Below are positions 1 to 60,059 of a stretch of 60,059 bases of DNA, in pieces (position 1 is the stretch's first letter; each line of letters opens with the position of its first letter). Source of the DNA: an uncultured Alphaproteobacteria bacterium (GTDB taxonomy: Bacteria > Pseudomonadota > Alphaproteobacteria > Methylaequorales > Methylaequoraceae). The position numbers and the translations under genes are program-made. The stretch spans positions 1 through 60,059 of the forward strand of contig CACAXP010000004.1 of NCBI GenBank assembly GCA_902536485.1. Reading direction: 5' to 3'. Below the pieces are notes generated by a model. It made no database searches. It saw only the letters and a list, made by a program, of their open reading frames with translations, and was not told the origin of the DNA.

Positions 1-1073
1 TCATTACCTACTCTTGGAATAGAATACTTCTTCATTTTTTCAATCAAAGTTGTCCGATTTATTTTTAGGCTTTTAGATGCAGAAGTAACTGAACCATCGT
101 TTTTTTTTAAAGCACCTTCAATTAAAATACACTCTACTTCGCTTAAATGTCTTCTAAGATCAATTTTTTCTAAGTATTCAAACCAACTTTTATAGTTATT
201 TGGGTGAGGAAGAGAGTTATTATTTGAATCAGGTTCTTTTTTAGAATCTTTTATATCAGCCAATTCTGAAGTCATTTCCCATACATAATTACTTTCTTCT
301 TTGAAATCTGGTAAATTTATTCTTAGAAGATTCTCTCTAATGTTTTTTGCATTAATTTTTTTGTTAGCAAAAATAATTGAAGCTCTTTCGATTAAATTTT
401 TTAGTTCTCTTATATTTCCAGGCCAAATATATTCTTTTAGAGCAGCTACCGCTGAATCATCAAAAATTGGTAAATTAATTTCTTTATTCACACCTATTTC
501 TTTAAGAATATAATCAAGTAATTCAGGTATATCATCCTTTCGCTCTGCTAATGTTGGTATTTCGATTGGAAAAACATTGATTCTGTAAAATAAATCAGCT
601 CGGAAAAGGCCGTCCTCAATTTTTTTTTCAATATTTTGATGTGTGGCACAAATTAACCTTAAATCTAATTTTATTTCTCCTTTACCGCCTACTCTCTGGA
701 TTGTTTTTGTTTCAATAGCTCTTAGTAATTTTGCTTGAAGTGACATTGGCATGTCTCCAATTTCGTCTAAAAAAAGAGTTCCTTTATTGGATGTTTCAAA
801 TCTTCCTTCCTTTTTTGAATCAGCACCTGTAAAAGCACCTTTCTCATGACCAAACAACTCAGATTCCAACAGTTCTGACGGAATTGCAGCACAATTAACA
901 TTTACCAATTCACCCTTTCGATTTGAAGTTGCATGTATCGCTCTTGCTACAACATCTTTTCCACATCCTGTTTCACCTCGAAGTAAAACCGTAGAGTTTG
1001 AAACAGAAACCATGTTTACTAATTTTTTTAGTTGTTGAGTTACCTCACAATTTCCTATGATAAATTCACTCAT
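1..1073 (-). CDS. fleQ: sigma54-dependent activator FleQ (no N-terminal REC domain; 3' end runs off the window)
   Basis: Not in the ORF track; translated by hand from ATG 1073: MSEFIIGNC...GETGCGKD (Walker A)...NCAAIP...GAFTGA...LFLDEIG...WPGNIREL...[19 protein letters not shown] (Fis-type HTH). Divergent from the fli operon. Confidence 0.85.
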
Positions 1074-1090
1074 AATATTATTAGAAATAA

Positions 1091-1106
1091 TGTCAGAAAA
1101 ATGACA
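1091..1106. promoter_or_regulatory. FleQ-type upstream activating site TGTCA-N6-TGACA
   Basis: TGTCAGAAAAATGACA matches the Pseudomonas FleQ box GTCA-N6-TGAC; about 100 bp upstream of the fleT -24 element and 18 nt before the fleQ start. Confidence 0.65.
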
Positions 1107-1146
1107 ATATTCAAATTGTAAAAAAAATAAAAAAAATAGGTGTCTG

Positions 1147-1159
1147 TAAGTTATTGTAA
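1147..1159 (-). promoter_or_regulatory. IHF-like site
   Basis: TTACAATAACTTA resembles WATCAA-N4-TTR and lies between the UAS and -24; the same 10-mer CAATAACTTA occurs in the fliO promoter (11707-11716). Confidence 0.4.
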
Positions 1160-1200
1160 AAATTGATAAAATTAAAAAAATTAAATTATCTTTTACATAT

Positions 1201-1216
1201 TGGTAAGTTTCTTGCT
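1201..1216 (+). promoter_or_regulatory. sigma54 -24/-12 promoter of fleT-fliEFGHIJ
   Basis: TGGTAAGTTTCTTGCT, exact GG-N10-GC. Confidence 0.8.
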
Positions 1217-1245
1217 TCTAGATCTACAAATATAACTAAAGGTTT

Positions 1246-2397
1246 ATGATGAAAGATATATATATTATTAAAGATTTTTTTGAAAAATCAGAGGAAGTTT
1301 ATGAATTTTTAAAAAATAAAAACTGTAATGTAAATTTAATAGAAAAAAAAGAAACTTTAAATTTTGAAAAAAACAAGTCTACTATTGTTTGCTCAAAAAA
1401 ATTTCAAGAGAGTATCGGAGGAAAATCAGAAGTTTTAAAAATCTCGAGAAAAATTGGTAGTACCAATATAATTGTGTTGGACAATTTTAATGCCAAATAT
1501 GCTATTCTCAGTGAACTAGGTGGGGCTTACTTAGAAATTTCTTTTTCGCGGTTTGATGAAGTAATTAATGAGGTTATTTTTCAAGTAATAGAATCAGAAA
1601 AATATAGTTTCTCAGACCCAAAAACAGAAAATCTTATAAGCTTAGCAAAAAAAGTTGCTGAAACAGATGTCACAGTTTTTATTCATGGTCCTACAGGTAC
1701 AGGAAAAGAAGTTATTTCTAGTTTTATACACCAAAACTCTAAAAGAGAAGAAAAACCTTTTGTGGCAATTAACTGTGCTGCAATTCCTGAAAATATGCTT
1801 GAAGCTATGCTTTTTGGCCATGAAAAGGGTGCGTTTACAGGAGCATCGTCAGCTAATAAAGGAATTTTTCGTGCTGCCGATAGTGGAACTTTGCTGTTGG
1901 ATGAAATTTCTGAGATGCCACTCTCACTTCAAGCAAAGTTACTAAGAGTTCTTCAAGAAAAAAAAGTAACGCCAATAGGTGGACAGAGAGATATTGATGT
2001 TGATGTTAGAGTAATTGCAACAACTAATAGAGATATGATAACTGAAGTTAAGGAAAAAAAGTTTCGTGAAGACCTCTATTATAGATTAAATGTTTTTCCA
2101 CTTGAGACGCTAAATTTATCAGAACGGCCTAACGATATTATTCCAATTAGTGTTGCTTTGTTAAGAAGACATACTGATTTTGATAAAATTCCATATATTA
2201 CAGAAAACGCTCAAAAAATTCTTACTGATTATGCTTGGCCAGGAAATGTTCGCGAGCTAGAGAATGTTCTTCAAAGAGCTATAGTTTTATCAGAAAATAA
2301 TATTATTGATGAAAGAAATATTATGATTGATTTAAATAAACACAAAAATCTTTACCAAAACTTTAATGAACATAACGAAAAGGCAGCAGTAATTTAG
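1246..2397 (+). CDS. fleT: sigma54 activator FleT (AAA+ domain, no C-terminal HTH)
   Basis: GPTGTGKE, GAFTGA, LLLDEISE, WPGNVREL; protein ends right after the AAA+ domain; first gene of the fliE-J operon as in R. sphaeroides Fla1. Confidence 0.8.
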   Translation: MMKDIYIIKDFFEKSEEVYEFLKNKNCNVNLIEKKETLNFEKNKSTIVCSKKFQESIGGKSEVLKISRKIGSTNIIVLDNFNAKYAILSELGGAYLEISFSRFDEVINEVIFQVIESEKYSFSDPKTENLISLAKKVAETDVTVFIHGPTGTGKEVISSFIHQNSKREEKPFVAINCAAIPENMLEAMLFGHEKGAFTGASSANKGIFRAADSGTLLLDEISEMPLSLQAKLLRVLQEKKVTPIGGQRDIDVDVRVIATTNRDMITEVKEKKFREDLYYRLNVFPLETLNLSERPNDIIPISVALLRRHTDFDKIPYITENAQKILTDYAWPGNVRELENVLQRAIVLSENNIIDERNIMIDLNKHKNLYQNFNEHNEKAAVI

Positions 2398-2419
2398 TCA
2401 AATTGAAAGGATAAAGTTT

Positions 2420-2764
2420 ATGAAACCAAATCTTACCACAGTATTTAAGCCTGATTTAGTAAAGGCTAACAACAATCAGGAACAAATCAAAAATATTCAA
2501 GAAGATGTTGCAAATTTAACACCTAAAATTGATGAACAAAAAGATAATGATTTTTTAGAAAGTATTAAAAATGCAATTGGTGATGTTTCTGATGGACAGC
2601 TAAAAAGTGCTGAATTAACAAAAAACTTTGAGCTGGGATTAGAAAATGACCTAACTAAGGTCATGATTAATCAACAATTAGCTAGTCTTGGCTTTCAAAT
2701 GACACTCAATGTAAGAAATAAAGTTTTAACAGCATATAAAGATATAATGAATATGCCGGTTTAA
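2420..2764 (+). CDS. fliE: flagellar hook-basal body protein FliE
   Basis: C-terminal VRNKVLTAYKDIMNMPV signature. Confidence 0.95.
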   Translation: MKPNLTTVFKPDLVKANNNQEQIKNIQEDVANLTPKIDEQKDNDFLESIKNAIGDVSDGQLKSAELTKNFELGLENDLTKVMINQQLASLGFQMTLNVRNKVLTAYKDIMNMPV

Positions 2765-2780
2765 TTTAGAGAGGTAAAAA

Positions 2781-4517
2781 ATGGCAGAGCAAACACAAAC
2801 TACAGAATTAGCAAGTAAACCTTCAACCAACACAGGAGGGGGACTAATTTCTAATATTGGTGACACTTTAGAAAAAATTAAAAGGTTTTCTAATGAACCT
2901 GCTGTTCAAAGATCAATTCCTGTAATGATCACCCTATTTGTTATTTTTATCGGAATGGTTTTTTTTATTTCTTTTAGAGAACCGTCGAGAACAACTCTTT
3001 TTTCTTCTCTTCCTGAACATGAAAAATCAAGAGTAATTGATGTTTTAAGATCAAACGGAATTGATGTTTCAATTGATTCGACTACTGGTGAAGTTCTTGT
3101 CCCGTCACCAGAATATTATGAAGCAAAAATGAAGCTAGCCGCCGAAGGTCTTCCTAGTTCTGTCCCTCAAGGTTATGATCTTTTAGAAAAAATTCCAATG
3201 GGAACTAGTAGATCAGTTGAGTTTATGAAAATGAAGCAAACGCAAGAGATAGAATTAGCAAGATCAATTAACGAAATTTCTTATGTTCTTGGTGCAAGGG
3301 TTCATTTAGCTATACCTGAAAGATCAGTGTTCGTTAGAGATGCAGGATCTCCAACAGCATCTGTATTTGTAAAATTAGCTGATGGAAGAGTTTTAAATCG
3401 AGAACAAGTTAGAGCAATAGTGCATATAGTTTCGTCTTCAATTCCAAATATGTCATCTGACAATGTAACAGTTGTAGATCAATATGGAAAACTTTTATCT
3501 AAACCTGAAGATGATCCAAATATTGCACTTACAGAAAAACAATTAAATCACAGAATAAAAATTGAGTCTCTTTATCGAGAGAGAATATTATCCTTGGTGA
3601 CACCTATGGTTGGAGCTGGTAACCTCACTGCACAAGTTAATGTAGAAATGGATTTTGCTAACACACAAGTTACGGAAGAAACATTTGATCCAGAGAGTAT
3701 TTCAACAAGAAGTGAGCAAAACAGTGCAGACGAATCAACTGACAGACCAGCTAGAGGTATTCCAGGTGCTGTAGCAAACCAAGCACCTTTAGCCGCAGAT
3801 CTTCAAATTGATACTCCAGTCGAAGGAACTGAACAGGAATTCAAACAAAGATCAACGTCAAATGTTAGAAACTACGAAGTTAGTAAAAAACTGAGTACAA
3901 CAATAGGACAAATCGGAAAAATAAGAAAAGTCAAAACCGCGGTGTTAGTAAAAAATAAAATCATACAAACTCCTGAAGGAACAGTTACAGAACCATTAAG
4001 CGATGAAGAAAAAGAAAAAATATCATCATTAGTAAAAGAAGCTGTTGGCTTTAACGGTGATAGAGGCGACAGCATAGTTGTCACCAGTGGAGAGTTTATA
4101 GAAGAATTAGAAGTAGTGGTAACAAAGTGGTACGAACAAGCTTGGTTTCAAAATATTGCGGGACAAATTTCAACTGTTTTAATCTTAGCAATCATAACTT
4201 TTGGAGCTTTAAAACCTCTACTTAATAGAATCCTAGTACCATCAGCTGGTGTTGCTGGAGTGGGCGGTCCTGGTGGTGCTATGTCAGAAGCTGATTTAGA
4301 AGCTGAAGAAGAAGGAGAGGTTGAAGTTCAAGAAGGAGAATCACTAGAAGATATTAAAGCGAAACTAAAACCAAAAAAAGCTGCTATTTCTGCTGAAATG
4401 CTTGATACAGCAAATACTTATGATGATAAAGTTGCAGTTATTAGAATGATTGTTGGAGATGAGGCTGGAAAAGTTTCAAATGTATTTAGACAATTAATGA
4501 AAAAAGATGCACTATAA
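2781..4517 (+). CDS. fliF: MS-ring protein FliF
   Basis: Two TM segments, EIELARSI, ARVHLAIP, PTASVFV, GIPGAVAN, RNYEV, AVGFNGDRGD. Confidence 0.97.
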   Translation: MAEQTQTTELASKPSTNTGGGLISNIGDTLEKIKRFSNEPAVQRSIPVMITLFVIFIGMVFFISFREPSRTTLFSSLPEHEKSRVIDVLRSNGIDVSIDSTTGEVLVPSPEYYEAKMKLAAEGLPSSVPQGYDLLEKIPMGTSRSVEFMKMKQTQEIELARSINEISYVLGARVHLAIPERSVFVRDAGSPTASVFVKLADGRVLNREQVRAIVHIVSSSIPNMSSDNVTVVDQYGKLLSKPEDDPNIALTEKQLNHRIKIESLYRERILSLVTPMVGAGNLTAQVNVEMDFANTQVTEETFDPESISTRSEQNSADESTDRPARGIPGAVANQAPLAADLQIDTPVEGTEQEFKQRSTSNVRNYEVSKKLSTTIGQIGKIRKVKTAVLVKNKIIQTPEGTVTEPLSDEEKEKISSLVKEAVGFNGDRGDSIVVTSGEFIEELEVVVTKWYEQAWFQNIAGQISTVLILAIITFGALKPLLNRILVPSAGVAGVGGPGGAMSEADLEAEEEGEVEVQEGESLEDIKAKLKPKKAAISAEMLDTANTYDDKVAVIRMIVGDEAGKVSNVFRQLMKKDAL

Positions 4518-4540
4518 CATTAGATTTAAAGGAAAAGTTA

Positions 4541-5590
4541 ATGGCTGAAAAAGAAAAAAAAGACGCAAATAATGAAGAAGAGTTATCACCCTATGATAGA
4601 CTCACAAGTACTCAAAAATGTGCAATATTGATGATGCTATTAGGAGAAGAAGAGGCATCTGAAATTCTTAAAAACTTGGGTCCAAAAGAAGTACAGCAAT
4701 TAGGAAAAGAAATGTACAATGTTCAAGGTTTAGACCAAGATACAGTTAACAGAGTATTAGACGAGTTTTTAGCCATCATAAAAACCCAAACAGACTTAGG
4801 TATGGGTTCATCCAATTATATTAGAAATGTGATGACAAAAGCTCTTGGTGAAAACAAAGCACAATCAGTTTTGGGAAGAATAACTCCCACAGAAAGCGAT
4901 AAACCAATTGAAATTTTAGATTGGATGGACGCAAGGTCAGTCGCAGAATTAATTTCTGATGAACATCCACAAATCATGTCACTCATTATCTCATATTTAG
5001 AACCAGGGACAGCAGCAGATGTTCTAGTTCTTCTACCTGAGGATGTCCAATCTGATATAATTCACAGGATTGCAACCTTAGAAACTGTTCAACCAGACGC
5101 TCTTGAAGAACTTGAAAAAGTAATGCAACTAAAATTTAAAACTAATACATCATTGAGAGCATCATCTGTTGGAGGGGTTAAAGCAGCTGCTGGAATTATG
5201 AACTTTACAAAACAAAACATGGAACAAAGAGTCATTAAAGCACTTGGAGAAAAAGATAGACACTTAGCTAAAGAAATACAAGAAAGCATGTTTACTTTTG
5301 AAACTTTAATTTTAATGGACGACAGAAGTATGCAAACATTACTCAGGAATGTCGATCAGGAGATCCTTATTATTGCTTTAAAGGGAACTGATGATGAATT
5401 AAAGGAAAAAATATTCAACTGTATGTCTCAACGTGCAGCGGCAAATATTAAAGATGAAATGGAGGTTCTTGGACCTATAAGATTAACAGAAGTTCAAGAA
5501 GCACAAAAAGCTGTTATAAACGTAGCAAGAACTATGTCTGATGAAGGTACCATTGTTCTTGCTGGCAGAGGCGGAGACGATTTTGTATGA
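4541..5590 (+). CDS. fliG: motor switch protein FliG
   Basis: EHPQ, GGVKAAA, MFTFE, MSQRAA, GPIRLTEVQEAQ. Confidence 0.97.
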   Translation: MAEKEKKDANNEEELSPYDRLTSTQKCAILMMLLGEEEASEILKNLGPKEVQQLGKEMYNVQGLDQDTVNRVLDEFLAIIKTQTDLGMGSSNYIRNVMTKALGENKAQSVLGRITPTESDKPIEILDWMDARSVAELISDEHPQIMSLIISYLEPGTAADVLVLLPEDVQSDIIHRIATLETVQPDALEELEKVMQLKFKTNTSLRASSVGGVKAAAGIMNFTKQNMEQRVIKALGEKDRHLAKEIQESMFTFETLILMDDRSMQTLLRNVDQEILIIALKGTDDELKEKIFNCMSQRAAANIKDEMEVLGPIRLTEVQEAQKAVINVARTMSDEGTIVLAGRGGDDFV

Positions 5591-6540
5591 TGCCGTTAAA
5601 AGAACAAACTACGGAAAATAAAGTTGAAAAAAAAGAAGATTCTGGAGCTTTGAAAACTGAAGAAATTCTTAGCCTTTTAAGCAAAACAAGACAAGACTTT
5701 ATTAAAGACCAAGAAATTTTGGAAAAAATCCCAAACTTATTCAAAAAAAAAACTTTAATTGAATTAGCCAATAATTCTGCAAACAAAAAGACTAAAAATC
5801 AGGAGTTAGAAAAGCCACAAATTCTTGAAAAAAAAGAAAACCAAGAATTAAATAATGAATCAAAAACTGATAAAGAAGAGATCTTAGAAAAAAAGATAGA
5901 TGAAAAAAAATATACAGAAATTGAAGCAAAAAACATGGCTAATGACTTAGCCAAGGAATATTACAATAAGGGTTATTATTTAGGGGTTAAAAAAACTAAG
6001 GAAGAACTTGAAAAGGGCGAGCAAGCACTTGCTGTTTCTTTAAAAAATATAACTGATAACATCTTTGTAGTAACACCTGAATTTTCAGAAAAAATAACAA
6101 ACAAACTAAATCAAAAAATTTCCAGTATAATTAAAGAAATATTAGGTTATGAAATCGATACAAAAACAGATTTTTTTATAAAAAAAATTAAGCAATTATT
6201 AGAAATCTTTGATGAAAATAATAAAATCGATATTTTGCTTAATGAAAATGACTACAATTCTGTAAAAAAATTTTGTAGTGAAAATAAAATAAATTTGAGT
6301 TTTTCACTTTTACCTGAAAAAGGTCTTCAACGTGGTGATCTCAAAATTAAATCTGGAACAATTGAGGTTTCTGAAGTAATAGATGATAAATTAAAGCTTT
6401 CTCAAAGTAGCACTATTAAAAAAGAACTTAACAATATGAAGAATAAGGAAAACTCTTTAATAAAAGAAGGGGATAAAGACCTTAGCAGTAAAACCACAGA
6501 AACTTTACCTAAGAAAAAAGAAGAAGATGCTAATAGCTGA
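5587..6540 (+). CDS. fliH: flagellar export protein FliH (divergent)
   Basis: Between fliG and fliI; AxxxGxxxG-like YYNKGYYLG and C-terminal LQRGDLKI. Confidence 0.8.
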   Translation: MMPLKEQTTENKVEKKEDSGALKTEEILSLLSKTRQDFIKDQEILEKIPNLFKKKTLIELANNSANKKTKNQELEKPQILEKKENQELNNESKTDKEEILEKKIDEKKYTEIEAKNMANDLAKEYYNKGYYLGVKKTKEELEKGEQALAVSLKNITDNIFVVTPEFSEKITNKLNQKISSIIKEILGYEIDTKTDFFIKKIKQLLEIFDENNKIDILLNENDYNSVKKFCSENKINLSFSLLPEKGLQRGDLKIKSGTIEVSEVIDDKLKLSQSSTIKKELNNMKNKENSLIKEGDKDLSSKTTETLPKKKEEDANS

Positions 6541-7843
6541 ACAAATGTTTTCTAATGTTGAAAAACTTTCTTTTTCAAACATTAAATCCTTTAAAAGTAG
6601 AATTACAAAATTTGATGGAAAAATTGTTGAATGTGACTCTTTTCCATCACCTATTGGTACTCTATGCAAATTACATTGTGATGACGGTACATTTGTAACA
6701 GGGGAAATTATTGGCTTTAGAGAGAAAAAAAACCTTATTGCTATCCACGAACAAAATGCAAATTTAGTTTCAGGGTCTTTAATTGAAGCATCTCAAGGAA
6801 GTTCAGAGATAGAAGTTGGTCAAAATATATTAGGAAGAGTAATTGATGCATTTGGACAACCAATTGATGATAATAATGAACTTTTGCTAGATGATACGTG
6901 GCCTTTAAGTGGAAAAAATATCAACCCAATGAAAAAAAATCCAATCAAAGAAACTCTAGATGTTGGTATTAAAGCTATTAATACACTATTCACAGTGGGT
7001 AGAGGACAAAGACTTGGAATAATTGCTGGCTCAGGAGTTGGTAAATCAATACTTTTGGGAATGATGACAAAATTTACAGAAGCAGATGTAGTGGTAGTTG
7101 CACTTATTGGTGAAAGAGGAAGAGAATTAGGAAATTTTGTATCTGAAGTTTTAAATGATGAAACAAAAAAAAGGACAACAATTGTTGCCGTACCAGCGGA
7201 TAAATCTCCATTATTGAGAATCAAGGGTGCTGAAAGGGCAACATCCATTGCTGAATATTTTAGAGCTAAAGGAAAAAATGTTCTTCTTATAATGGATTCT
7301 TTAACAAGAATAGCACACGCTAAAAGAGAAGTAGGGTTAGCGCTCGGAGAACAACCAACTTCCAAAGGCTACCCACCGTCAGTAATTTCTATGATACCTA
7401 ACTTAATAGAAAGAACAGGCACTGGGTCAGATAAAGAGGGCTCTATAACAAGTTTTTATACTATTTTAGCAGATTCTGACGATACCAATGATCCTGTAGT
7501 TGACTCTGCTAGAGCTATTCTTGATGGTCACATTGTTTTATCAAGAGAATTCGCTCAATTGGGAATTTTTCCTGCCATAGATGTAAACAACTCATTAAGT
7601 AGAGTTATGAACTCTATTATTTCCGAAGATCATAAAAATAAAGCAGAATTAATAAAAAAAATGTTTTCTATTTACCAAGAAAATAAGGACCTAGTTCTTA
7701 TGGGGGGATATAATCAAGGACAAAATGAACAAATAGATAAGGCATTAGAACTTTGGCCTAAAATTTGCGAACTTATAAAACAAGACTACAGAAGCAAAGC
7801 TAACTTTAAAGTGTGTCTTGATATTTTAAAGAGTTTCAATTAA
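6527..7843 (+). CDS. fliI: flagellar export ATPase FliI
   Basis: AGSGVGKS, LIGERGRE, MDSLTR, KGYPPS, ILDGHIVLSR. Confidence 0.97.
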   Translation: MLIAEQMFSNVEKLSFSNIKSFKSRITKFDGKIVECDSFPSPIGTLCKLHCDDGTFVTGEIIGFREKKNLIAIHEQNANLVSGSLIEASQGSSEIEVGQNILGRVIDAFGQPIDDNNELLLDDTWPLSGKNINPMKKNPIKETLDVGIKAINTLFTVGRGQRLGIIAGSGVGKSILLGMMTKFTEADVVVVALIGERGRELGNFVSEVLNDETKKRTTIVAVPADKSPLLRIKGAERATSIAEYFRAKGKNVLLIMDSLTRIAHAKREVGLALGEQPTSKGYPPSVISMIPNLIERTGTGSDKEGSITSFYTILADSDDTNDPVVDSARAILDGHIVLSREFAQLGIFPAIDVNNSLSRVMNSIISEDHKNKAELIKKMFSIYQENKDLVLMGGYNQGQNEQIDKALELWPKICELIKQDYRSKANFKVCLDILKSFN

Positions 7844-8248
7844 ATGAAGAAAAAATATAAGTTATTAACCGTTTTAAAAAAAATTAAAAAAAATAGTTTA
7901 TTTAATTCTCTAGGAACACTTCACAACGAAAAAAATAAATTAGAAAATGTAAATTCAGAACTTCAAAAACTACGTGATAAATCAAGTTTTAAAGAAGGTT
8001 CTGTAATAAGTTCATCGCAACTTAAAAGCAATTGCTATTTTAGAGCCGATATTAATGAAAAAATAGAAATTTCTAGAAATAGAAAGCTTCATATCGAAAA
8101 AGAAATTTCTGGATATGTAGGTCAAATATCAAAAGTAAATAAACAACAAGAAATTATACAAAAAAAAATTCATGAGGATTTTATAATTGGACAAAATGAA
8201 AAAGATTTGAAAGAACATCAAAATTTTAAAGTCAAAAGTGTTCTGTAA
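7844..8248 (+). CDS. fliJ: putative FliJ export chaperone
   Basis: 134-aa coiled-coil directly after fliI; called mainly on position. Confidence 0.6.
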   Translation: MKKKYKLLTVLKKIKKNSLFNSLGTLHNEKNKLENVNSELQKLRDKSSFKEGSVISSSQLKSNCYFRADINEKIEISRNRKLHIEKEISGYVGQISKVNKQQEIIQKKIHEDFIIGQNEKDLKEHQNFKVKSVL

Positions 8249-8256
8249 TGTCGTTG

Positions 8257-8272
8257 TGGCATTATTATTGCA
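8257..8272 (+). promoter_or_regulatory. sigma54 promoter of fliKLMN
   Basis: TGGCATTATTATTGCA, GG-N10-GC. Confidence 0.85.
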
Positions 8273-8284
8273 AAAAAATTTATC

Positions 8285-9577
8285 ATGAAAATGGTTATAA
8301 ATAACAAACTAGAAAGTAACAGTGAGCTAGTTGGCATCAAATCATCTGAAAAGGGATCAGATATTGACGCCCTTTTTGCAGAACTATTTGCTTTAGTTAA
8401 CCTGGATAGTATTAATTCAGATAAAACTTCTTTTCAAAATATAGATAAAGATGAGGCTAATGAACAATTTAATACAACTCACTCAAATAAAAATACCATA
8501 AATTTTACAAGGTCACTTGCAGAAGTTTTCTATAAAGAACTTGGAATTGACAATAAGTCATTGAATAAAGAACCTGAGGATAACAACAATCCCAAAATTC
8601 TTGACCATAAAGAAATAAATTTTAAAGACACAAAACACTCAGATTTATCTGCTAATTTAAAAAATATTGTTTCTCTTAGTGAAGGTAAAAGGGGAATTCA
8701 TTTCAAAAATAACCAAGAAATAAATCAAAATTTTAGTGAGGACAAAGCATCAAAAACACAGAATATAGAAATTAAAATAAAAAAAGTTGACAAAATTAAT
8801 GTTGAAAATGGAACTCTTAAGAGTGAACCCCTTAATAAAATAAATAAAAAAATTGAGACTGAGCAACCAAAAAACGTTAACTCTCATACAATTGTAAATA
8901 GAGTCAAGTCTTCAAAAGAAACGAGTATCATTCTTAAAGAAAAGAAAATAAATAAAAAAAATATTAAAACTATTGTTGAAAAAAATAATAATGAACAAGA
9001 AGCTATTCAAAATAAAATTAACAAAGAGTCACCTAGCAAAGTAATTGGAACCTTTACAAGAAATAATACTAAAAATTCAAATGAGACAAGTTTTGACTTA
9101 AAAAACTCTAATAATAAAACAAAATCTCTAGAAAAGCACGTAACAAATAACCAAAACTTTCATACTAAAGAAACACTTGACCTTCTAGAAAGCAGCTGGG
9201 GTGAAAAATTTACAAAAATAATTAAAAACTCAATGGACAGGGGAATATCAAAACTAAGTTTTGATTTGAAACCAAAAAACTTAGGAAAGATTACTTTAGA
9301 AGTAACTGTAAAAGATAGTAAAACTAGCATACAAATAAATACAGAAAATCAAGAAGCTGCTAACATACTAAATGAGAACTTGCCTAGATTGACTGATTTA
9401 ATTGAAGAAAAAAATTCAAAATTTTCTCTTCTAAATGACAGTAATAATCATGGCAATTACTTTAATCAGCAAAAACAAAAACAACATGATAAACAAGAAA
9501 CCACAGATTTTAAAAAGAAAGTAAACGAACTTAAAAAAATTAAAACTAATAATAATAGTATTGACGTTAATGCTTAA
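8285..9577 (+). CDS. fliK: hook-length control protein FliK
   Basis: Low-complexity N/K-rich body and C-terminal LKPKNLGKITLEV...LNENLPRL domain; upstream of fliL. Confidence 0.85.
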   Translation: MKMVINNKLESNSELVGIKSSEKGSDIDALFAELFALVNLDSINSDKTSFQNIDKDEANEQFNTTHSNKNTINFTRSLAEVFYKELGIDNKSLNKEPEDNNNPKILDHKEINFKDTKHSDLSANLKNIVSLSEGKRGIHFKNNQEINQNFSEDKASKTQNIEIKIKKVDKINVENGTLKSEPLNKINKKIETEQPKNVNSHTIVNRVKSSKETSIILKEKKINKKNIKTIVEKNNNEQEAIQNKINKESPSKVIGTFTRNNTKNSNETSFDLKNSNNKTKSLEKHVTNNQNFHTKETLDLLESSWGEKFTKIIKNSMDRGISKLSFDLKPKNLGKITLEVTVKDSKTSIQINTENQEAANILNENLPRLTDLIEEKNSKFSLLNDSNNHGNYFNQQKQKQHDKQETTDFKKKVNELKKIKTNNNSIDVNA

Positions 9578-9606
9578 TTAAAGTTTTATTTAGTTAGGAG
9601 TAAAAA

Positions 9607-10236
9607 ATGGCTGAAGATAATAATCAAGAAGAAGAAAAAAAGAGTCCAATAAAACTGATTTTAATGATTGTCGGAGGCATTGTGTTACTTGGTGCTGGAC
9701 TAGGCATAGGTATGTTTATAGGGGGAGATGATTCATCTGATCCTTCCACTGAAATTTCGCAAATTATTGAAAAAAAAGAAAACCCTGAAGTAACTGATGA
9801 AGAAAAAAAAGAGGGTGAAGAAGTAGCTGAAGAATGTGCAGAAGAAGAAAAGGATGCTGATGGAAATTGTCCTGTTGGTCCTAAAAAGATCCCAAAAATC
9901 ACTCCAGAACAGGAAATTTTTGCTACCACTTATTATGAGTTCCCTGGGAATTTTACTACAAATTTAAAAGATTCTAAAAAGTTTTTACAGCTATCACTAG
10001 GTGTTTCAACACAATATGATGAACAAGTAATGGCTAATGTTGACAGCCATCAACTTTCTTTGAGATCAGAAATTTTAACGATTATGTCAACTTTTTCTGC
10101 TGACGATATTGCAGGTAGAGAAGGAAAACAAAAATTAGCTGATGCTTTAAAAGAAGGAATTAATGAAGTTTTAGTCAAAGTTGAAGGGTTTGGTGGTGTT
10201 GAGAATGTACATTTTACATCATTTGTATTACAATAA
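9607..10236 (+). CDS. fliL: FliL
   Basis: N-terminal TM, FTTNL, C-terminal VENVHFTSFVLQ. Confidence 0.93.
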   Translation: MAEDNNQEEEKKSPIKLILMIVGGIVLLGAGLGIGMFIGGDDSSDPSTEISQIIEKKENPEVTDEEKKEGEEVAEECAEEEKDADGNCPVGPKKIPKITPEQEIFATTYYEFPGNFTTNLKDSKKFLQLSLGVSTQYDEQVMANVDSHQLSLRSEILTIMSTFSADDIAGREGKQKLADALKEGINEVLVKVEGFGGVENVHFTSFVLQ

Positions 10237-10259
10237 AATTATAATGATTGGATTTGACA

Positions 10260-11237
10260 ATGTCTGAACCATCAAGAAAATTATCAACTGAAGAAGTTAA
10301 TGCTTTAATGGATGGACTAAGATCGGGGGATCTAAGTACATCTACTTCATTAAAAGATTCTTCAGCTATTGAATATAAAACTTTTAATTTTGGCTCAGAT
10401 GACTTAACTCTTCTTGGAGACTACTATGCATTAAGGCTAATTAACGAAAGATTTGCAAGGACAGTTAGAAGTGTTTTTCTACCCCTACTTAGAGTTCAAC
10501 CAAGAATAAGTTCTTTCCCACCGGAAGTTAAAACTTTCGAAGAATATAGTTCTGGACTTGACGCTTTTATGAGTATGACTAATAACAGAATCGAAGAATT
10601 ACGAGGTTCAATGTTAACAGTTCTTCCACCAAATTTTGTAAGCCTATGTACCAGTAGTAGATACGGGGGTAAACTTGAAGTTCATGAAAACAGTAGAACT
10701 GAATTCACCTCAACTGAGGACAAGATTATTGAAGTAATTAACAAAGGAATAGGTCAAGTGTTAGAAACATGTTGGAAGGATTTAACACCAATAAAAATAC
10801 AGTTTCATAGCAGAGAACAAAACCCTCAGTTTGCTGCCTTTGTTGAGTCTTCAGATTTAGTTATTGTTTGTTCCTTTGTAATGCAACTTCCAAAAGTAGA
10901 TTCTTTGTCATTTGATATTGTTTATCCTCTTCAAACACTTAAACCGGTTTCATCTTTGTTAAGATCAAGGGTTCAAGCAGACGTTGTTGAGTCCAGTTTG
11001 TCGTGGAGAGATAAGCTAGAAAAAGCCATTCTTGAAATTCCACTCAAAGTAAGTAGTCATCTAGCAAGACCTATTGTATCTATGTCAAAACTACTTAGAA
11101 TGAAAAAAGGTGATGTTATGAATATTAATGTTGATGAACTAGTAGATTTTTTTGTAGATTCTCAAAATTATTTTAAAGGCGAAATGGGTGAGATTAAGGG
11201 AAATGCTTGTGTTAAATTAACAAAACGACTAAATTAA
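10260..11237 (+). CDS. fliM: motor switch protein FliM (Fla1 type)
   Basis: RKLSTEEVNALM, LGDYYALRLINERF, QPRISSFPPEV, YPLQTLKP; closely resembles R. sphaeroides Fla1 FliM as I recall it. ATG 10260 preferred over TTG 10248. Confidence 0.95.
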   Translation: MSEPSRKLSTEEVNALMDGLRSGDLSTSTSLKDSSAIEYKTFNFGSDDLTLLGDYYALRLINERFARTVRSVFLPLLRVQPRISSFPPEVKTFEEYSSGLDAFMSMTNNRIEELRGSMLTVLPPNFVSLCTSSRYGGKLEVHENSRTEFTSTEDKIIEVINKGIGQVLETCWKDLTPIKIQFHSREQNPQFAAFVESSDLVIVCSFVMQLPKVDSLSFDIVYPLQTLKPVSSLLRSRVQADVVESSLSWRDKLEKAILEIPLKVSSHLARPIVSMSKLLRMKKGDVMNINVDELVDFFVDSQNYFKGEMGEIKGNACVKLTKRLN

Positions 11238-11247
11238 GGAGTTAAAA

Positions 11248-11655
11248 ATGAATGCAGAAACTGTAAAGCAAGAAAATCAAGAAGATTTGGTTAAAAAAGA
11301 AGGCCAAGAAGAGGCTGTTGAAAAAAATACAACTGAAGCTGTTGAACAAGAAAAATCTGATGGTAAGCAAAAAGAAGCTGAACAAGGGTCAGCCGCTGTA
11401 AGTAATTTAAGAGTTTTAGAAAATATTGAGGTAAAACTTACGGTTGAGGTTGGGAATACTGAAATTAAAATAAAAGATTTACTTCGTTTAAACGAAGGTT
11501 CAGTTGTAGAACTGGAACGCTTAGCCGGCGAACCTTTGGATATATTAGCAAATGGGACTAAAATAGCTAAAGGTGAAGTTGTAATGGTGGGTGAAAAATT
11601 TGGCATAAGATTTACAGAAGTTGCTGATCCTGAAGAAATGGTTCAGAATCTATAG
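11248..11655 (+). CDS. fliN: motor switch protein FliN
   Basis: LTVEVG...GSVVELERLAGEPLDILANG...GEVV. Confidence 0.97.
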   Translation: MNAETVKQENQEDLVKKEGQEEAVEKNTTEAVEQEKSDGKQKEAEQGSAAVSNLRVLENIEVKLTVEVGNTEIKIKDLLRLNEGSVVELERLAGEPLDILANGTKIAKGEVVMVGEKFGIRFTEVADPEEMVQNL

Positions 11656-11656
11656 C

Positions 11657-11670
11657 GCCATAAAATTGAC
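11657..11670. promoter_or_regulatory. FleQ-type UAS upstream of fliO
   Basis: GCCATAAAATTGAC, one mismatch to GTCA-N6-TGAC; a weaker second copy ATCAATAAATTCAA at 11696-11709. Confidence 0.5.
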
Positions 11671-11734
11671 ACTTGCTAACTAAATATTTTTTTTTATCAA
11701 TAAATTCAATAACTTAAATTTAATTAATTAATTT

Positions 11735-11750
11735 CGGCAATATTCTTGCA
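11735..11750 (+). promoter_or_regulatory. sigma54 promoter of the fliO-flhB operon
   Basis: CGGCAATATTCTTGCA, GG-N10-GC. Confidence 0.8.
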
Positions 11751-11775
11751 TTTAATATCTCAAAGAGAGGTAAAA

Positions 11776-12105
11776 ATGCAAGAATACACTGGACCCGGTT
11801 TATATAATTACTTATTAGTATTAGGTTTCCTTTTAGTAATGTTTATTGGCTTTTACTATTTAAAAAAAAATAAGCATATTATTTCAAAAAAAATTAATTC
11901 AAAAAAAAGAATGACGGTTTCCGAAGTAACGATTCTTGGGCAAGGTGATAGGGCTTTGATTCTCAACCTAGATGATAAAGATTATTTATTTATTTCTGGT
12001 AAAAACTCAGGCGCACTTCTCACTGAAGTAAAATCAAATAATAGTTTAAAAGCAAACAAACTAGAAAAAGTTTTTGAAAAAAGGTTATTGAATGAAAAAG
12101 TTTAG
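11776..12105 (+). CDS. fliO: FliO
   Basis: TM plus LGQGDRALIL domain before fliP; ATG 11776 follows RBS GAGG. Confidence 0.75.
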   Translation: MQEYTGPGLYNYLLVLGFLLVMFIGFYYLKKNKHIISKKINSKKRMTVSEVTILGQGDRALILNLDDKDYLFISGKNSGALLTEVKSNNSLKANKLEKVFEKRLLNEKV

Positions 12106-12832
12106 CTTTTTGTTTATTTTTATTTTGCTTATTCCTATTTTTTCTTTTGCAGAACCAGGTGGGTTAGATGCTTTAACCATCACTGAACTTGCAAATGGTG
12201 ATAAAAAGTATTCTGTTTCTTTGAAAATTCTTGCTCTGATGACAGCCTTAACGGTTTTACCGTCATTAGTTTTAGGTATGACTGCTTTTACTCGAATAAT
12301 AATTGTGATGTCAATATTAAGACAAGCACTTGGAACTCAACAAACACCTCCTAATCAAATTTTAATTGCAATTTCTCTTTTTCTTACATTTTTTGTGATG
12401 GCTCCAACATTTAATAAAATTTATTCAGATGTTTCTGGCCCGTATCAATCAGGGGAAATTGATTTAACCCAAGCGATAGAAAGTGGTGGTGGTGAATTAA
12501 AAAAGTTTATGATCAAAAATACTAGGAAGAATGATTTAGTTATGTTTTCAGATATGGCAAAAGAAGGCGATTTCATAGATTCATCGGAGATACCCTTTTA
12601 TATAATTTTGCCTGCCTACATGACTAGTGAACTAAAAACGGCATTCCAGATTGGTTTTTTACTATTCTTACCTTTTCTTGTTATTGATATGGTGATTGCT
12701 TCAGTTTTAATGTCTCTTGGGATGATGATGCTGTCTCCAATGTTGATTGCTCTTCCTTTTAAACTCTTATTATTCGTTTTAGTAGATGGTTGGGCGATGA
12801 CAGTTGGATCTTTAGTAGGAACATTTTCATAG
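12092..12832 (+). CDS. fliP: FliP
   Basis: MTAFTRIIIV, QQTPPNQ, SELKTAFQIG, LPFKLLLFVLVDGW. Confidence 0.98.
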   Translation: MKKFSFLFIFILLIPIFSFAEPGGLDALTITELANGDKKYSVSLKILALMTALTVLPSLVLGMTAFTRIIIVMSILRQALGTQQTPPNQILIAISLFLTFFVMAPTFNKIYSDVSGPYQSGEIDLTQAIESGGGELKKFMIKNTRKNDLVMFSDMAKEGDFIDSSEIPFYIILPAYMTSELKTAFQIGFLLFLPFLVIDMVIASVLMSLGMMMLSPMLIALPFKLLLFVLVDGWAMTVGSLVGTFS

Positions 12833-12844
12833 AAAGTATTATTA

Positions 12845-13111
12845 ATGGGTTTTGATGAAAATATTGAAATGGTAAGATTGGCTTTTTACCAAGTTTTAAT
12901 TTCAAGTGGGCCGTTTCTAGGAGCAGCTCTTGCAATTGGATTAATAATTGGAATAATTCAAGCTGCAACGTCAATTCAAGAAATGACACTAAGTTTTGTC
13001 CCAAAAATTGTTCTTGTCATTTTAGCAATGGGAATGATGGCAAACTTTTTTTTAGTTAGTCTGACAGATTATTTCCAGTTTATATTTGAAACTATTTCAG
13101 GAATAAAATAA
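12845..13111 (+). CDS. fliQ: FliQ
   Basis: QAATSIQEMTLSFVPK. Confidence 0.97.
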   Translation: MGFDENIEMVRLAFYQVLISSGPFLGAALAIGLIIGIIQAATSIQEMTLSFVPKIVLVILAMGMMANFFLVSLTDYFQFIFETISGIK

Positions 13112-13929
13112 TGTTTATTCCCCTACCCTTTTATTCTCCAATGGAAGCTGTTCCCGGTTTGGAGATTAACACTCTCTTGGACTATTTATTTAAGTTTTTT
13201 TTATCATCTATTAGATTATCAGCTTTTTTAATATCAAGTCCTTTTTTAGGTTCAAGAAATATACCTCTTAACGTAAAAATAGTTTTTTCAATGGTAATTT
13301 CTTTTTTTTATTTTGGTTATATTTCTGACATCGAAATTAATATTAATGAAATTGAAAATTTATTTATAATTGTAATAATCGAAGCAATAATTGGAATTGC
13401 TCTTGGTCTTTCTCTTAGTATTTGGTTTAGTGCCGCTACACTCGCTGGGGAAAAGATGGCTTCCTCAACAGGTTTGGGTTTTTCGATGATGGTTGATCCG
13501 CAAACTGGCGGCCAAACTCCCGTTGTAAGTATGATTCTTGATTTATTCCTTATAACTGTTTTCTTATCTTTAAATGGACACTTAATTGCTATTGATTTCT
13601 TAATAAGAAGCTTTGATATATACGATATAAGTACTGATTTACCTCCTATAGCCTTGGTGAGCCTTGGAATTGAAGCAGCAGGTGCAATGTTTTACACGGG
13701 TGGCTTAATTATGTTACCTGTTGTTGGAGCACTCCTACTGACAAATATAGCGATTGGAGTAATAACAAGGTCATCGCCCCAATTGAATATGTTCTCTTTT
13801 GCATTTCCTGTTACATTACTCTTGGCCTTTTTTGTTCTTTACTTATCGTCAAGAACTATCGGAAATGCATTTGCAGATTTAACCAAAAATTCCCTCGAAT
13901 CAATTGATGTATTATTTTTAGGAAAATAG
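13111..13929 (+). CDS. fliR: FliR
   Basis: Multi-TM; GLGFSMMVDP, RSSPQLNMFSFAFP. Confidence 0.96.
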   Translation: MFIPLPFYSPMEAVPGLEINTLLDYLFKFFLSSIRLSAFLISSPFLGSRNIPLNVKIVFSMVISFFYFGYISDIEININEIENLFIIVIIEAIIGIALGLSLSIWFSAATLAGEKMASSTGLGFSMMVDPQTGGQTPVVSMILDLFLITVFLSLNGHLIAIDFLIRSFDIYDISTDLPPIALVSLGIEAAGAMFYTGGLIMLPVVGALLLTNIAIGVITRSSPQLNMFSFAFPVTLLLAFFVLYLSSRTIGNAFADLTKNSLESIDVLFLGK

Positions 13930-15081
13930 ATGGCTGAAGATAAAGATGAAAGTCAGGAAAAGACCCAGGACCCCACCTCGAGGCGATTAGAAAAAGCAAG
14001 AGAGGATGGTAAAGTAGTTTCTTCAAAGGAAATGTTTGTTTTTACCATACTTTCAGTCGGCGTGATTTTAATGTACATTTTCCCTCCTCTAATTGAAGAT
14101 TTTTTAAAAATTTCAAGTTCATTTTTTAATTTTGGTCCTGAATTACTTCATGGCAGATCTCCTTTAGAATCCATAAAAGAAGCAATTTATTTTTTTCTCA
14201 AAGTAACAATAATTTTCTCTACTCCACTTTTTATAATTTGTGTTTTGACTCAGTTTTTAGTTGGTGGTGGTCTTAATTTCTCATTTAAAGCCATGCATTG
14301 GAAACTTGAAAAAATAAATCCAATTAAAGGGTTAAAAAGGATTTTTTCAATGAAAGGACTTGTTGAATTGGGTAAATCAATTCTAAAAGTTTTATTTTTA
14401 GGTGGTATTTCTTACTTTGTACTAATTCATTATTTACCAGAATTAGTTAATATTAGTGACTCAAATTTATTTTCGGCTGTAAACAGGTTAGTTTCACTAT
14501 TTCCCATTCTTATTATAGGGTTGCTCATTGCATTAGCATTAATAGCTGCGTTAGATTTTGCGTGGCAGAAATATGATTATATTAAATCTTTAAGAATGTC
14601 TCACCAAGACGTCAAAGATGAATATAAAGAAACAGATGGTCAACCTGAGGTCAAACAAAAAATTAGAAAATTACAAATGAATGCAGCTTCAAAAAGCAGA
14701 AAAGAAAGTGCTTCAGTTGACAATCTTAGTGAAGCTACTGCAATAATCACCAACCCAACTCATTTCGCTGTTGCTTTAAAATATGAAGTAGGTGATTCAA
14801 AAGCTCCAGTTGTAATTGCCAAAGGAAGAGGTAAAAATGCAGAGAAAATAATTGAGAAAGCTAAAAAATTAAATATCGGTAATATGCAGAGTCCTAAACT
14901 AGCAAGAGCGATATACTATACATGCGAAATAGGTGACGAAATTTTAAGTAAATTATATAATGCAGTAGCTATTGCATTAGCATATATATATAAATTGGAT
15001 AAAGGTGAAAAAATTGATAAACCAGAAATTGAAATACCAGATGATTTAATCTTTGACGAATTTGGAAATAAAAATGTTTAA
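13930..15081 (+). CDS. flhB: FlhB export switch protein
   Basis: EKTQDPT, NPTH autocleavage site, KETDGQPEVK. Confidence 0.97.
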   Translation: MAEDKDESQEKTQDPTSRRLEKAREDGKVVSSKEMFVFTILSVGVILMYIFPPLIEDFLKISSSFFNFGPELLHGRSPLESIKEAIYFFLKVTIIFSTPLFIICVLTQFLVGGGLNFSFKAMHWKLEKINPIKGLKRIFSMKGLVELGKSILKVLFLGGISYFVLIHYLPELVNISDSNLFSAVNRLVSLFPILIIGLLIALALIAALDFAWQKYDYIKSLRMSHQDVKDEYKETDGQPEVKQKIRKLQMNAASKSRKESASVDNLSEATAIITNPTHFAVALKYEVGDSKAPVVIAKGRGKNAEKIIEKAKKLNIGNMQSPKLARAIYYTCEIGDEILSKLYNAVAIALAYIYKLDKGEKIDKPEIEIPDDLIFDEFGNKNV

Positions 15082-15283
15082 TAGAAATATATCAAAACTT
15101 ATTGTTACCTTTGCCTTTTTTTACAGTGCAGTAATTTGTCATTTAAAAGCAGTAGAATTTTATGAAAAAAAAGATTTATTTTTATCATACTTTTTATGGT
15201 TTTGTGCGTTAACTTCATTTTTGGGAGCTTTACGATTCCAAATTGCAAAATTAGTAGATAAGTTTAAGAGTTTAAAAAAATGA
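15074..15283 (+). CDS. small 2-TM membrane protein
   Basis: Overlaps the flhB stop and the next start (ATGA); two hydrophobic segments. Confidence 0.6.
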   Translation: MFNRNISKLIVTFAFFYSAVICHLKAVEFYEKKDLFLSYFLWFCALTSFLGALRFQIAKLVDKFKSLKK

Positions 15284-15483
15284 GCAATCCAATTTGTAAC
15301 GAATGCCAGCATTTTTACATTACCTATAAACCAAAATTCCCCTATGGTTGTAAGGCCTTTCAAGTTATTTCAAAAAAATTACCATATTTAGAAGTAAAGA
15401 ATATTTCTGGCATAAATTGTGCACTATTTTCAAAAAGAAATAAAAATGTTACTATTAAAGACAAAAAAGGAAGACTTGCATGA
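15280..15483 (+). CDS. small 4-Cys (putative metal-binding) protein
   Basis: CxxC-HFYITY...PYGC...SG-C pattern; ATGA-coupled on both sides. Confidence 0.8.
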   Translation: MSNPICNECQHFYITYKPKFPYGCKAFQVISKKLPYLEVKNISGINCALFSKRNKNVTIKDKKGRLA

Positions 15484-16205
15484 ATCAACAAGTTAACGCA
15501 ATGCAAGAAAGCATAAAGATAGCTTTGGACGCAGCAGACGCTGCGACCGATGTTACATCTGAATATAAAAGAATAAAAAATGAATATCTTAAAGCGGAGC
15601 AAAAGGTGAAAGAAATACACAAATACACGACCATTGTTTTTTCAAGTTCAATTGCGACAGCTATAATCGCCATAATACTGACTGGACTTCTTTATTTTAA
15701 ATCTTTATCTGAATTAGAAGAAATGACTAGTACAAGTAAAGAAGCACTTGTAGTTTTTGCTGAAAATGTTGAAAATGTCAACAAAGCAGTGGACGATATG
15801 AACTCTAGTCTTTCTAAACATACGGACTTAGTTAATGCTAATGAACAAATACAAATTGCCTTGGATAATCTTTCTAATGCAATTAAGTCTAATGATAAAA
15901 ACCTTATGGTTAATTTATCAAAAGAAATTTCAAACCTTTCCAATGGACTTTCTAAATCGATCAAAGAAGAGTCAGGTAAACTCGGAAAATCAATAGCTGA
16001 AAATAATGTAGTTACCTCGGCCAGTTTTAACAAAGAATTTAAAAAATTAATGCAAGAAAGTAAAAAAAATCAAAATACCAAACTTTTAAAAGAACTATCA
16101 AATAGTACATCCTCTTTAAACGCTGCTCTTGAGGCAATCTCAAGCCAAAATAAAATGCTTGTAAAGGAAATAAGAGACCAGAAGGAAAGCATTACTTTCC
16201 CATAG
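15480..16205 (+). CDS. single-TM coiled-coil protein
   Basis: N-terminal helix ALDAADAA, one TM, long heptad-rich C-terminus. Confidence 0.8.
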   Translation: MNQQVNAMQESIKIALDAADAATDVTSEYKRIKNEYLKAEQKVKEIHKYTTIVFSSSIATAIIAIILTGLLYFKSLSELEEMTSTSKEALVVFAENVENVNKAVDDMNSSLSKHTDLVNANEQIQIALDNLSNAIKSNDKNLMVNLSKEISNLSNGLSKSIKEESGKLGKSIAENNVVTSASFNKEFKKLMQESKKNQNTKLLKELSNSTSSLNAALEAISSQNKMLVKEIRDQKESITFP

Positions 16206-16211
16206 AAAAAA

Positions 16212-17009
16212 ATGGCAGAGGCTGAGCAAAAAAATTCCGAGTCTAGTTTTCTAATAAAAGTTGATAAAATTAGAAAAAAGTCATACGCAAATTCTATTTT
16301 TTTAAAACCAGATGATGTAATAGTTGCCTTAAATAATCAGTTCTATATTTATGGAGAAAAAAGATTCATTGAAGAACTGAAAGATCTGAAAAAATCAAAT
16401 AAACGTGCTATTCTTACGATCCTTAGAAACGATATTTTAATTGATATAATTGTAGAAAATAGTCTTGGTTGTGGTTTCATAACAACTGATAGCAATGAAA
16501 CAGAAAAAATAAAAAATCGATTTTCAGAAAAGAACAACTACGATATTGATGAACTCAACGAATACGTTGCCATGAGAGATGTTTACAGAAGATATGATGT
16601 ATACGAAAATAGCAATTCACTATCTGCTGGTCTGTTTCCTCCATTGTGGTTGGCATATTCACGAAAATGGTGGGTTTTATTGGCATTTTCAATATTATTT
16701 TTTATGTTATTTTCTGTGAACTTTTTTCTATTCCTGCTTGGTTGGATTCTAACATCAGTTTATTGTTATAAAGCTCAACTAAACCTTCTATTCAGTTTTT
16801 CAATGCTTGAGGGAAAAGCTTTTAGCCTAAAATTTGCTGCTAAATCTATAGACGAAGCGCACAATCTAATAAGAAATATCGACCCAAAGTCACGCTTTAT
16901 GTATTCGAAGCTAGCTGACCCAATAATAGATGAAGTTCCAAATGAAGATACTAAAAAAAATGAAGAAAATTCAAACATTATTGATGAAAAATCTGAAGCT
17001 TTAGTATAA
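16212..17009 (+). CDS. PDZ-like plus DUF2628-like membrane protein
   Basis: LKPDDVIVALN...LTILRN (PDZ-like); LFPPLWLAYSRKWW followed by TMs (DUF2628-like). Confidence 0.65.
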   Translation: MAEAEQKNSESSFLIKVDKIRKKSYANSIFLKPDDVIVALNNQFYIYGEKRFIEELKDLKKSNKRAILTILRNDILIDIIVENSLGCGFITTDSNETEKIKNRFSEKNNYDIDELNEYVAMRDVYRRYDVYENSNSLSAGLFPPLWLAYSRKWWVLLAFSILFFMLFSVNFFLFLLGWILTSVYCYKAQLNLLFSFSMLEGKAFSLKFAAKSIDEAHNLIRNIDPKSRFMYSKLADPIIDEVPNEDTKKNEENSNIIDEKSEALV

Positions 17010-17040
17010 AGTATACAAGTTAATCTATAGTTTTAAGGAA

Positions 17041-17640
17041 ATGGCAGAGCAATATTCAGTTCAAGCAGAAAATTTAATGAAAACTGCTGTTGAAGAATAC
17101 ATTGATGTACTTAAAGACATCAAAGCTACTGATGCAAATCTAGCTGTTATTAGAAACATCAGAATAAGTGTAAGCGGAAAACCCAGAAGATTAGTTGATG
17201 TGGCCGATCTTAGAAAAACTGATGACCCTCACCTTCTTGAACTCTTGGTTTTCAATACCGAACATATTGAGTTAATAGTAGAAAAAATTGATGAAACAGG
17301 TTTTAGTAATGAAGTGGATGGTCAATTTATTAGAATAAACGTACCTGATCCTTCTTATAAACAATTAATGGAAGTTGTTGATGATTTAAACAGAAAAAAA
17401 AATTCAGCAATGGGAAGATTAACTAAAGCAAAATCAGAAGCTACAAGTAGGGCAAGAACTGCTGTTGAAAATGAATTTATTGCTCAAGGAGTTGCTAGTG
17501 CTGCTTCAAAAAAATGTGAGGAATACTATGAAAATTATGGTAGTCAGATAAATGATTTAACTATGGAAAAAATTGAATCAATTCTTGGTGCAGAATATTT
17601 TGAAAAATATAAGACTGAAGAACTAGATTTTAATATTTAG
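17041..17640 (+). CDS. divergent ribosome recycling factor (RRF)-fold paralog
   Basis: Colinear by eye with RRF over about 180 aa, but RTGRA, YYG, TEERR and RNxRR motifs are lost; RBS AAGGA. Confidence 0.7.
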   Translation: [199 protein letters not shown]

Positions 17641-18479
17641 GCATTAAGGTTAAAAGAGCTTTTTTTACTGCTACTTTCAATTTCCAAATACTTTATTCTA
17701 GAGGATAAAGGTTTATTTTCTAAGATGTTATTTTCATCCTTACCTGGGACCCACTGTGGGTAGGAGAAATTAATTTCCCTAAATTTTTCTTTTCCTTCAA
17801 TTGATATTTCTTTTGCTTTAGATTCTGAAAGATTTTTATTTTTATTGATTTCCTTTAAAATTATGCGATCAGTTTTGTCGACATTTTTATTTCTTATACT
17901 ATCAAATTCTTTGCTTGTTCCGATAATATTAACTTCGGGTGCTTTGGGAATTACATCTAATTTTTCATTAATTCCTACACTTGAAAAAACATTCTTTTGA
18001 CTTTCATTTTTTTGATGAATTCCAGCATATTGAATATGAAGTTTTTTACTATCATTTATGCTTCTATTGTTATTTTTGGCAGTTAGTTCTAATTCTTTAC
18101 CTTCTTCTTTCCATATATCACTGATACCTGTTGCATCTAAAGCTAATTCAGTTGGGGTTTTATCAAATATCTTATTGAAAACCCAATTTCCAAAACCAGC
18201 AATTGCACCAAAAGGCCCTCCATATAAAAACCCTCCTAAACTATTTTGAATCAAATCTCTATCAGATTCATTGTTTTCTGAATTCACACTTGAATAAATC
18301 CCACTAATCAATGGAAGATTTTGTAGAGGATTAACAAGACCTTTAAACCAACTCCAAAATGAAAATTCCTCTTCTATTTCAGAAATTTTGGTAGCTTGAT
18401 TTTTTTCAATTAATTTTTCGGAATTCTCACTACTTAAATCAGTTTTTTTATTATAAAACGGGCTTTTTTCAATAATCAT
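17637..18479 (-). CDS. conserved hypothetical protein (VNPLQxxP...GGxxxGGP family)
   Basis: LVNPLQNLPLISGIY and LGGFLYGGPFGAIAG motifs; starts 8 nt after motB. Confidence 0.75.
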   Translation of the reverse strand: MIIEKSPFYNKKTDLSSENSEKLIEKNQATKISEIEEEFSFWSWFKGLVNPLQNLPLISGIYSSVNSENNESDRDLIQNSLGGFLYGGPFGAIAGFGNWVFNKIFDKTPTELALDATGISDIWKEEGKELELTAKNNNRSINDSKKLHIQYAGIHQKNESQKNVFSSVGINEKLDVIPKAPEVNIIGTSKEFDSIRNKNVDKTDRIILKEINKNKNLSESKAKEISIEGKEKFREINFSYPQWVPGKDENNILENKPLSSRIKYLEIESSSKKSSFNLNA

Positions 18480-18487
18480 ACAAATAA

Positions 18488-19666
18488 TCAGTAATTAATT
18501 TCAATTTCTATTCTTCTATTTTTTTCACGACCCTTAATGTCCTCGTTACTTGCAACAGGCTGCGTTTCTCCATAGCTTATAGCTTTCATTCTATCTGGTT
18601 TAAGTTTTCCTGAACTTGCTAATTCTTGAACAACTGATGATGATCTTGCAGCAGCTAAATCCCAGTTATCTCTATAAATGGATCCAAAGGTTAATGGTTT
18701 ATTGTCTGTATGACCTGAAACAAGTATTTCACTTCTACCTTTTTCATTAACCTCTGCAATTTTTGCCATTATTTTTTTTGCTTTACCTGTAAGATCAGCA
18801 GAACCAGATTTAAAAGCACCACCAGATCCAACTGTTATAATAACTTTGTCATCTTTTCTTTCTATATCTATCAAACCCTGACCAATTTCTTCCTTGAGAG
18901 CAACCTTAAATTTATCCTCAGCTAATTGAGCTTTTTTTTCTTCTTGCTTGGCAGTTTCTTCTGATTCACCGCTATTTGTTCCTTGCTGAGATTGAGCATC
19001 TCGTTTTCCTTTAGCTGCTGAAGCTGTAGCCAACATTGCGAGTTGTTTATCCATACCACCAATTAAAACTTCTGTTTCAGATTTACCTGAACCAGCTTTT
19101 GCTGATTCAACTGCATTCAATGTTTCCTGAAGAAGATTTGGAAGTTCTTTCTCGTCGGCTTCGGTAGGTGTGAAATTTACTACTACTTTATCTCCTAAGA
19201 CTTCAACATCAATGTCTCCTCTAGAAATTGCATCTTTTATATTTTCAGCTAATTCTTTAGCATCCTCATTTTCTCCATCATCCTTCGTGTTATCTTGTGT
19301 TTTTGTTTTTAACTCAACTTTTGGTTGATCTGTTTCTGTGGTTTGTTGTTTAAGGTTGTCTTGGACTGAGGGTGTTGGATTAGGACTGAAACTTAAAGAA
19401 AGAACTGTTGTTCCTTTAGGCTGTTCTACAACAGGCACCACTCTTTGTATTCCAAATGCGTTTTTCATACTTCCGCTAATTTGCTTAAACTTAGGAACGT
19501 TGAATTCAGCAAAGGAAAGAATCAGAACAAAAAAGGCCATTAAAAGAGTTGCCATATCAGCAAAAGTTGCCATCCATGCGGGGGCTCCTTTAGGAGGGCA
19601 TTCTTCACATTCATGCTCCTCTTCCTCAGTGGTTTCCTTTTTTTTTTCTTTAGCCTCTTCTGCCAT
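18488..19666 (-). CDS. motB: stator MotB/PomB
   Basis: CPPKGAPAWMATFADMATLL (conserved Asp); OmpA-like GHTDN, NWDLAAARS, NRRIEI; ATG 19666 preferred. Confidence 0.95.
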   Translation of the reverse strand: MAEEAKEKKKETTEEEEHECEECPPKGAPAWMATFADMATLLMAFFVLILSFAEFNVPKFKQISGSMKNAFGIQRVVPVVEQPKGTTVLSLSFSPNPTPSVQDNLKQQTTETDQPKVELKTKTQDNTKDDGENEDAKELAENIKDAISRGDIDVEVLGDKVVVNFTPTEADEKELPNLLQETLNAVESAKAGSGKSETEVLIGGMDKQLAMLATASAAKGKRDAQSQQGTNSGESEETAKQEEKKAQLAEDKFKVALKEEIGQGLIDIERKDDKVIITVGSGGAFKSGSADLTGKAKKIMAKIAEVNEKGRSEILVSGHTDNKPLTFGSIYRDNWDLAAARSSSVVQELASSGKLKPDRMKAISYGETQPVASNEDIKGREKNRRIEIEINY

Positions 19667-19679
19667 TTGTTTTAATTTC

Positions 19680-20450
19680 CTAGGTTGCGGCTGACTCAAT
19701 CAGTTTTTGTTTTTCTTTTGGAGGAAGATTTGCAACTAACTGATCTTGAATATTTCTTGGACTTTCGCCTCTAGAAATAAATTGCAAGCCTGTAATTATC
19801 ATTTCCCTATAGGTAGTCTCATAAGCAGAATATCCTTTTAATTTAATAACCAAAGGCATAAAAATTGTGTTGGCAATCATTGCACCATACAATGTAGTTA
19901 ATAGTGCAACGGCCATAGCTGGACCAATTGCTTTAGGATCAGCCATATTGCCCAACATTGCCACTAAACCAACAAGTGTCCCAATCATTCCCATTGCTGG
20001 AGCTATATCTACCCATGATTGACAAACACCAATATTTTTTTCGTGTCTGGTTTGCATAGATTTTAATTCTTTTTTTAGTTGAACTGTCAATTTTTCTTCA
20101 TCGGCTCCATCTACTAACATTTGAAGACCGCTATCAAAAAAAGCATCAGGAGTTTCTTGACCTTCCAAAGCCATCATACCATCTTTCCTTGCGATTCCTG
20201 CAAGTTCAACTATACGAGTTATTAATTCATCCATTTTTTTTACAGGTGGCTTGAATGCTTTGGCCATAGCTCCGTAAGCTCCAAAATATACTGGGAGTGG
20301 AGCTGTATACATAACAGCAAAAAACGAGCCACCAAAAACTATTAAAATTGACGGAACATCTATGTATGAACCTAAACCACCGGCTGATATCATCGCACCA
20401 GCGATCATTCCAAGAGTTCCCAAAAAACCTATTAAAGTTGCTAAATCCAT
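19680..20450 (-). CDS. motA: stator MotA/PomA
   Basis: APAMGMIGTLVGLVAML...DPKAIGPAMAVALLTTLYGA (PomA-like). Confidence 0.97.
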   Translation of the reverse strand: MDLATLIGFLGTLGMIAGAMISAGGLGSYIDVPSILIVFGGSFFAVMYTAPLPVYFGAYGAMAKAFKPPVKKMDELITRIVELAGIARKDGMMALEGQETPDAFFDSGLQMLVDGADEEKLTVQLKKELKSMQTRHEKNIGVCQSWVDIAPAMGMIGTLVGLVAMLGNMADPKAIGPAMAVALLTTLYGAMIANTIFMPLVIKLKGYSAYETTYREMIITGLQFISRGESPRNIQDQLVANLPPKEKQKLIESAAT

Positions 20451-20493
20451 TTATAATCCATTAACGTTTATATATATATATAAAATAATATTT

Positions 20494-20509
20494 TGGTATA
20501 GAAACTGCA
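20494..20509 (+). promoter_or_regulatory. putative sigma54 promoter of the DUF1566 gene (shares -12 GC with the motA promoter)
   Basis: TGGTATAGAAACTGCA, GG-N10-GC. Confidence 0.5.
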
Positions 20510-20521
20510 ACTTTAATACCA
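20506..20521 (-). promoter_or_regulatory. sigma54 promoter of motAB
   Basis: Minus strand TGGTATTAAAGTTGCA, GG-N10-GC. Confidence 0.8.
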
Positions 20522-20567
20522 AAATTGATTTTTTTTTTAAATTTAGGCAATATTGTTATATAAAATC

Positions 20568-21041
20568 ATGCAAATCATATTTTTTACAATACTTTTTAGT
20601 TTTTTTTCGTTGGGAAACTCAATTTCCTCTGATTTTATGGATAAAGGTTTTTATGTTATTGACCTAAAAAACAGAATTGAATGGCTCAAATGTACAACTG
20701 GTCAACAATGGAGCGATGAAAAACAGGATTGTTTAGGTGAACCTGTTAAACTTGATTTTGAGGAAATTACTCTTGCATTAGACATACTAAATCAGGAGAT
20801 TGAGGGTCCTTGGAGACTTCCCAGTAGAAAGGAACTCGAAAGCTTAGTTTGTAAAAACTGTGAGGGAGCAAAGATTGATTCGGTCCTATTTCCTCAAACC
20901 CCAGCTCAGCCTTTTTGGACATCTCAACGAAATTGGTGGTCACCTAAATTCTTTTGGTCTGTAAATTTTTTTACAGGTCATAGTTATGGACGTTTTGTTC
21001 CAGAAAAAAAGCTTTTCGTAAGATTCGTTAGAGATCGTTAA
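20568..21041 (+). CDS. secreted DUF1566 (Lcl C-terminal) domain protein
   Basis: Signal peptide, VIDLKNRIEWLKCTTGQ, WRLPSRKEL, FWTS, WSVNF, VRFVR. Confidence 0.9.
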   Translation: MQIIFFTILFSFFSLGNSISSDFMDKGFYVIDLKNRIEWLKCTTGQQWSDEKQDCLGEPVKLDFEEITLALDILNQEIEGPWRLPSRKELESLVCKNCEGAKIDSVLFPQTPAQPFWTSQRNWWSPKFFWSVNFFTGHSYGRFVPEKKLFVRFVRDR

Positions 21042-21238
21042 TTTTTAGATTTCATATATTCATATAATTTGTACAGAAAAAGAAGTAGTCCAAAAAAAAG
21101 TATAACAATTGCCGCATTCCATGATGTTACAAAGGAAAGATAATGTAACCTATCGTTTACAGTTAATGCCAAAATGATAATGAAAACAACTGCTACTAGG
21201 AAATATCTAATTATAGTGCATATTCTGCAATTTTTCAT
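21038..21238 (-). CDS. small 2-TM protein with N-terminal CxxC
   Basis: MKNCRICTIIRYF and two TMs; start overlaps the SPOR gene stop. Confidence 0.7.
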   Translation of the reverse strand: MKNCRICTIIRYFLVAVVFIIILALTVNDRLHYLSFVTSWNAAIVILFFGLLLFLYKLYEYMKSKN

Positions 21239-21843
21239 CGTTTTTTAAAAAGACAACTTATTTTAACTTCTTTAAGAAAGTTACAAACTTTTTTTGCATT
21301 ATCAAGATCATTTGTTTGAGAAATTAGTTTATAAAGTTTTTTTTTTTCATCAAAATCTATATTTACAAAAAAGTCTGGAAATTTTGTATTTATTTTTTTC
21401 ATAACAGAACTTTTTAAATCCTCAGCATTCTTCTTTTTTGAAAAAGCTCCAAATTGAATAAAGTAAATATCTTTTTTTTCTTCAGTAATTGGGATATTTA
21501 TATCTGTTTTCTTACTTTTTTTAGAATTAATTTCTATTTGGTTAGATTTTTCCAAAGGACCATTATTTTCACTTTCTTTTTCTTTTACTTCATTTGTGGA
21601 ATGTTTTTCCGTTTCTTTGGTATTTATTAAGTTTTCATTTACATCGACAAAATTTTGTTCCGTCTCTTTAACAATTTTTTTTTCTATATCCTCAGGATTT
21701 TGGTTATATTTTGTGATTTCCTCATTATCATTTTGAGTGATTTTTTCATTATCTGAAGGAAAATTACCCGTCAAATTTTTAACACCTAAAAAAATTAGGA
21801 AAAAAGATAAAGGAAAAATAATTAATGGTATTAATTTTATCAC
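21235..21843 (-). CDS. SPOR-domain (denuded peptidoglycan-binding) protein
   Basis: N-terminal TM, disordered linker, YFIQFGAFSKKKNA...AKKVC...LK...C. Confidence 0.88.
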   Translation of the reverse strand: MIKLIPLIIFPLSFFLIFLGVKNLTGNFPSDNEKITQNDNEEITKYNQNPEDIEKKIVKETEQNFVDVNENLINTKETEKHSTNEVKEKESENNGPLEKSNQIEINSKKSKKTDINIPITEEKKDIYFIQFGAFSKKKNAEDLKSSVMKKINTKFPDFFVNIDFDEKKKLYKLISQTNDLDNAKKVCNFLKEVKISCLFKKR

Positions 21844-21919
21844 AGTCTGATTTTATCTAATATGTCACAAATTTCTTTGGATTACAAAAAAAAATATAGT
21901 TATTATAGTTTTATGTATC

Positions 21920-21951
21920 GATGTCATGTTTCTGACATCAAAAAGATGTCA
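21920..21951. promoter_or_regulatory. perfect FleQ-type palindrome plus extra half-site upstream of rpoN
   Basis: GATGTCA-TGTTTC-TGACATC-AAAAA-GATGTCA. Confidence 0.55.
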
Positions 21952-22011
21952 AATTTAAATTTTGCATTCTTTTAAAAAAAGTTGTCAAATTACAATGAAA
22001 GGAGAATAAGA

Positions 22012-23463
22012 ATGCAAATATCTCAGAATTTAAAGTTGAAACAAAGTCAATCATTGGTGATGACACCTCAGCTTCAACAGGCAATAAAACTTCTTCAATT
22101 AAATAATTTAGAGCTTTCTAATTTAATTAATAAAGAATTAGAAGAAAATCCTTTCCTTGAAAATGAGTCGTCAGAGGAATTTAATGAAGTTTCAAATGAC
22201 AAAACAGAAGATTTGACTGAATCTTTTTCATCAGGGGAGTCCATTGCAGATGAACCTAAAAATGATTATGAAAATAGATGGGATACAGACTCTTTTCAAA
22301 CATACGAAAATAAAAATTCTAACTATGACTCTTTTGACCCTGGATCAGTTTTGGAACAAACTCTTTCAGAAAAAATATCCTTAAAATCTATTTTAAAAAG
22401 TCAGGCTCAATTAGAGTTTTCAGATGACAAAGAAAGGAAGATTTCTGAACTTTTAATTGACTACATTGAACCAAGTGGATGGTTATTGCAGTCTATTGAA
22501 GAATTAGAGTCTTTTAGTGGTTATGAAAAAGAGCAAATTGAGAGTGTATTACTTAGAATGCAAAAATTTGAACCTAGCGGGGTATTCGCCAGAAACTTAA
22601 AGGAATGCCTAATCCTGCAAATGGTAAATGAAGAAATTATGACTGAAAAAAATAAGATTATTATTGAGAACCTTGAAATGTTGGGTGAAGGTAATCTAAA
22701 AGAACTTCAAAAACTATGCTCAATGAAAGAAGAAGAATTAAAAGAAAGTATAAAAAAAATTAGACTATTAAATCCAAAACCAGGTTTAAAATACTCTGAT
22801 GAAAGCATAGATTTATTAAGTCCAGATGTAATTGTTACAAAAAATAAAAAAGATTGGTCAGTAGAGCTTAATAACAGTACTCTACCAAAAATTACAGTCA
22901 ATCAAGAATATGTTAATGAAATTGAGAGTTTAAAATGTTCAGATAATGATAAAAAGTTTATTTCTGAAAACATTAATTCAGCGAAATGGTTACTCAAAGC
23001 AATTGAACAAAGAAATATCACTACACTTAAAATTAGTTCAGAAATAGTAAATCAACAAAAAGAGTTTTTTGAAAAAGGTAAGAAGTTTTTAAAACCTATG
23101 ATTTTAAAAGATGTTGCAAACAAAATTGACATGCATGAAAGTACAGTTAGTAGAGTTACCTCTAATAAGCTAATACTTACACCTAGAGGAATCTATGAAA
23201 TGAAGATATTTTTTAGCGCTTCTATTAATAGTGTCACAGAAGGTGAAAGTCACTCCGCTGCATCGGTCAGAGAATCACTAAAAAAACTGATCAGCTGTGA
23301 GCCAATTAACAATCCACTTAGTGATGAGGCCATAGTAAGTAAACTTCAGCATGAGGGTATAAATTTGGCAAGAAGGACAGTTGCAAAATATAGAGAATTA
23401 CTAAATATTCCATCTTCATCAATTAGACGAAGAATGATGAAAATTCAAAATTTGAATATTTAA
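22012..23463 (+). CDS. rpoN: RNA polymerase sigma-54 factor
   Basis: QSQSLVMTPQLQQAIKLLQL, MHESTVSRV, RpoN box ARRTVAKYRE; ATG 22012 follows AAGGAG. Confidence 0.98.
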   Translation: MQISQNLKLKQSQSLVMTPQLQQAIKLLQLNNLELSNLINKELEENPFLENESSEEFNEVSNDKTEDLTESFSSGESIADEPKNDYENRWDTDSFQTYENKNSNYDSFDPGSVLEQTLSEKISLKSILKSQAQLEFSDDKERKISELLIDYIEPSGWLLQSIEELESFSGYEKEQIESVLLRMQKFEPSGVFARNLKECLILQMVNEEIMTEKNKIIIENLEMLGEGNLKELQKLCSMKEEELKESIKKIRLLNPKPGLKYSDESIDLLSPDVIVTKNKKDWSVELNNSTLPKITVNQEYVNEIESLKCSDNDKKFISENINSAKWLLKAIEQRNITTLKISSEIVNQQKEFFEKGKKFLKPMILKDVANKIDMHESTVSRVTSNKLILTPRGIYEMKIFFSASINSVTEGESHSAASVRESLKKLISCEPINNPLSDEAIVSKLQHEGINLARRTVAKYRELLNIPSSSIRRRMMKIQNLNI

Positions 23464-23567
23464 TATCAAGGAATTAAAAATAATATATTTTTAAAAAATT
23501 AATAATTTAAAAAAATTTTATAAGTTTAAATTAATAATTTAATGTAGAACATCTAGCTTTACAAAAG

Positions 23568-23747
23568 TTAGTTATATCTCACTCTTTTGAATTCACTTTC
23601 GAAAGATTCAAGGAAATGAATCATTGGAAAGGTTTCAGTTTTTTGAAGTTTATCATCTTTGTAATGAGATATTTTGATAAACATACTGTTACAATTTAAC
23701 TTTTCATCGACATTAACATTTTTTAAACCTTGTTTATTTAGATTCAT
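23568..23747 (-). CDS. 59-aa hypothetical microprotein (missed by the ORF track)
   Basis: MNLNKQGLKNVNVDEKLNCNSMFIKISHYKDDKLQKTETFPMIHFLESFESEFKRVRYN*; RBS AAGGAG and its own sigma54 promoter. Confidence 0.75.
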   Translation of the reverse strand: MNLNKQGLKNVNVDEKLNCNSMFIKISHYKDDKLQKTETFPMIHFLESFESEFKRVRYN

Positions 23748-23772
23748 TTTTTACTCCTTGTTAATTGTATTG

Positions 23773-23788
23773 TGCAAAATTCCTGCCA
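23773..23788 (-). promoter_or_regulatory. sigma54 promoter of the 59-aa ORF
   Basis: Minus strand TGGCAGGAATTTTGCA, near-consensus. Confidence 0.85.
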
Positions 23789-23791
23789 AAT

Positions 23792-24412
23792 TTAGCTTTC
23801 TAAATGATTTAATTGATTACTTAGCTCTCTTCTAAAAAATTCAATCTTTTCTTTAGTTCTTTTATTATCATTGATATGTAAAATAATTTTTTTCTGTCTT
23901 ATATCTGCCCAATAATTTTTTACTCTATTTAAATATTTCTCTTTCCTAGCTGGTACTGAAGAATGATAGCGAGAAATTGCCTCATTCCATCTTTTATACT
24001 TAATAAATAGTTTTTTTAAGAATTTAGCTGCATATTTTACATTAGAATCAGGATCAAGCATGTTCTCAAGGCTATCAAATTTATTCATGTGGTATTTGAT
24101 ACTTATTTGCATACACCCAACATCAATATTTTTATTTTTATAATTTTTTTTTAAAAAACTTAATACATCATCCTTATTGTCAAAAAACATTGGTTTTCCT
24201 GAAACATTTAAAGTCCAAGGCCATGAGACAAAATTGTTATTTTTCTTTATCCCTGACTCAACCAATGAAATTGATGTTAATAGTTTGTCTGGAATATTAA
24301 ATTGTTTACCGTATTTCTCTGTAAAGTTTAAACAATTAGTTAAGGAATTTGAATATGTTGGTTTGAAATTAATTAAAAGACATAATAAGAATAAATTTTT
24401 AAATATTTTCAT
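23792..24412 (-). CDS. sltF: lytic transglycosylase, SltF-like
   Basis: Signal peptide, ISLVESG (catalytic Glu), WPWTLNVSG, IDVGCMQI, AISRYHS. Confidence 0.8.
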   Translation of the reverse strand: MKIFKNLFLLCLLINFKPTYSNSLTNCLNFTEKYGKQFNIPDKLLTSISLVESGIKKNNNFVSWPWTLNVSGKPMFFDNKDDVLSFLKKNYKNKNIDVGCMQISIKYHMNKFDSLENMLDPDSNVKYAAKFLKKLFIKYKRWNEAISRYHSSVPARKEKYLNRVKNYWADIRQKKIILHINDNKRTKEKIEFFRRELSNQLNHLES

Positions 24413-24423
24413 AAAAGAATAAC

Positions 24424-24439
24424 AGCAATATTAATGCCA
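24424..24439 (-). promoter_or_regulatory. sigma54 promoter of sltF
   Basis: Minus strand TGGCATTAATATTGCT. Confidence 0.8.
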
Positions 24440-25768
24440 TTATCTTCTTAGTATCGAACTACTTATTAACTCTCTTCCAATTGAAATAAAGTTGTATGGG
24501 TTTACGGGTTTATCATTAACTTTTATTTCATAATGTAAATGTGCACCAACCGCTCTTCCTGTTGAACCCATTTTTCCAATTATATCTCCTTCACTAACTA
24601 AACTCCCTTTTTTTACCGCTAATTTGTGTAAGTGACCATAAATTGTTGAAACACCGTGCTTGTGTAAAATTTTAATTGATTTTCCAAACGAGCCATTTCT
24701 TCCAGCTGAAACAACTAATCCATCAGCAGGTGCCCTCACTTCTTCTTGCCAGGTCCCAGCCATATCAATCCCATAATGCATCTGTTTTAATTTAGTTTTG
24801 GGGTGAATCCTATAGCCATAAGGACTTGAAACATAGTAATATTGCATTGGTGGTTTAAGTGGAAGAAATACAATTGCGTTTTTTAATTCTTCAATAAACT
24901 GAAACCTTAAAGATGTGTGGTCGATTAATTCATCATTGTCTATAGTAAAACTTTCTACTCCAGGTTTTAAAAACGATTCAATTTCATTCAAATTAATTTC
25001 GTCAGGCTTAAGCCTTAATGACTTAAAAACGTTAACCAGTTGTAAAATTTCCTGATCTAACTTATTGGTAAAGTTAATAATTTTTAGCTTTTTTGTTCTT
25101 GGAGCTATGTAAGGCACAACTGGTAAGTTATTATATGAAAAAGAGGATCTTTTTTTATAAGGCTTAACATCCGGTTTGTTTTTACTTACAGTATGCTCCA
25201 TTGCAATCATTTCGGGACTAGCTAACCTTGAAAATTGATCAAAAACAACTTCATCAGAATGATTAATTTCATATTGAAAACTTTTTCCAAAATTTGAAAC
25301 AAGGTTCTTAATATTATTCAATTTTTCCTTTAATTTTATTTTTGTATCTATTTTATCCTCTGAAACTTTATAATCTAAGGATTGAAATTCAGTTATTATT
25401 TCATCAGTAACTTCAACATTTTCTTTATTGATTGCACTGTTCGCTATAGTTTTTAATGTTTGAATTTCTGATTCAGTAAATTTTTTATTAATTATTTCAT
25501 CGTTTTTATATGAAACATAACTGAAAAAGGAAGAAACTCCAAAGAATAATAATTGAACCATCTTAATTACAAAAACAACAGATAAAACAAAAGCAGATAT
25601 ATAATGCTTTAGGTTAAAAACGATTTCTATAGGTCCTTTTTTTGTAAAATATAAAAATCTTCTTTCTCTAAATATTTCTCTAAAATTATTTGAACTTACT
25701 GCAAGTCTTCCAAACTTTGGACTAGATTTAAAGTTTTGGTCTAGAAATCTCTTAATTAAATGTTGCAT
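24440..25768 (-). CDS. M23 endopeptidase, LmdC-like
   Basis: N-terminal FRERRFLYF (DUF5930-like), TM, coiled region, HYGID and HLH zinc motifs. Confidence 0.9.
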   Translation of the reverse strand: MQHLIKRFLDQNFKSSPKFGRLAVSSNNFREIFRERRFLYFTKKGPIEIVFNLKHYISAFVLSVVFVIKMVQLLFFGVSSFFSYVSYKNDEIINKKFTESEIQTLKTIANSAINKENVEVTDEIITEFQSLDYKVSEDKIDTKIKLKEKLNNIKNLVSNFGKSFQYEINHSDEVVFDQFSRLASPEMIAMEHTVSKNKPDVKPYKKRSSFSYNNLPVVPYIAPRTKKLKIINFTNKLDQEILQLVNVFKSLRLKPDEINLNEIESFLKPGVESFTIDNDELIDHTSLRFQFIEELKNAIVFLPLKPPMQYYYVSSPYGYRIHPKTKLKQMHYGIDMAGTWQEEVRAPADGLVVSAGRNGSFGKSIKILHKHGVSTIYGHLHKLAVKKGSLVSEGDIIGKMGSTGRAVGAHLHYEIKVNDKPVNPYNFISIGRELISSSILRR

Positions 25769-25774
25769 TTGTAA

Positions 25775-26275
25775 TTACTTTAGATACAAAACCACAACTA
25801 ACATAATATTAGTTAGCAATTGCATTAGCATAATTAAAAGCATTAATTTCCATGAAATAGGGTTACTTACATTTAAATTAAATTGAGGAAAGGGCTTATC
25901 CTCGTCCAGTCTTACATTTTTTTTATTGTCATCAACAATATGTTCATTTTGATAGTCTTTATATGTTTTTGTATTTGATGTACTGGTATTAGTATTCATA
26001 TTTGAAAAATTATATTCTTTTTTAAAATTTTCATTTTTAGATGTTTCAGGTTTTTTAAATAGGTTTACTTCACTTTTTGGAATTTGTGTTTTTTCTTCAT
26101 TAGCTGTTTTAACTATTTCAACAGCTTCCATTTTCTCAATTTTAATACTATTCTCTAGTGATTTTTTACTTTCTACTTGTTTTTTTTTTAAATTATTAGA
26201 AGAGTTAGAAGAACCAGTCATTTGAGTTCTCATTTTTTCAATTCTATCTCTTATGTCGATTACTTGTTCTGTCAT
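25775..26275 (-). CDS. tail-anchored hypothetical protein
   Basis: Polar disordered body with a single C-terminal TM. Confidence 0.75.
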   Translation of the reverse strand: MTEQVIDIRDRIEKMRTQMTGSSNSSNNLKKKQVESKKSLENSIKIEKMEAVEIVKTANEEKTQIPKSEVNLFKKPETSKNENFKKEYNFSNMNTNTSTSNTKTYKDYQNEHIVDDNKKNVRLDEDKPFPQFNLNVSNPISWKLMLLIMLMQLLTNIMLVVVLYLK

Positions 26276-26309
26276 TATTTAATTGTAATTTTGAATGTAT
26301 GTTATTTTA

Positions 26310-26325
26310 TGCATTTCATGAGCCA
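26310..26325 (-). promoter_or_regulatory. sigma54 promoter of the tail-anchored protein/M23 operon
   Basis: Minus strand TGGCTCATGAAATGCA, GG-N10-GC. Confidence 0.65.
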
Positions 26326-26398
26326 ATTATAAAATTTTAGTACTTTTTTTTTAAATATTTTTGTGATAAGCATTATAAGTCTTTAAAATTTTTAAGCA

Positions 26399-26797
26399 AT
26401 GTTTTCTAGAGATTCAGATAAAACAAATAAAGTTAGCACTTCTTCAAGCGTTATAGGCGTAGAAATGCAAATAAATGGCAATATAAAATGTAGCGGTAAC
26501 TTAGTTCTCAAAGGTAAGGTTAAAGGTAACATTGAATGCGATCACATTAGCATATCATCTGAGGGGTTTCTTAAAGGTAACATAAAATCTCTCAACACCA
26601 CCATTGGTGGGGATTTTGAAGGTGATGTTTTTGCTGATACCCTTGCAATTGAATCTACTGCAAAAATTAAAGGAAACTTACACTATAATAATTTGAAAGC
26701 TCAAGGTGGTGCAACTCTCGACGTTCAGTTAATTAAAGGCCTAGACAATGAAATTAAAGATAAGCCCCCAAAACAAAAAAAAAATAAGAAAGGTTAA
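26399..26797 (+). CDS. bactofilin 1 (with MFSR membrane-targeting N-terminus)
   Basis: SVIG...INGNI...GKVKGNI...GDV...LAIESTAKIKGNLHY beta-helix repeats. Confidence 0.93.
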   Translation: MFSRDSDKTNKVSTSSSVIGVEMQINGNIKCSGNLVLKGKVKGNIECDHISISSEGFLKGNIKSLNTTIGGDFEGDVFADTLAIESTAKIKGNLHYNNLKAQGGATLDVQLIKGLDNEIKDKPPKQKKNKKG

Positions 26798-26800
26798 ATC

Positions 26801-27181
26801 ATGGCGGATAATCAATCCATAATAGGTAGGGGAGCAATATTTAAAGGTAAAATTTCTAACGCATCGACGATTGAGATAAATGGAAGAGTGGATGCAGATA
26901 TTAAATCTGATAAAGTCACTTTAGGAAAAAATGCTACTCTTGAAGGTTCAATTACGTCAGAACTTGTTGTTATCTCAGGTAACTATCAAGGAAAGATAAA
27001 GGCAGATTCTGTGTGGCTTACTGATAGCTCTGTGATTACTGGAGAGATAAACTATAAATCTTTACAAATGGACAGAGGTGCCGCATTAAATTGTAAAATT
27101 ATCCATAATTGGGATGAAAGAAAATTAAAGGGTAAAAAAGCTGAGGGGATAGACAACGAAACTATCGAAGAAGACAACTAG
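26801..27181 (+). CDS. bactofilin 2
   Basis: SIIGRGAIFKGKI...INGRV...ITGEINYKSLQMDRGA. Confidence 0.93.
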   Translation: MADNQSIIGRGAIFKGKISNASTIEINGRVDADIKSDKVTLGKNATLEGSITSELVVISGNYQGKIKADSVWLTDSSVITGEINYKSLQMDRGAALNCKIIHNWDERKLKGKKAEGIDNETIEEDN

Positions 27182-27202
27182 AAATTAATTTGGAGAATAT
27201 AA

Positions 27203-27517
27203 TTGAGTGATATTACCTACATAAATAAAGACCTTTTAATGGAAGGAACATTAGAATCAAAGGAGGGTCAAGTTATAATTGCTGGAACTTTTAAAGGAAA
27301 TGTAACAGCTAAGTCATTAATAATTGAAAATACATGTAAGTTTCACGGAAATATAAACTCCGAACATGTTCGTGTAGAAGGAAATGTTATGGGTGATATC
27401 ACTGCTGATCACTTGGAGGTATCAAATAGCGGGAACGTAGATGGTAAGCTTAAAACTAATTCACTCTCAGTTGATTCTGGAGCACAAATATCTGGTAATG
27501 TATCAAGAATCGCTTAG
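27203..27517 (+). CDS. bactofilin 3
   Basis: TYINKD...GTFKGNV...VEGNVMGDI...LSVDSGAQISG. Confidence 0.9.
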   Translation: MSDITYINKDLLMEGTLESKEGQVIIAGTFKGNVTAKSLIIENTCKFHGNINSEHVRVEGNVMGDITADHLEVSNSGNVDGKLKTNSLSVDSGAQISGNVSRIA

Positions 27518-27769
27518 TCTTTTATCACCCGACTTCTTTTGAGTTTCAACACAATTTTTAAAAAAGTCCATTGCCTTTTCTTCACCATCAATTTTTTGAA
27601 GATTCATTGCAGAAAATCTTCCTGCGGCTAATGAGACAGCCCATAAATCTTTTTTGTTTAGAGCATAATTAAATAACAGAGATTCTATCTCATCCCTAAT
27701 TTTTATATATTTATTTTTCTTATAATTTATATTATTTGGAAACTTAATTATATTATGATTTTTTAACAT
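27503..27769 (-). CDS. hypothetical protein, 88 aa
   Basis: NIIKFP N-terminus, helical LWAVSLAAGRFSAM core; sigma28-like promoter upstream. Confidence 0.7.
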   Translation of the reverse strand: MLKNHNIIKFPNNINYKKNKYIKIRDEIESLLFNYALNKKDLWAVSLAAGRFSAMNLQKIDGEEKAMDFFKNCVETQKKSGDKRLSDS

Positions 27770-27776
27770 AATTGAT

Positions 27777-27803
27777 TTAACGACTGAGGTATTGTAAATT
27801 TTA
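27777..27803 (-). promoter_or_regulatory. sigma28 (FliA)-like promoter
   Basis: Minus strand TAAA-ATTTACAATACCTCA(15 nt)-GTCGTTAA versus consensus TAAA-N15-GCCGATAA. Confidence 0.5.
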
Positions 27804-27847
27804 ATAAATATTATTAATGAACATTCATAATGATAATAATTTAAATA

Positions 27848-28234
27848 ATGACAAAAAAAACAACAAAGAATCTCCCTGTTAAAGCAAAATCTACAGAGTT
27901 AATTACTGTTAACCAGGAAAAAATTAGTCCATTAGATATAACTCAGAAACTTCACCATTTGAAGAGCAGAGCAGATGTAAGAAAATATTTACCCGACATA
28001 CTTGGAAGAGTGCTCGCCAGAATATGGATAGATGCAGGATTCAAAGAAGAGTTTGCAAAGGATCCACAGAAAACGCTCGAATTTAACGGTGTTTATTTAC
28101 CAGAGGATATGTCTATTGAATTTCAAAAGCCGAATTCCGACAGACCAAGAATTGTTGTTTACGAGCAAAGACCGAACTCCAAATTTAAACTAAGGGTTTT
28201 ATATTTACAATTAGTAATGATGGCTGGCAGGTGA
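27848..28234 (+). CDS. NHLP-leader/nitrile-hydratase-alpha-like protein without Cys or core peptide
   Basis: RVLARIWIDAGFKEEFAKDPQKTL...GVYLPEDMSIEF resembles the NHLP leader pattern (AKAWxDxxFKxxLxxxP...GxxLP). Confidence 0.65.
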   Translation: MTKKTTKNLPVKAKSTELITVNQEKISPLDITQKLHHLKSRADVRKYLPDILGRVLARIWIDAGFKEEFAKDPQKTLEFNGVYLPEDMSIEFQKPNSDRPRIVVYEQRPNSKFKLRVLYLQLVMMAGR

Positions 28235-28866
28235 CCTTATTTAGAATAATAATTTGTTTTTTGCTTTTTAACAAAATAAACGCCGGTGAAGTTTTAAGTG
28301 ATGAAGAATTTTATGACAAAGGAGTTTCACTATATGACCAGGGAGCTTTCGACGAATCATTTATTGTTTTTTTTAACCTAGCTGAAAAGGGGCATAACGA
28401 CTCACTTTTCAATTTATCAAATATGTATTATGAAGGTATTGGAACAATTCAAAATTTTAAACAATCATTAAAATATTGCTGGTTATGTGTTCTTAATGGA
28501 AATAAAAGATGTTTAAAAAAAGTTGATCAAATTAAAAGTAAATTAAGCGAAAATGCTATTGAAGAAATAGCCGATGAAATTCCTTCAATTTTAGAAAAAA
28601 ATTTTATTGAATTTAGTAATTCAAAGTCTGCTTTTAAGCTAGGTTTTTGGTTTGAGAATTTTTCTCCAGAAATTGATTATGAACAGTCTTATTTGTGGTA
28701 TTCTGTATCTGTAAGAGGTGGAATTTATAAAGCAATGAAACTAAGAGATAGAGTCGGTAAGGAAATTGAAGCAGAAAAAATTGTCGAACTACAAACTGAA
28801 GCTGAAGAAATTTTTACTAAAAATAAATATTTTAACGAAGGAAAAAAAACGGAAGGTGAAATATGA
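28231..28866 (+). CDS. Sel1-repeat protein (exported)
   Basis: AEKGHNDSLFNLSNMYYEGIG, SYLWYSVS; N-terminal hydrophobic stretch. Confidence 0.85.
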   Translation: MTLFRIIICFLLFNKINAGEVLSDEEFYDKGVSLYDQGAFDESFIVFFNLAEKGHNDSLFNLSNMYYEGIGTIQNFKQSLKYCWLCVLNGNKRCLKKVDQIKSKLSENAIEEIADEIPSILEKNFIEFSNSKSAFKLGFWFENFSPEIDYEQSYLWYSVSVRGGIYKAMKLRDRVGKEIEAEKIVELQTEAEEIFTKNKYFNEGKKTEGEI

Positions 28867-29084
28867 AATTTAAAGTACATTGGATCATTGATGGAATAGC
28901 TGAAATTGAAGGAGAATCAAAAGAAGATGCAGAAAAAAAACTTCAGGAATCCTTAGAGGAATATGTAAAAAATTCTGAAGATCTAATGAATAAATTCATT
29001 GCAAAATCTATTCAAGGCACCGCTTATTTAGAAGGAGAAAAAGATAACGAAAAACAAGATGAAAATGATAAAAAAGAAGAGTAA
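28863..29084 (+). CDS. small acidic hypothetical protein
   Basis: ATGA overlap, RBS GGAAGGTG, MKFKVHW...EIEGESKEDA. Confidence 0.75.
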   Translation: MKFKVHWIIDGIAEIEGESKEDAEKKLQESLEEYVKNSEDLMNKFIAKSIQGTAYLEGEKDNEKQDENDKKEE

Positions 29085-29343
29085 TTTTTTATTACTTCTT
29101 ATTTTTTTTTTACCACTAGAAGTTGACTCTGTAGGTAGAAAATATGAACCAGAAGAGGGTACATTCGACAGAAGAAAAAGAATAGAAATAAGACCTCTTT
29201 GTCGCTTGGTAAAAGAAACAATAGTTCCTGATGATGTAATCTGCGAGTACCAATCTCAAAAGAGAGGAGAGAAAAATAAGGAAATCTACCTAGGTGCACC
29301 TGGAAACACCTGTCAAAAACAAATCGTTTGTCCCAAAAAATGA
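29059..29343 (+). CDS. small secreted 4-Cys protein
   Basis: Signal-peptide-like N-terminus; CRL...CEY...CQKQIVC. Confidence 0.7.
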   Translation: MKMIKKKSNFLLLLIFFLPLEVDSVGRKYEPEEGTFDRRKRIEIRPLCRLVKETIVPDDVICEYQSQKRGEKNKEIYLGAPGNTCQKQIVCPKK

Positions 29344-30266
29344 TAATCTTTAACAAATTAAATTTAAATAGAAATAGAGTTTGGAGGCTTCTAGAACCAG
29401 CAGAAGATAACGATAATTTATCAAAGTTTATTGACATTTTTTTAGTTAACTTAATTTTTTTTAACATATTAATGGTTATTTTAGAAACAGTTGATACTCT
29501 TTATTTCAAATATAAATTGTGGTTTATTTACTTTGAGTTATTTTCCGTAACAATTTTCTCTTTAGAGTATATAAGTAGGTTTTGGTCGTGTGTAGAAAAT
29601 AAGACAAAAAGTGAAACGAATGGAAAGGCTAGGCTAAGATATATTTTTAGTTTTTCAGCCATCATTGATTTAATTGCAATTCTTCCAAGCCTGCTAGCTT
29701 TTTTATTCCCAACAGTAGATCTAAGATTTGTAAGAGCGCTTAGAATTTTTCGATTACTAAAATTTTCAAGATACTCCAACTCAATCAATACATTATTAGT
29801 AGTTTTGTGGGATCAAAGAAAATCCCTAGGTGCAGCATTTTTTATTCTATTTATTGTTTTAATCATATCATCAAGCGGAATGTATATAGTAGAAAAGGAC
29901 ATTCAACCTGATAAATTCGGTAGTATTCCTCAATCTATGTGGTGGTCGATTGTTACTTTAACTACTGTAGGATATGGAGATGTTTATCCAGTTACATCTA
30001 TGGGGAAGTTTTTTGGATCGATTATAATCATACTTGGAATTGGAACTGTAGCTCTTCCATCAGGAATATTAGCCTCAGCATTTACCGAATATACCAGAAG
30101 AAATCAAAAAAAATATGAAGATAAACTTAAGTTTATGTTATCGGATAATATTATTGATGATGAGGAAAGAAAGGAGTTAGACAACTTGTCAGAAAAACTA
30201 AACCTTTCAGATGAAGATATTGCAGCAATTGAAGCTCATTACAAAAATAAAAAAAAGAAGTCTTAA
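29340..30266 (+). CDS. voltage-gated K+ channel (6TM)
   Basis: S4 LRFVRALRIFRLLK, filter TTVGYGD; ATGA overlap with the upstream gene. Confidence 0.95.
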   Translation: MIIFNKLNLNRNRVWRLLEPAEDNDNLSKFIDIFLVNLIFFNILMVILETVDTLYFKYKLWFIYFELFSVTIFSLEYISRFWSCVENKTKSETNGKARLRYIFSFSAIIDLIAILPSLLAFLFPTVDLRFVRALRIFRLLKFSRYSNSINTLLVVLWDQRKSLGAAFFILFIVLIISSSGMYIVEKDIQPDKFGSIPQSMWWSIVTLTTVGYGDVYPVTSMGKFFGSIIIILGIGTVALPSGILASAFTEYTRRNQKKYEDKLKFMLSDNIIDDEERKELDNLSEKLNLSDEDIAAIEAHYKNKKKKS

Positions 30267-33200
30267 CCTACGGCACCGATAAAATGAGATATACCTGTAC
30301 TTACTCGTCTAGCACATTCATAAAGAGCTTCTAACTGTCTAAAAATATTTTTTTCCTCTTTTGAATAATCTATATTCTGCTCACTCAGGTAATTTGACGG
30401 TTCACCAAAGCCAGAATAAGAGGCACTAACTTTTTTAACTGGGAAAATTTTTCTTAAAGTTTCCACTGCATCAAGGACATCAAATCTAATTAATTTAGCA
30501 ATTATTTCATCTCTAGATGTACCAGCTTGATCACTAAATTTTGGTACTCTCACAGATAATAGAAAAATTTCATGGATTATTGATACTCTTATACCATGCA
30601 TAAGTAATAGCTCATCTCTAATTTCCTTTTCAACTACCCTACCTCTTCCAACTGCAATTCTTCCCCTATTTTTTCTCCCTAGTATCCAATTTCTAATCTC
30701 CATGTATTCTTGATGTAAAGTTCTGTACACCTTATTAAATCGCCAATGAACATCAAACTTTTCAAGAAGATTTGCAACTTCTTTCATATTTTCACTTCTA
30801 TTAGAATCTGCTGTTCTTGTAGACCAAGACAACCACATACCAGGATCATAACAGTCAACATAGGCCTTAAGAACCTCAATATCGCTAAAAGCAAAAGCAT
30901 ATTTTATCATATCCATAATTCGTCTAAATCTACTTGATGTTTTGTAGTATTTATTAAATTGCTTAGGATTTTTTCTTAAAAATTTACCAACCCCTCCCAA
31001 CGAATTAGCCAACATGCCTAGTTGCTGCAGAATGTTATTTTGAGGAATAGCTCTTGTTTGACTAGGGTGATAAACAAGAGTTTTTGATGAACCATCAACA
31101 AATCTTTTTACGGCTCTTGAACCTGTAGAATGTGTTAGATTAACACTAAAAACATTAAGTAAAGCTGCATAATTGGGGTCATCCATTATATCAGTATTAA
31201 ATTGTTTAATTGTATTAACAAATTCAATTCCAAAATCTGTGGAGTCGTAAAGTGAATCGTTTAACTCTAAATCATTATTATTAAAACAAAAATCTAATAT
31301 TCTTGCGATTGAAGCAAATGCTAAATCATGATTCATAAAATATTGATAGCCATCTCCCCCCTGAAAACTAATTTCCTGTACTAAATTAATGTTCCATTCC
31401 CTTAATTTTTTTCTTGTAAAAGGGCAGTTAACATAACTCAACCTGTCTAACAGTGAAACAGGGTGACCTCCCCTTCCAATTGACTCACCATGCGTATTGA
31501 AAATTAGAAGTTTTACATTTGGTAAATTATTATCTGATAGAATTTTAGCTATCTTTCTTTGGAGATTTTCGATTGACAAAACCGCTGCTGACTGACCAAG
31601 GTATCTTCCAGCATCAGAATATCCAGTTTGAACACTAAGTTTTTTTCTTTTAATGACATATTTTTTATAATGAACATTTTTTAATAATGATGCAATGACT
31701 TCATGACCTGTTGAAAGCCCTTTTTCTGTTTCAAATAAAGGAGAAATATCAATTTTTTCATCCACACCAAAGAGTTTTGAGAAATATAAAGCTGTCATCA
31801 CAGTCAAAGCATAATCACACTCAGCAATAAGAAATCTTATCGTCTGATTTTCGTCAATATATTTAAACATTTGTTTGATAATCATGAAATAACGTCTAGC
31901 ATTCAAATTTTCTTCAAGTATGCTCCCGAAATTAATTTTAACTGGAGTTACGTTTTCAATTAGTTTTGATATAACTTGAAGGTAAGTCCTTTTGCTTGAG
32001 GGATCATCAGGGTCTCCTTTTAAATCAATCTCTTTCGAAATTGCATTATTTAATTGGTTAGCATTTAATCTAACTTGAGTTCTCCCAAGTCCTAAACCGA
32101 AGTTCTTTACTTCAATTTTTAAAACTATTAAACTTTCTAATAATCTTTGGTAATTTTTGATCTTTTTAAATTTAATAGAAGCAGTAATGTCGTCAATTTT
32201 TTCAATTAATAAATTTTCATTCGTAATTAATTTATTTTTATTCTTAAATAAAAAATTAGAAATATATTTAACATCGTCAACATTATCCAAAAGTTTCGGG
32301 TCAGAAAAATATTTTAGAGTTTTTTTGTTAACTGAAATTGATTCAGAAATTAATTTATGAAAATTATTAACTTTTTTTGAAAGTTCTTTGTCTTTAGAAA
32401 TTTTTAAAATTTCTTTTATACTTTTTTCGTACTCGAAAAGTTGTTCTAACTTAACTTTTAATCTTTTAGAAAAAGTATTACTCCATGAAATATCACCTCT
32501 TCCATCAACATCATAACCAACCCAAGTATGTAATCTAAAAATTTGAGGCATAATCTCAAAATATTCATTAGGAAAAATCTCTTTTGTAACATTTACAACA
32601 ATTTTAAAAAAGCTACCCAGAGCGTATTGAAGGTTCTTCAAAGCAATAATTGATAATTCGTGTTCAAAATCTAAAGATATATTTTTTTCAGGTTTTTGTT
32701 CAGTTTTAAAAATATCCTTAATAATTGACTTTAATTCTGAGTCACTAATCTTTTTTCCTTTTTCGTTCTTATTAGTTGCTAACTTAGCTAAATTAACCAT
32801 AATTTGATGTGTCATTCCAAAAGTAGGGTGAGCCGTAAGTACAATTCCAAAAGTCTCTTTTTGTAATTTTTCATTAAAATCATCAAATGAAATTTTTTGT
32901 TTTTTTTTAAAGGCAAGTGATTTTATAATTTTATGTATTGATTTACTATTTTCCTCTTCACTAACACTTCCCATGTAATCCTTTAAACGATCTGCCCTAA
33001 AGCCAAGAGAACCAACTGCTAATCTTTGGATTAAGGCCTCTAAGGCAGAATAGTTTAATAAATTTTTTTCTAATCTTCTTGAAATATCCAGAGCTAACAT
33101 TGTTATAGAATTTGAAAAAGGATCCTTTTCTGCACCAGATCTAATTTTATCAAGATCTTTTTGTAGTATTTTTCTTAGCATTTGAGTATCGATATCTTTA

Positions 33201-33295
33201 TCAACTGGAAAACAACTCCAAGTTTTTGGAAGAAGAGGTTTTCTGTACAAATCCATCTCTGCGTGAGAGAGTTTTCTTATATTAATACTTGTCAT
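30263..33295 (-). CDS. ppc: phosphoenolpyruvate carboxylase, atypical family
   Basis: VLTAHPT, PLFET, GYSD, SIGRGG, RAIP, with altered variants of other motifs. Confidence 0.8.
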   Translation of the reverse strand: MTSINIRKLSHAEMDLYRKPLLPKTWSCFPVDKDIDTQMLRKILQKDLDKIRSGAEKDPFSNSITMLALDISRRLEKNLLNYSALEALIQRLAVGSLGFRADRLKDYMGSVSEEENSKSIHKIIKSLAFKKKQKISFDDFNEKLQKETFGIVLTAHPTFGMTHQIMVNLAKLATNKNEKGKKISDSELKSIIKDIFKTEQKPEKNISLDFEHELSIIALKNLQYALGSFFKIVVNVTKEIFPNEYFEIMPQIFRLHTWVGYDVDGRGDISWSNTFSKRLKVKLEQLFEYEKSIKEILKISKDKELSKKVNNFHKLISESISVNKKTLKYFSDPKLLDNVDDVKYISNFLFKNKNKLITNENLLIEKIDDITASIKFKKIKNYQRLLESLIVLKIEVKNFGLGLGRTQVRLNANQLNNAISKEIDLKGDPDDPSSKRTYLQVISKLIENVTPVKINFGSILEENLNARRYFMIIKQMFKYIDENQTIRFLIAECDYALTVMTALYFSKLFGVDEKIDISPLFETEKGLSTGHEVIASLLKNVHYKKYVIKRKKLSVQTGYSDAGRYLGQSAAVLSIENLQRKIAKILSDNNLPNVKLLIFNTHGESIGRGGHPVSLLDRLSYVNCPFTRKKLREWNINLVQEISFQGGDGYQYFMNHDLAFASIARILDFCFNNNDLELNDSLYDSTDFGIEFVNTIKQFNTDIMDDPNYAALLNVFSVNLTHSTGSRAVKRFVDGSSKTLVYHPSQTRAIPQNNILQQLGMLANSLGGVGKFLRKNPKQFNKYYKTSSRFRRIMDMIKYAFAFSDIEVLKAYVDCYDPGMWLSWSTRTADSNRSENMKEVANLLEKFDVHWRFNKVYRTLHQEYMEIRNWILGRKNRGRIAVGRGRVVEKEIRDELLLMHGIRVSIIHEIFLLSVRVPKFSDQAGTSRDEIIAKLIRFDVLDAVETLRKIFPVKKVSASYSGFGEPSNYLSEQNIDYSKEEKNIFRQLEALYECARRVSTGISHFIGAVG

Positions 33296-33370
33296 TTTAA
33301 AAAAAATCCTTTAGATAAATGTTTATATCATAGTTTCAATCCTTATGAAGTTTTTTTAAAAATTCGATCT

Positions 33371-34138
33371 ATGGCAATATTAAAAGAAAAAGTCTTAAGT
33401 GTTCACCATTGGACAGACAAAACATTTAGCTTTAAAACCACAAGAAATATGGGGTTTAGATTCAAAAATGGTGAATTTGCAATGATTGGACTAGAAATAG
33501 ATGGAAAACCTCTTTTAAGAGCTTACTCAGTTGTTAGCCCTAATCATGAAGACCACCTAGAATTTTTATCTATAAAAGTTCCAAACGGCCCTCTAACAAG
33601 TAAACTTCAACATATCAAAGTTGGTGATGAAATTTTAATTAATTCAAAACCAACAGGAACATTGGTTTGTGATTATTTACTTCCCGGGAGAAACCTCTTC
33701 ATGTTATCAACAGGTACTGGACTAGCTCCATTCATGAGCATTTCCAGAGATCCTGAAACTTATGAAAAATTTAAAAAAGTAGTACTTGTTCACGGAGTGA
33801 GAACTGCTAAAGAGCTAGCTTATATGGATACTCTAAATAACCTTAATAAAGACGATATATATTCAGAAGTTACCAAAGGAAATTTTATTTATTTTAACAC
33901 TGTTACAAGAGATGAATGGCCACGTAAGGGAAGAATAACCACATGGATAAATGAAAAAAAATTATGGACCGCTCTTCAAATTGAAGAATTTAATCCTGAA
34001 GAAGATAGAATTATGATTTGTGGTTCTGAAGAAATGACATTTGAAATTAAAGGTATATTTGAAAAGCTTGGTTCATTAGAAGGTTCAACAAAAGTTCAAG
34101 GTGGTTTTGTTATTGAAAAAGCTTTTGCAGAGAAATAA
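33371..34138 (+). CDS. fpr: ferredoxin--NADP+ reductase
   Basis: RAYSVVS, GPLTSKL, TGTGLAPF, MICGS, C-terminal EKAFAEK; start at ATG 33371. Confidence 0.95.
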   Translation: MAILKEKVLSVHHWTDKTFSFKTTRNMGFRFKNGEFAMIGLEIDGKPLLRAYSVVSPNHEDHLEFLSIKVPNGPLTSKLQHIKVGDEILINSKPTGTLVCDYLLPGRNLFMLSTGTGLAPFMSISRDPETYEKFKKVVLVHGVRTAKELAYMDTLNNLNKDDIYSEVTKGNFIYFNTVTRDEWPRKGRITTWINEKKLWTALQIEEFNPEEDRIMICGSEEMTFEIKGIFEKLGSLEGSTKVQGGFVIEKAFAEK

Positions 34139-34146
34139 ATCTAGTT

Positions 34147-34782
34147 ATGATAAAGTTAGTATATTTTGACTTCAATTTTTGGCGTGTAGATATTTTAAGA
34201 CTTAGTCTTGGATATTCCAATGTTCCATATGAGTATAAAAGAATAAAAAGACAAGAATGGCCAAAAGAAAAGAAAAAATTTTCCTTTGGACAACTGCCGA
34301 TAATGATTATTAAGGACAAACAATATGCCCACACCCATTCTCTGGCACGATTTTGTGCTCTGGAATCAAAGCTTTATAATAATGACAAGCTTAAGGCAAT
34401 GGTTATTGATCAAGTTTTGGATTGGGCTAATGAAATAACTAACAAAATTACGCCATCAATAAGAGCAGCAATGAGAGATAAGGATTTTGAAAAATCGAAA
34501 AGATTAAGAGAGGAGTTTGTTGAAAATGACCTTTTAGTTTGGTTTTCTTACTTAGAAAAATTTTTTGATCAAAATTCAAAAAAAAAAAAATTCTTCAATG
34601 ATGAATTTAGTATGGCAGATATTATAGCCTGGCGTGTTATATACTGGTTTTATTGTGGTGTGCTTGATAAGATCGATAACAAGTTTTTGGATAAATTTCC
34701 TTTAATTCAAAATTTTTTTAAGCAAATGAATACTTTTAAATCTTTTACTAAACTTGACGAGTATAAAGATATAATTACTTAG
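34147..34782 (+). CDS. glutathione S-transferase family protein
   Basis: KLVYFD, FGQLP, SMADI. Confidence 0.85.
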   Translation: MIKLVYFDFNFWRVDILRLSLGYSNVPYEYKRIKRQEWPKEKKKFSFGQLPIMIIKDKQYAHTHSLARFCALESKLYNNDKLKAMVIDQVLDWANEITNKITPSIRAAMRDKDFEKSKRLREEFVENDLLVWFSYLEKFFDQNSKKKKFFNDEFSMADIIAWRVIYWFYCGVLDKIDNKFLDKFPLIQNFFKQMNTFKSFTKLDEYKDIIT

Positions 34783-36031
34783 ACTTTTGCATTTCTAAAT
34801 CAAAGTTTTTTTTCATCCAAAATAAAACTAAAAGCGCTGGCATCCCCAAGAATGTTGATAAAATAAAGAAATTAGTCCAGCCATAAGATTCAACTAAATA
34901 ACCAGAAGGAGATGATAAAACTGTTCTGGCTAAACCCATGATTGATGACAAAAGGGCATATTGTGTTCCAGTATAGTTTTTATTACATAAAGCAGATAAA
35001 TATGCCACAAAAGCTGCTGATCCTAGGCCACCGGAGAAATTTTCTCCTGCGACAGTTAGATAAAGATAAGAAATTTCTGGTCCAACTAAATTCAATAATA
35101 CATAAAGAAGGTTTGATAAAACTTGAAAAAAACCTGAAACAATTAAGGCATAAATTATACCTAATTTCTTAACCAAATATCCTCCTAAAAACACCCCACA
35201 AATAGTCATTAATACACCAAAAACTTTACTTGCATTTGCAATCTCGATATTTGAAAAGCCTATCTTTACATAAAATGGATTTGCCATTACACCGGCAATT
35301 ACATCACCAAACTTAAAAGAAAATATTAAAATTAAAATTAAAAAAACTTTTATTGCTGAATGACGAAATAAAAACTCGAAAAAGGGCTTTAGTAAATTTT
35401 TTTCATTTCTATTTTTCGACAAATGATCTTTTTTAATAGGAAGGAATAAGATTGATAACCCTAGAAAAAAAATAATAAAACCAACTATCATAAAAACTGT
35501 ATTCCAAGCAAAATAATATTTAAGATAAAGTGACCCAGCACCTGCGAGTATTCCGCCTATTCTATAACCAAACTGTGTAACCGCAGCACCTGCACCTTGA
35601 GAACTATCATCTAATATTTCTATCCTGTAACTGTCAATAACAATGTCTTGTGAGGCTGAAAAAAAAGATACCAACAATGCAAAAAAAGCAGTTAATTCAA
35701 TATTTTTACTCGGATTACTGAAACCTAATAAGAATATAGAAATTATAAGAAAAAACTGAATTACAAAAAGCCAAGACTTTCTGTGACCAACAATTTTATA
35801 CAAAATTGGTATTTTAAAATTATCTATTAAAGGAGCCCATAAAAATTTAATTGTCCATGGGATCTGAGTTAATGCAAATAAACCTATTGTTGATATATCT
35901 ATATTTTCTCTTGTTAACCATATAAATAGAGTAGATAGAGTTAAATAGAGTGGAATACCACTTGAGATACCCATTAAAAAAATTAAAAACTGATTTTTAT
36001 TAAGATATAGGGATGAAAAATTTTGAATCAT
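34775..36031 (-). CDS. ampG: muropeptide permease AmpG
   Basis: GISSGIP, KFLWAPL, SASQDIVIDSYRIE, GTQYALLSS; start probably ATG 36031. Confidence 0.92.
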   Translation of the reverse strand: MIQNFSSLYLNKNQFLIFLMGISSGIPLYLTLSTLFIWLTRENIDISTIGLFALTQIPWTIKFLWAPLIDNFKIPILYKIVGHRKSWLFVIQFFLIISIFLLGFSNPSKNIELTAFFALLVSFFSASQDIVIDSYRIEILDDSSQGAGAAVTQFGYRIGGILAGAGSLYLKYYFAWNTVFMIVGFIIFFLGLSILFLPIKKDHLSKNRNEKNLLKPFFEFLFRHSAIKVFLILILIFSFKFGDVIAGVMANPFYVKIGFSNIEIANASKVFGVLMTICGVFLGGYLVKKLGIIYALIVSGFFQVLSNLLYVLLNLVGPEISYLYLTVAGENFSGGLGSAAFVAYLSALCNKNYTGTQYALLSSIMGLARTVLSSPSGYLVESYGWTNFFILSTFLGMPALLVLFWMKKNFDLEMQKSK

Positions 36032-36068
36032 ATATTGAAATTTTACAATTAATAACAATAATAGTTTA

Positions 36069-36455
36069 ATGAGACATTTTATCCATTCAATTTTTATTGT
36101 GTTTATTTTTTTCAACTCAATCAGTTCTGCATCTGATAATATTCCTAACCTAGTTGGTACTTGGGTTGGAATTAATAAGACTGTATCAGAAGATAGAGGT
36201 TACAGATCTTGGGAAAAAAAGGTTGAAATTCTTGAGCAAGATGAAAGACGCTTCAAAGGTAAGTTTTCTTACACTGATGGAACAAAAAACTTTTTTGGGG
36301 TAATACACCCTGATAATAAAACAATTACTTGGGTTGCGACTAACAGCAGAGGATATAATATGGGAAAATTGCTTGACCAAAATAAAATTAGTGCTTGCTA
36401 CGTTGAATCAGGAATTGATGCAACCGCTGGATGTGCTGAACTTACTAGAAAGTAA
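36069..36455 (+). CDS. exported beta-barrel-like hypothetical protein
   Basis: Signal peptide, PNLVGTWVG, C-terminal Cys pair. Confidence 0.75.
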   Translation: MRHFIHSIFIVFIFFNSISSASDNIPNLVGTWVGINKTVSEDRGYRSWEKKVEILEQDERRFKGKFSYTDGTKNFFGVIHPDNKTITWVATNSRGYNMGKLLDQNKISACYVESGIDATAGCAELTRK

Positions 36456-36459
36456 ATGT

Positions 36460-37170
36460 TTACAACAACTCCTTTATCAATAAGGTTGGTTTCTTTAAAA
36501 ATTCATTCCTCGAACCTTGCCAGTGTATTTTTGCATCATCAATAACTATAAATTCCTTAAAATGTTTTAGTGCACTCTTGACATCAGAAGATACTGTCAA
36601 CATAGTGATGTTGAATTCTTTACAAAGGGTTGAAATAATATTAAAAATCATGTTGGTTTTTATCGGATCTAAACCAGCAGTTGGCTCATCTAATAAAAGA
36701 AATTTAGGTTTATGAGAAATTGATCTTGCTATAGCAACCCTTTTTCTCATACCACCTGATAACTCTGAAGGATATAAAAAAGCATCCTTAACATTTAAAC
36801 CAACTTTTTTAAGAAGCTTTTGAGATTCTTTAACAAGAAAATTTTTGTCATTATTTAGGCTTTTAAACATTATATTTTCCCATACTGTCATGCTATCAAA
36901 AAGTGCGTCTTTTTCGAAAACCATCCCTATTGAATTAACTACTTCATTGAATTCCTTTTTGTCTTTGACTGATATATTATTTACTTTAATTTCACCACTA
37001 GAAATCTTAATTAAACCTATTATTGATTTAAGTATGGTACTCTTACCCGATAAACCTTTACCTACTATACATTTCGGAATATTTGGTTTCACTTCAAAAG
37101 AAATATCATGTAAAATTTTTTTTTCTTCAAAATGAAGATTAACTTTATATAAATAAATTGTATTATACAT
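36460..37170 (-). CDS. MlaF-like ABC ATPase (orphan)
   Basis: GLSGKST, ALFDSMTV, LSGGMRKRV, DEPTAGLDPI. Confidence 0.85.
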   Translation of the reverse strand: MYNTIYLYKVNLHFEEKKILHDISFEVKPNIPKCIVGKGLSGKSTILKSIIGLIKISSGEIKVNNISVKDKKEFNEVVNSIGMVFEKDALFDSMTVWENIMFKSLNNDKNFLVKESQKLLKKVGLNVKDAFLYPSELSGGMRKRVAIARSISHKPKFLLLDEPTAGLDPIKTNMIFNIISTLCKEFNITMLTVSSDVKSALKHFKEFIVIDDAKIHWQGSRNEFLKKPTLLIKELL

Positions 37171-37193
37171 AAAAAACTTCTTATGATTTTATT

Positions 37194-37928
37194 GTGAAAA
37201 TTAACTTTAATCAATCCAACATAAAATTTAAAAAAGGAACGGTCATATTAGCAAGTGCTGGACCAGGAGACCCAAACTTAATAACTCTAAAATTAAAATA
37301 TATAATTACCCTTGCTGATGTAGTAATCTTTGATGCGCTTGTTAATAATAAAATTCTTAATCTTTGCAAGCCGAATGTAAAACTTATTTATGCAGGAAAA
37401 TTAAAAGAAAGAAAAGCTTGTACGCAGTCAGAAATTAATGAGTGGCTACTTGAATATTCAAAAAAAAATAAAAAAGTTTTAAGACTTAAAGGAGGAGACG
37501 TTAGTTTTTTTAGTAGAGTAAGTCAGGAAATAAATTTTTTAAAAAAAAATAAAATTAAAACTGAAATACTTTCTGGAATCACATCTTCCCAGGCTTCTTT
37601 AAAAAGTGCTGGATTAAGTTTTTTTAATAAGAGTAATTTTTGTAATTTTATGACAGGTCATAAAATTATTGTAAAAAAAAATAAAGAAGTCAATTATGGT
37701 CAAATTTGTAAAAATAAAGGAAAAATTATTATATATATGGGTGTTAGTCAAATAAGTTTAATTGTCTCAAAACTAATTTCTAATGGAATTAATGAGAATG
37801 AAAAAGTTACTTTAATTCAAAATGCATCTATGGAGTCAGAAAAATTATTTTTTACCTCTTTAAAAAAATGTCCCATGTTTATTAAAAAAAATAACGTTAA
37901 ATCACCTTCAATAATTGTCATAAGATAA
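37194..37928 (+). CDS. cobA: uroporphyrinogen-III C-methyltransferase
   Basis: AGPGDPNLITL, VLRLKGGD, IYMG. Confidence 0.85.
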   Translation: MKINFNQSNIKFKKGTVILASAGPGDPNLITLKLKYIITLADVVIFDALVNNKILNLCKPNVKLIYAGKLKERKACTQSEINEWLLEYSKKNKKVLRLKGGDVSFFSRVSQEINFLKKNKIKTEILSGITSSQASLKSAGLSFFNKSNFCNFMTGHKIIVKKNKEVNYGQICKNKGKIIIYMGVSQISLIVSKLISNGINENEKVTLIQNASMESEKLFFTSLKKCPMFIKKNNVKSPSIIVIR

Positions 37929-37955
37929 AAAAATTATCAAACCTGAAAAATATAT

Positions 37956-38813
37956 ATGAAAAATAAAATTGAATTCTTTTTGCTATTATTTTTTTATAAC
38001 ATTTCAAGATTAATTGGAGTAAACCTTTCATCTTATTTAGGAGGAATCATAGCCTGGTTTTACGGACTATTTTCTAACAGAAATGTGATAGGGATGAAAA
38101 ATTTAAATTTAGTTTTTCCTAGGAAAAATTTAATAGAGAAAAAAAAAATTTTAAGAAGAATGTGGTTTCATTTTGGAAGAGTCATTGGTGAATATCCTCA
38201 TCTTCATAAAATAAAAATTCACAAAAATACAAACGTAAAAATAGTAGGAATTAAAAATTTATTAGGCCCACTGAAAAAAGAAAAGAATTGTATTTACTTT
38301 TCAGCACATATCGGTAATTGGGAGTTATCGTCTCATCCTTTAACACAAAATGGATTTAAGATTAATTTCGTTTATAGAGCATTTAATAATAAATATGTAG
38401 ATGATTTACTAAGGAAAATAAGATTTAAATATGGTGTTAATCTTATAAAGAAGGGATCAGATGGTGCCAAAGAATGTATTAAAGCATTAAAAAATAAAGA
38501 AAACCTTGGAATGTTAATTGATCAAAAAATGAACGATGGTTTACCCATCAGTTTTTTTAATAAATTAGCAATGACTGCTCCAGCTATAGCTAAATTTTCT
38601 CTCAAGTTTAAATGCCAAATTGTTCCAGCTTTATGTGTAAGAGAAAAGGGTACAAAATATAAAATAGAATATTTCAAACCAATTCAATACAGTTTTTTAA
38701 AAAAGCTTGGCTCTGAAGAAAAAATTATGCTTTATTTGAATAAAATTATCGAAAAGTGGATTCTTAAACATCCAGAGCAGTGGATTTGGGTTCATGAAAG
38801 GTGGAAAAATTAG
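37956..38813 (+). CDS. lipid A late acyltransferase (LpxL/HtrB family)
   Basis: AHIGNWE, LIDQK, PEQWIWVHERWK. Confidence 0.92.
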   Translation: MKNKIEFFLLLFFYNISRLIGVNLSSYLGGIIAWFYGLFSNRNVIGMKNLNLVFPRKNLIEKKKILRRMWFHFGRVIGEYPHLHKIKIHKNTNVKIVGIKNLLGPLKKEKNCIYFSAHIGNWELSSHPLTQNGFKINFVYRAFNNKYVDDLLRKIRFKYGVNLIKKGSDGAKECIKALKNKENLGMLIDQKMNDGLPISFFNKLAMTAPAIAKFSLKFKCQIVPALCVREKGTKYKIEYFKPIQYSFLKKLGSEEKIMLYLNKIIEKWILKHPEQWIWVHERWKN

Positions 38814-39745
38814 AGTTCAAGAGTATTTATCAGTTTTTTACAAACTTTATTTGTCTCTAAAAGTTTTTTATATTTCCAATTTTCTAGCTTACCATTGAAT
38901 AATTTAGCCATTTTTTTTTCTAATATAAGCTCTGTGAAATCCTTAATTTTAGTTTTTATTTTTTTTATTGGAACAATGTACACTTTTTTTCCAGAAGATA
39001 GAGAATCTGAAATCATACTTATTGAATCAGCCGTAACAAAAACATATTCAGAGATATTTAATAATAGCCAATAGGGATTATTTCTTTTTTGTGGAAAAAA
39101 AAAGTTTTCACTTGATGCCTTTTGCTTGATCAAATTTTTAATATGAACAGGAGTCCTTCTTGAAAAACAATAAATGACTTCATAGTCTTCTGATAGTAAA
39201 TTTAATTTTTTAATTGTATTCTCAAGTTCTTCAAATAAAATTTTCGAACTTTTACCATCTCCTCCAATAAGAAATGAAATTTTTTTTTTTTTTTTATCAA
39301 AAGGCTTACCAATGTTTTTATTTTTTTTTTTAAATCTTTTTAGGTCAACTAATGTTCCGAACGTTGTAATTACATTTTTTTCAACTTTTTGTTTTATGTC
39401 ATGTTCTGGAATAATGATTTGGTCGAATTCGTTTTTTTTGAAATAAGGATTAAGAATATGACAGTTTTTTGCAAAACTTTTTTTTTTAAAAACTAAATTA
39501 AATGGCGCAGATATTCTTCCGCATGAAATGATAAAGTCAATCTTTTTTCTAGGCTCAAAATAGTATCTAATTCTTAAAAAAAAATAAATTAAAAAATTTG
39601 GTAAATAGCCTAACAAGCCTCGATAAACTTCCATATATTCAACAACTATTTCTTTTTTTGATATTCTTTTTAATTCATTGATAATTGAGTTACATTGATT
39701 AAGACTACTTAATTTATTGTCAGTAACAGCTAAGATATTGAACAT
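38810..39745 (-). CDS. ELM1-family protein
   Basis: IIIPEHD, LIGG, FSRRTP, VTADSISMISDSLSSGK. Confidence 0.88.
   Translation of the reverse strand: MFNILAVTDNKLSSLNQCNSIINELKRISKKEIVVEYMEVYRGLLGYLPNFLIYFFLRIRYYFEPRKKIDFIISCGRISAPFNLVFKKKSFAKNCHILNPYFKKNEFDQIIIPEHDIKQKVEKNVITTFGTLVDLKRFKKKNKNIGKPFDKKKKKISFLIGGDGKSSKILFEELENTIKKLNLLSEDYEVIYCFSRRTPVHIKNLIKQKASSENFFFPQKRNNPYWLLLNISEYVFVTADSISMISDSLSSGKKVYIVPIKKIKTKIKDFTELILEKKMAKLFNGKLENWKYKKLLETNKVCKKLINTLEL
39280..39295. repeat. T16 homopolymer (A16 on the coding strand) in the ELM1-family gene
   Basis: 16 consecutive T; gene currently in frame. Confidence 0.9.
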
Positions 39746-39749
39746 GTTT

Positions 39750-40436
39750 TTAAACTTTTTTTTTACTTTTTTTTATAACTAAATATTTATAGCCTATTGC
39801 CAGGTAAACCATAAAAAATAAAGCGAATAAATTATCACTTAAAAAGTGTCCACCCATTGAAATTCTACAAAAACTAACAATTATTCCAAAAAGCATGTTC
39901 AGAGAAAAGAATAAAGGATTTTTTAAAATTAATGCTCCAACCAAAAAAGAAAAGGCGGCTGACGATTCTCCACTTATCCATGAGCAATTTTTTTCACATT
40001 GATCAGACTTGACAAAAGCACGAGAAAAATTTTTGTCACCTCCAAATTCTGTAATATGAACTGGCCTTGCCCTACCCCATTGATCTTTAAAATACCAATT
40101 AGCTATTATTCCAGAGCCCACTATTGGACCAATAATAAGTCCTATTAAAGCTAATCTAAATCTTTTGTTTAGGAATGTTTTTAGATTTTTAAACTTCTTA
40201 GCATAATCTACTAGTAAAATAAAAAGTGAAGTTATTGGTATTAAAACCATTAAATCTTTCAAAAAAGATCTCAGACTTTTAATAAAAATTATTCTTTCAG
40301 AGATAAATTTATTATTTTCAAAAAAGAGGTTAGAAAAATAAATATCTGATTCTGGAAAAAATGTAAAAAACATTAAAAAAAAAAAAAAAAAAAACGTATT
40401 TATTACTAATAAATTTTTAAGTTTTAAATATTTCAT
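39750..40436 (-). CDS. PAP2-family phosphatase (lipid A phosphatase-like)
   Basis: KDQWGRARP, NCSWISGE, RISMGGHFLSD. Confidence 0.85.
   Translation of the reverse strand: MKYLKLKNLLVINTFFFFFFLMFFTFFPESDIYFSNLFFENNKFISERIIFIKSLRSFLKDLMVLIPITSLFILLVDYAKKFKNLKTFLNKRFRLALIGLIIGPIVGSGIIANWYFKDQWGRARPVHITEFGGDKNFSRAFVKSDQCEKNCSWISGESSAAFSFLVGALILKNPLFFSLNMLFGIIVSFCRISMGGHFLSDNLFALFFMVYLAIGYKYLVIKKSKKKV
40375..40394. repeat. A20 homopolymer (T20 on the coding strand) near the 5' end of the PAP2 gene
   Basis: 20 consecutive A; encodes the poly-Phe stretch, currently in frame. Confidence 0.9.
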
Positions 40437-40442
40437 AAATTA

Positions 40443-40826
40443 TTATTTTGAGCCTCTTTTTGGTTTAAGAACGTTTAAATATCGAAGTCTCAAAACTATA
40501 ATTGCTAAAGCTAGTATAAAAATAGCTAATGACTCATAAATGAGAATTGCAGGATCTAAGTCCTTCTTTTGGAGTATTATTAATCGAGAAATTGCAGTTA
40601 TAGCAATTATTAAAGGATATGTAATTCTTATCTCCTCTTGTAGTAAATATACTCTAATCATTCCCATTACCTCCACATAAATAAAAAGTAATAGTAAATC
40701 TGCAAGTTCTACTTTTTTTATGCTAATCATATTAAAAACTTCGATTGAAAAACCTATTACTGCTCCAATGAAAATTAGTAAGACTGCTGAAACCTGGACA
40801 AATCTAATTATTTTTTTTATCTCCAT
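40443..40826 (-). CDS. PsiE-family membrane protein
   Basis: LADLLLLFIYVEV, YPLIIAITAISRLII. Confidence 0.85.
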   Translation of the reverse strand: MEIKKIIRFVQVSAVLLIFIGAVIGFSIEVFNMISIKKVELADLLLLFIYVEVMGMIRVYLLQEEIRITYPLIIAITAISRLIILQKKDLDPAILIYESLAIFILALAIIVLRLRYLNVLKPKRGSK

Positions 40827-41000
40827 GGTTTCATAATCTTATTTATTTTTCTTGAAGTCAATCAAACATTTTTTCAATTCAGAGATAAAAGAAAAAAAAT
40901 TTTAATCAATATTTGATTAGACGGTTTTTTTTACAATATCAGATTCCATGTGTTTTAGTAAAAATTTAGTGATATAATATGTTTTTAATTTTGTAAATAA

Positions 41001-42437
41001 ATGAAACAAAAAATTTATCCTGTGATAATGTGTGGTGGTTACGGAACAAGATTGTGGCCAGCTTCAAGAAAAAGTTTTCCAAAACAATTTATGAAGATAA
41101 ATTCTAACAACCCCCTATTTATAGAAACAATTAAAAGATTTATAAGTAAAAATTTTTATGATGTAACATTAATTGGTAATTATGAACATCGTTTTCTTTT
41201 AAAAAACTTTCTTAATAATTATAAGATAAAATATCGTTCAATAATTTTAGAACCTTTCTCTAAAAATACTCTAATATCAGCAATTTTAAGTGTTCTTGAA
41301 ATCAAAGATTTAGATAAAAATGCCAAAATACTAATTGTTCCAGCAGACCAAATAATTAAAGATAAAAAAAAATTAATAACTAGTATTTTAGAAACAAGTT
41401 CTTTGGTTGATAGTGGCTACATCAACACATTTGGAATCAAACCTACACACCCGTCAACTCAATTTGGCTATATAAAACCAAAAAATAAAAAATTGTCTAA
41501 TCACTCGAGTGAAGTTGAAAACTTTTTAGAAAAACCTAATCGAGAGAAAGCAATTAAACTTTTTAAATCAAAATCATACTTTTGGAATTCTGGGATTTTC
41601 TTTTTTTCAGCAAAGAGTTTTTTAAATGAAATTAATACTCATGCGCCAAAAACCTACAAGAAGGTTAAAGAAGTGTTTTTAGAAAAAAAAAAAGTTTTTG
41701 AATTTATCTCATTTCCAGAAAAAAAATTTAAACTTCTTCCTAATCAATCAATTGATAAAGGTTTAATGGAAAAGACAAAAAATGCTGCCATAACTTTTAC
41801 TAATGTAGATTGGAGTGATATCGGTTCATGGCAAGGAGTTTGGGAATGTTTAAAAAAAGATAAACAAAATAATTACTCAAACCATAAAAATCTGATATTT
41901 AAAAATGTTAAAAACTCATTAGTCTGGTCGTCAAATCCTGAAAAAAAGTTAGTTGGTATAAATGTAGATAATCTAATTGTAGTTGAAGAAGATGACACAA
42001 CCTTAATTATGAATAAGGATAAAAATAATGATGAACTCAGAGATATAGTTGGAAAATTAAAAAGAAAAAAACATATTTCTCTTGATGTTCATAAACATAT
42101 TTATAGACCATGGGGTGAATTTAAAACTATTCACACAGATCAAGGCTTTCAAATAAAGATTTTAATAATTTATCCAAAAAACAAAATTTCTTTACAGTAT
42201 CATAAAAAAAGATCAGAGCACTGGGTTGTTGTTGAGGGAAAAGCTTCAGTTACAAAAGGTGACCAAAGGTTTGATTTAAAAACAAACCAATCAACATTTA
42301 TAGATGTTGGAGAAATTCATCGCCTTGAAAATAAAACTTCTCGAATACTAAAGTTAGTTGAAGTTCAAACTGGTAAATATCTCGGAGAAGATGATATTGT
42401 AAGAATTCAGGATAAATATGGAAGAAAAAAAAAGTAG
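41001..42437 (+). CDS. manC: mannose-1-P guanylyltransferase/mannose-6-P isomerase
   Basis: GGYGTRLWPASR, WNSGIF, WSDIGSW, RPWG, SLQYH...EHW. Confidence 0.95.
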   Translation: MKQKIYPVIMCGGYGTRLWPASRKSFPKQFMKINSNNPLFIETIKRFISKNFYDVTLIGNYEHRFLLKNFLNNYKIKYRSIILEPFSKNTLISAILSVLEIKDLDKNAKILIVPADQIIKDKKKLITSILETSSLVDSGYINTFGIKPTHPSTQFGYIKPKNKKLSNHSSEVENFLEKPNREKAIKLFKSKSYFWNSGIFFFSAKSFLNEINTHAPKTYKKVKEVFLEKKKVFEFISFPEKKFKLLPNQSIDKGLMEKTKNAAITFTNVDWSDIGSWQGVWECLKKDKQNNYSNHKNLIFKNVKNSLVWSSNPEKKLVGINVDNLIVVEEDDTTLIMNKDKNNDELRDIVGKLKRKKHISLDVHKHIYRPWGEFKTIHTDQGFQIKILIIYPKNKISLQYHKKRSEHWVVVEGKASVTKGDQRFDLKTNQSTFIDVGEIHRLENKTSRILKLVEVQTGKYLGEDDIVRIQDKYGRKKK

Positions 42438-43380
42438 AATTTCCTTAGAGAATAAAAAAATATGGGTTGTAGGACATAACGGTATGGTTGGTAATTCTAT
42501 CCTTAAAAAATTAACGAAATTTAAATCAAAGATTTTAGTTGCAGAAAAAAAAGATTTAGACTTAAGGTGTCAGGAAAAAGTTTTAAACTGGATGAAAAGA
42601 AAAAAACCTGAGGTAATATTTTTAGCTGCAGCAAAAGTTGGAGGAATCGCTGCTAATATGTCTTTTCCAAGAGACTTTTTGTATGATAATATAATGATTT
42701 CTTTTAATATAATTAATTCAGCAAAATTAATTAATGTAAATAAGCTTGTTTATTTAGGTTCATCATGTATTTACCCAAAAAATGGCAAGCAACCATTCGT
42801 TGAAGATTCCCTTTTAAAGGGAGAGCTAGAAACTACTAACCAGTGGTACTCTCTTGCAAAGATTGCTGGCATCAAATTATGTGAGGCTTTTAGAATTCAA
42901 GATAATTGTAATTTTATATCAGTCATGCCAACTAACTTATATGGTCCAATGGATAAATTTGATGATTATAACGGTCATGTTCCTGCAGCACTCTTGAATA
43001 GGTTTCATTTAGCTAAAATAAATAATTTGCCAAAAGTAACAGTATGGGGAAGTGGAACTCCATTAAGAGAGTTTTTATATGTTGATGATTTGGCAGATGC
43101 ATGTGTTTTTTTAGCTGAAAATTATAACTCATCCCAGCTAATTAATGTTGGTTCAGGGCATGAAATTTCTATCAAAAAATTTGCCAATCTAATCAAAGAA
43201 ATTGTTGGGTATAAAGGGAAAATAATATTTGATACCTCTAAGCCCGATGGAATGAAAAGAAAACTGTTAGACTCAGAAAAAATAAAAAGAATTGGTTGGA
43301 AACCTAAAATTAGTTTAAAAAAAGGTTTAAAACTTTTCTACAAATGGTATTTAGATAATCAAAATATATTAAGAAAATAA
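42418..43380 (+). CDS. fcl: GDP-L-fucose synthase
   Basis: GHNGMVG, AAAKVGGI, LGSSCIYP, MPTNLYGP, PDGMKRK. Confidence 0.96.
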   Translation: MEEKKSRISLENKKIWVVGHNGMVGNSILKKLTKFKSKILVAEKKDLDLRCQEKVLNWMKRKKPEVIFLAAAKVGGIAANMSFPRDFLYDNIMISFNIINSAKLINVNKLVYLGSSCIYPKNGKQPFVEDSLLKGELETTNQWYSLAKIAGIKLCEAFRIQDNCNFISVMPTNLYGPMDKFDDYNGHVPAALLNRFHLAKINNLPKVTVWGSGTPLREFLYVDDLADACVFLAENYNSSQLINVGSGHEISIKKFANLIKEIVGYKGKIIFDTSKPDGMKRKLLDSEKIKRIGWKPKISLKKGLKLFYKWYLDNQNILRK

Positions 43381-43392
43381 AGGCACTAAATT

Positions 43393-44427
43393 TTGAAAAA
43401 AATAGCACTTATAACTGGAGTAACTGGTCAAGATGGTGCTTTATTATCCGAGTTTCTTCTTAAGAAAAATTATGAAGTCCATGGTATTAAAAGAAGATCA
43501 TCCTCTTTTAATACTGCCAGAATTGATCATCTCTATAAAGATCCCAAAGAAACAAAAACAAATTTTTTCTTACACTATGGCGATCTAACAGATGCAACAA
43601 ATCTAATAAGACTTTTAAAAGAAATAAAACCTACAGAAATCTATAACTTGGCAGCCCAGAGCCATGTTCATGTAAGCTTTGAAACTCCTGAATATACAGC
43701 TAATGCCGATGCTCTTGGTACACTTAGAATACTTGAGGGAATAAGAATACTTGGTCTTGAAAAAAAAATTAAATTTTACCAAGCCTCTACCTCAGAGTTA
43801 TACGGAAAAGTTTCAGATAAATTACAAAACGAAGAAACTGCTTTCTATCCACGTAGCCCTTATGGAGTTGCAAAACTTTATTCCTATTGGATAACTAAAA
43901 ATTATAGAGAGGCCTATAATATTTTTGCATCTAATGGAATTTTATTTAATCATGAAAGTTCAATAAGAGGTGAAACTTTTGTGTCAAGGAAAATTGCAAG
44001 AGGTATTGCGGCGATAGTAAATAAAAAACAAAAATATTTATATCTGGGCAATCTTAACGCAAAAAGAGACTGGGGACACGCAAAGGATTTTGTGGAAGGA
44101 ATGTGGATGATATTACAACATAAGAAGCCTGATGACTTTGTTCTGGCAACAAGTAAAACTTACTCAGTTAGGGATTTTGTTGAACTAGCATTTTCTTTTG
44201 TTGATATTAGCATAGAATGGTCTGGAACTGGAGTAAATGAAGTTGGAAGAAACTCAAAAAACGGAGAAACTTTGATTAAAATTGATAGTGCATATTTTCG
44301 ACCGGCAGAAGTTGACTATTTAAGAGGTGACTACAAAAAAGCAAACAGAATTCTAGGTTGGAAACCAAAGATCTCGTTTAAAGAACTTGTGAAAGAAATG
44401 GTCGAAAATGAGCTTCTGAATATTTAA
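43393..44427 (+). CDS. gmd: GDP-mannose 4,6-dehydratase
   Basis: [32 protein letters not shown]. Confidence 0.98.
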
Positions 44428-45522
44428 ATTTCACTATAAATCTTATTGTATTTTTTAAATGATGTTTCTAGACTAAATTTTTCTTTTACTATTCTTTTAC
44501 TTACTCTTCCAAATTTTTTTCTTGTTAATTTATTTTTTATTAGCTCTTCAAGTCTTTGTGAAAGTTTAATATCGTCATCTTTTTCAACTAAAAATCCATT
44601 TTTATTATTAAACACTTGTTCAACATTTCCACCAACTTTGGTTGCTATAACTGGTAGACCATAACTCATATACTCAAGAATGCTATTGGATAATCCTTCC
44701 TCATTGGAAGTAAGAATACCTATATCAGCATTCATGAGAAACTTTGATATATTTTTATTTTTTTTAATAAAATTAATTTTACCTTTATTCTCAAACTTAA
44801 TTTTGCTTTTCAATTCATTCACAATATTATCTGTATCATTTCCAACTAAGTTGAGAGACCATTCCAGTCTATCCGGTAATTTATTAAAGGCATTAATAAT
44901 CATATTATGGTTCTTGTAACTAATGAAATTTGCAATACATAAAATCTGGACTATTTTTTTTTCTTTTTTTATGATGTTAGCTATTTCAACACCATTACTT
45001 ATGATAAGACATTTTTTTGGATTTACACCTTCCTCATTAATAAGTTGATAATAATTTTGTTTAGAATTTGTAATTATTAAATTCATTTTTTTATGAAGTT
45101 TTTTTTCAATAAATCTGCAAAAAAGGAATTTTTTTTTGATAATAGTTTAAGGATCTTCTAGACATTAAATATTTTTTTTTAGAGAAAAAATATGGAAGAA
45201 AAGATCCCAGTAGATAACTGTGCGGTAGATAAAAATGGACTATATCTGGTTTACTTTGTATAAAAGATTTTAGAATCATGTAGATATAGCTAATGATTCT
45301 AAATGGCATACTTCGTTGACTTTCTTTTTTGGGTACTAAAACTTTAATCTTCAACTTTTTATAATCATTTAATAAATCTCCTCCTCTAATAAATGACAAA
45401 ACAGTAAAATCAAAGTAATTAGACAAAGAACCTATTATTTTTAATAATTGTTTCTCAGTTCCTCCAATATCTAAAGAACCAATAATTATTAAAATTTTAC
45501 GTTTAAATTTTTTCACCGACAA
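44424..45522 (-). pseudogene. GT4 glycosyltransferase split by a 1-nt frameshift
   Basis: N-terminal half (GGTEKQ, 45106-45522) and C-terminal half (EGLSNSILEYM, 44424-45086) fuse into about 365 aa if one base is removed from the coding-strand A9 (45129-45137) or T6 (45119-45124). Confidence 0.8.
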
Positions 45523-45895
45523 TAATTGCTGAAGCTATACAATATTTTTTTTCATGAGAAATACTAACTAGTATATTAAAGTCTTTAGTTTTTTTTTTCA
45601 AAAGTTGATTTATATTTCTGTCAAGAATTATTTCTGGTTTTCCATAATTATCATTTATTACTGATATTTTTTTGAAGCTTAATCCATTTCGAAATCCTAT
45701 ACCCAAAGCCTTAGCAATAGCTTCTTTAGCAACAAATCTTCCGGATACAAAATCAATTCTTCTCTTTTTTTGTGTGGGAATTATTTTTAACTCCTGCTTA
45801 CTAAGAACTTTAATTAAAAAGTTAAAACCAAATTTATCATAAATCTTTGAAATTCTTCTAATTTCAACTATGTCAATACCTTGCCGAAAATACAT
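45503..45895 (-). CDS. acpS: holo-ACP synthase
   Basis: GIDIVEI, RFVAKEAIAKALGIG, GKP, VSISHE. Confidence 0.93.
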   Translation of the reverse strand: MYFRQGIDIVEIRRISKIYDKFGFNFLIKVLSKQELKIIPTQKKRRIDFVSGRFVAKEAIAKALGIGFRNGLSFKKISVINDNYGKPEIILDRNINQLLKKKTKDFNILVSISHEKKYCIASAIIVGEKI

Positions 45896-47195
45896 ATTTT
45901 TTTTTTACAATTTCCTTTAAAAAAATTAAACACGCTAAAATTATTATCGGATACACTGGCATAAGATACCTTACCGTAGAAATATTAACAAATGAAACTA
46001 CAAATAAATAAATCTGAGGAAAAATAATAAAATAAAAAGAATCACCTTTTTTGTTTAAAAAAAATCTTATTAATGAAATTAAAAAAATAATCTGAAAGAA
46101 GGCAAATAATAAAATTGAAAGATTTTGACCAATCTTTATGATTAAAGAGTCTGTAATTTTAATTCCTCCTGAAGAAAGTAAAATTTCCTCAAATTCAGGC
46201 AAATAATTTTTTTTTAAATATTCTTGTTTAAAACCAGCAACCCATTGGCCAAAAAAATGACTCATTGAAAGGTTTACGTAATCGATAAAATTATTTTTTA
46301 ATAAATACCCTAATATTAATATCTTGTTATTGTACATGTCTTGATAAAGCTTTTTTTCGTCAGTATTTAATTCTTCATAAAATTGAAATTGAGCAATTAC
46401 TTCATAGTCAGATTTAAGTTCTACTTTCGTTGGAAAATTTTTAATTTCGTTAAGACTATTGTGAGTTTTGACAAAATAATTTTTTGATTTTTGTAATATT
46501 GATTTATAAATTTTGGGATATTTTTCTATTTCAAAACTTTTTTTCCCTGACAGAAAAAATGTCTTTCCTAAAATCATTTCTCCCAAAACATTACTTCTAA
46601 TATCATTTTTTTTATAGAAAATAATATTTTCCAAAACAACAAAAAATAAAATTATCAAAAAGCATTTTAAATAATTAAATTTATCTCCTCTTAAGAAATT
46701 AAGAAAAAGAAAACATAAAACAACAATAAACCCAATACTTTTAATTGAAAATAATAATGCCAAAATTAAACAATAAAAATAGTAATTTAAATTTTTGCCA
46801 TTGTTAATTACAAATAATCCTATCCCAATGTTTATTAAACTAAAAAAAATAGACTCAGTGAGTATTGTTTTTGAAAAAGATGTATAAAAAAAATTAAGTA
46901 TGATTGCGATATAAAGTATTAATGAAATAAATAAATTATATTTTTTAAATATTGAATAACTCAAAAAGACTACACTAAAAGATAAAAATAATATTTGCAC
47001 ATAAATCAAATTTAAATTCAAAGTATCAACAAAATTAATAAAAAAAGGATAAAGCGACTTATATTTTGGTGAATAATTTTGGTAACTGCTAGAGTCTGGA
47101 AGTATATAATCCAAAAAACTTACAGAATAATTAATTATTATAAAGTTCAATAATGTAAGCAAACTTATTGATATAGAATTTTTACTATTAATCAT
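45873..47195 (-). CDS. polytopic membrane protein (GT-C-like)
   Basis: PDSSSY, YP, ILTES, RYLMP motifs; many TMs. Confidence 0.6.
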   Translation of the reverse strand: MINSKNSISISLLTLLNFIIINYSVSFLDYILPDSSSYQNYSPKYKSLYPFFINFVDTLNLNLIYVQILFLSFSVVFLSYSIFKKYNLFISLILYIAIILNFFYTSFSKTILTESIFFSLINIGIGLFVINNGKNLNYYFYCLILALLFSIKSIGFIVVLCFLFLNFLRGDKFNYLKCFLIILFFVVLENIIFYKKNDIRSNVLGEMILGKTFFLSGKKSFEIEKYPKIYKSILQKSKNYFVKTHNSLNEIKNFPTKVELKSDYEVIAQFQFYEELNTDEKKLYQDMYNNKILILGYLLKNNFIDYVNLSMSHFFGQWVAGFKQEYLKKNYLPEFEEILLSSGGIKITDSLIIKIGQNLSILLFAFFQIIFLISLIRFFLNKKGDSFYFIIFPQIYLFVVSFVNISTVRYLMPVYPIIILACLIFLKEIVKKKYVFSARY

Positions 47196-47896
47196 GAAAG
47201 TTTTTTAATAGTAAAAATAAGACTATCATCAAGTGATGAGAAAAAACTTATTGTAGGAATTTTAAATTTACTTTTTGGGTTAAAAATATTAATTGAAAAA
47301 CATGAAGAATAAAACTTTAGTTTAATATTAAATACAGAAAAGATTTTCATAATGTCCTTTTTTCTATAGAATTTTATATGAGTAGGATCTGAAACAATTG
47401 CTGTAGGTAATAAACCCAACAAAACCCTTACCCTTGATGAAAAAGATAAAATATTAGGAATACTAAAAACTGCAATTGAATCTTTTTTTAAAAGTCTGGT
47501 AATTTCTTTTAGAAAATGGTCAGGTTGTCTCAAATGTTCTAAGACCTCTAAACATATAATCAGATCAATAGAATTATTTTTCAAGGGAATTTTTCTTTTC
47601 TCAAAATCTAACTTAAAAATTTTAGTACAATTTTTTTTATTTAGTTCAATAACTTTGTCAGATATATCGATGGCAAAGATTTTATTGGGTTTTTCTTTTT
47701 TTATAAAATTAATCCATCTACCTGAACCAGGACCAACATCTAAACAGTTTTTTTTTTTTATTCCATAATCACTTAGAATTTTAATTAGAGTTTTATCTTT
47801 GTATCCTAAATTATTTGAAGTATTGCTAAGAGAATCTTTACTTTTATTTAGACCTGAAAAAACTCGATTAAAATGGTTGGCAACAAAATTTTTCAT
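47192..47896 (-). CDS. class I SAM methyltransferase
   Basis: LDVGPGSG, EVLEHL, SIPN. Confidence 0.9.
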   Translation of the reverse strand: MKNFVANHFNRVFSGLNKSKDSLSNTSNNLGYKDKTLIKILSDYGIKKKNCLDVGPGSGRWINFIKKEKPNKIFAIDISDKVIELNKKNCTKIFKLDFEKRKIPLKNNSIDLIICLEVLEHLRQPDHFLKEITRLLKKDSIAVFSIPNILSFSSRVRVLLGLLPTAIVSDPTHIKFYRKKDIMKIFSVFNIKLKFYSSCFSINIFNPKSKFKIPTISFFSSLDDSLIFTIKKLS

Positions 47897-47960
47897 TGTT
47901 TTTGTGAAAATGTTTTAAATTAATTATAATTTAAATAACACTATCAATTTTTTTCAAATA

Positions 47961-49127
47961 ATGACTCAAAAAAAAATAAATATTTTAATTAATAAAGAAG
48001 GAATTGTTTTTTATACAATATACCCTCTAATATTAAATAAAAGAAAGTTATTTGACCTAGGATATGAAATTAAGTTCTATTTTAACCTATCAGAAAGAAT
48101 TTTGGACTGTGATATTTTAATTCTTGTGTCTAAACCAACTCAAAAAATAATTGACAAAAAAAACATAAGTACAAAAAATAATAATGCCCTATTAAAATAT
48201 CTCTCTGAAATAAGATCCAATGTAAAAAAAATTATTTGGTTTGATAATTCTGATAGTTCGTCGGTAACAAATTTTGAAGTCATGCCTTATGTTGACATTT
48301 ATTTAAAGAAACAAATTTTAGTAAATAAGTCACTTTATAATTCTAATTTTTATGGAGGGAGGATATTTACAGATTTTTATCATAAAAAATTTAAAATTGT
48401 TGATAAACAACCTTTTGAAAATAACTTTCCTTTAAGAAAAAAATATGAGCATAAACTTAGACTTTCTTGGAATATAGGTTTAGGCAATATTCATAATTCG
48501 TTTAGTCCCTTCTATAGCTATTTAAGATACTTTTTTCCATTTTTTATTTTTAAAAGGTATAATGACAAATTTATAGAACCAAAAAAAATACGAGAAATTG
48601 ATTTTTTTTTTCGAGGAAGTATTAAATACAATAGAAACACAATTAAATTTCATAGGGAAAAACTATTAAATGACTTAAAAACTAAACTGTGCAAAAAAAA
48701 ATTTGTGTCGGTAATTGGGAGAAATGTTTTTTATAAAAAAAAAATTTCTAACTTTATTAAAAAAGCTCAAGGCAAATTATCAAATAGCGAGTACTTAAAA
48801 ATACAAAACAATTCTAAAATTTCTTTTAGTCCATTTGGTTGGGGTGAATTAGGAGCAAGAGATTATGAAATTATTTTAGGAGGGTCATTATTAGTCAAAC
48901 CCAGAATGGACCATATGCAAACTTGGCCAAATATTTTTATACCAAATAAAACCTATGTTCCCTTAGAATGGGACTTTAGTAATTTAGAAGAAATATTTGA
49001 TACTTATTCAAAGAATCATAAGTTAAGAAATGAAATTATTTCTTGCAGTCAGGAAGCTTACAAGGCAAGCATAAGTTATGGCGGAATGGAAAAATTTTGC
49101 TATTGGTTTTTAAAGCAAATCCAATAA
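47961..49127 (+). CDS. glycosyltransferase-like protein
   Basis: SPFGWGE...RDYE...GSLLVKP, WDFSNL. Confidence 0.7.
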   Translation: MTQKKINILINKEGIVFYTIYPLILNKRKLFDLGYEIKFYFNLSERILDCDILILVSKPTQKIIDKKNISTKNNNALLKYLSEIRSNVKKIIWFDNSDSSSVTNFEVMPYVDIYLKKQILVNKSLYNSNFYGGRIFTDFYHKKFKIVDKQPFENNFPLRKKYEHKLRLSWNIGLGNIHNSFSPFYSYLRYFFPFFIFKRYNDKFIEPKKIREIDFFFRGSIKYNRNTIKFHREKLLNDLKTKLCKKKFVSVIGRNVFYKKKISNFIKKAQGKLSNSEYLKIQNNSKISFSPFGWGELGARDYEIILGGSLLVKPRMDHMQTWPNIFIPNKTYVPLEWDFSNLEEIFDTYSKNHKLRNEIISCSQEAYKASISYGGMEKFCYWFLKQIQ

Positions 49128-49129
49128 TT

Positions 49130-51055
49130 TTAATTCATCCATTTAGAATACCAACTTTGGAATATAAAAAAATTCCACATTTCTGGAGCTAAGTTTGATC
49201 CTTTTTTATTATAATCAATAAAAAATTCATCTACTTTACTTTTTTGAAATAGATTTTGATGTTTTATAAATTCACTAGAGGAAAAATATTTGAGTTTTTC
49301 ATTCAAATGTTGATTGAGTAAAATATCAATTGGAACACCAAAACCCATTTTTGGTCTATTAAATAATTTTTCTGGAAGATATTCTTTTAGTATTTTTCTT
49401 AGAATATGTTTTCCTTGTTTATTTTTTATTTTATGAATAGGTCTGCAATTTTTAAGTGAGTACTCTACAACTCTTCTGTCCAACAATGGTGACCTTATCT
49501 CTAGACTATTTGACATACTAGCTCTATCAACTTTTACTAAGATATCTCCTACTAAATAATTTTCAATATCATGGAATTGCATATTTTCAACAAAAGAATA
49601 GCCTTTGTACTCGTTTTTAAAAGACACTTTTTTATTAAAGGAATTCTCACTAAGTAAATCTAAAAGTCTGTTGCTTGATATTAACTTAGAATAAATTTCA
49701 ATTTCATCCTTGGAGTTTAAAATTTTAGCAATTTTTTTTAGTCTGTGACCAAAATGGTTAGGTCTAATATTTTGAGGTAACACTAGGCTTAAGCAATCAA
49801 AAAAATTATTTGGAAAATAATTGATAATCGATGACATTAATTTTAAAAAACCTGAACCGAGAAGTTTATTAATAGTTAAAAAATCCTTTGCCCACAAATA
49901 TCTTGAATAACCACCAAAAACTTCATCACCTCCATCTCCAGATAAAGCAACTGTTACATCCTTTTTTATTTGATTACAGATTAAAAATGTTGGAATTTGT
50001 GAGGAGTCACCAAAGGGCTCATCATAAATCTCTGGAAGTTTTTCAATTATTTTATCAAGATTAGTTGTATCTAAAGGGAAATTGGTATGATTAGTTTTTA
50101 TATGATTTGATATCTTTTTTGCATAAATTGATTCGTCAAATAATTTATTTTCAAAACCAACAGAATATGTTTTTATATCATCTTTATTGGTTTTAGCTAA
50201 AGAAGCAATCAATGAACTATCGATTCCTCCAGAAAGCAAAACTCCAACAGGAACGTCAGCTGTTAGTCTTTCAGATACAGAAGTATTTAAAATGTCATGA
50301 AGTTCCTCAATAATTACATTTTCTTTTCTAATAGAATCCGTTGATGAATATAAAAAAGTCTTTGGATACCAATATCTAAATTTTTTTACCTTAAGTTCCC
50401 TTGAAAACATTAAGAATGTTCCTGGTTCCAACTTATTTATTTCTTTAAATATTGTTCTAGGAGCTTTGATATAAGAAAATTTCAAGAATTCAGATAGACC
50501 CTGATGATTTAGAGTTTTCTTAAATTTTTTAAAATTTAGGATTGATTTTATTTCTGAAGCAAAAATAAGTTTTTTTTCGTCCATAGTCCAGTAAAGCGGC
50601 TTTTTTCCAAGTGGATCTATTGCTAAAAATAAATTTTTTTCTTTTTTATCCCAAACAGCTAACGAAAACATTCCCATTATTTTATCAAGGGCTTTTCTAA
50701 ATCCAAATTGTACAATTAATTCAAGTATAACCTCAGTGTCAGACTGAGTTTTAAATTTCACATTAAATGCGCTTTTAAGTTCATTTTTTAATTTTTTAAA
50801 ATTATAGATCTCCCCATTAAAGATTATTATATATCTTTCATTATTAGAGTGCATTGGTTGATTGGCTATCTCTGATAAATCAATTATTGACAACCTCCTA
50901 TGACCCAAATAAATGTTATCTTTCTCAGAAGACCAATATCCTGATGCATTTGGTCCTCTATGCCTTAAAACATTTGTCATGTTTCTAAGAGTTTGTAATG
51001 ATTCTCTGTGAGTAGAAAAATTATTTAAGAGAAAAAATCCTGATATGCCACACAT
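49130..51055 (-). CDS. asnB: asparagine synthase-like amidotransferase (glutamine-hydrolysing)
   Basis: MCGI, HRGP, FNGEIYN, LSGGIDS, SGDGGDE, KVDRASM. Confidence 0.95.
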   Translation of the reverse strand: MCGISGFFLLNNFSTHRESLQTLRNMTNVLRHRGPNASGYWSSEKDNIYLGHRRLSIIDLSEIANQPMHSNNERYIIIFNGEIYNFKKLKNELKSAFNVKFKTQSDTEVILELIVQFGFRKALDKIMGMFSLAVWDKKEKNLFLAIDPLGKKPLYWTMDEKKLIFASEIKSILNFKKFKKTLNHQGLSEFLKFSYIKAPRTIFKEINKLEPGTFLMFSRELKVKKFRYWYPKTFLYSSTDSIRKENVIIEELHDILNTSVSERLTADVPVGVLLSGGIDSSLIASLAKTNKDDIKTYSVGFENKLFDESIYAKKISNHIKTNHTNFPLDTTNLDKIIEKLPEIYDEPFGDSSQIPTFLICNQIKKDVTVALSGDGGDEVFGGYSRYLWAKDFLTINKLLGSGFLKLMSSIINYFPNNFFDCLSLVLPQNIRPNHFGHRLKKIAKILNSKDEIEIYSKLISSNRLLDLLSENSFNKKVSFKNEYKGYSFVENMQFHDIENYLVGDILVKVDRASMSNSLEIRSPLLDRRVVEYSLKNCRPIHKIKNKQGKHILRKILKEYLPEKLFNRPKMGFGVPIDILLNQHLNEKLKYFSSSEFIKHQNLFQKSKVDEFFIDYNKKGSNLAPEMWNFFIFQSWYSKWMN

Positions 51056-51320
51056 AAATAATTTATTTACAAAATTTTTTTTTATACTGAATAAATTTTA
51101 TTTCTAAAAGTTTCTCTTTTTCGACTGGTATTCTCATATTTGGTTTATTTTCTTTAAACCACTATATTCAACTTTATCCAAAAATTTGTGAAAATTTGAT
51201 GAAACATATATTGCATTCTCATATCTGAGTAATTTTTTGTCAATCTTTATTCTCCATTTCTAAAAAATTTCACATCTTTATATTCAAAAAAGATTTTATG
51301 TACACTATTAAACATACAGC

Positions 51321-52238
51321 TTACTTTTTTTTTAGAATAAAGGACAGTGACTTAGGATACTGATCAAATAGCTCATTAAATCTTATCTGATCCCATAATT
51401 TCATATGATCTAAAATTTTTGCTAAACTGTTATCTATATTTTTCGCTTTATATTTTTCGTATCCAGCCAACTTTAATACTTGCAGATTATTAGTATTACA
51501 AATTCTTTGAAAGTCTTTCGTATTTAAACCGTAATCGATTGGAGCACAGAATGTATCTAAAAAAAATACTGGTTTTGTTATATTCTCCTGAGCAGCATAA
51601 CCATAATAAGTACTTTTACCTTTAAGCTTTAATTTGGCTTGATAATAATAATTTTTAATTTTTTGAATAAGCTCATTAATTGTGTGATCCATCAATTTTT
51701 TCTTAAAGTGAGGGTACAAATCCATCATAACTTTCGGATCTTTTGTTAATAAGTGTAACATTTCTTTTATTTCGTATCTTCTTTGGTGACCTCTTTCTGA
51801 GTATATCATACCACAAAGTAGTCCTCCCTTTTTTAAATTAGCACACAAATTTCTAAAACTTTTTTCATAATCTTTTGAGGTCATAATAGATCCTATTGCA
51901 AATATCACATCAAACTTTTTTTTAAACTTTAGTTTTTGAGAGAATGATTTTTTATGAAGCTCAAATCTTCCTTGAAAATTAAAAGAATTTAAAAAATTTT
52001 CACCTGCTTTTAATGATGGATTACTTAAATCGATACCTACTCCATAGGAGTTTTTGTAATCATCAAGAATACCAGCAAGATGTCTACATGAACCACACCC
52101 AGCATCTAAAAAGTAAAAATTATCACTTTTTTTAATATATTCACTTATTCTTTCACTCCACTGTTTACTCATCGTCGTATTTGGACCAGGGTATCGAATT
52201 GAGGAATAAAACAATTCTGTAGTTTTCTTTAAAGACAT
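51321..52238 (-). CDS. class I SAM methyltransferase
   Basis: LDAGCGS, GIDLS, LKKGG. Confidence 0.85.
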   Translation of the reverse strand: MSLKKTTELFYSSIRYPGPNTTMSKQWSERISEYIKKSDNFYFLDAGCGSCRHLAGILDDYKNSYGVGIDLSNPSLKAGENFLNSFNFQGRFELHKKSFSQKLKFKKKFDVIFAIGSIMTSKDYEKSFRNLCANLKKGGLLCGMIYSERGHQRRYEIKEMLHLLTKDPKVMMDLYPHFKKKLMDHTINELIQKIKNYYYQAKLKLKGKSTYYGYAAQENITKPVFFLDTFCAPIDYGLNTKDFQRICNTNNLQVLKLAGYEKYKAKNIDNSLAKILDHMKLWDQIRFNELFDQYPKSLSFILKKK

Positions 52239-52465
52239 AAGTTATTTAGTTTTTTTAAATAAAATAAGCAAAATTTAATAAATAGTAAAGTTGAATTAAC
52301 CTTAGGATTTAGATTTACTTTAGTCAAATTTTTCCTCTAAGATTTTTGACATATTTTACATATCCATCTTTATCTCATATACTAACTTTGTAAAGTTTAA
52401 TTGACTGTTTAAATTTCATATGCAAATTATTTCTATCCAGATAATCGTCGGAATGGAACACATTA

Positions 52466-53635
52466 ATGGTGATAAATAAAAAAATATTTTTTGTTCTACG
52501 CCTAATGTCTGGGTTTAGAGAAAGTTTTGAAAACGAAATTTGGAAACCTCATGGTTCACCAACAATTTATAAACTCTTAGAGCATCTTCAAAACCAAGAT
52601 TTTAAAAAATATTACTATTTTATAGATGACCAAAATCTGTCAAAAAAAAAAGTAAACTTTCAAAACATTAATTTAAATGCTGATGTAATATCGAGTAAAA
52701 CATTTTTTTTTAAAAAAATGAGTTTTTATTTAAATACTCTTACTCATTTTCTTTATATTTCAATTAAAATTTTTTTTCACAAGCCAGATATTATTTACGT
52801 TGATAGAGGAAATGTAGTTTTAGCAGCACTATTTTGTAGAATATTAAAACGTAAAGTAGTTTTAAGAGTACTAGGTATTCCAACTCCTCTACAAAATCTT
52901 AAGAAAGATAAGGGTATATATTCTGTGGTTCTAAGATGGGCATATAAGTCAAAATTTACATGGGTTTTATTTACTGAAGAAGGAAGTAATCCAAAAAATT
53001 GGGCAAATAAAAACTTAAGTAAAAATATTAAGAAGAGCTTCTGGATTAATGGCGTTGATAGACCTATTAATATAAATATAAAAAAAAAAAAAAGAATAGA
53101 TATTTTATTTATCAGCAGACTAACATCTAATAAAGGATGTTTTAATTTATTAAAAAGTATGAAAAAATTATCTAAAACTAAACTAAAAAAAAATTGGGTT
53201 CTACATATAATAGGAAACGGAGATAAAATTGAAGAAATGAAAAATTATGTCTGTGATAACATGCTTGAAAATAAGGTAATTTTTTATGGGAGCATTGAAC
53301 ATAATAAAATTCACAAATTTTACAATTTTGGTGATATTTATATTTCTCTCAATAATCAGGGAAATATATCTAATTCAAATTTAGAAGCTCTTAATTATAA
53401 CTTAAAATGTATTTTTTTAGGTAAAACTTCAAAAAATATTGATAACTTGACCGAAATTCTTTTCCCTGAAGTAAATTTTATTGATAGAGATAATATTGTT
53501 AAAAATTTAACTTTAATGTTGCAAAAAATTATTAATGGAAATAGTTTTAAATTAAATTCTAAGGTAAAGCTTACAAGCTGGAATGATAGAATAAGTAAAG
53601 AAATAGATAAATTAAGATCGCTCTTTGATGAATAA
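52466..53635 (+). CDS. GT4-family glycosyltransferase
   Basis: NGVD, FISRL...KG, IIGNG, SNSNLEAL. Confidence 0.85.
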   Translation: MVINKKIFFVLRLMSGFRESFENEIWKPHGSPTIYKLLEHLQNQDFKKYYYFIDDQNLSKKKVNFQNINLNADVISSKTFFFKKMSFYLNTLTHFLYISIKIFFHKPDIIYVDRGNVVLAALFCRILKRKVVLRVLGIPTPLQNLKKDKGIYSVVLRWAYKSKFTWVLFTEEGSNPKNWANKNLSKNIKKSFWINGVDRPININIKKKKRIDILFISRLTSNKGCFNLLKSMKKLSKTKLKKNWVLHIIGNGDKIEEMKNYVCDNMLENKVIFYGSIEHNKIHKFYNFGDIYISLNNQGNISNSNLEALNYNLKCIFLGKTSKNIDNLTEILFPEVNFIDRDNIVKNLTLMLQKIINGNSFKLNSKVKLTSWNDRISKEIDKLRSLFDE

Positions 53636-55340
53636 TAAAATAATCTTGGGTATACATGATGGTCATAATTGTGGCGCATCAATTTCAATTGGGCCTAAGA
53701 TTATTGCCTCTGTAAGTGAAGAAAGACTTACTAGAAAGAAGAATGATGTTGGCTTTCCAGAAAAAGCTATTTCGGAGGTTCTTAAAATTTCAGGTGTTAC
53801 TTCATCTCAGTTATCATATGTAGCATATGCTTCATTGTTTATGCATTCAAAAAATCATCTTCAGGATATTTATGAATGGTATAATGTTGGAGAAAGTGAT
53901 CAGAAAAGAGATAATAATATTTCTAACGACTATAAAAAAAAAATTTTTAAGATTAGAAAAGATGAGAGAATCGAAAACGTTAAAAGGTTACTTGGTATAG
54001 AAGAGCAAAAAATCAGGTTTGTTGAGCATCATGTTGCTCATTTGGCCGCGGCATATTATCTTTCTCCTTTTAAAAAAAAACCTATTCTTGGAATTACATG
54101 CGACGGTGCAGGAGATGGTTTATCAGCCACTGTAAATATTTGTGATAATAATAAAATAAAAAGAATTTGTGAAATTTCTAGACATTCTTCAATTGGAAAA
54201 ATTTATTCTAGAGTAACCTATCTTATGGGTTTAAGACCATGGCAAGATGAGTACAAAGTAATGGGTTTGGCCCCATATGCAGATAAAACAAGAGTTATAG
54301 AACAAAGCAAAAAACTATTTAATTTATTGAACATTGACCACGACGAAATTGCTTTCAAGTTACAAACAGGGTTATCTACAAACTATTGTTATGAATATTT
54401 AAAGAAAAGTTTTGAGAATGTTAGGTTCGATGTTATTGCTGGTGCGGTCCAATATTTTACAGAGCAGATGTTAGTTAAGTGGATTAAGAATTGTATCAAT
54501 CATACAAAAATAAGAGATGTGGTTTGTGGTGGAGGAGTTTTTATGAATGTCAAGAGTAACATGCTTCTAGGCGAAATAAGTAGTGTTAATTCTATTTTTT
54601 TTATGCCAACTTCATCAGATGAATCCATTTCGATGGGTGCATGTCTATATTTATATTATTCAGAAAATAACATTAATAACAATGGTGAAAGTGCAATAGA
54701 AAATCTTTACTTGGGTGCAGAATTTGACAAAAAATGTGAGGAAAATGAATTAAAAAATAATAATGTAACTGAGTTTTCAGAGGTATTAGAAACAAATAAT
54801 ACAAATAAATATATCGTTGAAATTTTAAAAAATGACGGAATTATTGGACTATGTAGAGGGAAAATGGAATGGGGAGCAAGAGCTTTAGGAAATAGAAGCA
54901 TTATTACAGATCCCTCAAACTTTAATAAAATTAACATTTTAAACAGCCAAATAAAAAGTAGAGATTTTTGGATGCCCTTTGCGCCTGCAATAATTGATGA
55001 TGATACAAAAAATATTTTTGACAATAAAAAAAAAATATGTACCCGCTTTATGGCTTCAGCATTTAAAATTAAAGAGGAACAAAAATCAATTTTTTCATCT
55101 GCCTCACATCCAAAAGATGGAACAATAAGACCGCAAACTGTATCTGAAAAAAGTAATAAAAATTTTTATGATTTATTGAAAAAGTATAAGAAAAGTACTG
55201 GAAGATCTGGTGTGTTGAATACTTCCTTTAATCTTCACGGGGAACCTATTGTTTGTTCACCCAAAGATGCAATTAATGTTTTTAAAAGATCAGGTTTAAA
55301 AAATCTTGCACTCAATAACTTCATATTGAAAAAAAAATAA
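53625..55340 (+). CDS. O-carbamoyltransferase (NodU/CmcH family)
   Basis: EERLTR, EHHVAH, DGAGD, EYKVMGLA, RALGNRS, NTSFNLHGEP. Confidence 0.95.
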   Translation: MMNNKIILGIHDGHNCGASISIGPKIIASVSEERLTRKKNDVGFPEKAISEVLKISGVTSSQLSYVAYASLFMHSKNHLQDIYEWYNVGESDQKRDNNISNDYKKKIFKIRKDERIENVKRLLGIEEQKIRFVEHHVAHLAAAYYLSPFKKKPILGITCDGAGDGLSATVNICDNNKIKRICEISRHSSIGKIYSRVTYLMGLRPWQDEYKVMGLAPYADKTRVIEQSKKLFNLLNIDHDEIAFKLQTGLSTNYCYEYLKKSFENVRFDVIAGAVQYFTEQMLVKWIKNCINHTKIRDVVCGGGVFMNVKSNMLLGEISSVNSIFFMPTSSDESISMGACLYLYYSENNINNNGESAIENLYLGAEFDKKCEENELKNNNVTEFSEVLETNNTNKYIVEILKNDGIIGLCRGKMEWGARALGNRSIITDPSNFNKINILNSQIKSRDFWMPFAPAIIDDDTKNIFDNKKKICTRFMASAFKIKEEQKSIFSSASHPKDGTIRPQTVSEKSNKNFYDLLKKYKKSTGRSGVLNTSFNLHGEPIVCSPKDAINVFKRSGLKNLALNNFILKKK

Positions 55341-55625
55341 AAGTTAATCAGTTTTAATTAAATTTAATTTAGATAAAAAAAGATAAAGACTATTAAATTC
55401 TAATAATAAAAAACTTGTAGTTATTATTTATCAGGTCTGTAATGAAAAACTAAAAAAAGTTAATATTTATTCATTTAAATGTTTTGTTGATGTCCGTTCG
55501 AGTAAGAATATGGGTGTCTTTTTATTTATCAAGATTGACTCAGAATCCATGCAAATTATAATAGAACTTTTTGCAGAAACGATAAGCTCAAAAGAATATA
55601 ATGAAAAAACAATTAATCAAGAAAT

Positions 55626-55751
55626 TTAGGCTTTCTTTGATTTAATTGTAAAATACTCAAAAAAGCCAACCGTCATATTTCTTAAAGTTTGTAATGAATC
55701 TCGATGAGATAAATAATTATTTGTGATAAAGAAGCCTGATATACCACACAT
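55626..55751 (-). pseudogene. truncated second copy of the asnB 5' end
   Basis: MCGISGFFITNNYLSHRDSLQTLRNMT then unrelated sequence and a stop; 21/27 aa identical to the N-terminus of asnB at 51055. Confidence 0.85.
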
Positions 55752-55757
55752 GAAAAT

Positions 55758-56993
55758 CTATATATCAGTATTAGTTTTATTTATAATCTTTTTGTACAAA
55801 TCAATATATTTTTGTGAGACTTTTGCCCAATCATAATACTTAACAGAATTTAAACAATTTATTTTAATTCTTCTTAATAAATCTTTATTATTATGAAGCT
55901 TTAGTATGATATCAACAAATTGCTCAGCATTATTTTTAGAAACTATAAATCCATTTTTATTATTTTTGACTAAATCTTTACAACCAGGAACTTCGCTTAC
56001 AACTAAAGGAACACCAGCTGCCATAGCCTCAATTATTACAATTCCAAAACTTTCAATTAACGATGGAAAAATAAAAACATCAGAAATTTTATAAAGTTTT
56101 ATTAATTCTAGTGATGGCAAACATAATTTTTTAAGATTTGTTAAAGGAAAATCCTCAAATAAAAAAAAATTTTTATTCAAATTTAGATCATTAATTTTAC
56201 TTTTTAGTTTTTTAACATCCTTTCCAACAATAACGAATTGAAAATTCAGTTTTCGGTGAGTTTTTAGTATGCTAGCAATTTTTAAAATTAAGTCATAATT
56301 CTTTTTAATATGATTTCTTCCGACAGAGATCATGGTAAAAGCTTTAGGATCTAGACCATACTTTTTTTTTTCAAAGTTTTTATTAACCTTGATTTTAAAG
56401 TTTTTAAGAACGACACCGTTGGTAACTTTATGAACTCGAGATCGTGAAATACCAAATTTATCATAACAATCAAGAATACTATCAGAAGTAGCAATTAAAT
56501 TTTTAGATTGCTTAAGGTGATCTTTAATTAATCTTTCATTCTTTTTTTTTTTTGAATATCCATAACCAATTTCTTTTTCAAATTGAACATCTTCTCCAAC
56601 ACATCTTAATAAATAAGGAATTTTTTTTTTATTTGCGTATTTGATAAATGAAATTCCTAGAGGAAATGCTGATGTTATATGCCAAAAATCAAAGTTATAT
56701 CTAAGGTTTAAGTATTCAAATATTTTTTTAAAATAAAAAAGTCCAAATGAACTAGATATCTGAAATACTGAAAAAGTAAACGGTGGAAAACTTTTAACTT
56801 TGTAACCTAAATTAATATTTTTTTTTTCTAATTTTTTAAAAATTGAATATGAAGTAATTACAAATGGTTCATGACCTTTTTTTAAAAGTTCAGTTGCAAG
56901 GTTATGAAGACCTACTTCCATACCTCCCAAATTGGGTAAAAAAGATAGAATTGGTAATGCTATTTTTAGTTTAGTTTTATTTTTGTAAATCAT
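55758..56993 (-). CDS. GT4-family glycosyltransferase
   Basis: GGME, NGV, VGR, ESFGIVIIEAMAAG. Confidence 0.93.
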   Translation of the reverse strand: MIYKNKTKLKIALPILSFLPNLGGMEVGLHNLATELLKKGHEPFVITSYSIFKKLEKKNINLGYKVKSFPPFTFSVFQISSSFGLFYFKKIFEYLNLRYNFDFWHITSAFPLGISFIKYANKKKIPYLLRCVGEDVQFEKEIGYGYSKKKKNERLIKDHLKQSKNLIATSDSILDCYDKFGISRSRVHKVTNGVVLKNFKIKVNKNFEKKKYGLDPKAFTMISVGRNHIKKNYDLILKIASILKTHRKLNFQFVIVGKDVKKLKSKINDLNLNKNFFLFEDFPLTNLKKLCLPSLELIKLYKISDVFIFPSLIESFGIVIIEAMAAGVPLVVSEVPGCKDLVKNNKNGFIVSKNNAEQFVDIILKLHNNKDLLRRIKINCLNSVKYYDWAKVSQKYIDLYKKIINKTNTDI

Positions 56994-57022
56994 TCAGAAG
57001 ATTATTAAAAAAATATTTTTAT

Positions 57023-58627
57023 TTAAAGCTGACTTTTTGGATCAATATCTAAGTATTCAAACCATTTTTTTACATATAGTGAAATTGAGTTTCTTATTTT
57101 TTTTCTTTCATTTATAAACTCAATTAACCCAAAAATATGATAATGGTGACCATAACGGGAAAAATAATCAAAATAAGTTGCAATACTATTTCTTTTTTTT
57201 TTTCCTAAAATAATTTTTAAAAAAATTAAAAAAGGTGTAATTAAATTATAAGGGAAACTATCAAAATCTTTTATTAAAGGATTAAAATCTTTAAAAAGAC
57301 CAGCAAAATTCCAGTTTTTTAAATACTTCTTATACAAATATTGATTAATTCTTAATTCTGTAGGTATTTCACTCCAAAACCTTACAAATGCACCATCCCA
57401 AAATGGCAAATACCAATCAAAGCCAAAATAGTCATATACTCTTTGTCCTTGAATAATAAATTTGACTTGACGTTCATGATATTCCCATATTTCATATATA
57501 TCCTCTTGTTTACAGTTTTTGTATTCTTTAAGAGATTTTAATTCATCAATTTTTTTTTCTAAACCTCTTATCATATCTTTTTTTATCACAATAGATTGTT
57601 TCCATAGTGAATAATGTTTTGAAAAAATTTCTTTCGCTAATATTTTATTTGATTGTTGTTTCAAATTGATTGAATAAGGAATATGTCCTCCAGATATAAA
57701 ATCACCTGTTTGACCATTCACTATTAAATAATTTTTTGATTTAACTAAAAGCTTCTTTAGCTTTTGAACAATAAGAAAATCATGAAAGTGCGGAACGGAC
57801 GCTAGACCATCAGCAAATTTAATAAAATTCACTACTTGCTGTTTTTTGAAGAAATTGGAATAATCAACTTTTTTTATTGTTAAATGTTGCCACTTTACTT
57901 TAAGTTTTTCACAAATCTCTTTAGCAATTTTCGAATCAGAGTTACCTTTAATACCATAAGAGAAAGCAAGTATTTTTCTATAACCTTTCTCAACTAATTT
58001 GGAGAGAATTAGTCTAGAATCTAAACCGCCACTCATAAAAATTACAATTGTTCTATTATTTGTTTTTTTTATAAGCCTGTTAATTGATGAATCAATAACT
58101 TTATTTAATTTAGCTAAAGCTTCATTTCCGTTAATGTTCGATTTTATTTTTTTATGATAGAAAAAGTAATTATTACTTTCTAACTTGTTAGTGTGTTTGT
58201 TGAATTTTAAAAATTTACATACTTCAGTTTGATACAAACTCTTATATAGAGTTCGTTTGCCTGAAACATATCCTGAAAAAAAACACTCATTAACTGATTC
58301 ATCTAGAATTTTGTTAAGTTTTAATGTTTTTTGTAAAATTCTTGCATCGTTGCTTGCAATAAATAGATCTTTATCTTTGTAATAAAAAATAGGAAAACTT
58401 CTACAAAAATCAGAAATACATATAATATTATCTTTACTCTCAATTATAGCGGAGAAAAAATTATTACTTTGAGATAGTTTTTTTTTAATTTTTTTATTAG
58501 AAAAATCATTATCTATTAAGAATTCATTTACGGTTTTTTTACATCCGGCATAATAGACTAATAAATTATTTTGTTTCTCAAAGTTCCATTTACCAAGATC
58601 TGCAAATAAAACATTTTTTGTATGCAT
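57023..58627 (-). CDS. asparagine-synthase-like protein lacking the glutaminase Cys1
   Basis: MSGGLDSR, NGQTGDFISGGH, ERQVKFI, WYLPFWD. Confidence 0.8.
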   Translation of the reverse strand: MHTKNVLFADLGKWNFEKQNNLLVYYAGCKKTVNEFLIDNDFSNKKIKKKLSQSNNFFSAIIESKDNIICISDFCRSFPIFYYKDKDLFIASNDARILQKTLKLNKILDESVNECFFSGYVSGKRTLYKSLYQTEVCKFLKFNKHTNKLESNNYFFYHKKIKSNINGNEALAKLNKVIDSSINRLIKKTNNRTIVIFMSGGLDSRLILSKLVEKGYRKILAFSYGIKGNSDSKIAKEICEKLKVKWQHLTIKKVDYSNFFKKQQVVNFIKFADGLASVPHFHDFLIVQKLKKLLVKSKNYLIVNGQTGDFISGGHIPYSINLKQQSNKILAKEIFSKHYSLWKQSIVIKKDMIRGLEKKIDELKSLKEYKNCKQEDIYEIWEYHERQVKFIIQGQRVYDYFGFDWYLPFWDGAFVRFWSEIPTELRINQYLYKKYLKNWNFAGLFKDFNPLIKDFDSFPYNLITPFLIFLKIILGKKKRNSIATYFDYFSRYGHHYHIFGLIEFINERKKIRNSISLYVKKWFEYLDIDPKSQL

Positions 58628-58652
58628 ATTTTAATTTTTCTAATTGGCGACT

Positions 58653-59738
58653 TTATTTTTTTTCGTGACTTAGTAATCCGGTAGAAAGTTGAAAACTCAC
58701 TTTTTCTTTTATTCTGGATATCATAACTGCTCGTTTAGTTTTTTCTCCAAAGCATTTTTTACAAACTTCAGGTTTTCTACCTTCCTTTGTTCGAATATTA
58801 CAAATTAAGGATTTGTTTTTATCGAGTAGTTCTGAAATTTTGTTTGTTTTTGCATTTCCAAGAGTAAAAAAAGGTGATGACATATGACAACATGGTACAA
58901 CATCACCACTTGCTAATACGGCAAGAATTGGATGTCCACACTTAAACGAACCAGTGTAAGGCTGAAAATCCATCAATCTTTGGCCATACATAAATCTTTT
59001 TATTTTAATATCAATGTTAGGAAAGATCTCAAAACTATCTTGATCTCTATAATCACATTTTAGATTATTAAAATAATCTTCTAGCTTAGATTCATTAAAA
59101 GTGTAATTTTTTTCAAACTTTTCATATCCCTTTAGAAAATCAACTAGATCTGGGTATACTTGATCCAACGATAAAGGTACAGACGGATCACCAACACTAA
59201 ATCCTAAAATCTTTCTAAATAACAACTTTTTCTTGTTTAAAAAGTTACAAGCCATGTCCATTGTTATGTTTATTTTTTTTTTTATGCATGCTGAGATAAA
59301 TTTATAAATTATAAATTTGTATTTTTCATAATTCATTTTAATACCTCTGACATCAGAAAACTCATTTTTATTTAGGGTCTGGACTGATAGTGTTAAGTGG
59401 TTAGGAGCTGACAAATTTGAAGTCATTCCATTGAAGACTCGATGATTAGCAAAGAGCAAACCATTTGAGGTCAATCTAACATAAAGCTTAAGTTTTTTTG
59501 CATATTTAATAAATTTAAAAAGTCTTTTATCCAAGGTTGGTTCATTAAATTGAGAAAAATTAATAGACTCAACTTTTGCTTTTTTAGCTTCATCAATAAG
59601 TTTATAAACAGTCTCAGTTGGTAATATAGCTGCTTTATCTGATCTTCTATCCCAGTTACAAAAAGAACAGTTCATATTACAATTACCTAATGTTTCAACA
59701 TTAAGAAATCGATAACCAAATTTTTTAAAATCTACCAT
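58653..59738 (-). CDS. radical SAM protein with SPASM/twitch domain
   Basis: CNMNCSFC, NEP, TSNG, GDVVPCC...CKKC. Confidence 0.92.
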   Translation of the reverse strand: MVDFKKFGYRFLNVETLGNCNMNCSFCNWDRRSDKAAILPTETVYKLIDEAKKAKVESINFSQFNEPTLDKRLFKFIKYAKKLKLYVRLTSNGLLFANHRVFNGMTSNLSAPNHLTLSVQTLNKNEFSDVRGIKMNYEKYKFIIYKFISACIKKKINITMDMACNFLNKKKLLFRKILGFSVGDPSVPLSLDQVYPDLVDFLKGYEKFEKNYTFNESKLEDYFNNLKCDYRDQDSFEIFPNIDIKIKRFMYGQRLMDFQPYTGSFKCGHPILAVLASGDVVPCCHMSSPFFTLGNAKTNKISELLDKNKSLICNIRTKEGRKPEVCKKCFGEKTKRAVMISRIKEKVSFQLSTGLLSHEKK

Positions 59739-59761
59739 ACCTATTTAATCTAATTGTGCTG

Positions 59762-60059
59762 TTATCTTCTTTTCCATTTAATATTATCTCTTATTTTTCG
59801 AGCAGGAGATCCTGCAACTACAACATTTTTTCCAACTTTACCCTTGACTAGCGATCTAACACCGACTGCTGACCCTTCAGAAATGTTACTACCTTTTAAA
59901 ATCACAACATCAGAACCAATCCAAACATGGTCACCAATCTCTATACTTTTAGCATTATTTAACCTTTTTTTACTAGTTAGGGAATAAATTGGGTGCAATT
60001 CTCCATTCCAAATTTTAATGTTACTACCAAGCATGCAATCATTTCCAATAGAAATAGAC
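59762..60059 (-). CDS. hexapeptide-repeat O-acyltransferase (5' end beyond the window)
   Basis: IGDHVWIG, ILKGSNI, VVAGSPARKI. Confidence 0.88.
   Translation of the reverse strand, partial: SISIGNDCMLGSNIKIWNGELHPIYSLTSKKRLNNAKSIEIGDHVWIGSDVVILKGSNISEGSAVGVRSLVKGKVGKNVVVAGSPARKIRDNIKWKRR

Follow-up and report, generated by a model that had tools for sequence, protein, structure and literature searches.

The window, a stretch of 60,059 nucleotides from an uncultured alphaproteobacterium belonging to a group of small marine bacteria, holds a cluster of cell-wall and cytoskeleton genes between the sole rpoN gene and motAB, which itself lies behind a sigma-54-type motif. A Pfam profile search and the ORF list returned the gene identities that a sequence-only reading had described earlier:

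20491–20524, motA on the minus and Lcl_C on the plus strand: back-to-back sigma-54-type predicted promoters (PWM scan)
21038–21238, minus: tm66, a 66-aa membrane protein, downstream of the SPOR gene
21235–21843, minus: SPOR-domain protein (Pfam SPOR, E 1.2e-6)
21923–21936, no strand assigned: palindrome GTCATGTTTCTGAC (GTCA-N6-TGAC), between SPOR and rpoN
21982–23463, plus: rpoN (sigma-54), three Sigma54 Pfam domains, AID, CBD and DBD (E 1e-17 to 1e-61)
23568–23747, minus: 59-aa microprotein (micro-ORF), no Pfam family
23792–24412, minus: SLT-domain protein (Pfam SLT, E 4.7e-10)
24440–25768, minus: M23 protein (Pfam M23, E 1.8e-30)
25775–26275, minus: TA166, a tail-anchored 166-aa protein of no family, with a hydrophobic stretch at its extreme C terminus
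26399–26797, plus: Bactofilin 1 (Bac1; Pfam E 5e-21)
26801–27181, plus: Bactofilin 2 (Pfam E 1.3e-21)
27203–27517, plus: Bactofilin 3, core domain only (Pfam E 4.3e-23)
27503–27769, minus: 88-aa protein of no family, found with the cluster in all clades but at varying positions

Within the host family the entire 17-kb region is collinear, unrelated genes (PEP carboxylase, K channel) included, and within-family synteny alone therefore says little. Three other alphaproteobacterial clades, represented by 11 outgroup loci (L069 and L122–L131, GC 30–48%), show the same arrangement of motAB, Lcl_C, rpoN, micro-ORF, M23–TA and three bactofilins. There, sigma-54 motifs precede the bactofilin operon, the TA–M23 operon or both (Bac1 9/10, TA 5/11, micro-ORF 7/7, SLT 4/4, motA 11/11). 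By gene order, the linkage of rpoN/motAB to the bactofilin–M23 genes is ancient, extending over four clades.

The micro-ORF is conserved in 11 of 17 host-family loci and 7 of 11 outgroup loci; an AF2 model of its product predicts a disordered N terminus followed by a confident β-hairpin (residues 23–41), and profile and fold searches, Pfam among them, gave no family or fold match. By tblastn, tm66 has matches in 9 of 11 outgroup loci and accompanies the cluster in most clades; L129 has none, and the match in L126 covers only query residues 4–43. The SPOR gene has no match in 10 outgroup loci, belongs to the cluster only within the host family, and carries GG-N10-GC upstream in 0 of 15 host-family loci. 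Its earlier placement within the sigma-54-wired module was thus not upheld.

Sigma-54-type motifs of the cluster

The sequence-only reading had noted −24/−12 motifs before the TA166–M23 operon, the SLT gene and the microprotein. We found all three:

26311–26325, minus: TGGCTCATGAAATGC, predicted promoter of the TA166–M23 operon, 36 nt before the TA166 ORF
24425–24439, minus: TGGCATTAATATTGC, predicted promoter of the SLT gene, 13 nt before its ATG
23774–23788, minus: TGGCAGGAATTTTGC, predicted promoter of the microprotein, 27 nt before the 59-aa ORF

Transcription is predicted to start near 26299 for the operon and near 23762 for the microprotein, whose ORF follows an AAGGAG ribosome-binding site. 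The −12 GC of the SLT motif lies 12 nt before the ATG, an arrangement of leaderless type in which neither a leader nor a ribosome-binding site would fit. The window contains nine copies of TGGC-N8-TGC; 100 shuffles averaged 1.40, and one of them reached nine. Across the genome there are 59 matches, of which 15 lie in the ~7% of the sequence that is non-coding on a simple ORF map; 13 of these 15 are followed within 100 nt by a co-oriented ORF.

Comparison of related loci, spanning at least 11 genera, gave a consistent result. GG-N10-GC is kept before TA166 in 17/17 loci, before SLT in 17/17 and before the micro-ORF in 11/11 that have the ORF, while the flanks drift (top-base frequencies for core and flank of 0.86 and 0.65, 0.83 and 0.56, and 0.89 and 0.60, respectively). 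The loss of conservation that the sequence-only reading had named as evidence against its proposal is therefore not seen. Judged by these sequence statistics, the three motifs are not due to chance. At the divergent pair, which has one palindromic −12 GC in common (20507–20508), the motA side is kept in 15/15 host-family loci and the Lcl_C side in 10/15. The claim that sigma-54 wiring extends to the bactofilins does not hold for the host genome: a GG-N10-GC scan found no motif before their operon, and only 5 of 17 host-family loci have one before Bac1.

Nevertheless, the conserved motifs could bind sigma-54 unproductively or be recognized by another protein, while ordinary sigma-70 promoters drive transcription. 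Non-productive sigma-54 binding is described as widespread in Escherichia coli (PMC4591121), the SLT motif is too near its ATG for a leader or ribosome-binding site, and the TA166 motif scores weakly: on a PWM built from nine flagellar promoters (training sites, 19.7–25.2), it falls below 12 bits, with 15.7 for SLT and 14.2 for the micro-ORF. We consider this explanation very improbable, as all loci preserve the exact 10-nt spacing, with the orientation and the distance to the start codon correct. Of 11 genus representatives, nine place the SLT −12 GC 12 nt before the ATG and two place it 11 nt before, and where the SLT gene has relocated in another clade (L122–L124), the motif moved with it, its 12-nt spacing intact. 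Flagellar genes are preceded by the same motif: in the 62%-complete host assembly it is also found before flhA, fliK, fliS, flagellin, flgF/G, an LPP20 protein, a borderline rod protein and amtB. In this genome the motif therefore marks the flagellar regulon, and we infer that sigma-54 is used at the three predicted promoters.

The M23 protein, TA166 and the bactofilins

An AF2 model of the M23 protein predicts a cytoplasmic helix and β-hairpin (36–51), a transmembrane helix (53–94), periplasmic helices and an M23 domain (312–437). The hairpin strands (36–42 and 45–51) directly precede the transmembrane helix and are modeled with low confidence (pLDDT 47–50). In the alignment, residues E35, R36, R37, F38, L39, F41, T42, K43, G45, P46, I47 and E48 (ERRFLxFTKxGPIE) are invariant, as are the catalytic residues H331, D335, H410 and H412, and the hairpin motif is also conserved in outgroups. 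The model and alignment together indicate that the protein has the LmdC architecture, cytoplasmic β-hairpin included, in agreement with its earlier designation as LmdC-like.

In NCBIfam the catalytic domain matches Pgp3 (E 8e-23) and Pgp6 (E 3.6e-22) best, although neither match comes near its cut-off. Bactofilins and M23 peptidases shape polar flagellates, as with CcmA–Csd1/Csd2 of Helicobacter pylori and Pgp3, a helical-shape protein of Campylobacter jejuni; to our knowledge, no sigma-54 control has been reported for these genes. The likeness to these proteins is confined to the M23 catalytic domain, and the N-terminal architecture differs.

The locus parallels BacA–LmdC of Hyphomonas neptunium and Rhodospirillum rubrum, where, as described in PMC10945521, a bactofilin gene likewise adjoins that of a bitopic M23 endopeptidase whose short cytoplasmic tail includes a β-hairpin and is followed by a transmembrane helix, periplasmic helices and, at the C terminus, the catalytic M23 domain. 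The basic and hydrophobic cluster of the first strand, R36-R37-F38-L39 here, resembles R25-H26-L27 of R. rubrum LmdC, which that report finds necessary for BacA binding. The present locus differs from the system described there in its three tandem bactofilins, translationally coupled TA166, predicted sigma-54-type promoters and rpoN–motAB setting.

TA166 is encoded by the first gene of the M23 operon, with a 6-nt gap to the M23 start that becomes an overlapping TAATG in L069. Its N-terminal helix is invariant, its linker variable and its C-terminal transmembrane segment near-invariant, and it is probably a third subunit beside the bactofilins and M23. The LmdC–Baf–Api system of Pseudomonas aeruginosa, as set out in bioRxiv 10.64898/2026.10.09.758143, likewise has three parts: LmdC, a bactofilin and Api, a small membrane protein that belongs to no known family and is thought to control LmdC. 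It too is tied to a motility organelle, in its case type IV pili. The topology is opposite, however: Api is described there as having a short cytoplasmic part, an N-terminal transmembrane segment, a periplasmic helix and a β-sandwich, whereas TA166 has a cytoplasmic N terminus and its transmembrane segment at the extreme C terminus. That system is regulated by cAMP–Vfr, the term 'RpoN' being absent from the available text of the preprint, and, in contrast to it, the M23 alignment here reveals no conserved Gly-Gly autoprocessing site.

Among the bactofilins, Bac1 has a basic C-terminal tail and an N-terminal MFSR motif that resembles a membrane-targeting sequence, MFSR/K being invariant in 17 loci; the membrane-targeting consensus given in PMC12448750 is MFSKKKK. 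Bactofilin 2, with an acidic C-terminal tail, is the most conserved of the three (68–98% identity across host-family loci).

These proteins might instead be dedicated flagellar-assembly or motor parts, such as a cytoplasmic scaffold at the basal body together with an enzyme that cuts the wall or anchors the stator, and no cell-shape module at all. Linkage to motAB, rpoN and SLT is constant in four clades, the sigma-54 motifs are present, and the TA166 family, present in 30 of 42 host-family genomes and in 5 of 301 genomes sampled from the class, is confined to these flagellated lineages. Moreover, bactofilins BacE and BacF of Bacillus subtilis are tied to flagellar assembly, being required for hook and filament according to PMC4627819, although they are not known to have an M23 partner or sigma-54 control, and their host is Gram-positive with peritrichous flagella. 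We regard this explanation, which overlaps with the one we favor and departs from it only as to where and why the proteins act, as distinctly unlikely, because the LmdC architecture and hairpin match proteins acting in morphogenesis (PMC10945521), rod penetration would already be covered by SLT, and no sequence feature of TA166 or the bactofilins points to a flagellar protein.

Flagellar context, activators and a proposed mechanism

The SLT protein is small (~210 aa) and secreted, with an invariant E52 in VESG; its best PDB profile match, the T3SS enzyme EtgA, is non-significant (E 0.085). FlgJ is a 100–107-aa, rod-binding-only frame in 5/5 genomes, and the relatives have only two SLT-domain genes, a ~650-aa Slt and the ~210-aa protein. 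Because FlgJ has a single domain, the small SLT protein is likely an SltF-type flagellar lytic transglycosylase, and it is the best candidate for the SltF identity assigned earlier; we liken it to SltF by size, domain and FlgJ context. PMC7277832 presents similar features in Rhodobacter sphaeroides Fla1: a small Sec-exported SLT enzyme accompanies a FlgJ that is only a rod cap, flagellar promoters and motAB fall under a FleQ/FleT/RpoN2 sigma-54 hierarchy, fleT heads the fleT–fliEFGHIJ operon beside fleQ, and rpoN lies among flagellar genes. The SLT gene here differs from the sltF described there in lying outside the flgG operon, adjoining the M23 gene or, in another clade, following the bactofilins.

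The single-copy rpoN (one Sigma54_DBD per genome in 5/5 genomes) is accompanied by only four sigma-54 activators in each of four near-complete relatives, two flagellar ones and an NtrC/NtrX-like pair. The flagellar two flank fliE, and one has no HTH, as described for FleT (PMC7277832). FleQ/FleT-like proteins would be the candidate activators, and flagellar control of the three predicted promoters appears plausible. An NtrC-type activator could fire them instead, in which case the module would reshape the cell when nitrogen is limiting, altering for instance the surface-to-volume ratio, and the flagellar neighborhood would be historical. NtrC-like and NtrX-like activators are present in 4/4 of those relatives, one rpoN serves both regulons, and the −12 region of the amtB motif, TCATGCAT, resembles that of TA166, AAATGCAT (ATGCAT). 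The GTCA-N6-TGAC palindrome occurs at fleQ|fleT, at rpoN and in the flhA leader but not at the TA166, SLT and micro-ORF predicted promoters, where no flagellar-type upstream site was found, and a search for an activator site common to 19 promoter regions found none. Yet of the genes that follow intergenic sigma-54 motifs in the 62%-complete genome, amtB is the one with a clear link to nitrogen, and no fewer than seven of the motifs precede flagellar genes; the cluster lies beside motAB and rpoN in four clades; the neighboring SLT suits a flagellar need, given the single-domain FlgJ; and no NtrC-type palindrome was seen by eye in the upstream regions. We judge nitrogen control unlikely.

We favor, with moderate confidence, a bactofilin-guided peptidoglycan-remodeling module of the BacA–LmdC kind, sigma-54-wired and fired by flagellar activators. 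The three co-encoded bactofilins would form a membrane-bound polymer, with Bac1 supplying the membrane-targeting N terminus, and this polymer would dock the cytoplasmic β-hairpin of the bitopic, catalytically intact M23 endopeptidase; such docking, we propose, would confine wall cleavage to one place. The lineage-specific TA166 would act as their partner, and SLT would likely be the SltF-type enzyme that opens the wall for a flagellum with no lytic domain in its FlgJ. FleQ-like and DNA-binding-domain-less FleT-like activators would fire the three promoters, so that wall remodeling, at the flagellar pole or along the cell body, is made in step with flagellar assembly. The unusual feature is the wiring, in that the TA166–M23 operon, SLT and the microprotein each have their own predicted sigma-54-type promoter. 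Sharing the promoter type of the flagellum suggests that local wall remodeling is switched on together with swimming.

Flagella and the module occur together in every host-family genome in which the region is assembled, and the family thus offers no phyletic contrast. The RNA runs found contain at most 0.20 of the sampled words. The true start of rpoN may be the ATG at 22012, and the palindrome between SPOR and rpoN is kept in 15 of 16 host-family loci and 0 of 11 outgroup loci.

Composition and conservation of the rpoN–bactofilin cluster

The window is the entire 60-kb contig of a 1.02-Mb draft genome (62% complete, 29% GC), and the gene order read on it places a flagellar cluster in the left third. 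This cluster begins with two divergent sigma-54 activators, the second of which is followed by fliE, F, G, H and I, a 134-aa ORF, fliK, L, M and N, a FliO-like ORF, fliP, Q and R, and flhB. Right of motA come an Lcl_C-domain gene, a gene for a 66-aa membrane protein (tm66), a SPOR gene and rpoN; after rpoN, the minus strand carries a 59-aa ORF (micro-ORF), an SLT-domain gene (SLT), an M23 endopeptidase gene and a 166-aa ORF for a tail-anchored protein (TA166), and the plus strand carries three bactofilin genes (Bac1–Bac3). Every gene that the sequence-only reading had named here is present where it had placed it, which confirms that observation.

Features of the window (activators by domain search)
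3–1073, minus strand: sigma-54 activator with AAA+ and HTH_8 domains
1246–2397, plus strand: divergent activator without HTH, its AAA+ domain reaching residue 367 of 383
18488–20450, minus strand: motB and motA, right of the flagellar cluster
21235–21843, minus strand: SPOR gene
21982–23463, plus strand: rpoN
23568–23747, minus strand: micro-ORF
23792–24412, minus strand: SLT
24440–25768, minus strand: M23 gene
25775–26275, minus strand: TA166
26399–26797, 26801–27181 and 27203–27517, plus strand: Bac1, Bac2 and Bac3

In the genome collection the order consists of the window's family alone (42 genomes, 14 genera), and we compared 16 loci from 11 further genera with the window locus. Because the family loci keep one gene order over the entire stretch from an RRF-like gene to PEP carboxylase, synteny within the family is uninformative by itself. 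The outgroup sample comprises the more distant locus L069, then ten further loci (L122–L131) with GC contents of 30–48%. The cluster motB-motA, Lcl_C, (tm66), rpoN, (micro-ORF), (unk88, an 88-aa protein), M23-TA and three bactofilins is found in 11/11 outgroup loci, with no match to tm66 in L129 and with SLT placed after Bac3 in one outgroup clade. In the window, the 16 family loci and the 11 outgroup loci alike, the TA166–M23 operon diverges from the Bac1–3 operon, and TA166 is the single gene that separates the M23 gene from the bactofilins. Full-length orthologues of the M23 protein are spread across the family; the five family genomes without one also lack rpoN and the bactofilins, and the region is therefore simply unassembled there. 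A phyletic contrast is impossible, as the family is flagellated throughout: flagella are found in 37 of the 42 family genomes, and all the misses fall in genomes of 68–80% completeness.

Several neighbouring genes are of separate interest. A divergent ribosome-recycling-factor-like gene (17041–17640; Pfam RRF, E 4.9e-13; far under the NCBIfam frr cut-off) lies beside the motA-motB-unk280 operon, and it adjoins motB also in the outgroup loci L126–L128 and L130. The unk88 gene (27503–27769, minus strand; no family) is in the cluster of every clade and shifts position, standing after Bac3 here and in the gap between M23 and micro-ORF elsewhere. Adjoining the bactofilins is a 128-aa ORF (27848–28234) with 65–99% identity across the family and a weak match to an NHLP leader peptide (TIGR03793, E 1.8e-7, under the cut-off).

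Proteins encoded by the module

Our AF2 model of the M23 protein (mean pLDDT 60) has a helix at residues 2–12, strands at 36–42 and 45–51, a transmembrane helix at 53–94, helices up to residue 300 and an M23 domain at 312–437 (Pfam M23 at residues 329–424). By DSSP on this model the two strands form a β-hairpin directly before the transmembrane helix, predicted at low confidence (pLDDT 47–50). Family members share the hairpin sequence ERRFLYFTKKGPIEIVFN without change, and every outgroup clade has a recognisable form of it: E35, R36, R37, F38, L39, F41, T42, K43, G45, P46, I47, E48, V50, F51 and N52 are invariant in 12 M23 sequences, and ERRFLxFxKxGPxE is retained in nine outgroup sequences. 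The catalytic motifs HxxxD and HxH are intact (H331, D335, H379, H381, H410 and H412 invariant), and beyond the related clades sequence matches cover the M23 domain alone. This layout of cytoplasmic N-terminus, hairpin, transmembrane segment, periplasmic helices and C-terminal M23 domain is like that of LmdC, whose hairpin docks on BacA according to the accessible text of PMC10945521. Most LmdC proteins, not all, have a Gly-Gly autoprocessing site in the periplasmic linker, as stated in the available portion of bioRxiv 10.64898/2026.10.09.758143; residues 95–300 of our M23 alignment contain no invariant G-G pair.

All three bactofilins score well above the Pfam PF04519 cut-off (75.2, 77.1 and 81.8 bits versus 27.9). 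Bac1 starts with MFSRDSDK (M1, F2, a basic residue at position 4, and K8), and its MFSR/K start, invariant in 17 loci, is close to the membrane-targeting consensus MFSKKKK given in the accessible part of PMC12448750; Bac2 and Bac3 lack an N-terminus of this type. By its predicted architecture and its gene linkage, the module is of the known bactofilin–LmdC kind.

TA166 is present in 30 of the 42 family genomes; in an even sample of 301 genomes from the class, only 5 have it. Its N-terminal helix (M-x-E-Q-V-I-D-I-R-D-R-I-E-K-M-R) is invariant, its linker is variable, and a near-invariant transmembrane segment at the C-terminus ends the protein. The gap to the M23 gene is 6 nt, and the two reading frames overlap in L069. 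TA166 belongs to no Pfam or NCBIfam family, and its Atlas matches are 'hypothetical protein' clusters only. Complex prediction of TA166 with M23 residues 1–110, from their alignments, scored 0.00 against a mark of 0.32 and is uninformative on binding either way. In Pseudomonas the third partner of LmdC is Api, whose topology is opposite to that of TA166; an Api-like identity for TA166 was rejected on this reversed topology.

In the model of the 59-aa microprotein the N-terminus is disordered, and a hairpin predicted with confidence comes after it. The microprotein has no Pfam, NCBIfam or Atlas match, and Foldseek against the PDB returned nothing at E ≤0.001.

The SLT protein scores 39.5 bits for Pfam SLT (cut-off 21.3), E52 is invariant in 10 sequences, and a hydrophobic N-terminus (MKIFKNLFLLCLLINFKPTYS) is seen by inspection in all orthologues. 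As a single protein it matched no PDB sequence at E ≤0.01, and the best match of its profile to the PDB, EtgA, was non-significant (E 0.085). In 5/5 genomes FlgJ is an open frame of 100–107 aa that has the rod-binding domain and no lytic domain, and three of the four near-complete relatives have only two SLT-domain genes (one of ~650 aa and the small SLT); in G008 the domain search gave the large gene only, and the small orthologue was found there by tblastn. With FlgJ devoid of a lytic domain and SLT genes so few, the small SLT is the obvious candidate for the flagellar lytic transglycosylase. This candidate role is like that of SltF of Rhodobacter sphaeroides, a separate flagellar lytic transglycosylase in the accessible text of PMC7277832. 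The sltF gene lies in the flgG operon, whereas SLT here sits between M23 and the micro-ORF with a promoter motif of its own.

Sigma-54 promoter motifs and their turnover

A motif search placed a sigma-54-type −24/−12 motif before each of the three genes or operons on the minus strand.

Sites matching TGGC-N8-TGC
26311–26325, minus strand: before TA166
24425–24439, minus strand: before SLT
23774–23788, minus strand: before the micro-ORF

In all three, GG and GC are exactly 10 nt apart and the motif is oriented toward the nearby start codon. The window holds nine matches to this pattern versus 1.40 expected. Genome-wide there are 59, of which 15 lie in the ~7% of sequence outside simple ORF calls, and 13 of these 15 are ≤100 nt upstream of a co-oriented ORF. 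The ORFs behind the intergenic motifs include flhA, fliS, flagellin, flgF/G and fliK, an LPP20 lipoprotein and a borderline rod protein, and also amtB, two glycosyltransferases and a DegT aminotransferase; the motif therefore marks mainly the flagellar regulon and at least one classical nitrogen gene. On a weight matrix derived from nine flagellar promoters, which themselves score 19.7–25.2 bits, the SLT site reached 15.7 bits, the micro-ORF site 14.2 bits and the TA166 site <12 bits. The three cluster sites are thus weaker than core flagellar promoters. A search for RNA sequencing runs found 18, none of which contained more than 0.20 of the sampled words.

The sequence-only reading had proposed conservation of these motifs as a test, and the outcome is favourable. 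The core GG-N10-GC is retained before TA166 and before SLT in 17/17 family loci each, and before the micro-ORF in all 11 of the 17 loci where tblastn detects the ORF; when each genus is represented by one locus, conservation of the core far exceeds that of its flanks. That reading had also counted the SPOR protein in the module. We leave it out: the SPOR gene has no sigma-54 motif upstream and is specific to the window's family, the outgroup clusters being without it.

Beyond the family the motifs recur in other places. In L069 and L122–L125, a near-consensus TGGCAYAATCGTTGCA is directed at the bactofilin operon, 139–140 nt before Bac1, and no sigma-54-type motif was found before TA. L126–L128 and L130 carry two back-to-back motifs (TTGGTATGAATGATGCAATTAACTTGCCA) that have one GC in common and face TA-M23 and Bac1, and L131 has a motif before TA. 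Outgroup motifs also precede the micro-ORF (7/7 loci), SLT (4/4) and motA (11/11). Within the family, a motif stands directly before Bac1 in 5 of the 17 loci (three genera) and is absent there in the window's genus. Since the motifs recur with differing placement, sigma-54 motifs have long been associated with the module, and the association persisted while promoters turned over; such persistence would be hard to explain if the association were not functional. As read from promoter motifs, the regulatory link of the module to sigma-54 appears conserved, unexpected and testable.

Between the TA166 motif and Bac1, a conserved block (TTTTTGTGATAAGCATTATAA, plus strand) is followed by A-tracts (26340–26375). 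It may act as the sigma-70 promoter for the bactofilins, or serve the TA166 promoter as an enhancer and bend. Where a family locus has a sigma-54 motif before Bac1 (five loci), the block stands upstream of that motif.

Two arrangements of these motifs recur. One is a pair of back-to-back sigma-54-type promoters for motA (minus strand) and Lcl_C (plus strand) at 20491–20524, with TGGTAT −24 boxes 24 bp apart and a common palindromic −12 GC at 20507–20508. The motA-side motif is present in 15/15 family and 11/11 outgroup loci; the Lcl_C gene has a sigma-54-type motif in most family loci (10/15 on its side of the pair). The Lcl_C gene (20553–21041) stands between motA and rpoN in all four clades; its small DUF1566 product is hydrophobic at the N-terminus and could be a periplasmic motor-associated protein. 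TA-M23 and Bac1 in L126–L128 and L130 show the same paired design with a common −12 GC. With one GC in common, polymerase could occupy only one orientation at a time. Among the papers listed by one literature search, none resembled paired sigma-54 promoters of this design.

The other arrangement is an unusually short spacing. The −12 GC lies 12 nt from the SLT ATG in nine of 11 genera and 11 nt in the other two, and the 12-nt spacing also holds in three of four loci (L122–L124) of the clade with relocated SLT; the SLT transcript is therefore predicted to begin at or beside the start codon. A GC 11–13 nt before the start codon defines a class of motifs that serve SLT, fliK, the DegT aminotransferase, a GT11 glycosyltransferase and one gene of no known identity, and such spacing implies putative leaderless or near-leaderless sigma-54 transcripts. 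Both arrangements are of interest for sigma-54 mechanics.

Short-spacing sigma-54 motifs (G000 is the window's genome, C its contigs)
window 24425–24439
window 8257–8271
G000:C23:5059–5073
G000:C1:5057–5071
G000:C42:924–938

Candidate activators and the reach of the regulon

Near-complete relatives encode one rpoN and four activators, a pair beside fliE and an NtrC-like/NtrX-like pair ~3 kb apart. FleT of R. sphaeroides is not known to have a DNA-binding domain. The activator in the window that likewise lacks an HTH heads the fliE operon, beside a second activator, with a TGGTAA-N5-TTGCT motif ~30 nt before it. The accessible text of PMC7277832 describes such an arrangement for fleT, with FleQ and FleT jointly driving later flagellar genes including motAB.

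The sequence-only reading had placed the module under flagellar sigma-54 control, and that interpretation holds in part. The conserved motifs speak for it. Against it stand the exclusion of SPOR, the −12 region of TA166, which resembles that of amtB, and the lack of a shared upstream activator site: a 7-mer count over 19 promoter-upstream regions gave nothing common to more than three. Three points favour the flagellar pair over the NtrC-like/NtrX-like one, namely that most sigma-54 motifs in the genome are flagellar, that the module lies between rpoN and motAB, which has a conserved motif of its own (15/15), and that SLT meets a flagellar need. Given that the cluster promoters are used, we consider it reasonably likely from these features that the flagellar activators fire them.

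A palindrome, GTCA-N6-TGAC, which we take to resemble the FleQ box of Pseudomonas, occurs nine times in the genome (7.6 expected), and four copies are intergenic. These include copies between fleQ and fleT (1092–1105, with the fleT promoter motif ~100 nt downstream), between SPOR and rpoN (21923–21936) and in the flhA leader (G000:C3:61163–61176). The rpoN copy is kept in 15/16 family loci and 0/11 outgroup loci. Near the TA166, SLT and micro-ORF promoters the palindrome is absent even allowing one mismatch.

Bactofilin–M23 modules are known shape determinants. Here a timing signal is readable from sequence and conserved across four clades, as sigma-54 promoters beside the sole rpoN and the stator genes. 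Firing of these promoters by the flagellar activators would mean that wall remodelling and motility are co-programmed in abundant, streamlined marine bacteria. This would be a concrete, testable instance of morphogenesis coupled to motility, in which the tail-anchored protein and the microprotein are two new candidate partners. A fuller joint reading, which we regard as improbable, combines flagellar-tiered wall morphogenesis, an either/or paired-promoter switch and microprotein-tuned LmdC docking in a clade of small marine Alphaproteobacteria. One sigma-54 and FleQ/FleT-type activators would time a bactofilin–LmdC–TA166 machine, the lytic transglycosylase and the microprotein, with the transglycosylase translated from a leaderless transcript. 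The pairs with a common −12 (motA and Lcl_C; TA-M23 and bactofilin in the sister clade) would act as an either/or switch of enzyme versus scaffold operon, because polymerase can take only one orientation at a time. The microprotein, whose acidic hairpin turn bears a charge opposite to that of the basic LmdC hairpin turn, would tune LmdC docking on the bactofilin polymer.

What is new in the module is its sigma-54 wiring, its unvarying linkage to rpoN, motAB and an SltF-like enzyme, the tail-anchored candidate partner and the microprotein. Our search for bactofilin with RpoN returned nothing on regulation of bactofilin genes, and among the papers listed for bactofilin, flagellar and sigma54 none describes such wiring, most subscription journals lying outside the reach of these searches. 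The sole regulatory link found in print is cAMP–Vfr control of the LmdC module in Pseudomonas, reported in the available portion of bioRxiv 10.64898/2026.10.09.758143.

Elsewhere in the genome, a top-scoring sigma-54 motif (25.2 bits) belongs to the flagellin gene (G000:C8:22888–24462; L004:2889–4463), even though FliA (sigma-28) is above the cut-off in 4/4 near-complete relatives. Within the window, a strong motif at 15408–15422 (22.5 bits) serves a 241-aa ORF of no family just after flhB (15480–16205), which is probably an unrecognised flagellar gene.
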